From the NCBI GenBank assembly GCA_964525635.1, contig CAZGJX010000032.1, positions 1 through 36,785 of the forward strand: a stretch of 36,785 nt of DNA. The letters run 5' to 3'. A program made the translations under genes and the position numbers. The notes beneath the pieces were generated by a model. It saw nothing but the letters and a program-made list of their open reading frames with translations, was not told the origin of the DNA and ran no database searches. The DNA is from an uncultured archaeon. Its GTDB lineage: Archaea > Asgardarchaeota > Lokiarchaeia > Sigyniarchaeales > SOKP01. Each line of letters begins with the position of its first letter. Position 1 is the first letter of the stretch. Shown here one piece after another: positions 1 through 36,785 of this stretch.

Positions 1-543
1 TTACAATTGTTGAGATATGTTTCTATAAAAATGATACTTATTTTCATCTCCTAACCGAGATTTCGCACCCCTGCAAGATATTTCTAACTATTTTTTCCTA
101 TTGCCATTAAAGATGCGTAAATGTTTGCCAGGTCTCTCCTTTATCCTTTCATATTTTTACCAAAGATGAATGATTCTGCATAAATTGGTTGTGACAATGT
201 AACACACATGGCAGAGTCATCATCCCAAACACAAAAAGGCATACCTTTTTCTTAAGAATTCTGCAAGATCAGAGAGAAATGTAAAAATTAATTCATTTTT
301 TTTTTTTGGTAATATTAAAATAACATTTTCAATAATTTCGTATTATATACACTCAGATTTACTGTGTAAAAAATTTTTTTTACCCGTAATTATATTTTAC
401 TTATGAAAAAATCAAGGATTCCACACTTATTACCTAAAAAATATAAATTTATATGGTTAAATTCTTCTTTATTACTCAAGACAAAAAATTTAACTTTAAT
501 GAATTTTTAATATAATTTGAAAAGTCCTTTTTTTTAAAAAAAA

Positions 544-1008
544 ATGTCAGAAAAAGATTTTATTTGGGCTATAAAAATAGATTGGCTTAATGTTCTTAGT
601 GAACTAGAAATGAGTTCAATTAATGAAATTCCTGAATATAAAAGACAAAAAGCAATTAAATCCATTACAAAGATCTTTGGTACAGAAGAATTATTATCTT
701 TTAAACCTAAAAAAATAGATAAAATTGTTGCGAATGAACTAAAAGAATTAATGAAAAAAGAATTAATTTCAAGGAAAAGACAAGAAGATAAATTACAGGA
801 TCAAATTAACAGTAATATAATTCCTTTAAAAGACGGTGGAATAATGAGGATAAATATAAATGATTTGAAAGACCTAAATTTGGATGGAAATCCAGAAGAT
901 ATTGTTAAATATTTCTACAAGAAATTTCTTAATAAAGACAAGGATAAAGATAATAAGGATGATGACAAGGATAAAGTCCAAGAAGATAACACAGGTTATT
1001 ATATATAA
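544..1008 (+). CDS. Hypothetical protein with K/D low-complexity C-terminal tract
   Basis: 154-aa ATG ORF with genome-typical composition; KDKDKDNKDDDKDK tract, ends TGYYI; no family recognised. Confidence 0.75.
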   Translation: MSEKDFIWAIKIDWLNVLSELEMSSINEIPEYKRQKAIKSITKIFGTEELLSFKPKKIDKIVANELKELMKKELISRKRQEDKLQDQINSNIIPLKDGGIMRININDLKDLNLDGNPEDIVKYFYKKFLNKDKDKDNKDDDKDKVQEDNTGYYI

Positions 1009-1140
1009 ATTATAGTCTTTTTTTAAATATTAAAACAAATTTTATCTCTAAAATTCATACATTTAGAGTACTATTGCTATTTCTTAAATTAATCTAATGA
1101 ATATTCTAAATTTAAAATGGATAAAAAATAAAAGTTAAAA

Positions 1141-2568
1141 CTATTTACTTTTTTTCTTTTTAGAATCTATCCTCTTAATAATAAGTGAATCTGCATGAAT
1201 TTTACAATTCTTAAGAATAATTTTAAATCCTCCAATTCCTCCTACTCCTGGGAGAGTCATTGATTGTGTACCTATTGGAATCATCGTGCCTTTTTCTTCA
1301 TATTCTTCTTCATCTTCTTCTTCCTCTACTTCAATCCATGTTTTTGCAATAGGATGTTGATTCTCTTTTAACCAACTCTTTAAATTATTTATATCAGACA
1401 CTTCATTTTCAGTAGCAATTTTATCAACACAATCTTTAGGTATAAACTCTCTCAACCTTTCTTTCAAGCCACTATTCATCCATACGACTAATTCAATTCC
1501 ATTATCGAATCCTACTTGTTTAGCATCATATTGCTGGAATTTTGGACTTGAGATATATTGTAGGCTTATCCCATTGAAGCCAGCCATCTGTTTTCCTCCC
1601 CCCGTTTGATTAGCCATGGCTGAAAACGCGAGGCCATTTATTGCTAAAGAATCTGCATTTCGATCGATAATACCATGACCGTTTACCTCAGGAATAAAAA
1701 AGTCTATTGCCTCAAAACACCCGCATGATGTATGTGGGTATTCCATTCCACTATATAGATAGATTCTATCTATCTCTCCCAAAGATCGTTTTCTCATTGT
1801 CTCATTTATTCCAACATATTCACCTGCTATTTCATTTATGCATTCTTTAGGAGGTATTTCAAAAAGAGGTCCTTTTGGATCGACTTTTGCTGCCGCTCTT
1901 GCATCAAACCAATTAATAGAACCACATAAGCTTGTTCTATCTGGAGTTATACAACAAACATGAGTTGGAGCAAAACTTTGACAGAGAACACATCCATAAA
2001 ACATATCTACATCACTATCATGTAATCCTCGCGCCCGTTCATCTCTTTTACTATATACTTCTAACGCCATCTTGTAAGATTTTTCAATATATTTTTCTTC
2101 TGTAGAGAATGTAACTTGGCATTTCTCTATTATAGGTAGTTCTGCTTTAAATAATCGAATTAATACTGATCCCATCATATTAAATGAATTAAAACCTTTT
2201 GAAATAGCTGTTTTAGAAATTCTCATCCAATTAGTATATCTTTGGTTAAGATGCATTACTCCATTTATAAAATTGCAAAATTCATGAATTCTTCTCTCAA
2301 AAACGGCTTCTAAATCTTCTTCAAGTTGCTTTCCAGCAACTTCGACTAAAATACCAATAGGATGTCGAGAACCTTCTTCCATATCCTTCAGATCAAGTCC
2401 ATGAAGTATTACTTTTCCATCTTCAATATCCTTGGCATTTCTTACTCTCACTAATTCAAAATGCTTTTCTATTTTGGGTCCGCCAAGTTCTACATACATT
2501 TGATTAGATCGAATTCGTTCTCCCTCGTAAACTGGGCCAACATCCACGGGAATATCAGAAAAACTCAT
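1141..2568 (-). CDS. cdhC: Acetyl-CoA decarbonylase/synthase (ACDS) complex beta subunit (acetyl-CoA synthase)
   Basis: PVDVGPVYEGERIR N-terminus, VFERRIHEFCNFINGVMHLNQR, A-cluster cysteine motifs YGCVLCQSFAPTHVC and HTSCGCFE, acidic linker plus C-terminal FKIILKNCKIHAD segment. Confidence 0.96.
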   Translation of the reverse strand: MSFSDIPVDVGPVYEGERIRSNQMYVELGGPKIEKHFELVRVRNAKDIEDGKVILHGLDLKDMEEGSRHPIGILVEVAGKQLEEDLEAVFERRIHEFCNFINGVMHLNQRYTNWMRISKTAISKGFNSFNMMGSVLIRLFKAELPIIEKCQVTFSTEEKYIEKSYKMALEVYSKRDERARGLHDSDVDMFYGCVLCQSFAPTHVCCITPDRTSLCGSINWFDARAAAKVDPKGPLFEIPPKECINEIAGEYVGINETMRKRSLGEIDRIYLYSGMEYPHTSCGCFEAIDFFIPEVNGHGIIDRNADSLAINGLAFSAMANQTGGGKQMAGFNGISLQYISSPKFQQYDAKQVGFDNGIELVVWMNSGLKERLREFIPKDCVDKIATENEVSDINNLKSWLKENQHPIAKTWIEVEEEEDEEEYEEKGTMIPIGTQSMTLPGVGGIGGFKIILKNCKIHADSLIIKRIDSKKKKSK

Positions 2569-2620
2569 ATTTTTAATCTCTCAATTTTTAAATTATTATT
2601 TTTTTATACTCTAACTTTAA

Positions 2621-3151
2621 TTATAGATTTTCAATTAATATTTCTAAATATTTTTTCCATTCAGAATTACTTAAATTTGGTAAACTAAATCTTGCATTTG
2701 GATGAGAATATTTGTCTAATTCTATTATTCGCACCCAATTAGTGAAATTCTTTAGTCTACTAAGTGTTTGACTACTATAAAATACAAGATGACCACCAAA
2801 AATAGCCATTTCATATTGACCTTCATTATCCAATCCAGTCCAATCTTTATCAGATAATCTATCTGTGATATTAATAAGGGACATGTCATATAATTTCTGT
2901 TTATCTATTTTTTCTTTCAAATATTTATAAACATGTCCTGTAGCAATTATATGACTATTTATCTTATTTGCGATCTCTATAAAATAATCTACAACTTTCT
3001 TCTTGTTGAGTTCCCAATTTAATGACTCAGATCCAATAACAAAAACCTTTTTTTTTGGTGATTTTAATATATTTGCCATTACTTTTGGATCACTGACAGT
3101 AATTCCCATTTCTGGACCGGGAATGTTAGCTTTTTGATATGGTCTTGCCAT
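2621..3151 (-). CDS. cdhB: ACDS complex epsilon subunit (CO dehydrogenase small subunit)
   Basis: PYQKANIPGP N-terminus, L.DKDWTGLD..GQY, YSSQTLSRLKNF, DKYSHPNARFSLPN; immediately upstream of cdhC. Confidence 0.9.
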   Translation of the reverse strand: MARPYQKANIPGPEMGITVSDPKVMANILKSPKKKVFVIGSESLNWELNKKKVVDYFIEIANKINSHIIATGHVYKYLKEKIDKQKLYDMSLINITDRLSDKDWTGLDNEGQYEMAIFGGHLVFYSSQTLSRLKNFTNWVRIIELDKYSHPNARFSLPNLSNSEWKKYLEILIENL

Positions 3152-3384
3152 AAGATTTCATCTTAAAATTTTTATTATATTTTTTTTCAAATAAAACAAA
3201 GTTTATTCTTATTTCTATTTTATCGTAAATAACTTAAAAAAATTGTTTTTATATCATTTCATATAAAATATTATTTGAATAAATTCTAATCTTTATGCAT
3301 TATTAAAGATAATTAAAAAAAAAGAAAAATAAAAAAAATAGAATATATTTATCCTAATAACAAAAAGATAAAAGTAAATTAGAT

Positions 3385-3681
3385 ATGTGTGAATTTAAAA
3401 TATTAGATGAAAGTAATTCAGAATTAGCAGAAGAAATAGTTATTTTGTCATATTCAGAAGAAAAAAAACTTCAGCTAAAAGATATCCTTGGAATTACAAA
3501 AGAATATGACTCTGCATTAATATATAATGTTGATACTTTAGACCAAACATGCAACATCATTCAACATCCCATTGTTAAACCCTTTATTGAACTTATTGAT
3601 AAAATTGTGAATAAAACTATAAATGAGAACAATATCAATGAGTTTAAATTAAAAATAGATAATTTAAAACAAGAGTTATAA
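3385..3681 (+). CDS. cooT: CooT-family nickel-binding protein with C-terminal helical extension
   Basis: Met-Cys N-terminus (MCEF), L.DILG..K motif, I..VD segment; divergent from cdhBC. Confidence 0.7.
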   Translation: MCEFKILDESNSELAEEIVILSYSEEKKLQLKDILGITKEYDSALIYNVDTLDQTCNIIQHPIVKPFIELIDKIVNKTINENNINEFKLKIDNLKQEL

Positions 3682-3755
3682 ATAATAGATAAATAAAAAA
3701 AAAGATTCGACTTATATCTCCAAAAATTTAGAAGTACATTATGTTATCATACTTT

Positions 3756-4040
3756 TTACTTTGATGGTATAATTTCTATTTCAATAGAAGAAACATTACT
3801 CTTACTACCATCTTGATTAGAAAGTTCCTCTGTGAAAATACTTATATCTCCATAACTACTTCCTTTAGCAAATTTCTTTATAATTAATTCACTAACATCT
3901 ACAGCATGAGATATTGATCTTCCACGAGCAAGAATTTTAGTTGCTTTTCCTTCATTAAGTGAGGTCATGGCAGACATTACGTAATTCATACTACGTTTCT
4001 TACCAATGTATACATTAGAATTATCATCTAATTTAGTCAA
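3756..4040 (-). CDS. albA: DNA/RNA-binding chromatin protein Alba
   Basis: VYIGKK..MNYV, ILARGRSISHAVDVSE, NVSSIEI motifs; TTG start preceded by AGGTGA Shine-Dalgarno-like sequence on the minus strand. Confidence 0.93.
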   Translation of the reverse strand: MTKLDDNSNVYIGKKRSMNYVMSAMTSLNEGKATKILARGRSISHAVDVSELIIKKFAKGSSYGDISIFTEELSNQDGSKSNVSSIEIEIIPSK

Positions 4041-4289
4041 ATAATTTCACCTAACTTTTCTATTGTTTTGTCTTATTTTTTAAAACTCAATCTCTATATT
4101 TTGATTGAGTAAAGATTTATTTAATTATCATTAGATAATTATGTTAATAAACTAAAAGTCTGATTTAAAGATTATGAATTTTAAAAGGATCCTATTCTTT
4201 ATATATTAAAGTTTAGATAATTCATTTTTATAAAAGAATAAAAAGAGAAAAATATTGGAATTTCTAATAAATTAATATAATTTATCACC

Positions 4290-6377
4290 ATGAATGCTGA
4301 GAATTTACCTTATGATCAAAAAAAAAATGTTATAATCAAAAAAGATTTAAAAAAAGTATCAAATCTTAAAAAAACCTTTAATATAATTAATCAACATTTA
4401 TATGGTAAATTAAAATATACAGATACAGATACAAGAACTCGATCAAAAGAGATTATTAATCTTCTATTTTGTAAACTTGTTGATGAAATATCGAAAAGTC
4501 CAGAAGAACCTGTAGAATTTTGTATTAAGAATAATGAAACAGAAGAAATACTTTTTGAAAGAATTAACTTATTTTTTCAAAAAAAAGTCAAAGAGATATA
4601 TCAAGAAATTATAGAATTTAAGGAAAGAATAAATCTAAATAAAGATTTACTATACATTATAGTTCAAGAATTACAATATATATCACTAGTTCAATCGTCT
4701 AAAGATGTAATAAGTGATGCTTTTGAAATATTCGTTAGTAAAATTTTAAAAGATGAGGGAGGTCAGTTTTTTACACCTTCAAATATCATAAAGTTTATGG
4801 TCAATTATTTAAATCCTGTTCCCCATGATAGGATTTTAGATCCTGCATGTGGACATGGAGGTTTCTTATTAGAATGTAAGGATTATTTATGGTCTAAAAT
4901 AGATTCAGAACAAAAGAAAATTAAGATAATATCTAATTTATATGGAATTGATAAAGATTTATTTCTTTCTAAAATATGTAAACTTCATTTAGAAATATTG
5001 AGCAATGGTTTATCTAATATTTTCTGTGAAGATTCTTTAGATCCTACAAATTATCATTCTAAATTAAGGAATATGAATATTGAGAATCAATTTGATATTA
5101 TTCTCACAAATCCACCATTTGGAACAAAAATTCCAATCAATAATAAAAACATATTAAAAATTTATAAACTAGGTCATGTTTGGGAGAATATATTAAATAA
5201 TAAATGGGAAATGAGAGATAATTTGCATAAAAAGCAATCCCCACAGGTATTATTCATAGAGAGATGTATTCAATTACTTAAAGACGGAGGTAAATTAGGT
5301 ATAGTTTTACCTGAGGGTATTTTTGGAAATCCTTCTGATAGATATATTTGGGAATATTTAGAACAAAATGGAAAGATTTTGGGAATTATATCCTTAGATC
5401 AGAACTCGTTTCAGCCGTTTACCTGCAATAAGACTAGTATATTGTTTTTTCAGAAATTAAAATCTATTCCTGAGGATTATCTAATAGATTTCGCTATTAT
5501 AGATAATGTTGGACATGATAAAGATGGTAAAATTTGTTACAAATTAAATAAAGATGGCAGTAAAAAGACCAATGCAGAAGGAAAATCATCAATCAATGAT
5601 GATCTAATAAAATTACATCTTAAAATCAATGAAAGTGAGGAATTCAATTATCTGAAAGATCAAAAAATATTTAAAATAAATTTATCTAAAATAAAAGATA
5701 AAATTTACATACCTAATTATTATATTGGTGTGGAAAAAAATCTAAAAAAGCTAACTGATAATTCTAATTTCACTTTATTATCAATCCAAGATTTAATTGA
5801 TAGAAAGATCATTTTTGTAAATAAAAATGGATATCTACCAAGAGGGGATGAGATTGGATCACATGTATATGGTTTCGGAGATATTCCATTTATTAGAACT
5901 AGTGAAATATCAAATTGGGATATAAACCTTAATTCTAATAAAAAAACTTCTGAAGAAATATATAATAAATATAGACAAAAACAAAATATTGAGGTCGGGG
6001 ATATTCTTTTAGTTAAAGATGGTGGTTCTAACTTAATTGGGCAAACAGGTTTTGTAACAGAACTAGATAAAAAAATAATTATCCAGAGTCATATATATCA
6101 AATAAAAACTTTGGAAAATGGTGAAGCTATTGATGAGTATTTATTATTATATCTCTTGAATCTTAATATTGTTCAAAAGCAGATTCAGGCAATAACTTTC
6201 GTTCAAGGAACCATAGCAACAATTGGAAATAGGATTAAACAGGTAAAATTACCATTTCCCACGAATATTAACAAAAGAAAAGAGATTTCTAATTATATAA
6301 AAACTATGATAAAGAAAAAAACTGATATAAGAAGAGAGATTTTAAATTTGAACATCGATTCATTTTCGAATATTTAA
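4290..6377 (+). CDS. N6-adenine DNA methyltransferase (HsdM-like) fused to one HsdS-like target-recognition domain
   Basis: GQFFTP, motif I ILDPACGHGGFL, motif IV ILTNPPFG, LFIERC..LLK.GG..GIVLPEG; C-terminal IPFIRTSEI...VGDILLVKDG typical of HsdS TRDs. Confidence 0.88.
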   Translation: MNAENLPYDQKKNVIIKKDLKKVSNLKKTFNIINQHLYGKLKYTDTDTRTRSKEIINLLFCKLVDEISKSPEEPVEFCIKNNETEEILFERINLFFQKKVKEIYQEIIEFKERINLNKDLLYIIVQELQYISLVQSSKDVISDAFEIFVSKILKDEGGQFFTPSNIIKFMVNYLNPVPHDRILDPACGHGGFLLECKDYLWSKIDSEQKKIKIISNLYGIDKDLFLSKICKLHLEILSNGLSNIFCEDSLDPTNYHSKLRNMNIENQFDIILTNPPFGTKIPINNKNILKIYKLGHVWENILNNKWEMRDNLHKKQSPQVLFIERCIQLLKDGGKLGIVLPEGIFGNPSDRYIWEYLEQNGKILGIISLDQNSFQPFTCNKTSILFFQKLKSIPEDYLIDFAIIDNVGHDKDGKICYKLNKDGSKKTNAEGKSSINDDLIKLHLKINESEEFNYLKDQKIFKINLSKIKDKIYIPNYYIGVEKNLKKLTDNSNFTLLSIQDLIDRKIIFVNKNGYLPRGDEIGSHVYGFGDIPFIRTSEISNWDINLNSNKKTSEEIYNKYRQKQNIEVGDILLVKDGGSNLIGQTGFVTELDKKIIIQSHIYQIKTLENGEAIDEYLLLYLLNLNIVQKQIQAITFVQGTIATIGNRIKQVKLPFPTNINKRKEISNYIKTMIKKKTDIRREILNLNIDSFSNI

Positions 6378-6593
6378 TGAATATGTGAAGATATTTTAAA
6401 ATATGTATAAAATTATAGCAAAAGATCTTTTTGATAATTTTCCTATTTTAAAGAATGAAGAAATAGTTATTTTTTATTTAATATATAATAATTCAGATTA
6501 AATGAAAGCAGAAATAGTTTTGTTCTGAAAACCTTAAATTCCTAAATTTAGATAATGAGTTAAATATTTATTAATGAAGAATATTGTAGATTT

Positions 6594-7925
6594 ATGGAAA
6601 TTTTTTTAAAGAGAGCACAGAACCCTTTTAGAGAAAAGATTGGAGAGGAAAAAACCCAAGCTATCTTTCAAGAATTAAAAAAAATTCTCAGTTTGATCCC
6701 TGTAGAATTTTCTGAAACCATAGGATCAGAGATTCCAAGATTATTGTTTAAATATTCTCAAAACCTTCAAAATTTATCGAATGAATCAATTGAAGGAATA
6801 TTAACTCATTTCTTAGTGTTTTCATTAGCTATAAACGATCTTGCAAATCAAAATCTCAAACAAGTAAATCAAAAGATATTGAATAGAAGTAAATCAAAAT
6901 TACGGAATTTATCAGATCTTCTAAATAATTTTATAGAAGAATCAAAAAAAGGAAATATTATCGAAAAATCAGGAAGGTTTGAAGATATACTTAATTTTAT
7001 GGTTGGCGGAACAAAAGAAGTAACTCAATTGGATGAATTTACTTTATTTATAAAAAGAGCCTCTGACAATTTTAGGAATAAGTTAGAAGAAGAATATATT
7101 CAAAATTTTTCTGAAGATTTTTATCAAGCATTGAATAATATTGATAACAATCTTAAAGGAACCATAGATTCAAAGTTATCTAAATATCTTTTTAAATTCT
7201 CTCAAGATATATCTCGAATAAAATCTGATGAATTGAAAAATGTATTAAATACTCATTTATTATTTGCTAAATCACTTGGAAATCTTAAAGGGAAAAATAA
7301 AAAGCAATTAGACCAAGAAGTTATGAGAAGAAGTAAGAATGAATTAAATGGATTATTCGATTTATTTAAAACTTTCTTGGTAAAAATAAAAGAGAAAAAG
7401 TTTACGGAAGTAGTTGAAAATATAGATCAAATCATTGATTTTGTTCTTGGTTCTGAAAAAAAACATGTTCAATTTACAGACGTAGGTGGATTTCTAAAAA
7501 GAGTTGAAGATAAATATGCTAGAATTTTAGGAGAAATTAAAGCTCAAACATTAATTGATAATTTATTACAAGCACTCTCAGAAATTCCTGAAATTCATGG
7601 CTCTTATTTAGCTTCAGACATCTCACGATATTTGACTAAATATTCTGAGACAATGAATAATCTAGAATCAAAAGAAATCGAACAAACTATATTAAGATCA
7701 CTAATTTTTTCAAATTCTTTAAAAGAACTTGGCGATTTAAATAGAGAGGAAATAAATCAATTTATAATAAATCGTTCAAAACGTAAAATTCGTGGTTTAT
7801 TTGACCTATACAAACTATTTTTGGAGACTAATAAACCTATCTTTATAAAATCAAAAAATCCTAGCTTTGATGAAATTATTGAATACAGTCTTGGGAAATA
7901 TGAAGGACCTAAAACTATTGAAGAA
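6594..7925 (+). repeat. Three diverged in-frame repeats of 148 codons (444 bp)
   Basis: Gap-free alignment of F.KR, L.K(Y/F)S, RSK..(L/I)..L.DL...F and (F/I)..I..(F/Y)..G motifs at constant 148-aa spacing. Confidence 0.9.
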
Positions 7926-9713
7926 GCAAGTAATATTCATGATTTATTAGTAGAATATCATGAAATAATTCCTTTATCTGAAGAACATTCTCGATGGGCT
8001 GATGCTATTAATATTATATTAACTCGATATATCGAAATCCTCCCAAATGAAGAGGGAGATCAAATTTTAGACCAACTTTGGAACAAAACTTATCCAGAAA
8101 ATAAAATAAATGGAGATTTTCAAGAAAAAATTATTGAGCTTCCAAGAGAAGATGAAAAAAAATTTATGTTTAGGATTATGAATTTATTGACAAGGCCTAT
8201 TTTAAAAAACAAGAATTCTGATAATGCTTTAACTGGTTCCGTAGCATTTGTAATTTTAGGAAGAATACTTCTTGAAATATATAGCGGACGTAATCCAATG
8301 ATCCGTGCAATTAAAGTAAATCAATTATTAAAAGATAGGAAATTTGCTGATTCTGAAAAAAAACACACAATTGATGATCACATAAATAGTATAATTAAAG
8401 AAGACCTAAATGCAATAAAAAAGAGAACAATGATAGTTAGATCTATAATTCCCATTCTTACATTAAAAGGATTTTATATTCAAACTTATGATATTAATAG
8501 AAAAAAATATCCTGAGATAATCGTAGATATGTTTAAGGATGTAAGTCCCCTCGAAAGTATAGGAAAAGAATATTTAAAAACCCAGAAACGTATTAATACT
8601 TTAGGAAATATAAATACGATCTATTATTATATTGATTTAGTTAAAAAATTTGATAAGTATTTCTTTAAAGAAGCAGAATCAGTTCCATTAGATTCTGTTA
8701 AAAAGAGAGGAATATTGAATGAATATTTTAAAGCACTTTTTGATTTATACGACAATTTAGAAATTAACAAATATTATGAGCATGATATTATTGCTTCTGA
8801 TCGCTTGATATATATCTATTTAATGAAGTATTTGTATGAGCCTTCAAAGAGTTGTTTTGACCTTATTGAAAAATTCCTTGAAGAAAATCAAGATTATGTA
8901 AAAGTTAAATCTATGGATTATTATCTAAGTCAAATAAAACAGAAAGAAAGTAAAATGGGGATTGATCAACTAAATGAAGATATACAAAACGCAACTTCAG
9001 AAGGATTTGAAGAGGATTCTGAGAAATTATTAAGATTAAAAAAAATGCTTGAACAGCAAAAACTAGATATTACAAGGTTCCGTTTTATGAATGATCTTTT
9101 TAATGAAGCTAAGGAAGTTAGACCAATTTTAGAATCTAGAATAATTTTCGGTAAGACTTTATTTACTTTTTTAGATATTATAAAGAATATTAATAGAAAT
9201 CTCTCTGCGATTTTTCATGATTATTTAATTAATCTATTAGAATTCTCAAACGAAATTGACAAGACTTTAAATAAAGTCCAAAAATTAAGAACGAAAAAAT
9301 TAATTTCACCTTCTGAATACTATGAAATAAATCAAGCAACTGAAATGTCAAAGAATAAATTAACAGAATTAGCTACAGATGAGAATTTTACAAATCATGT
9401 TAAGAGGATGGTAGAAGCATATGATAATAATGTATTATATAGTGAATATATTGAAGAATCAATTTTAGAAGAAGATAATGGTGAAACTATTGAAGAAATT
9501 AATCCATTGGAAAAATATTATAATAAATATTATGAAGAATTGACTGCAGTACCCTCAACAAATTCATTTAATAAATTTATGGAAGCATTTAATTTTTGGG
9601 TAAAAGATGAGATATTACCAGTAACTTATAATAAAGCAGAACAGATGCTATTGAATCTAATTTTTAAAAAGATAAATAAGAAATATTTATCAGAACTTAC
9701 ATCATTAGAATGA
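6594..9713 (+). CDS. Large alpha-helical hypothetical protein with three N-terminal 148-aa tandem repeats
   Basis: 1039-aa ORF; F(L/I)KR at residues 4/152/300 and RSK at 98/246/394; no catalytic motif seen. Confidence 0.85.
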   Translation: MEIFLKRAQNPFREKIGEEKTQAIFQELKKILSLIPVEFSETIGSEIPRLLFKYSQNLQNLSNESIEGILTHFLVFSLAINDLANQNLKQVNQKILNRSKSKLRNLSDLLNNFIEESKKGNIIEKSGRFEDILNFMVGGTKEVTQLDEFTLFIKRASDNFRNKLEEEYIQNFSEDFYQALNNIDNNLKGTIDSKLSKYLFKFSQDISRIKSDELKNVLNTHLLFAKSLGNLKGKNKKQLDQEVMRRSKNELNGLFDLFKTFLVKIKEKKFTEVVENIDQIIDFVLGSEKKHVQFTDVGGFLKRVEDKYARILGEIKAQTLIDNLLQALSEIPEIHGSYLASDISRYLTKYSETMNNLESKEIEQTILRSLIFSNSLKELGDLNREEINQFIINRSKRKIRGLFDLYKLFLETNKPIFIKSKNPSFDEIIEYSLGKYEGPKTIEEASNIHDLLVEYHEIIPLSEEHSRWADAINIILTRYIEILPNEEGDQILDQLWNKTYPENKINGDFQEKIIELPREDEKKFMFRIMNLLTRPILKNKNSDNALTGSVAFVILGRILLEIYSGRNPMIRAIKVNQLLKDRKFADSEKKHTIDDHINSIIKEDLNAIKKRTMIVRSIIPILTLKGFYIQTYDINRKKYPEIIVDMFKDVSPLESIGKEYLKTQKRINTLGNINTIYYYIDLVKKFDKYFFKEAESVPLDSVKKRGILNEYFKALFDLYDNLEINKYYEHDIIASDRLIYIYLMKYLYEPSKSCFDLIEKFLEENQDYVKVKSMDYYLSQIKQKESKMGIDQLNEDIQNATSEGFEEDSEKLLRLKKMLEQQKLDITRFRFMNDLFNEAKEVRPILESRIIFGKTLFTFLDIIKNINRNLSAIFHDYLINLLEFSNEIDKTLNKVQKLRTKKLISPSEYYEINQATEMSKNKLTELATDENFTNHVKRMVEAYDNNVLYSEYIEESILEEDNGETIEEINPLEKYYNKYYEELTAVPSTNSFNKFMEAFNFWVKDEILPVTYNKAEQMLLNLIFKKINKKYLSELTSLE

Positions 9714-9983
9714 AAAATATAAGTAATTATTAAAATTTAACAAATATCCAATAATACTCTAAGTCATTATTTCTTTTTCTGTTTCTATTTAATTTATATA
9801 TTTTCTATTTAATCTCATGAAGAAAAAAGCCATTATTGTTATAAAAAGAAAAAGATAATTATTAAAATATAAAAAAAACTAAAATTAGAAAAAGCAGAAT
9901 ATCCAAAATTTTTCGTATATTTTAATTTATAGTTTATATTAACCTAATTAAAGTTAACAAAAAAAAATCTTAATACTAATAAA

Positions 9984-11408
9984 ATGGATTTAAAAATAAT
10001 AGAAAAGGCGAAAGAACTCAAAAATGAAATGTCTTTAGAGGAAAGCTCACAAGTTCTTTCAAATTCTTTTAATGACATTACAAACCTATTAAAAGCTATA
10101 GCAAGTCCAAAGCGGTTGATGGTATTAAATTATTTATTACAACAACCAAGAAATTTCTCATTTCTTTTAAATAAATTACGAATTAAACGAACAACTCTTG
10201 TTCATCACCTAGATTTCTTAATCGAAACCAATTTAATCGATAGAGAAGATTGGGGTAGATATTGTATCACTGATATTGGATTAAAATTTATTAAAGCAAT
10301 TACAAGTACCTATCAAAATATTATATTTGAACAACAAGAAGAACATCAACAAATTATTAATCAATATAACCAATGGCCCCAATTTTATAGAGCTTCGGGG
10401 GTAATAAAAGAAAATTTAGTAAGTAATGAGGCTAAATACCAATCAGGATGGAATTCATATATATCTGCTACCTCCGGAGTTCTTATTTCTTTAGGAGTAC
10501 CTCATGATTATATCTATATAGGTGGTAGAACAGGATATTGTTTCATTGTGAATGCAACACATCTTATTAGCGCCTCTATTTTATCAAAAAATGCATGGCA
10601 AGAAATATATAAAGGTACGGAAAGTTTTGGATGGAAAATGAATCTTTGGAAGAAAAAAAGAAAATATTCTTGTGCATGGCAGTTAGAAAATGAAGATTAT
10701 GATTTAGGTTTAGATGTTTTTAATCAAGTCGCAAAAATTATTGATGATTATAATACTCCTGTAGTTTTATTAGGTGTTCATGGAAGTGGATTCGCTATCA
10801 TAAATGGGTATCAAAATGATAGTTACCTTGTTAGTACTTATTACCATATTGAAGGTCGCGAAGAAATACCTATAAGATTTGATCAATTAAGATTGATTAA
10901 CAAATTTACTTACTTTTATTTCACCAAAAATCAAGAAAAAGAGAATCCAGAATTTGAGGATAAAAAATCAATTAAACGAGCAATAGAATTTGCAAAAGGA
11001 ATTCATTTTTCCCAAAGTGACTTTACTTCAGGTCCTCAAGCGTATGATACATGGATTGATGTTTTAAGTTCAGGAAAAAAGGATCATATCGAAAAAATAG
11101 GAAATAATATTTTGGGTCAGTTTGACTATGATTCTAAATCTATAGCTACAGAATATTTGGAAAGATTATATTATAAATATAAAGAAAACCAACAAGCACA
11201 ATTCTTAAAAGATGCAAGTCAATGTTATAAAAAAGCAATGATGGAATTAGAACCGTTTACACAGATGTTTCCACATCCTAAACAAAGAAACAATAATCTT
11301 ACTTTAGAAAGTCGGAACAATGGTGTAAAAATACTTAAAAAAGTAAAAAACTATCAAATTGATGCAATAGAAAATCTAGAAAAAGCATATGAGAAATGGA
11401 AACTTTAG
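9984..11408 (+). CDS. ArsR/SmtB-type winged-helix regulator fused to a large C-terminal (BtrH/papain-like?) domain
   Basis: LLKAIASPKRL.VL..L...HHLDFL...LI.....GRY.IT..G winged HTH; C-terminal G.TGYCF, PVVL.G, IINGY....YLV, G..AYD.W pattern. Confidence 0.75.
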   Translation: MDLKIIEKAKELKNEMSLEESSQVLSNSFNDITNLLKAIASPKRLMVLNYLLQQPRNFSFLLNKLRIKRTTLVHHLDFLIETNLIDREDWGRYCITDIGLKFIKAITSTYQNIIFEQQEEHQQIINQYNQWPQFYRASGVIKENLVSNEAKYQSGWNSYISATSGVLISLGVPHDYIYIGGRTGYCFIVNATHLISASILSKNAWQEIYKGTESFGWKMNLWKKKRKYSCAWQLENEDYDLGLDVFNQVAKIIDDYNTPVVLLGVHGSGFAIINGYQNDSYLVSTYYHIEGREEIPIRFDQLRLINKFTYFYFTKNQEKENPEFEDKKSIKRAIEFAKGIHFSQSDFTSGPQAYDTWIDVLSSGKKDHIEKIGNNILGQFDYDSKSIATEYLERLYYKYKENQQAQFLKDASQCYKKAMMELEPFTQMFPHPKQRNNNLTLESRNNGVKILKKVKNYQIDAIENLEKAYEKWKL

Positions 11409-11650
11409 TTAAATTTTTTGGATTATCATCTTAATTTAAAATTTAAAATAATTATAAAATTACGATTTTTTCTTTTTTATAGCTTTGGAACAAATTGATA
11501 TATATTTTATCATACAACAGAATTCTTTTATTTGAATTTTAATTACCATTTTATACTAAAATCAATAGTTCAAATTTAATTGAACAATTTATAATTCATA
11601 TTACTTTTCAGTTAAGACATAGTATAATCGCTGTTTTTTTGATTAAAAAA

Positions 11651-11672
11651 TTATACTATAAAAATAGTATAA
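11651..11672. promoter_or_regulatory. Candidate operator: TTATACTAT-N4-ATAGTATAA inverted repeat
   Basis: Perfect 9-bp arms, extra half-site ATAGTATAA at 11619-11627 and TTATACTA at 11551-11558; lies about 23 bp upstream of a TATA-like box. Confidence 0.4.
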
Positions 11673-11694
11673 AAATCCTAGAAAAATACTAATA

Positions 11695-11745
11695 TTTAAA
11701 TATCATTTGAAATGTCACTCTGTAACTCTATTAACATAGAGAGGT
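11695..11745 (+). promoter_or_regulatory. Putative TATA box (TTTAAATA, 11695-11702) and GAGGT ribosome-binding site for the GH9 gene
   Basis: Archaeal TATA consensus about 55 bp before ATG 11756; GAGGT at 11741-11745. Confidence 0.45.
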
Positions 11746-11755
11746 ATTTTTAATA

Positions 11756-14700
11756 ATGGAAAAAAAACTTAAAAATAGCTTAATTGGAATAATTATAGCA
11801 CTTATTGTGATAATTGGTTCAACTGTTGGTATTCTTCTCTATTTAGGTACGACGACTACAGAAGAAGAACCAGTGGCACCCATTATTATAACCCCTCCGG
11901 CTGATATTACTTATACTCTGGGTGATACTGGAAACAGTCTTATTTGGACTGCTACAGATGATAATCCTGATACATATACTATCTCTCGAAATGGAGGTCA
12001 AGTTGATAGTGGTACTTGGACTTCTGGTTTACCAATAACAATAAGTGTTGATGGTTTAAGTGCAGGGATTTATACATATGTTATTATAGTTGAAGATGAA
12101 GATGCTCTAACTGCAACAGATTCTGCAACTGTTACTGTTCTCTCACCCCCAAGTTTCTCAAAAACACCTTCTGACATATCATTTAAATTTAATACTACAG
12201 AAAACATACTTAGCTGGACACCTATCGATGATAATCCAGATACATATACAATCTCTCAAGATAGTGTAACAGTAGTACCTGCTACTGCTTGGACTTCAGG
12301 AGTTCCAATCACTTATGATGTTAGTGATTTAGCTTTAGGTAATTATAATTTCGAAATCATAGTTAGTGATGATGATGCATTAAGTGCTTCTGATTCCGTT
12401 CTAGTAAATAGTATACCAACGCATAATTATGGAGAAGCTTTACAAAAATCAATATATTTCTATATGCAACAACGTTCTGGAGACTTACCTGAAGATAATC
12501 CTGTAATTTGGAGAGATGATTCTTGTTTAAATGACGGTGCAGATTGGAGTGTTGATCTTACTGGTGGTTATTTTGATGCCGGTGATCATGTAAAGTATAA
12601 TTTACCAATGGCATCTACAGTTACTACTTTAGCTTGGGCTCTTTATGAATTTGAAGATGCTTTTATAGCAACGGATCAATTGGATGCAACGGTTGATGCT
12701 ATTAAATGGGCGACCGACTACTTGATGAAATGTCACATCTCACCTTATGAATATTTCTTCCAAGTAGCTTGGGGACAAGATGACCATGATGTTTGGGCTT
12801 CTGCAGAAATGATTGATAGACTATATGTTAGAGAAGCTTTTAAAGCAAATTTAACTCATGGAGCTACAACACCTATTGCTGCTACTGCTGCTGCCTTAGC
12901 TTTTACTTCTATTGTTTTAGAAACTATTGATCCTGTCTATGCTGCTCAATGTTTGGGACATGCTGAAATATTATATGATTTTGCCAATTTAACGCGAAAT
13001 GATGACTATTATAACGCAACAGCTGTTGAATATTTATCTTATTCTGGATTCTGGGATGAATTAGCTGCTGCTGGAGCATTATTATATCTTAAAACTGGCA
13101 ATGAAATCTATCTAAATGAATCAAAAGTAAATATAATGGTGCCACTTAATTCAGGAAATCGAACATGGACTCATGTATGGGACCAAATGAATTATATGAC
13201 ATATGTCTTATTAGCACAGATAACAGGAAATGAGACATATATTGAATTTATTGAAGAATATTTAGATTGGTGGCTTCCTACTGGTGAAATAGATTATACA
13301 CCTGGTGGTCTTGCTTGGTTAAGTGAATGGGGAGCTCTAAGATATGCTGCAAACACAGCTTTCGTAGCTTCAATTTGGGCTACAGATCCTTTATCTACTC
13401 CAGCAAATAGATCACTATACTTGGATTTTGTAGAAAACCAAATTAATTATGCTTTAGGAGATAATCCTGAAGAAAGAAGTTATATGTGTGGTTTTGGAGT
13501 GAATCCTCCAATAAATCCTCATCATAGAACTGCTCATGGATCTTGGGCTGCTACCCAAACACTTCCGGAAAATAATCAACATATTTTATTTGGAGCTCTT
13601 GTAGGTGGACCCGGGCTTGACGACTCCTATGAAGATGATAGAGCTGACTTCGTAAAGAATGAAGTTGCTTGTGATTATAATTCTGGTTTAGTAGGAGCAT
13701 TAGCTTATTTATCTAGTATCTATTCTGCAAATATGACAATACTAGATGACTTTCCGGAAAATTACTTTACTCCAGAAGATGAACGCCTTCCAGAAATGTT
13801 TGCATTAGCAAAAATGGATGTAGATCGCGATCCTAGAGGAGAAATCCTTGATAATGGTAATTTTACAGATGGATTTACTTCTTGGACTGATCAAAGTTTC
13901 TGGTCTCCTGCTGTATATGAATATGTACCTATAGATGGATACTTATTTGTGAACATTACAAATGCTCAAAATCCTACTGGAGAATATCCTTATTATATAC
14001 AATTAGTTCAAGGACCTTTAATTGTTGAGAAAGGATTTAATTATACAATTAGCTTTGATGCTCGCGGTAATGCAACTAGGGAAATCGATGTAGCACTTGG
14101 ACAGTCTGGTGGTGCCTATACAAGATTTGGTGAGATAAAGGATAATTTAACTACCAGTTGGACTCATTATGAATATTCATTTATTATGACACATGACACA
14201 GAAGTAGCTGCTCGTATTGAATTCAATTTAGCTATGAGTAATACTAGCTTGTCTATTGACAATGTCAGTATTATTGAAAGTGCTCAAGTTGAATTAATAG
14301 AATATGAAGGAGAAATTCTCCAAAATGGAGATTTCTCAGAAGGACCTATTGGATTAGATTCTTGGACAGAATCATCAACATGGTACGATACAAATTTCAC
14401 AATTGATGCGTCGAGTGGTGTAGCATTTGTTAATATTTCAGATATAACAGGAAACGGATGGGAAGTCAGCATGAGGCAAGAAGCTATAGGATTACAAGCA
14501 AATCAAAATTATACTATGAGTTTCTACGCTTGGGCTGATGCACCTAGAAGTCTTCGTTTCTTAATTCAAAATGTATCACTTGGTTGGCCACCTTATGCAT
14601 ACAGTGATATAGGTATAACAACAACCCCAACTCTATATGAATTAACATTTAATTTTACAAACCCTAGAGACGATACCAACGCAAGATTTGAATTCCAGAT

Positions 14701-15661
14701 GGGGCTGAGTGATATAAATCTATATATTGATAATGTTAGCATTTATTCATTCGCCGAAGTTGAACAAGGGCTCCCAAGTATTGAGGGTGAGCTTGTTACC
14801 AATGGAGACTTTTCAGATGGTCAAACTGCTTGGAGTGACGGAAGTTGGAGCGGTGCAAATGCGACATATAATATAGTAGCAGGAGAATTTTTCATAGACA
14901 TATTGGATAATGAATCTCTTGATTATGAAGTTCAAATAACTCAAAGTCCTATACCTCTTAGAACAGGAATAACTTATAATTGTAGTTTCTATGCTAGAGG
15001 AACCGATAATCGCACTATTAAAGTGTTGCTTGTCCAACCTGGAACTTACATGTCTTATTATGAAATTGAGTATAATTTAACTACAAAAATGACCAAATAT
15101 GAATTTACTTATACTATGACTTACGATACAGATGAAGCAGCCATTTTTCAAATGAATTTTGGTGGAGTTGCTGTAAGTGTGTATCTGGATGATATTGGTA
15201 TCTATTCACCAGATATAATCGATTATGTAACAACTACCGTCAACATCCGATTGTGTAATTATGCAGCTTGGCCTGCAAGATCGCATGATGATCTCGCATA
15301 TCGATATTTCTTTGATGTAACTGAAGTATATACTGCGGGATTTACAATCAATGATGTAGCAGTAACACTTGATCCTGATTCAGAAGCAACTGTAACTGGC
15401 CCTATTCAATGGTCTGGCTATATCTATTATGTGGAAGTCTATTATGACGGAGTTGAGCTCTTTCCTGCAGGTGGCGGGAACGAATATAGAGAAGCTCAAC
15501 TAATTCTTGGTCTTAAAGCCTTAGAAAATTATGAAACGGCATGGGATCCAACTAATGATTGGTCCTATCAAGGATTAAACAATGATTGGAGTGTATCAGA
15601 TTATATTCCAGTTTATGACTATGGATTAGGTACAATTCTATATGGGACTGTACCCCCTTAA
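11756..15661 (+). CDS. Membrane-anchored GH9 endoglucanase/cellulase: TM anchor - 2x Ig-like - GH9 - CBM3c split by 3x CBM4/9
   Basis: N-terminal hydrophobic helix; GH9 motifs NYGEALQKSIYFY..QRSG.LP, LTGGYFDAGDHVK, PHHRTAH, GALVGGP, YEDDR.D...NEVACDYN; three NG.F..G...W...IDNVSI-type modules; C-terminal WPAR...RYFFD...WDPTNDWSYQGL...IPVYD CBM3c motifs. Confidence 0.93.
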   Translation: MEKKLKNSLIGIIIALIVIIGSTVGILLYLGTTTTEEEPVAPIIITPPADITYTLGDTGNSLIWTATDDNPDTYTISRNGGQVDSGTWTSGLPITISVDGLSAGIYTYVIIVEDEDALTATDSATVTVLSPPSFSKTPSDISFKFNTTENILSWTPIDDNPDTYTISQDSVTVVPATAWTSGVPITYDVSDLALGNYNFEIIVSDDDALSASDSVLVNSIPTHNYGEALQKSIYFYMQQRSGDLPEDNPVIWRDDSCLNDGADWSVDLTGGYFDAGDHVKYNLPMASTVTTLAWALYEFEDAFIATDQLDATVDAIKWATDYLMKCHISPYEYFFQVAWGQDDHDVWASAEMIDRLYVREAFKANLTHGATTPIAATAAALAFTSIVLETIDPVYAAQCLGHAEILYDFANLTRNDDYYNATAVEYLSYSGFWDELAAAGALLYLKTGNEIYLNESKVNIMVPLNSGNRTWTHVWDQMNYMTYVLLAQITGNETYIEFIEEYLDWWLPTGEIDYTPGGLAWLSEWGALRYAANTAFVASIWATDPLSTPANRSLYLDFVENQINYALGDNPEERSYMCGFGVNPPINPHHRTAHGSWAATQTLPENNQHILFGALVGGPGLDDSYEDDRADFVKNEVACDYNSGLVGALAYLSSIYSANMTILDDFPENYFTPEDERLPEMFALAKMDVDRDPRGEILDNGNFTDGFTSWTDQSFWSPAVYEYVPIDGYLFVNITNAQNPTGEYPYYIQLVQGPLIVEKGFNYTISFDARGNATREIDVALGQSGGAYTRFGEIKDNLTTSWTHYEYSFIMTHDTEVAARIEFNLAMSNTSLSIDNVSIIESAQVELIEYEGEILQNGDFSEGPIGLDSWTESSTWYDTNFTIDASSGVAFVNISDITGNGWEVSMRQEAIGLQANQNYTMSFYAWADAPRSLRFLIQNVSLGWPPYAYSDIGITTTPTLYELTFNFTNPRDDTNARFEFQMGLSDINLYIDNVSIYSFAEVEQGLPSIEGELVTNGDFSDGQTAWSDGSWSGANATYNIVAGEFFIDILDNESLDYEVQITQSPIPLRTGITYNCSFYARGTDNRTIKVLLVQPGTYMSYYEIEYNLTTKMTKYEFTYTMTYDTDEAAIFQMNFGGVAVSVYLDDIGIYSPDIIDYVTTTVNIRLCNYAAWPARSHDDLAYRYFFDVTEVYTAGFTINDVAVTLDPDSEATVTGPIQWSGYIYYVEVYYDGVELFPAGGGNEYREAQLILGLKALENYETAWDPTNDWSYQGLNNDWSVSDYIPVYDYGLGTILYGTVPP
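11876..12415 (+). repeat. Two tandem approx. 90-aa Ig-like repeats in the GH9 protein
   Basis: P.DI......N.L.WT..DDNPDTYTIS.....WTSG.PIT..V..L..G.Y...IIV.D.DAL.A.DS; nucleotide identity visible (gatgataatcc.gatacatatac.atctctc twice). Confidence 0.88.
13838..15208 (+). repeat. Three tandem CBM4/9-like modules (approx. 157-159 aa spacing)
   Basis: Starts GEILDNGNF (aa 695), GEILQNGDF (aa 852), GELVTNGDF (aa 1011); shared Y..SF.A, A..(E/Q)F, (I/L)D(N/D)(V/I).I motifs. Confidence 0.85.
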
Positions 15662-15691
15662 AACTTATAAAACCAATATAAAATTTATCAA

Positions 15692-15710
15692 TTTTTTTTT
15701 TTTTTATTTT
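15692..15710 (+). terminator. Oligo-T archaeal-type terminator after the GH9 gene
   Basis: Run of 14 T starting about 30 bp after the stop codon. Confidence 0.55.
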
Positions 15711-16534
15711 CATAATAAAAATAAGATATAGTTATATTAAGTCAATAATTCAAGATGATTTAGAAAAGAAATTAAATAAAGAACATCTTCGACTTTATAG
15801 ATGGTTTTTAAGTCATAAAGCTCAAATCTCCCAAAGTATATCAAAAGAAATAGAATGGATAAATTTGAGGATTTTTTAAAATGCATCAAAAATATTTAAA
15901 TAATTGAACTTCAGAAATAGCTAAAACAGATATAAAAGAAGGAAGAAAAAATAATATTAAATGATTAATAAGGTTTGCATGTGATCCATTAGAAGAAGAT
16001 AGATTCAAATATAGTTATGTAAAAGAGATAATGGAATTTATCAATTTCAAATAACTAATTGCCGTTCTGTCAAGTAGATAAAAATGATATAAATTCATAT
16101 CTTTTATCACTTTACCTTGCATCTCAAATAAGTGTTCATTGAACTCACAGAGCTCTCCCTACCTTATTATCATCAATCACCTTTCAGCGGGAACGGGACT
16201 CGCTACATTCTGATAGATCTCAAATTCATTATCTTCTGGAATACTCCAGAAACATCGATTTTGTTTTGTTTTTATCGTACCAATGAAATATGAATTGAAA
16301 TTTCTTCCCAATTTTTCTTTTACTCCTGAAATATGAGTAATTTTCCCCAATTGAGGGATATCCTCTTTTATTTTTTATACATGTTCTATTGGATGTGTGT
16401 TTACATTTTCTTATTCTCTCTTATAATTGACCTCTGTTATGATTTTATCTATAAGAAATAGAAAATTCATTTTAAAACCATAGAGAATGAAAAATTTCTA
16501 ATTTAGTAAATGGATATGAAGAAATTGTAGTTAA

Positions 16535-16792
16535 AACATAGATATAGAAAACATAAGAGAGATAGGAGGAATTATATTAAAATTATTCAAATTTATTTAC
16601 ATTTTAGAACTATTGAAGAACCCTATAATAAATACAGCTAAAGATTTAAGAATTGAAGAATGGATCTTTTTATATATATGTATGAGCGACTCTCCTATAA
16701 ATGAGAAATATAATCCAAATACTATTTTTAGCCATTCGAAAACGAAAATGCAAGGGAATGATTATTGTAATCATTGTTATTTCTGGAAGTAA
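16535..16792 (+). pseudogene. C-terminal remnant of an L-2-amino-thiazoline-4-carboxylic-acid-hydrolase-like (ATC hydrolase family) gene
   Basis: Frame reads ...INTAKDLRIEEWIFLYICMSDSPINEKYNPNTIFSHSKTKMQGNDYCNHCYFWK*, matching the C..D......NP.....KT.MQG..YC pattern recalled for this family; upstream part interrupted by stops. Confidence 0.55.
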
Positions 16793-16878
16793 AAGGAAAA
16801 ATAAAATTTAAAACAATATTATCATTTTATTTATCTTATTATAAATCTAAGAATAAGAATAAAAGTAAGATAAAAATC

Positions 16879-18099
16879 ATGAAATCAAAAGTGTATTATT
16901 TTCCAGCAAGATGTAAATCAAATAAAGGAAGTATGAGCAAAATAAAAGGGCCTTTGTCTTTGAAAAACCTTGGGTTTGAAGAAAAAATAAAAGAAAATGA
17001 TAAAGTAGTTATCAAAACCCATTTTGGAGCTTTAGAAAATACTAGATATCTTCGACCAAGTTATCTTCGATTTTTATGTGATTATATTAAACAGATAGGA
17101 GGGGTCCCATTTCTTGCGGAATCATGTGGATGGGGTTTGCCGGAAGAGCTTTCAGGAATTCACTCGGAATATAGTGGACGCTCTAATGAAAAAGAATATT
17201 TACAAGTTGCTCTGCAGCATGGATTTACGCAAGAAACTATGGGTGCCTCAATATTAATGCTTGATGGTAAAGATGGAATAAATTTTATAAAACAACCTGT
17301 TAAAGGAAAGAAGTTCAAAGATGTACTAGTTGCTGGAAGATTAAAAGAATTTGATTATTTAGTTATGGCCTCACATTTTAAAGGACATATCCAAACAGGA
17401 TTTGGAGGAGCTATAAAAAACCTAGGAATAGGGTGCGTAAGTAAAGGAGGTAAAGTTCAAGCTCATATGGGTAAAACATTTAATTACGATTTTGAGAAAT
17501 GTGAAAAGGATTGCAGTAAATGTGTGGAGATTTGTCTTGGTGGGGCATTAACAAAGGAGAATCATAAATTAATTAAAGATTGGAATAAATGTCGTTATTG
17601 CTATTTTTGTGAATCTATTTGTAAAAATGACGTAATTAAATTTGCAGATTCAACTCCAGAAGATTTAATTATTCAAACAGTTGATAGCGCTAAAGCTGTT
17701 GAAGATTATTTTGGCAAAGAAAGAATATTTTATATTAACTATGCAATTGATATAACTTGGAAATGTGATTGTGGTCCTTCTGATCTTCCAATTGTATCAG
17801 ATATTGGAATATTATCCTCTCTAGACCCAGTTGCACTAGATCAAGCCTGTATCGATTTAGTTCATAAATCTCCAATAATACATAATTCTGTTCTTTCAGA
17901 AGTTAGAAATCTTCCTAATAAACAAAATTCTGAATGGTTTTCTTATGTACCTAGATTCGATCCAAATTCTAATGAGATTGATTATAATCTAGATGGAAAA
18001 ATTACTAAAAGATGGGAACTTCAACTAAAAGCTGCAGAAGAAATAGAATTAGGTACAAGGAATTATGAATTAATCGAGGTTGAAACAGAAGATCAATAA
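16879..18099 (+). CDS. DUF362 domain Fe-S protein with inserted 2x[4Fe-4S] ferredoxin domain
   Basis: VVIKTHFG, SHFKGH..TGFGGAIKNLGIGC, C...C..C...C and C..C..C...C, CDC, SSLDPVALDQAC; true start likely ATG 16879 (MKSKVYYF) rather than TTG 16774. Confidence 0.88.
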   Translation: MKSKVYYFPARCKSNKGSMSKIKGPLSLKNLGFEEKIKENDKVVIKTHFGALENTRYLRPSYLRFLCDYIKQIGGVPFLAESCGWGLPEELSGIHSEYSGRSNEKEYLQVALQHGFTQETMGASILMLDGKDGINFIKQPVKGKKFKDVLVAGRLKEFDYLVMASHFKGHIQTGFGGAIKNLGIGCVSKGGKVQAHMGKTFNYDFEKCEKDCSKCVEICLGGALTKENHKLIKDWNKCRYCYFCESICKNDVIKFADSTPEDLIIQTVDSAKAVEDYFGKERIFYINYAIDITWKCDCGPSDLPIVSDIGILSSLDPVALDQACIDLVHKSPIIHNSVLSEVRNLPNKQNSEWFSYVPRFDPNSNEIDYNLDGKITKRWELQLKAAEEIELGTRNYELIEVETEDQ

Positions 18100-18190
18100 A
18101 TTAGTTCAGTGTTTGGATTTATTTCTAAATATCAATAATTATAAAATATATTATATAAAAATATATTAAAATAAATCTTTTCTTTAAATA

Positions 18191-19165
18191 ATGGAATTCT
18201 ATTATAACTTTGAAAACTTTGATATTACCCAGCTGATTGAAAAATACGAAGGAGAACGGTTAGATGATCTATTACCAAATCAGAGAATTATCTCAAATGG
18301 AATGGGAGAATTTTTAGAGTTTTATTGGGAATGTAAAGAAATTCCAAAAGAAATTAGTATTTCAAAAACAAAAACAAAATTATTAAGAAACTTAAAAACG
18401 GTATATTATGTTGGAGAAATCACAGAACAACATTTAATGGGGAGAGGTGTTAAAACACTCTATGATCTAAGAGCAAACTTAAAATTCCGAAAATCAGCAA
18501 ATATTATAATAGATTTAATAAAACAAAAAGATCATCATTGCCTTTTAAGAAATAAATCTATTTATGATTTAGATATTTCTTTCTGCTTTTGTAAAGAAGA
18601 TCTCCTATTTATTGATATAGAAACATTAGGATTATACGATAGTCCTATTATAATTGTTGGTTTAGGATATTATGAGAATGGTAAATTTATTATTAACCAG
18701 TATTTCACAAGAGGTTTAGAAGAGGAAATTGCTATATGTGAAGAATTAAGAGCCAACATTTTTCCTAAATACAAATGTTTTATTTCATATAATGGTAAAA
18801 GTTTTGATATTCCCTATTTAGCAAATAGATTTTTATATTATTTTGATGAAAATCCTATGATATTTGAAGATGAAACTCCTTATAAAGTGTTTAATACTAA
18901 ATATGGACATATTGATCTCTATCATAACTGCAGACGGAAATTTAAGGGTAAATTTCCAAATTATGAACTAACAACTATTGAGAAAGAGCTATTGAATTGG
19001 ACGAGAAAAAACGAATTACCTAGTAATTTAGTGGGACTATGTTATAGAAAATATTTGAACGATCCAAATAAATACGTTGGACTTATTAAAGAGTGCCTTG
19101 AACATAATTATTATGATATTTATTCAATGCCACTTATATTTGAGAAATTGTTGAATAAAAATTAA
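18191..19165 (+). CDS. YprB/RNase_H_2-like DEDD-type 3'-5' exonuclease with HhH-like segment
   Basis: FIDIETLGL, SYNGKSFDIPYL, HIDLYH..RR, L..IEKELL, HNYYDI motifs; V..VGEITE..L...G HhH-like motif. Confidence 0.85.
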   Translation: MEFYYNFENFDITQLIEKYEGERLDDLLPNQRIISNGMGEFLEFYWECKEIPKEISISKTKTKLLRNLKTVYYVGEITEQHLMGRGVKTLYDLRANLKFRKSANIIIDLIKQKDHHCLLRNKSIYDLDISFCFCKEDLLFIDIETLGLYDSPIIIVGLGYYENGKFIINQYFTRGLEEEIAICEELRANIFPKYKCFISYNGKSFDIPYLANRFLYYFDENPMIFEDETPYKVFNTKYGHIDLYHNCRRKFKGKFPNYELTTIEKELLNWTRKNELPSNLVGLCYRKYLNDPNKYVGLIKECLEHNYYDIYSMPLIFEKLLNKN

Positions 19166-19227
19166 CAATTTTGATTTGTTTTTCTAGTACATCTTAAATC
19201 TAATTTTAGATTAATATTAATGTGAAT

Positions 19228-20427
19228 ATGTATAAAAAGCAAAATCAATATGATTATACACTTGAAACATTCAAATCAATTCAAAATAAATTAGATAAAG
19301 ATTTTAAAAATAAACTTCATGAAAAAAAGGTTTTTTTGGCAATTGATGGATTTATTGATTCAATTTATTCTATGATTAAAACACGTAGTAGCTCGGATAT
19401 ATATCAAAGATTTAATACTATAAATGAATTAGCTGATCGTTTATATGAAATAAAGGGAAGTTCTGGAAATATTGAGCTTAAATTAAAGAAATCTACAATA
19501 GGGGGATTCGTCCCAAATAATGCAAAAGCTTTAAGTTCTTTAGGTATTAAAATATTTCTTTTAGGGGCATTGGGATATCCCCAAATCAATAATATTTTCA
19601 AACCACTGATATCAAAGAAAAATGTGGAGATTTGTTCAATAGCAAATCCTGGAAAAACAATAGGACTAGAATTTAATGATGGCAAAATTATGCTCTCTGA
19701 TTTAGAAGATCTTTCAGAAATAAATTGGAATTTATTAGAACAAAGGATTGATATGGAAAAACTTATTAAAAACCTTGAGAATTCAAATACAATTGGATTT
19801 GGATATTGGGGATTAACGCAAGAATTATCAGATATATGGAAACATTTAGTAGAGGAAATTTTTCCATCTATTAATAATTTAAATAAAAAACTTTTTTCAA
19901 TAGATTTAGGTGATTTTAAAAAGCATAATAAATCAAGTATTCTGGAAATGATTGAAGTACTTAAAAATATCGAGGAGCAAATCCCTGTCTTATTAAGCTT
20001 AAATGATCAAGAAGCAATTGATCTCTCTAAATCCCTTAACGATAACAACACAATTCCTCTCAATAAAAGAAATAAAGAAGATTTCATCTTTAGAGGTAAT
20101 ACAATTAACAAAAAGATAAATTTATCTTATATTGTAATACATTCACCCCACTTTGCAACAATATCTTTAAAGAATGATAAAAATCATTTTTGGATAACTG
20201 AAGGATTTACCTCAAAACCATCTTTTACAATTTCTGGTGGAGATCATTTTCTTTCTGGCGTTATTGCAGGTTTTTTAGGTGATTTAAAACCTCCAGAAGC
20301 AATACTTATGGGTAATGCATTAACGGCTACTTTCGTTAGAACAGGAACTTCTCCTAGATTTGGACAATTAAAAGAATTTATAAAAAAATATATGGAATAT
20401 ATCTATAAAGATAATCCTTTTTTTTAA
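19228..20427 (+). CDS. PfkB/ribokinase-like carbohydrate kinase
   Basis: DGFIDSI, GGFVPNNA.AL, LSLNDQEA, C-terminal TISGGDHFLSG anion-hole motif; start at ATG 19228 or GTG 19222. Confidence 0.75.
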   Translation: MYKKQNQYDYTLETFKSIQNKLDKDFKNKLHEKKVFLAIDGFIDSIYSMIKTRSSSDIYQRFNTINELADRLYEIKGSSGNIELKLKKSTIGGFVPNNAKALSSLGIKIFLLGALGYPQINNIFKPLISKKNVEICSIANPGKTIGLEFNDGKIMLSDLEDLSEINWNLLEQRIDMEKLIKNLENSNTIGFGYWGLTQELSDIWKHLVEEIFPSINNLNKKLFSIDLGDFKKHNKSSILEMIEVLKNIEEQIPVLLSLNDQEAIDLSKSLNDNNTIPLNKRNKEDFIFRGNTINKKINLSYIVIHSPHFATISLKNDKNHFWITEGFTSKPSFTISGGDHFLSGVIAGFLGDLKPPEAILMGNALTATFVRTGTSPRFGQLKEFIKKYMEYIYKDNPFF

Positions 20428-20468
20428 AAAATAAAAAAAGAATTATTAATACCTATTTTCAGTTAGAT

Positions 20469-20591
20469 ATGATTAATCCTTCAAACAAAGTATTAAAAGC
20501 GTTCAATATTAGACAAAAATCTAAAAAAATTAATGGAGGACAGGGAAATACATTTAAATGTATTGTAATATTTAAAAAACAATTTATATAA
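20469..20591 (+). pseudogene. Possible N-terminal remnant of an aminoglycoside-phosphotransferase-like kinase
   Basis: 40-codon frame MINPSNKVLKAFNIRQKSKKINGGQGNTFKCIVIFKK resembles the P...VL.AF.......(L/I).GGQG..(F/W) N-lobe pattern recalled from memory; no continuation. Confidence 0.3.
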
Positions 20592-20737
20592 AATGAGAAG
20601 AAAATCACTCCATTGGAAATATAAAAAAATTTTTTTTTAATTTAGTAAATTTAAAAATGGACTCCGAAAGTAATATATTAAATTGATTCATTTTCTTCTT
20701 AATAACAAAATTCAATTTATAATAATAGAAACATAAA

Positions 20738-21409
20738 GTGATTAATGTGATATTACAAGAAACTGGATTAGAAATCTTTTATGCAGAAGTAGCAAAACTA
20801 GGTGCTTTTTTTCTATTACTTCTTGGAGTTATATGGATTTTATATGGAGTATATGAGGGTAGGAGAAGGGGATCATTTAAAAAACGAAAGACTGAGGATT
20901 GGGATTATAAGATAACAAAATTCCTGAAAGCATTAACATATATTGGTTTTATTATTGGTGTTTTAGCAATGATTTCTGGTGTTGGATCTTTGATGCTAAA
21001 TGAACCTCCAAGTGTTGCTTATAGTGCTACTATTGCTCATAGACGTAATTTATTTACCTGTATTGTTTTGATTTTATTAGGTTTTATAACTTTTCTAAAG
21101 CCCGCAAATGACCTACCTATGGCAGCAATTATAGGTTGTTTGGTTGCAATAGGTGTAACTTTTATCGTAGCTATGATGATCCCTCAAAAGTACAAAGATG
21201 CTATAGATGAAATTATAGATTATAGAATTGTATTGGGTATTATATTCTTTATATTATTTGCTATAGTTGGGCTTACTATTAAATTTTACACAGCAGGATT
21301 TATGGCTCTATCTAAAGCATTTTCCTGGCCTCCTATTGCTATAATTGTTGCAGTATTCTGCTTTATCCAAGGTACATTGTTATTAACTGCTGGAGTATCA
21401 ATAATATAA
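20738..21409 (+). CDS. Integral membrane protein (about 6 TM), unknown function
   Basis: Six hydrophobic stretches; basic loop RRRGSFKKRK after TM1; GTG start. Confidence 0.8.
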   Translation: MINVILQETGLEIFYAEVAKLGAFFLLLLGVIWILYGVYEGRRRGSFKKRKTEDWDYKITKFLKALTYIGFIIGVLAMISGVGSLMLNEPPSVAYSATIAHRRNLFTCIVLILLGFITFLKPANDLPMAAIIGCLVAIGVTFIVAMMIPQKYKDAIDEIIDYRIVLGIIFFILFAIVGLTIKFYTAGFMALSKAFSWPPIAIIVAVFCFIQGTLLLTAGVSII

Positions 21410-21444
21410 TAATTCTATATTTTATTTTTTTCCTTAATTTTTTT

Positions 21445-22557
21445 TTAAAATAAAGAAAATTTAGATGAAGAATTTATATTTATCTTTCCTATAATATAAT
21501 CTTTTAAATCAAATGAACAATTTTGGCATCTGATTTCATTATTAATATTTATATTTGATATTCTATAACCCTCTCTTTTGATAAGTATATTTTTACATTT
21601 TGGACAATAAGTATTACTTCCTTCATCATGTCTAATATTTCCAACATAGGGAAAATATAAACCTATTTTTCTTGCTATTTTATATGCCATATTTAATGTG
21701 TCAAATGGAGTTCTTTTCCGAGAGGGAATTTTAAAATCAGGATGATATGCTGAAAAATGTATAGGAGTACCTTCTCCCAAATTATTTTTGACCCAATTAC
21801 ATAATTTTTTAATGTCTTCCTCTGTGTCATTCATATCAGGAATAATTAAATTCGTGATTTCTACATGAATTCCATTCTTCTTAAAAGTTATAGCTGTATC
21901 CAAAACAGGTTGAACTGATTTTGCGCCACAGATTTTTTTGTAAAATTCATCTGTCATACCCTTAATATCAATATTAGCTGCACCTATTCCTATTTCTATG
22001 AGTTCTTTTGAAGCTTCAGGAGTAGAAAATCCATTTGTTACTAAAATTGTTTTAATATCTTCTTTATGAAGCAATTTAGCAGTATCGATTATCCATTCAT
22101 GCCATATTAGGGGTTCGTTGTATGTGTATGCTAAAGTTTTTGCTCCACTTTTTACTACTTTTTTTACAAGGTCTTCAGGAGATATCTCATATAAGGACAT
22201 TTTTCTATCTTTATAATCTTCTAATTCATAATATCCTCTTTTCCCATTCTCACTTGGACAGGCTTGACTTATAGACCAATTTTGACAATTAAGACATCGA
22301 AAAGAACAACCTATTGATGCAATAGAAAAAGCAATACTACCTGGCCAATAATTATATAATGGTTTTTTTTCAATTGGATCAAGGCTACCTGATGAAATAA
22401 GCGAACCATAGATTAAGGTATATAATTCCCCATCAATATTTTTTCTTGTCCTACAGATTCCTATCTTATCAGACGAAATTATACATTCATTTGCACAAAC
22501 ATGACATTTTACTTTATTATTTTCTAATTTAGTCCATAATCGTGCTTTAATTTTCAT
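21445..22557 (-). CDS. amrS: AmmeMemoRadiSam system radical SAM enzyme
   Basis: N-terminal C..C...C.......G.C, DPIEKKPLY...PGS, CSFRCLNCQNWSISQ (CxxxCxxC), AYTYNEP, ANIDIKG, PIHFSAYHP, YVGN, C-terminal CPKC...C..C. Confidence 0.9.
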   Translation of the reverse strand: MKIKARLWTKLENNKVKCHVCANECIISSDKIGICRTRKNIDGELYTLIYGSLISSGSLDPIEKKPLYNYWPGSIAFSIASIGCSFRCLNCQNWSISQACPSENGKRGYYELEDYKDRKMSLYEISPEDLVKKVVKSGAKTLAYTYNEPLIWHEWIIDTAKLLHKEDIKTILVTNGFSTPEASKELIEIGIGAANIDIKGMTDEFYKKICGAKSVQPVLDTAITFKKNGIHVEITNLIIPDMNDTEEDIKKLCNWVKNNLGEGTPIHFSAYHPDFKIPSRKRTPFDTLNMAYKIARKIGLYFPYVGNIRHDEGSNTYCPKCKNILIKREGYRISNININNEIRCQNCSFDLKDYIIGKININSSSKFSLF

Positions 22558-22824
22558 TTTTGATGACCATTTTTATCAATTGTGATTATAATATCTTTTA
22601 AAATATCGTTGGATATATTCATTTTGAAATTGAATTCAATTTTAAAGAAAAGTTGGAGTAATTATTGAAATGTTATAATCCTTAGCTATTATATTTATAA
22701 TTGAATAAATAAGTTTTTCTGTTTTTTTTTCTTTTAGACATTATCTTAAATAAGAATTTTGTAAAAATAATGCTTCTTCTAAAAAAAAATATTAATCTAA
22801 AAATCAAATTCCTTATGTATTAAT

Positions 22825-23745
22825 ATGTCAAATAATGAAAAAATAGTAAATAGAAAAGATATTGATCAAGTTATCAAAGAAAAAAAGAAGTATCTAAAAG
22901 AATTGGAGAAGTTTGGTATAAATTCGGATTATATAAGAGAATTAAGTGATTTATCACTTATTTTACTTGAAGGAGAATATTATGATGAAGCAGAAAATAA
23001 TTTTTCATTATGTTCTGATTTTTTTATAAAGCAAAATGATCGATTAGGACAGGCTACTGTATTAGGTATTTTAGGTACTCTTTATTTTAAGAAAGGAGAT
23101 TTTCAAAAAGCTATTCATACCTATAATAATGCTAAAGTAATATATGAAGAGATGAATCAATTTTCTGATTTAATTATATGCTTAAAAGGGATTGGAAATA
23201 GTTATATCAATTTAAATCAATTAAAAAAAGGAAATGAAATCTTTCTCGAATGTTGTTCAATATGTTCTGATAAAAATGATATAGCAAACTTTTTAGACTG
23301 CTTAAATAATTTAATTTTTATTCATGAATCATTGGAAAATTGGGAAATTGTGTATGAGTTATATATTAAAAGTCTAAATGCATTTTCTAGTTTAAAAGAC
23401 AGTAGAGGAAAAATTGTTTCTTATTTCAATTTAGGAATATTAGAAAAAAGAAGTAAGAACTATGAAAAAGCGTTGAATTTCTTTAAAAAAGGAACAATAT
23501 TGGCAATTGAATCGAATTATTCAGAATTAAAATTTAAAGGATTATTCTATAAAGGAGAATGTTCTGTATTTATAGGAAAGATTGATGAAGCTAAAGAAGC
23601 TTTTTTAAAAGGATTATATTTAGGAAGAAAATTAAAAGCTAAAAATACAAATATACAAATCAAACTGCTTTTGAATTCAATTGGATTAACAGATCTTCAG
23701 ATAGAAGAAGAATTGGATAAATATGAAATAAGAAAGAATTTTTAA
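22825..23745 (+). CDS. Tetratricopeptide repeat protein
   Basis: About 40-aa TPR-like repeats: LGTLYFKKGDFQKAI, IGNSYINLNQLKKG, LGILEKRSKNYEKAL, KGECSVFIGKIDEAK. Confidence 0.88.
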   Translation: MSNNEKIVNRKDIDQVIKEKKKYLKELEKFGINSDYIRELSDLSLILLEGEYYDEAENNFSLCSDFFIKQNDRLGQATVLGILGTLYFKKGDFQKAIHTYNNAKVIYEEMNQFSDLIICLKGIGNSYINLNQLKKGNEIFLECCSICSDKNDIANFLDCLNNLIFIHESLENWEIVYELYIKSLNAFSSLKDSRGKIVSYFNLGILEKRSKNYEKALNFFKKGTILAIESNYSELKFKGLFYKGECSVFIGKIDEAKEAFLKGLYLGRKLKAKNTNIQIKLLLNSIGLTDLQIEEELDKYEIRKNF

Positions 23746-23912
23746 TATCTTAATAAAATAAATATAATCTTTCATATTTGCAACAAATCTATAAAATATT
23801 AATAAAAGAGAAAGAAGAAGATAAATAATTTTTACTATTATTTTTATATAAGACTTAGTGTTTTATATTTTTTAAAATCATATTCTTGAAAAAAAAGTTA
23901 AATAGTATTAAA

Positions 23913-25352
23913 ATGATAAACTGTCCCTATTGTAATGAAAAACTTGAAAAAAATTGGTATTATTGCCATTCCTGTAACAAACCCTTAATTATGAATTTAG
24001 ATATTGAGGATATTCATAAAAAAACCTCTCATATGAATAGTTTTCAGTCTGATCCTCTCTCTAACAGCAATGAAAATTCCGATTTTCAAATCGATATGAT
24101 TGAAGATATAGATCTTGATAATAAAATTATGGAAATTGAACAAAAAATAAATAATTCCTCTAAAAATGAAGTTTCTATCGGGGATCTATTTTTACAAAAG
24201 GCAAGTCTTTATTATAAGAAAAGAGATTTATTGACAGCTCAAAAAGAACTTGAAAATGCTTTAAAAAATTTTGAAATTGAGGAAAATCAATTAAAAATAG
24301 CCATTACTCATAATGAAATAGGATTGCTAAAGGAAGATTTAGGATATTTTGAAGATTCTATTTATCATTTTGATAGATCAATTCAAATATTACAAAATTT
24401 GGAAGAATATAAAAAACTTGTCCAAGTTTATAATAATATTGGAAATGCTTACCTTCAAATTAAAGATATTGAAAATGCCTATAAGTATTATCAAAATGCA
24501 ATCGACATATCTGAAAAAGAAAATATCGTATATGAGGAAATAAAATCATTAAGTAATTTAATTGAAATTTTATTCGTTTTGAAGGATTATGACAGAATTA
24601 AAAAAATATTGAAAAGATTAGAAGATTTCTTTAATAATAATAAGGATATATATGGTTTAATTACAACTACCTTGAAATATGGAAAATTATATTTTTTCCT
24701 TGGAGAAAATTACTATGATACCTCTTATGATAAATTAATAGATGCTTTAGATCTTGTCAATAAGATTGAAAATCAAGTATCATTATATCTAAAATCAAAA
24801 TTAGTATGGGAAATATATCTATATTTAGGAAAAATTAATTTATTACGGAATAATAATAGTGAAGCTGAAAATTATTTATTAAAAAGTTTGGAATGTGTAA
24901 GGTTATATGAGGTTGGTAATGACAATATAAATGAAAGTATTATATTAGACTCAATTGCGACGCTTTATGAAAATAAAAAGGAGTATGAAAAAGCTATTGA
25001 ATATTATCAATTATCTAGTGAAATATATTTTAAATTCGGAGAGGACTATAAAACAGCTGAACTAAAATTAAAAATAGGATTCATTTATCTTAAATTTAAG
25101 AAAAATAGTTTAAAATCAATCGATTTTTATGAACAAGCATTAAAGATATATGAGGAAATTGAATATTTTAAAGAATCAGCTGATATATATAATATTTTAG
25201 GTGATATTTATATTGAAAAAGGTTTAATAGATATTGCCTTATCACATTTTGAAAAAGCTAAAAATCACTATAAAGAGCTTAATGATGATTATAATTCAGA
25301 ATTAGTTAATGAAAAAATCAATTCTTTAATGGATTTAAATATAAGAGATTAA
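23913..25352 (+). CDS. Zinc-ribbon plus tetratricopeptide repeat protein
   Basis: CPYC...CHSC ribbon then multiple TPRs (NEIGLLKEDLGYFEDSI, NNIGNAY, LGDIYIEKG); start likely ATG 23913 rather than TTG 23886. Confidence 0.88.
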   Translation: MINCPYCNEKLEKNWYYCHSCNKPLIMNLDIEDIHKKTSHMNSFQSDPLSNSNENSDFQIDMIEDIDLDNKIMEIEQKINNSSKNEVSIGDLFLQKASLYYKKRDLLTAQKELENALKNFEIEENQLKIAITHNEIGLLKEDLGYFEDSIYHFDRSIQILQNLEEYKKLVQVYNNIGNAYLQIKDIENAYKYYQNAIDISEKENIVYEEIKSLSNLIEILFVLKDYDRIKKILKRLEDFFNNNKDIYGLITTTLKYGKLYFFLGENYYDTSYDKLIDALDLVNKIENQVSLYLKSKLVWEIYLYLGKINLLRNNNSEAENYLLKSLECVRLYEVGNDNINESIILDSIATLYENKKEYEKAIEYYQLSSEIYFKFGEDYKTAELKLKIGFIYLKFKKNSLKSIDFYEQALKIYEEIEYFKESADIYNILGDIYIEKGLIDIALSHFEKAKNHYKELNDDYNSELVNEKINSLMDLNIRD

Positions 25353-25363
25353 GAATTAATTCT

Positions 25364-26008
25364 TCATTCTAAAATAAAATCCTCTTTAGTATATGTTTTT
25401 ACTCCGTATTCTATAAATCCTAATGATTTAATAAAAGATATAGATGTTTTATTTTCTTTATAGACCTCGCATTTTAATTGTTTTACATTATTGTCTTGAA
25501 AATAATTCCAAGCAGCAATACTTAATACCGTTCCAAGACCTTTTCTTTGAAATCGAGGCAAGACACCTAGTCCTGCGATAATTCCAACTTCATTATTAGA
25601 ATCCTCGAAATCAAGGATAATAAATCCTCCATCAGTTCCATAAACTTTCGCAATAAGTATAATTGTATCTTTATATTCAAAGATTTTTTTTAGAGAAATA
25701 AAATCAATAGGTCGAAAAGGTTCATTTGCAGTCATCCAAGCTTTATTATGAATTAACATGACGATCTCTAAATCATCTTCATTTGCCTTTCTAATTTTAG
25801 CATTTAAAAAACTTTTTTCAACTTTTTTCTTAATTTCATTTTTAAATTCAGGTGTTATTTTTTTTACATCTAATTGCATTTGTAAATATGTTAGTCCTTC
25901 GAGTTCAACTTTTTCTATTAATTTTTGTGTGATTTCACTATAGGGTTGTAAGGATAAGAAAAAGCTCCTTATTCTCTTTTTCTTTAAACCAATCTTGGAT
26001 TCAGGCAT
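25364..26008 (-). CDS. GNAT family N-acetyltransferase with N-terminal extension
   Basis: IRKANEDD, LGVLPRFQRKGLG motif A, EV...N..S..F.KSLGF motif B. Confidence 0.9.
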   Translation of the reverse strand: MPESKIGLKKKRIRSFFLSLQPYSEITQKLIEKVELEGLTYLQMQLDVKKITPEFKNEIKKKVEKSFLNAKIRKANEDDLEIVMLIHNKAWMTANEPFRPIDFISLKKIFEYKDTIILIAKVYGTDGGFIILDFEDSNNEVGIIAGLGVLPRFQRKGLGTVLSIAAWNYFQDNNVKQLKCEVYKENKTSISFIKSLGFIEYGVKTYTKEDFILE

Positions 26009-26112
26009 TTTAAATTATCTTATTTTATTAGAATTATTAAAAAAGAAATTATATAATAAAAAATAAAAAAAAAATTTCTTTCAATATATGAAAAAAAAAC
26101 CTTAAAGATTAT

Positions 26113-27753
26113 TTATCTTTTTATCTTAAATTGAATTGACTCCTTTATTGTTCTTTCTATTTCCTCATTAATAAAATTTTTCCTTCTTAGAAATGAGAGC
26201 CCTTCTTGTATTCTTTTTTCAAAATTAGGTTCCTTCAAATAATTCATTGAAGAAATACTGAATTCGAAGTTAGATCTTAACACCATATCATTTGCTACTT
26301 TTTCTTTTACTTCTGTCTTTAGATCAATAAAAGCATCAGATGCCTCTTCATATGTAATATTTGGACTTTCTAGAATATAACCTGGAACTACTATTTTCAT
26401 ATTTTCCTCCATCATAGTTTCATCTTCAATGAACATAGCATAAATTGGCATATAGATCCATTGAATTGGTTTAGCAAAGAGACTTGCTTCATTATCTTCA
26501 ATTGACCATTTTTGTAATTCTTTTATCTCATTTAGACAATCTTGAATTTTACCTTTTATCAATTTCTTAATATTTGAAAATTCAGTTTCGATTTTTTTTT
26601 TTAAATTGTCGATTTCTTCGATTTGACTTCCTCTTTCTCTTTCAAAATTAGAGATTTGAAAATCTCTATCTTGTAATTCACGATTCAAGCTCTCTTCAAA
26701 CGATTTTATTTTTTCATTAGCATTAGAATTGATATTAATTTCCTGTTGTTTTATTTCATTAAACTTCTCTCTAATTAAATTTACATTCTCTATTAATGAT
26801 TCACTTTCTTGAATTAAAAAATCAAAATGTTTTTCAACACTTGGTACTAAATCATTAAAGGATCTTCTTCTTAAAACATCACTACTACAAAAAAATCTAT
26901 TTCTTTTTAATATGTCTTCAATAATTCTCTCCAAAGTTATAAATTGAGTTGCTATATTATTAACTAATTTCTTTTTCTCGTTGACTTTCTCTTGATCAAT
27001 TTTATCTTGTTCTAATTCCATCTTCTTTTTAATTTGATCTTTATCAATAGAAATGGCACTTTTCTTTATTTGAGAATCATAGCGTAATTTAATATCTTTT
27101 AGTTGAACATTTAGATCGAGTAACCATTTATCTATTTCATTTCCTATTAAATCAATTTGAGTTTCCCATCTATATGCATTCCCTTTTAATGTATTGATAA
27201 TATTTCGATAAACTTCTGCTAGATCTATTGCAGCTTCAGTTGTTAAATTTGTATCTAATGGAACATACCCTTTAATGGATTTATATTCTAGATGAGGAAT
27301 TAATTTAATTAACGATCTTAGAAATTCCGGATCAGTTAAAGCTTCAATTTTAAGAACTTTATATTCTGATTCTTCACCTTCTCCAAGTTCTTCAGCATCT
27401 TTATCCTTGTAGGTTAAAATATCTTTAATAATATCCAATTGTTCATTTTTCGTTCGATTATCTATATTTCTTAAAATATGCCCAATTAATGGCTGTCTTG
27501 GAGCATTTGTTAGTTTTCCCTTTTTTGAATAAAATTTTAATCCATCTAATATTAAATGAGCTGAAACAAGACCTTGTATAGATAATAATGGCCATAGAAG
27601 TCGTGTAAAGGACAAGATTTTGTGATTATTTTCTAAATCTTTAGATAACAAATAAAATGCAAAACATAATTCATCATTCTCTTCAAGAATGGGCTGATTA
27701 GTAGATTTCTTTAAAAATAACGGTAAAATATATTGATTCCCATGAATTGACAT
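26113..27753 (-). CDS. Hypothetical protein with long central coiled coil between globular N- and C-terminal segments
   Basis: Heptad-like K/E/Q-rich helix at approx. aa 175-415; LLWPLL...LILDGL and WIYMPIYAM flanks. Confidence 0.82.
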   Translation of the reverse strand: MSIHGNQYILPLFLKKSTNQPILEENDELCFAFYLLSKDLENNHKILSFTRLLWPLLSIQGLVSAHLILDGLKFYSKKGKLTNAPRQPLIGHILRNIDNRTKNEQLDIIKDILTYKDKDAEELGEGEESEYKVLKIEALTDPEFLRSLIKLIPHLEYKSIKGYVPLDTNLTTEAAIDLAEVYRNIINTLKGNAYRWETQIDLIGNEIDKWLLDLNVQLKDIKLRYDSQIKKSAISIDKDQIKKKMELEQDKIDQEKVNEKKKLVNNIATQFITLERIIEDILKRNRFFCSSDVLRRRSFNDLVPSVEKHFDFLIQESESLIENVNLIREKFNEIKQQEININSNANEKIKSFEESLNRELQDRDFQISNFERERGSQIEEIDNLKKKIETEFSNIKKLIKGKIQDCLNEIKELQKWSIEDNEASLFAKPIQWIYMPIYAMFIEDETMMEENMKIVVPGYILESPNITYEEASDAFIDLKTEVKEKVANDMVLRSNFEFSISSMNYLKEPNFEKRIQEGLSFLRRKNFINEEIERTIKESIQFKIKR

Positions 27754-27929
27754 TTATATCCCTTTTAATTTTAATAATAATATAGTATAAATTTTTCCTA
27801 TTAATCTTTTTACATAAACTCATAGTTTTAAATCTAATTAGATTATTGATTCTATTAATAATAATTTAGAATAACTTTATAATTAAAAAAATGAAAATTA
27901 AAGGTAATCTTTCTTATTTTTTATTCTAT

Positions 27930-28808
27930 TTATTTTAACGCTTCGAAACTATTGGCTATAACTATTACTAATAGTGATAATAGAATTAATAATGGTGGGA
28001 CTATCGCTCCTACATGAGGATATCCTAATACATCAAAAGCTCCTTTTCCTATCCTTCCTACATAATATATAAGAAAACCAATACCATTTAATAAATAGGA
28101 TCTTCTCAGTACCCCAAATGTTTTCTTAGCTAAATAAAGAAATATGAATGGAACAATTGCAACTAAAAGTGGTTGAAATACAAAGTTGAAGATAAAACGC
28201 CATATTGGATATGACCAACCTCCAATCCAAATTAGATCAGGGTCTATCGTAACTGCTGGATATGCATCAATAATATCAGGATCAATTAGAGCACTATTGG
28301 GTAATAAAAATACTAAAATTCCTAATAATATAGGAACAAAGATCAATAATATTCTAAGTATATATTTTACTTCTTTCTTATGGACATGCAAGAAAATTAT
28401 TAATTTATTTTCACTAGTTTCTGGTTTCTTTTTTTCTAAGTCTGTGTCAGGTGGAAAGAGTAATATCCCTAACATACCCATTAAACATGTTGTACCCATC
28501 CAAGTAGAAAATGTTGCTAACCGATAATTTAACATTAATAATTCTACAATTTCCTGATCTGTGAGTTCTCCTGCTAATTCAGGTATATAGAAATCATATA
28601 TAAGAAAAAATAGTCTTGAACAAGCTAGTGCAACAAATAATATTGAAAAGAATAACCAATAAGGTTTTTTAGATATTCTAAACCGCATTATTAAGAAATA
28701 AGCGAATATCAAGAAATAATAGCCTATTATAACCATATATAAGCCAAGCTCTAATGAATCAAAAAAATCAAAAAACTGAAATTCATCTTGAAAGATATGA
28801 GAAATCAT
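27930..28808 (-). CDS. Stand-alone seven-transmembrane protein
   Basis: Seven hydrophobic segments in 292 aa, basic loops after TM1, TM3 and TM5 (N-out/C-in); no soluble output domain. Confidence 0.78.
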   Translation of the reverse strand: MISHIFQDEFQFFDFFDSLELGLYMVIIGYYFLIFAYFLIMRFRISKKPYWLFFSILFVALACSRLFFLIYDFYIPELAGELTDQEIVELLMLNYRLATFSTWMGTTCLMGMLGILLFPPDTDLEKKKPETSENKLIIFLHVHKKEVKYILRILLIFVPILLGILVFLLPNSALIDPDIIDAYPAVTIDPDLIWIGGWSYPIWRFIFNFVFQPLLVAIVPFIFLYLAKKTFGVLRRSYLLNGIGFLIYYVGRIGKGAFDVLGYPHVGAIVPPLLILLSLLVIVIANSFEALK

Positions 28809-29057
28809 AGTAACTACCTAATTATATCTCTAAAAATAATTTATAATAATGTAATCTTTTAATGGTATTTATATTTATCATTATTTTCTAGATAAAATTT
28901 AAATAATCAAAAATTTCTTAATGTTATTTATACTTATAAAATAAGAATAAAATATATTTCTGGTAAATTATTCTTAAGAAATGTTATTTTACAATTTATT
29001 TGAATTATTTATTAGAACTTTTGTTTAACGAAATGAATACAGAGAGATAGAAGAACT

Positions 29058-30554
29058 ATGAAAATTGAAGATAGTATTGAAACATTTAATTCTTTGATGA
29101 AAAGACAAGGTTTTATTTGGGGACCTAGCCCAGAAATTTATGGTGGTCTGGCAGGATTTTATTCTTATGGCCCTGCAGGAATGGCTCTTAAAAATAATAT
29201 ATTAACAATGTTTAGAAAAGAATTAAGAGCTTTTGGATTTGGTGAAGTTGAATGTCCAACAATTATGCCTGAGATTGTTTGGGAAGCATCAGGACATTTA
29301 GAGCGTTTTATTGATCCTGTTGTTAGATGTAAAAAATGTGAATCTATATTCAGAGCAGATAAGTTTTTAAAAGAAAATTTACCAAATCTATTGATTGACG
29401 GTCTCTCGTTTGAACAAATGGAGAATTTAATAAAAGAAAATGCACTTACTTGTCCAGATTGTGAAATTCCATTTGATAAGATTGAAAAATACAATTTAAT
29501 GTTAAAGACTAATGTGGGAGCCGGTAATAATGCATTCTTACGACCTGAAACAGCAACAACAACTTATTTATTATTTAATCGTTTAAATCAAGTATTAAGG
29601 AGACAATATCCTTTAAAAATATTTCAATATGGTAAAGCATTTAGAAATGAAATCTCTCCAAGACAAGGTGTTCTTCGAATGAGATCATTCGATCAATTTG
29701 AATTACAGATGTTTATAGGAAAAGAACAAGAGTATACTTTTGAAGAATTTGAAGATATTAAACACAATAAACTTCCATTATTGGATTGGAAATTACAGGC
29801 AGATAATAATGATATACCTAATCATATAACTCTTGAGGAAGCAATTGAACAGAAAATTTTAAAAAAACCTGCATACGCTTATTGTCTGTATATATCTTAT
29901 TACCTCACAAATAAGTTAGGATATCCAAATGAAGTAATAAGATTTCGTCAACATAGTCCAAACGAAAGAGCTCATTATGCTGATGATGCTTGGGATTTAG
30001 AAGTAAACACCGAACAATATGGCTGGGTAGAAATATGTGGTGTTCATGATAGGACGGATTATGATTTAAAACGTCATGGAAAGTATTCCAATGAGAACTT
30101 TGAGGTTTCTATGGGAGTAGATCCTTTAAAAAAGGAGATTCCCCAAATATTAGAGATTGCATATGGAATTGATCGTATTATATATACATTGCTTGAAACA
30201 AATTTTAACGTTGAAGATGATAGGATTAATTTAAAACTTACTCACAATATTGCACCTAATGAAGTTGCGGTTTTTCCATTAGTTAAAAATAAAGAGGAAA
30301 TAAGATTATTAGCAAAAAAAATACATAAAGATCTTCAAAAGAACTTGATTTCTTCATTTTATGATGAATCTGGTTCTATTGGTAAACGATATCGGAGACA
30401 AGATGAACTTGGAACACTTTTTTGTATTACTATAGATTATGATTCCTTAAAAGATGAAACTGTTACCATACGAAATAGAGATACAATGGAGCAAGTAAGG
30501 ATTAAAATTCCTGAAATTCCTTCAATAATTAAAAATGGAATACAAAAAAATTAA
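29058..30554 (+). CDS. glyS: Glycine--tRNA ligase (archaeal/eukaryotic alpha2 type)
   Basis: EIYGGLAGFYSYGP.G, VWEASGH...F.DP, LRPETA, GKAFRNEISPRQG..R, ERAHYA...WD.E, SIGKRYRRQDELGT anticodon-binding domain. Confidence 0.97.
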   Translation: MKIEDSIETFNSLMKRQGFIWGPSPEIYGGLAGFYSYGPAGMALKNNILTMFRKELRAFGFGEVECPTIMPEIVWEASGHLERFIDPVVRCKKCESIFRADKFLKENLPNLLIDGLSFEQMENLIKENALTCPDCEIPFDKIEKYNLMLKTNVGAGNNAFLRPETATTTYLLFNRLNQVLRRQYPLKIFQYGKAFRNEISPRQGVLRMRSFDQFELQMFIGKEQEYTFEEFEDIKHNKLPLLDWKLQADNNDIPNHITLEEAIEQKILKKPAYAYCLYISYYLTNKLGYPNEVIRFRQHSPNERAHYADDAWDLEVNTEQYGWVEICGVHDRTDYDLKRHGKYSNENFEVSMGVDPLKKEIPQILEIAYGIDRIIYTLLETNFNVEDDRINLKLTHNIAPNEVAVFPLVKNKEEIRLLAKKIHKDLQKNLISSFYDESGSIGKRYRRQDELGTLFCITIDYDSLKDETVTIRNRDTMEQVRIKIPEIPSIIKNGIQKN

Positions 30555-30696
30555 AAATAAAAATTTTATCTAAATATACTTATTCTTAATTTTAAACTTT
30601 TTCATTAAATTCTCTGAAAAAATTTTAAAGAAAAGGATTTTTTAAAAATATAATATCAGTTAATATAAATATTACATTAATAGAGTAAGTTTGTAA

Positions 30697-33429
30697 ATGA
30701 ATTATCATAATTCGTTCTTAACACAAAGGAAGTTAAACAAGAGAAGAAAAAAAAAACTGTTTTCATTTTTGTTAATCTCAACGATTCTTTTTAATTTTGT
30801 AATGATAAATACGCTTATTTTTAATGCTTCAAATTTAAAAAATAATCTAGTTAATGAAGATGAATATTTTGGAAATTCAAACCCTTCTATTCCAAAATCT
30901 CAAGGAGCTGATCTTTCACTTATAAAAGATCCATTTACCACAAATTTCACAGAGATTTGGACATTTTTTGAAGAAAATTATTTCATTAATTTTTGGGAAG
31001 CTGTATCAACATATTATAGAGAAGGTGATATAGATGGAGATATTACCAGTGAAATGGTTTATTCTTTAGATAACTTGCTCTTATTTAACACGTTATTAAA
31101 AAATGAATATACTTCTATTGAGATTTTAAACAAATATATAAACTTAAAATCCTCACCGTTATGGTATGAAGGTTCAGGAGCATATGATTATGGTTTTATT
31201 GAAGCTGTAGATAGTGATACAAGAGAAAAATCATATCAGAGGAATCTTGTAGACAATTTAATGTCTATTTTTCTCTTAATAGAACATATGCCTAGTGGGG
31301 GATCCTCCACTTATGAAGAAAATATTAATGATATGTTTGATCTTGTAAATTCCGATAGTCAATTTTGGAACAGTTCATTAGCTATTTATAGGAATTCCAA
31401 TTCTTCTGATAATTATTTTTATACAGAAAGTAATTTATATTCGATCTTAGCTAATTTGCGTATTATTGAAAGTAATAAAGTACCAAATTTAAATAGCTTA
31501 GCTACAATTAAGTCAATAGCAGCAATGGAGACTCTTATAAATAATTTATGGGATAAGGATGATTATGGATTTTATAATAGTACAGATTATAGGGATTTAT
31601 CACCATTAGATAAGAATAAAGATTTGAAAGTTAATGCTTTAGGAATAATTACATTACTAGAATATTGGGATATAATTTTGGATAGATCAGAAGTAGAATC
31701 AGATTATTTATTAAATGCAACAAGAATTTATGATGCGTATGATAATATAAATTTGTTTGATAATATTTACGAAACATATTATAGTGCATCTGAAGAATGG
31801 AATAAAGCTGGTTTTGTCATGGATCTTGAAGCTAATGCTTACATGATGCAGGCGTGCCTAAAATTATTTGAAGCAACTGGGGAGATAGAATATTATAATA
31901 GAGCTTTTACATTATTCAATTCTTTTGAAAACAATTTTTATGATAGCAATAATCCAGGTTATTATAAAAGCATCGATAAATTTCTTCCTGTAAATACAGA
32001 AAAAAATTTACTTTCTAATTTAAGACTTGCAGAAGCATATATTTCTGCTGTAGATACATATCAGCAAACCCATTTGAATTCTGTATTTAATGAAAGCATA
32101 GTTTCTCCTGCATTTATATTTAATCAAGATACATTAATTATAAGGTCAAATTATACATTTGAATCGAAATATGAAGTACCATATTTTATACCTAACGCTG
32201 ATATAACCTATATCTTAAGATACTCAAATGGTACTATCTTTCATATAGAACACAATGTGACAAATGCAGAAGGAAATCATACATTTTACTATAAAATTCC
32301 TCAGACAATTCCTATAGGAGAAGGCTATTCATTACAAATTTATGCAAATACAACAAATTTTGGAACTGCTTTTACCGAAAAAGAATTTAGTATAAAATCT
32401 GGAATAGAATATTATAGTGGTTTAGAAGATTATGAAATTGGCCAACTACCGATCTTTCAAGGAGAAACTATTAACGTAACAATTGAAATTAATAACACTC
32501 GAAATGAAGATATTAATTTGAACTTCTCTGTGGAATCTGATTACATAAGAAGTGAAATTATGAATTATACTTTATATGTAATAGAAGATAATTCAACATC
32601 TATCTGGATTAATTTTACAGTGAATAACGATGCTCTACTTGGTAATAGTGATTTTCATTTTATATTAAAAAATGGAAGTATAATATTTTTAGATTATATT
32701 GTAGAAATTAAGATTGGAAATGCTTTACAATATTCTAATCTATTATATGATAGTTTTGTTGTCAAAGGAGATATACTTCAAGTTTCTATCACATTAACTA
32801 ATAATCTTCCTAACGTTACCCAATCTTTTAATTTAAGTTTTTCAGGAGAATATATTCGCAATATTAAAGAACCAATAACTTTAGATAAGAAAGAGACAAA
32901 GACATTCTTTTATAATATAAATGTCACACAAAATATTGAGGTTCCCTCAATTCAGGTAGAAATGAATATTTCAAAATCAGATATTTCATTCCATCATAAG
33001 ATATTACATATAGATGTTATTAATAAATTTGAAATTACTAATATTAAATTTCCAACAAGTGTATCTCAAGGTTCCTCTGCTACTTTGATTATAACAATTA
33101 TAAATAATAAAAGAACTACAGAAACTTTTACTTTAGAAATAAATGGTGAACGTGTTAGTACAGGACAAAAAGAATTAATACCTGGTGAAAATAAAATACA
33201 AACAAATGTTGTTCCCACCATTAATCCATATGATTTTGGTGTGAAAAAATATTATATAGTTATAAAAGATGCTTCCGGAAATGAGATCTATAAAGACTTC
33301 TATGAAGTACAAATTGAATTATCAATTATGAATTTGGTGCTTTTCTATTTCTTACCTATATTAATACCTATTGGAATAATTATATTTTTCAAAAATAAAG
33401 AAATGAAAAAAAAATTATTAAGGAGATAA
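30697..33429 (+). CDS. Surface glycoprotein: six-hairpin-glycosidase-like alpha/alpha toroid, Ig-like domains, C-terminal TM anchor
   Basis: Basic plus hydrophobic N-terminus; LWDKDDYGFY, NAYMMQACLKLFEATGEIEYYNRA, NFYD....GYY helical-hairpin motifs; beta-rich C-half with many N-x-S/T; TM then KKKLLRR. Confidence 0.72.
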   Translation: MNYHNSFLTQRKLNKRRKKKLFSFLLISTILFNFVMINTLIFNASNLKNNLVNEDEYFGNSNPSIPKSQGADLSLIKDPFTTNFTEIWTFFEENYFINFWEAVSTYYREGDIDGDITSEMVYSLDNLLLFNTLLKNEYTSIEILNKYINLKSSPLWYEGSGAYDYGFIEAVDSDTREKSYQRNLVDNLMSIFLLIEHMPSGGSSTYEENINDMFDLVNSDSQFWNSSLAIYRNSNSSDNYFYTESNLYSILANLRIIESNKVPNLNSLATIKSIAAMETLINNLWDKDDYGFYNSTDYRDLSPLDKNKDLKVNALGIITLLEYWDIILDRSEVESDYLLNATRIYDAYDNINLFDNIYETYYSASEEWNKAGFVMDLEANAYMMQACLKLFEATGEIEYYNRAFTLFNSFENNFYDSNNPGYYKSIDKFLPVNTEKNLLSNLRLAEAYISAVDTYQQTHLNSVFNESIVSPAFIFNQDTLIIRSNYTFESKYEVPYFIPNADITYILRYSNGTIFHIEHNVTNAEGNHTFYYKIPQTIPIGEGYSLQIYANTTNFGTAFTEKEFSIKSGIEYYSGLEDYEIGQLPIFQGETINVTIEINNTRNEDINLNFSVESDYIRSEIMNYTLYVIEDNSTSIWINFTVNNDALLGNSDFHFILKNGSIIFLDYIVEIKIGNALQYSNLLYDSFVVKGDILQVSITLTNNLPNVTQSFNLSFSGEYIRNIKEPITLDKKETKTFFYNINVTQNIEVPSIQVEMNISKSDISFHHKILHIDVINKFEITNIKFPTSVSQGSSATLIITIINNKRTTETFTLEINGERVSTGQKELIPGENKIQTNVVPTINPYDFGVKKYYIVIKDASGNEIYKDFYEVQIELSIMNLVLFYFLPILIPIGIIIFFKNKEMKKKLLRR

Positions 33430-33434
33430 CTAAT

Positions 33435-35120
33435 ATGAAAATGAAAAAACATTGGATTATCAGTTTGATTTTGATATTTATGGTAGTTTTTACCTTATTT
33501 GCTGCTAATATATCATCATCAAAACATTCAATAATAATTGAAGAAGAGATGCAATTAAAATCATCTGTTTCCTTAGACAAGGATATGATTTTTGTAAACG
33601 TAACTGATCATGAAATAATTAGTATGTTTGAAACCATTAATTTCACTGTTGATACTTCAGATTTTATTGGTACAGTTGCCGTAAATATGAAAATATCCTT
33701 CTTGGATGGTACTTCAGAATTAATAAATATGGCTAGAATTGGAAGTACTGAGAACTATACAACTGCATATACTCCAGAGTATAACACTCCCACAGGAAAT
33801 CATAGTATAACCTTTTATATTTACGATGGTACATCTTTATTGAATGATCAAAAGACTAAATCATACGTTATAGTAAAATCTAATTATTATTGCGTTGATT
33901 TTAATCAGATAAATAATGGAAAAGGATATTACTTAAACGACACTCTATATGCATCTATTATCGTTAAAAATGTAAATGGACATATATTTACCTATGAGGT
34001 TGATATTACTAATGGTACTGGAGAACATCAAAAAGTGGTAGTTCCTCTTGCTGATAATATAGAATGGTTTAATATTACAATTGATGAATCTGATTTTACT
34101 ATAGTTAATAAAGAATATTATGTTAGACTAACTTTAGAAAATCAAACGGGGACAACACGTAGGACATATTTTCCATTTAAGGTATTAAATTTTAATCCTG
34201 ACATACTCAAATCAACATTGGAATTAAGTTCAAACAGTATATTTCGTTCAGAAGAAGACAACTGTAAGATTTCAGTTAACATTACTGATGTAGAAACAGC
34301 TTCAGAAAATTTAACCGTATATATGTTGATATATAATCCTCAAGGGTTATATATTAACAACTTAACACTTTCTCCTGAAGGAAATAATTTTACTACTGAT
34401 TTCCATATTAATATACAATTTCCTGTTGGAACTTATAGATTAAATATAACAGCTGTAGATACAGATAATGGTTGGAGTAGCATTGATAGAACATTTATTG
34501 TAAAAAATAATCTACCTGAAATTCATCGTTATAAAATTAATGGAAAGTCTATGCAAGAGAGTATTGCCGTTTTTTATGGTGATTGGATAAAATTTCATTC
34601 ATTCAATTTTACTGATGTTGAAGGAGACAATAATATTGAATATGTTATAATATCATTAATTAATGAATTAGATCAATGGTATAATATCTCTAGTCCATAC
34701 AGTGCAGAATTAGAAATAAAAATAAGATCAACTGATTTACCTTCAGGTGTCTGGTATGTATATATGACAATAATCGATTCTGATGGAGGTAAAGCAATTC
34801 TAATTGATGATATGGGATTAGCACCTCAGGAAATAAGAATTATCCCTGATTTAATAGGAGAAGTTATTCCATGGCTTTCTTTAATTCTAGGAATTCTATT
34901 TGGACTAGCTATAGGTGTTGCTCTTGGGTATAAGATTCTTAAGATCAAAAGAGATACTATACAAAAACCAACTAAAAAGAAACAAACACTTATCAAAAAA
35001 CAGTCACAAAAACCTAAAAAACCTAAAATGGAAAAAATCGAAAAACCTATTGAAGAACCTGAAATTGAAGAAGAAAAAGAAGTAAAACAAGTAAAAAAGA
35101 AAATCAAAAGAAGATTATAG
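33435..35120 (+). CDS. Type I membrane protein with tandem Ig-like domains and charged cytoplasmic tail
   Basis: Signal peptide; repeated P.G.(Y/H/W) beta-strand motifs (TPTGNHSITF, FPVGTYRLNITA.D, LPSGVWYVY...D); TM helix then approx. 60-aa K/E/P-rich tail; 5 bp after previous gene. Confidence 0.8.
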   Translation: MKMKKHWIISLILIFMVVFTLFAANISSSKHSIIIEEEMQLKSSVSLDKDMIFVNVTDHEIISMFETINFTVDTSDFIGTVAVNMKISFLDGTSELINMARIGSTENYTTAYTPEYNTPTGNHSITFYIYDGTSLLNDQKTKSYVIVKSNYYCVDFNQINNGKGYYLNDTLYASIIVKNVNGHIFTYEVDITNGTGEHQKVVVPLADNIEWFNITIDESDFTIVNKEYYVRLTLENQTGTTRRTYFPFKVLNFNPDILKSTLELSSNSIFRSEEDNCKISVNITDVETASENLTVYMLIYNPQGLYINNLTLSPEGNNFTTDFHINIQFPVGTYRLNITAVDTDNGWSSIDRTFIVKNNLPEIHRYKINGKSMQESIAVFYGDWIKFHSFNFTDVEGDNNIEYVIISLINELDQWYNISSPYSAELEIKIRSTDLPSGVWYVYMTIIDSDGGKAILIDDMGLAPQEIRIIPDLIGEVIPWLSLILGILFGLAIGVALGYKILKIKRDTIQKPTKKKQTLIKKQSQKPKKPKMEKIEKPIEEPEIEEEKEVKQVKKKIKRRL

Positions 35121-35260
35121 AAAAAATAATACTACTTTTTTAATCTATTAATTTTTCATTATTTTTTTTTTAAAAGCTATTACCTATACTTATTGCTAAA
35201 TTATTTTTAAAAGAATTAGATAAAATCCTGTAAATACTAATTTTTAAAAAAAAAAGTATT

Positions 35261-36172
35261 TTAACCAACAATTTCATGTAAATAATATTTGAATTTACCT
35301 AATTTTCCACCATAGTTTCCAGCTGATATTCTTAACACATCAGGAACTTCTATAGCAGCCATAATAGCAAGTCTCATTGCCATTTTTACTACTTCTTCAT
35401 TAGCTCCATTAAGAATAATTTCATAAACACAATTTTCATCTTCCTTTAATTGAGAATTGTTGATTTTTTCTTTTAGAGTTGGGCAAAGTGGTTCATTTGT
35501 TGAAGCATTTAAAAAATCATATTTTGAACCAACTTTTGAACCCGAACGAACAACACCTCCTGGAAAAGGAGTAATTAAATTAGGCACATCTTTAATTGCA
35601 TTTATAGCTTTTTCTGCTGCACTTATTGCTGAACCTTGATTTTTTCCAATAATAAAAAAATTACCTCCTGCAATACCTTTTCCAACTTTGAATTCATTTT
35701 GAATGATAAATTCACCATCCATAACAGGGATTTTCCATGCTTCAAATGAAAATTTATCAGTAATTTTTTCCTCAAATTTATCACCAAAAAATTTCATTTT
35801 AAATCCAGTTTTGATTTCAAATTCATTTTCAGGATTTATTGAAGTATTTAGTCCATTAAAACAAGCTGTTGATGGACAAGTTAATACACATTGACCAATT
35901 CTATTCAACATTACAGAATCCATTTTCTTTTTATTTTTGACAAAAAACATTAAAGCAACCCCAGGGCGGCTATCTGGAGTATCCTCTGAAGAAATATAAA
36001 CATCAATTCCTGCTTCTGAATCACAATGAATCGTAGAAGTCCCATAACCTGTAGTTTCCTTTGCACAAATATCAAGCCAATGTTTATTATAAGCTGTGAC
36101 TAAAATACGAGAAAAATATGCAGAAAAAGCTTCACAGTATGTATCTTCAATTAATACATTATTAATTTTCAT
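35261..36172 (-). CDS. ftr: Formylmethanofuran--tetrahydromethanopterin formyltransferase
   Basis: IEDTYCEAF, TGYGTSTI.CD.EAG, TPDSRPG, RIGQCVLTCPST, IAGGNF, PFPGGVVRSGSKVGSKY, AGNYGGKLG. Confidence 0.96.
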   Translation of the reverse strand: MKINNVLIEDTYCEAFSAYFSRILVTAYNKHWLDICAKETTGYGTSTIHCDSEAGIDVYISSEDTPDSRPGVALMFFVKNKKKMDSVMLNRIGQCVLTCPSTACFNGLNTSINPENEFEIKTGFKMKFFGDKFEEKITDKFSFEAWKIPVMDGEFIIQNEFKVGKGIAGGNFFIIGKNQGSAISAAEKAINAIKDVPNLITPFPGGVVRSGSKVGSKYDFLNASTNEPLCPTLKEKINNSQLKEDENCVYEIILNGANEEVVKMAMRLAIMAAIEVPDVLRISAGNYGGKLGKFKYYLHEIVG

Positions 36173-36269
36173 ATTAATAACTCAATTATTAGAAATTTAA
36201 ATATTTTATAATATATGTTAGGTTTAAAACTTATTATATTTAACAAATATTTCTAATAAGATGTAAGTT

Positions 36270-36722
36270 ATGAAAATTCTGTATAGAGAATTTATTAATG
36301 AGGATTCTAAACCTTTGAAGAAACTTGTTAATGAATTTTATGAAGAAGATCCATTATTATATAATTATTTAAATATGAATATTGATAGAACAATTTTATC
36401 TTATCAAAATCATCCTGATTGGGGAGTTATATGGATTTTTGAAAATAATGGAATTATTATTGGACATTCAATAGTCAATAAGTATTGGTCAAATGAATAT
36501 GGAGGATTAATCTTATTCATCGATGAATTATTTATTACCTTTAAATATAGATTAAAAAAAATAGCCTTTAATTTCATAATTTTTCTTATAAATTCTCTTA
36601 ATGATATATATGTAGGAATTCAATTGGAAGTTAGAAAGAAAAATAAATCCATTATCCAATTCTATCAAAAGTTAGGATTCAATTTTGAAAACTCTATTAT
36701 TCTTTTTAAATATCTAAAATAA
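36270..36722 (+). CDS. GNAT family N-acetyltransferase (degenerate motif A)
   Basis: WSNEYGG..LFIDELFI, LEV...N.....FYQKLGF; acetyl-CoA loop reads YRLKKIA without the usual Gly. Confidence 0.75.
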   Translation: MKILYREFINEDSKPLKKLVNEFYEEDPLLYNYLNMNIDRTILSYQNHPDWGVIWIFENNGIIIGHSIVNKYWSNEYGGLILFIDELFITFKYRLKKIAFNFIIFLINSLNDIYVGIQLEVRKKNKSIIQFYQKLGFNFENSIILFKYLK

Positions 36723-36785
36723 TAATTTTAGGTCAATTTTCCAAATGAATGATAAATTATAAACACTTTCATCTCATTTCATAAG

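What the first reader, a model, noticed from the sequence alone, without database searches (positions are those of the whole stretch)
11756..15661. Cell-anchored, multi-module GH9 cellulase in an Asgard-like archaeal Wood-Ljungdahl context
Seen: intact GH9 catalytic motifs (DAGD base aspartates, HHR, NEVACDYN acid glutamate), an N-terminal membrane helix, Ig-like stalk, CBM3c and three CBM4/9 modules. Established: GH9-CBM3c enzymes (Thermobifida Cel9A, clostridial CelI type) are processive endoglucanases best known from cellulolytic bacteria. Inference: this archaeon displays a tethered cellulose/beta-glucan-degrading enzyme, a single-chain alternative to a cellulosome, implying polysaccharide-fed metabolism beside cdhBC/ftr.
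Basis: partly seen in the sequence, partly recalled or inferred. Interest (0 to 1): 0.85.

Follow-up and report, generated by a model that had tools for sequence, protein, structure and literature searches.

The report
Asgard cellulase with inserted binding modules
A salt-marsh Asgard archaeon encodes a probably membrane-tethered cellulose-cutting enzyme in which three sugar-binding modules are spliced into the middle of its helper domain, and it works beside, not instead of, a cellulosome-like complex in the same genome; activity is untested.

Summary
The 1301-aa gene is real and not chimeric, and its GH9 catalytic residues are intact. In a predicted model the split CBM3c closes onto the GH9 as in clostridial CelQ (583/600 residues, 1.6 A). 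I found this layout only in one clade, in 5 of 161 genomes of the class. Membrane tethering is inferred from a long N-terminal helix and a sequon excess shared with anchored proteins. 'Alternative to a cellulosome' is not supported: this genome has 25 dockerin matches and anchored multi-cohesin scaffoldins, and all five carriers have cohesins and dockerins. The adjacent winged-helix regulator and a conserved upstream palindrome point to cello-oligosaccharide control. The nearby cdhBC/ftr genes add no evidence. The scan had already noted the cellulosome-like system on other DNA of this genome and the split CBM3c on this stretch; I found both before looking. Verdict: new variant of a known kind; activity, tethering and binding untested.

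The parts
11756..15661 (+). GH9 glucanase gene, 1301 aa, with three CBM4 modules inserted in CBM3c
11780..11845 (+). N-terminal hydrophobic helix (aa 9-30), probable uncleaved membrane anchor
   Evidence: only hydrophobic segment, KD19 2.89, 28-residue apolar run; anchor is inferred
11879..12412 (+). two Ig/PKD-like repeats (about aa 42-219), same family as the scaffoldin spacers in this genome
   Evidence: Pfam K319L-like PKD; many in-genome paralogues
12422..13720 (+). GH9 catalytic barrel; D274, D277, H589, R591, E636, Y641, plus Y426, W525, Y530
13721..13795 (+). conserved GH9-CBM3c linker (about aa 656-680)
   Evidence: E680 conserved in 78 of 80 uninterrupted relatives
13796..13819 (+). 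CBM3c strand 1 (aa 681-688), separated from the rest of its domain
   Evidence: alignment; strand at pLDDT 95
13835..14284 (+). CBM4 module 1 (groove aromatics W716, Y746, Y788)
14309..14749 (+). CBM4 module 2 (W876, W902, W944)
14786..15208 (+). CBM4 module 3 (W1031, Y1057, Y1098); best PDB match Thermotoga laminarinase CBM4, 1GUI, E 2.5e-9
15230..15658 (+). remainder of CBM3c (strand 2 onward)
   Evidence: Pfam CBM_3 model positions 14-83 only
11651..11672 (.). perfect palindrome (9-bp arms, 4-bp spacer), candidate operator
   Evidence: conserved 41-42 bp upstream of the TATA box in orthologues and at ABC/GH94 promoters beside regulator homologues
11695..11702 (+). candidate TATA box
   Evidence: kept at the same spacing in orthologous promoters
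9984..11408 (+). winged-helix (ArsR-like) regulator with a C-terminal domain of unknown family; candidate cognate regulator
   Evidence: adjacent in orthologous loci; homologues flank oligosaccharide-type ABC, GH94 and GH130 genes

Best explanation
An active, inverting GH9 endo-beta-1,4-glucanase displayed on the cell surface by an uncleaved N-terminal helix and a two-Ig stalk, probably N-glycosylated. CBM3c strand 1 and the rest of CBM3c re-pair around a 470-aa looped-out array of three CBM4 modules, so the rigid GH9-CBM3c unit is kept and the CBM4s project from the strand 1-2 hairpin, the end of the CBM3c platform away from the catalytic domain. The CBM4 grooves hold single glucan chains (amorphous cellulose or mixed-linkage glucan) in line with the cleft and take over the binding role that CBM3b or a scaffoldin CBM3a has in bacteria. 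The enzyme releases cello-oligosaccharides at the membrane for uptake and phosphorolysis (GH94) or hydrolysis (GH3). It is a cohesin-independent companion of a cellulosome-like system, with its own promoter and neighbouring regulator. Shown: sequence, insertion point, distribution, synteny. Predicted: refolding. Inferred: activity, tethering, ligand, regulation.
For: Catalytic residues match solved GH9s. Acid-motif-to-CBM3c spacing is 63-72 aa in 95 relatives and 529-690 aa in the insert carriers (the window's listed 308 is a chance motif inside CBM4-2, true spacing about 535). Model pLDDT 87, pTM 0.70; it superposes on CelQ 583/600 at 1.6 A, Cel9G 595/612 at 1.8 A, TfCel9A 593/605 at 2.5 A across model residues 5-1084. 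Linker and calcium-site residues are kept. CBM3c does not bind insoluble cellulose and strands 1, 2 and 7 form its platform (PMC4579020). Tandem CBM4s inserted in a GH10 improve activity on insoluble substrates (PMC7848910). Sequons: 27 against 11.9 expected; anchored Loki-CTERM-like proteins median ratio 1.39, dockerin proteins 0.45, p 1.4e-6; this protein 2.28. GH94 x3 and GH3 x2. Single origin: the 7 insert carriers are one clade (100/100) on catalytic-domain columns alone, inside a 20-row clade whose rows of known origin are all these archaea (100/98).
Against: No biochemical data. The model was built on an alignment of mostly uninterrupted GH9-CBM3c proteins, which favours the canonical arrangement, and I had no coordinates to place the CBM4s; their direction is inferred from strand topology. 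Platform residues are partly lost (equivalents of E474, K476, R563 are T1161, N1163, I1250, PMC4579020) and the aromatic before Y426 is E425. Secretory N-termini in this genome reach KD19 2.74, so hydrophobicity alone does not prove an uncleaved anchor. Three clade members lack the Ig stalk; the two tested (P0007, P0010) have only 3 sequons each, so tethering is not a property of the whole family. The best CBM4 match binds beta-1,3-glucan (own knowledge), so the ligand is open. No operator was found at this genome's GH94 genes.
Confidence: 0.62

Rival explanations
1. Same enzyme, but secreted and free: the N-terminal helix is a cleaved signal peptide.
For: Dockerin enzymes of this genome have N-termini of similar hydrophobicity. 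A stalk-less form (P0010) occupies the same locus under a 91%-identical promoter in a related assembly.
Against: Longest apolar run (28 residues against 10-19), a Thr-rich spacer and Ig stalk, and a sequon excess in the top 1.4% of large proteins, matching anchored rather than dockerin proteins.
Confidence: 0.2
2. A non-processive endoglucanase for soluble or mixed-linkage beta-glucans. CBM3c is only a structural cap and the CBM4s set the target, which may be algal or grass glucan or xylan-coated fibre rather than cellulose.
For: Platform residues are eroded across the insert clade, and the minus-subsite Trp (W471 here) is lost in four of six. CBM4 matches include laminarinase and xylanase modules. 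No crystalline-cellulose CBM in the chain; no GH48 found in this assembly.
Against: Y426, W525, R529, Y530, E1246 and Q1248 are retained here; the two-domain geometry is preserved in the model; the genome has 7 strong GH9 matches and several GH5s.
Confidence: 0.35
3. One reading: a stand-alone, single-chain substitute for a cellulosome.
For: It has no dockerin or cohesin, carries its own binding modules and lacks the promoter motif shared by the scaffoldin genes.
Against: All 5 carriers among 161 genomes also have cohesins and 11-25 dockerin matches; none was found without them. Its catalytic domain nests among the dockerin-bearing GH9s.
Confidence: 0.07
4. Assembly or binning artefact (chimera, or bacterial contig in an archaeal bin).
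For: GC rises to 35% over the gene; closest non-archaeal relatives are bacterial.
Against: Junction-bridging unitigs in other runs, the same layout and gene order in independent genomes, normal GC3 and tetranucleotide profile, archaeal cdhB/cdhC/ftr on the same contig.
Confidence: 0.01

Closest known systems
Theme B1 GH9-CBM3c processive endoglucanases (T. fusca Cel9A 1TF4/1JS4, R. cellulolyticum Cel9G, A. thermocellus CelQ, CelR, Cel9I, B. licheniformis Cel9A)
   Same: 41-48% structural-alignment identity, same catalytic residues, same linker, same predicted two-domain geometry.
   Different: CBM3c is discontinuous, with three CBM4s in the strand 1-2 loop; platform residues partly lost; N-terminal helix and Ig stalk; no dockerin, CBM3b or CBM2; archaeal host.
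Xyn10C-type xylanases of Bacteroidota (Pm25 and relatives), PMC7848910
   Same: Tandem CBM4 modules inserted into a loop of another domain, copy number variable, helping on insoluble substrates.
   Different: There the host is the GH10 catalytic barrel; here it is another CBM (CBM3c) fused to a GH9. No homology between the host domains; independent origin.
Cellulosome-producing bacteria that also keep non-cellulosomal GH9s (A. thermocellus Cel9I)
   Same: A dockerin-less GH9-CBM3c with its own targeting module exists beside a cohesin-dockerin system (PMC4579020).
   Different: Cel9I is free and uses an appended CBM3b; this one is probably tethered and uses inserted CBM4s.
Sulfolobus SSO1354 cell-anchored endoglucanase (own knowledge; paper not held)
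   Same: Archaeal, membrane-anchored, glycosylated glucanase.
   Different: GH12, single module; a review lists characterised cellulases of hyperthermophilic archaea as GH5 and GH12 only (PMC9855744).

Membership tests
Glycoside hydrolase family 9 | (alpha/alpha)6 barrel, Pfam PF00759 above cut-off | tested here: met
   430 bits against 27.7; Z 61.7, 1.2 A to 7V0I
Glycoside hydrolase family 9 | two base aspartates, His/Arg and acid glutamate | tested here: met
   D274, D277, H589, R591, E636
Glycoside hydrolase family 9 | hydrolysis of beta-1,4-glucan | not testable with these tools
   needs an assay
Theme B1 GH9-CBM3c processive endoglucanases | contiguous CBM3c directly after the linker | tested here: not met
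   about 470-aa insertion after strand 1
Theme B1 GH9-CBM3c processive endoglucanases | CBM3c docked rigidly on the catalytic domain, conserved linker | tested here: met
   in a predicted model only: 583-600 residues at 1.6-2.5 A; alignment bias possible
Theme B1 GH9-CBM3c processive endoglucanases | conserved polar platform residues of CBM3c | tested here: inconclusive
   E559 and Q561 equivalents kept; N466 is D; E474, K476, R563 changed; S518/Y520 not checked
Theme B1 GH9-CBM3c processive endoglucanases | processivity | not testable with these tools
   needs product analysis
CBM4 | PF02018 match and aromatic groove residues | tested here: met
   three stretches, 141.8 bits; aromatics align to 1GUI for module 3 and 4BJ0 for module 1; module 2 by position
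Cellulosomal enzyme | carries a dockerin | tested here: not met
   no dockerin match on this contig
Cellulosome-encoding genome (criteria of PMC11557425) | [quoted passage not shown] | tested here: met
   3 GH9, 4 GH5 (a fifth frameshifted), 1 GH16 with dockerin
Cellulosome-encoding genome (criteria of PMC11557425) | [quoted passage not shown] | tested here: met
   five proteins with 2-3 cohesin repeats; only some repeats pass the Pfam cut-off; fold matches solved cohesins at Z 15-16.3, 1.7-2.1 A
Cellulosome-encoding genome (criteria of PMC11557425) | cohesin-dockerin binding | tested here: inconclusive
   weak support: score 0.37, best control 0.01, runs agree in 100% of contacts, partner pLDDT at least 89. 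The mark was reached by 58 of 80 solved and 2 of 110 mismatched pairs, but at 0.60 or under by only 7 solved and both mismatches; a textbook pair can pass by likeness
Cellulosome-encoding genome (criteria of PMC11557425) | GH48 and a scaffoldin-borne CBM3 (common, not required) | tested here: inconclusive
   GH48 not found in this 245-contig assembly or G001; present with dockerin in G002 and G003 and matched in G035; no CBM3 apparent in the scaffoldins inspected

The most novel reading that the evidence does not exclude
One lineage of Asgard archaea digests plant beta-glucans with a two-tier surface system: a cellulosome-like complex on membrane-anchored scaffoldins, plus a directly tethered GH9 of its own design in which a CBM4 array spliced into CBM3c feeds single chains to the cleft. 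The GH9 is controlled by a previously uncharacterised cello-oligosaccharide-sensing winged-helix regulator family with a definable operator.
Probability: 0.4. Interest if true: 0.88.

Novelty: new variant of a known kind. Interest (0 to 1): 0.7.

Why it matters
I found no paper describing a CBM inserted within a CBM3c, or a GH9-based cellulase system or cellulosome in Asgard archaea (the library lacks most subscription papers). The insertion marks a natural permissive site in the GH9-CBM3c scaffold, where CBM3c removal is known to cripple activity, so it offers a direct test of what CBM3c does and a template for enzyme engineering. Ecologically it supports primary plant-polymer degradation by a narrow Asgard lineage (5 of 161 genomes searched) in salt-marsh sediment, and it suggests a practical enrichment substrate for cultivation. 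The regulator-operator pair is immediately testable.

Tried and rejected
1) Chimera or contamination: rejected. 2) Functional link to neighbouring cdhBC/ftr: rejected as evidence; distant, opposite strand, and the gene order seen in relatives covers only the 1039-aa ORF to the ketohexokinase. 3) The gene sharing the scaffoldin promoter motif: not found. 4) The palindrome as a genome-wide cellulolytic regulon: no enrichment at 41-42 bp spacing; none at the GH94 promoters. It appears local in this genome. 5) Other proteins with this junction: among the best 150 hits in 1.84 billion representatives only P0003, P0008 and P0012 span it; P0138 and P0250 were inspected and are plain CBM4 arrays. Weaker hits were not listed. 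6) Fold of the regulator's C-terminal domain: no PDB sequence match; Atlas hits to C39/BtrH-like clusters score 0.84-0.86, a lead only. 7) Cohesin by sequence against PDB was weak (E 0.14-0.7), so I used the fold search. 8) Donor of the GH9: unresolved; neighbours include Planctomycetota, a few Bacillota and Bathyarchaeia, not the classic clostridial clade; no rooted test was run. 9) No RNA holder listed. 10) The primary T. fusca Cel9A mutagenesis papers and the SSO1354 paper were not held. 12) No signal-peptide predictor was available.
Full report
Observation. Window 11756-15661 is one uninterrupted 1301-aa ORF. Pfam finds GH9 at aa 225-649 (430 bits), three CBM4/9 stretches, a CBM3 that begins only at model position 14, and a PKD-like repeat. 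Alignment to solved GH9s places the base aspartates D274/D277, H589/R591, the acid E636 and the cleft aromatics Y426, W525 and Y530. The gene is not an assembly product. A single unitig in the probable source run spans 8500-16104, and unitigs from three other runs bridge the domain junctions without differences (all are 2019 salt-marsh samples and may be one campaign). The same gene order occurs in independent genomes. GC3 and contig composition are normal for this 27%-GC genome. The host is an Asgard archaeon: the orthologous locus of a same-genus genome is identical to a record labelled Promethearchaeota bin106, and cdhB, cdhC and ftr are on the contig.

PDB alignments stop at aa 687 and resume at aa 1160. 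A multiple alignment shows why: the linker and first CBM3c strand are in place, then about 470 residues of CBM4 repeats follow where uninterrupted relatives have a 5-6-residue turn, then strand 2. Of 101 motif pairs measured, the distance from the catalytic acid to the CBM3c landmark is 63-72 aa in all but the insert carriers. The array has three units in five proteins and four in one. An AlphaFold2 model of aa 218-1301 (pLDDT 87, pTM 0.70) superposes on complete two-domain crystals: CelQ 583/600 residues at 1.6 A, Cel9G 595/612 at 1.8 A, T. fusca Cel9A 593/605 at 2.5 A. The split domain is therefore predicted to reassemble. The alignment was dominated by uninterrupted proteins, so this shows compatibility, not proof. 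Strands 1, 2 and 7 form the CBM3c platform, and the loop after strand 2 contacts the catalytic domain (PMC4579020). I infer from this that the strand 1-2 hairpin, and so the CBM4 array, sits at the far end of the platform in line with the cleft. All three CBM4s keep aromatic groove residues. Platform residues are partly lost. CBM3c does not itself bind insoluble cellulose and its removal lowers activity (PMC4579020), which would explain why it was kept and extended rather than replaced.

Distribution and origin. The junction was found in 5 of 161 genomes of the class: all four of this genus and one from another family. The same five are the only ones with strong GH9 matches. Among the best 150 hits in 1.84 billion representatives only three span the junction, all from this group. 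On catalytic-domain columns alone, seven insert carriers form one clade (100/100) inside a 20-member clade (100/98) that includes dockerin-bearing GH9-CBM3c enzymes; three of its rows have no verified taxon. One insertion event within the archaeal expansion is the simplest reading. The best match of CBM4-1 outside the family, among the sequences held, is the CBM4 of a GH5-dockerin enzyme in the same genome (42%). The clade splits into a stalked subgroup (99/94; long N-terminal helix, Ig repeats, 27-33 sequons) and a stalk-less one (100/100; 3 sequons in each of the two tested). One stalk-less gene occupies the same locus under a 91%-identical promoter. Plain GH9 genes of the wider clade also occur in Bathyarchaeia, so archaeal GH9s are not unique to Asgards. 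The bacterial donor is unresolved.

Tethering. The only hydrophobic segment is aa 9-30. Its hydrophobicity overlaps that of secretory signals in this genome, so it is not decisive alone. Independent support comes from N-glycosylation sequons: 27 observed against 11.9 in shuffles. In this genome, proteins with a C-terminal membrane tail are enriched (median 1.39) and dockerin proteins depleted (0.45; p 1.4e-6), and this protein (2.28) falls with the anchored class. I put tethering at about 0.7-0.75.

Not an alternative to a cellulosome. The genome has 25 dockerin matches on GH9, GH5, GH16, peptidase and solute-binding proteins, and five proteins with two or three cohesin repeats, four ending in a Loki-CTERM-like membrane tail (the Loki-CTERM model itself hit only two related single-cohesin proteins, just under its cut-off). 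A cohesin model (pLDDT 97.5) has solved cohesins as its top 19 matches among 48,161 chains, best Z 16.3. One scaffoldin lies on a contig with ordinary composition and an actin-like gene. The genome meets the two screening criteria of PMC11557425. Predicted cohesin-dockerin binding is weak support only: 0.37 against a best control of 0.01, contacts agreeing 100%, partner pLDDT at least 89; the mark was reached by 58 of 80 solved and 2 of 110 mismatched pairs, at 0.60 or under by 7 solved and both mismatches, and such a textbook pair can pass by likeness. All five carriers have cohesins and dockerins; GH48 occurs in three of them but was not found here. Non-cellulosomal cohesins are known in Archaeoglobus (2XDH), so modules alone would not suffice; the dockerin-cellulase fusions are what make the case. 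Earlier scan notes report this system on other contigs; they are not independent evidence.

Regulation. A winged-helix regulator gene lies directly upstream here and in three related loci, and directly downstream in the genome from another family. A palindrome, core TACTAT-N4-ATAGTA, lies at 11651-11672. Alone it could be chance in AT-rich DNA. But variants start 41-42 bp upstream of the TATA-like box in all six promoters first examined (0-3 mismatches; the one from the other family has 3) and in two more. Sites with at most one mismatch occur in 0.5% of this genome's upstream regions. In other Promethearchaeota, homologues of the regulator flank a family-5 ABC transporter, GH94 or GH130 genes, and the same palindrome lies in those promoters, while two more distant homologues have none. 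The motif thus travels with the regulator family, which supports an operator for an oligosaccharide-responsive regulator. The site lies downstream of the TATA box at transporter promoters and upstream of it at the GH9, so the sign of control is undetermined. The scaffoldin genes use a different promoter motif that this gene lacks.

Mechanism and verdict. Most likely a surface-tethered endo-beta-1,4-glucanase whose inserted CBM4s capture single glucan chains and present them along the CBM3c platform, producing cello-oligosaccharides for GH94 and GH3 enzymes, alongside a cellulosome-like complex (confidence 0.62). The main uncertainty is whether it is processive on cellulose or acts on soluble and mixed-linkage glucans; the rivals overlap and their odds do not sum to one. 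It is a GH9, works like Cel9A/Cel9I, and fails the contiguous-CBM3c test of theme B1. The nearest precedent for the insertion is Xyn10C-type xylanases (PMC7848910), with a different host domain. Class: new variant of a known kind; interest 0.7.

Noticed in passing
window 16062-16623: About 570-bp repeat with imperfect terminal inverted ends, 95-98% identical copies on contigs C29 and C1 and a partial copy on C18; looks like a non-autonomous mobile element. The gap is only about 200 bp at the orthologous site in bin106.
   Followed up: partly
window 6594-9713: 1039-aa helical, internally repetitive-looking protein with no Pfam match and no paralogue; 75% identical and syntenic in two relatives.
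   Followed up: no
window 9984-11408; P0267-P0312: Family of about 46 winged-helix regulators with an unclassified 350-aa C-terminal domain, named members all Asgard; several sit beside ABC transporter, GH94 or GH130 genes. One paralogue on C83.
   Followed up: partly
L134:796-4269 (P0010) and L131:7413-7941: Stalked and stalk-less versions of the enzyme occupy the same locus with 91% identical promoters in two related assemblies, suggesting allele replacement. The stalk-less form has a 40-aa C-terminal tail of unknown role.
   Followed up: partly
L096 (C75:2364-5477), C33:28193-32419, C222: GH9-CBM3c paralogues with altered catalytic motifs; C75 and C33 have C-terminal membrane helices and a shared cytoplasmic tail. 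C75 lacks the second base Asp and the acid Glu.
   Followed up: partly
L091:5535-8132: Family-5 solute-binding protein fused to a dockerin; 35% identical to the binding protein beside GH94 in another Promethearchaeote.
   Followed up: no
L087:4072-7301: GH5 gene with a cohesin split by a frameshift, followed by a dockerin.
   Followed up: no
L083:71-13472; C21:25558-44775: Two giant C25 peptidases with dockerins, one with three cohesins; and a 6406-aa protein with an N-terminal dockerin.
   Followed up: no
L081, L082 promoters: Scaffoldin and several dockerin-enzyme genes share a promoter motif just before the TATA-like box.
   Followed up: partly
L015, L017, L022: Bathyarchaeia MAGs carry GH9 genes of the same wider clade, inserted among archaeal housekeeping genes; L015 matches over the full GH9-CBM3c length.
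   Followed up: partly
G070:C49:122504-124165: A four-cohesin protein in a genome of another genus with no strong GH9 match.
   Followed up: no
window 19222-20427 and 4290-6377: Prokaryotic ketohexokinase (syntenic in bin106) and an N6 DNA methyltransferase.
   Followed up: no
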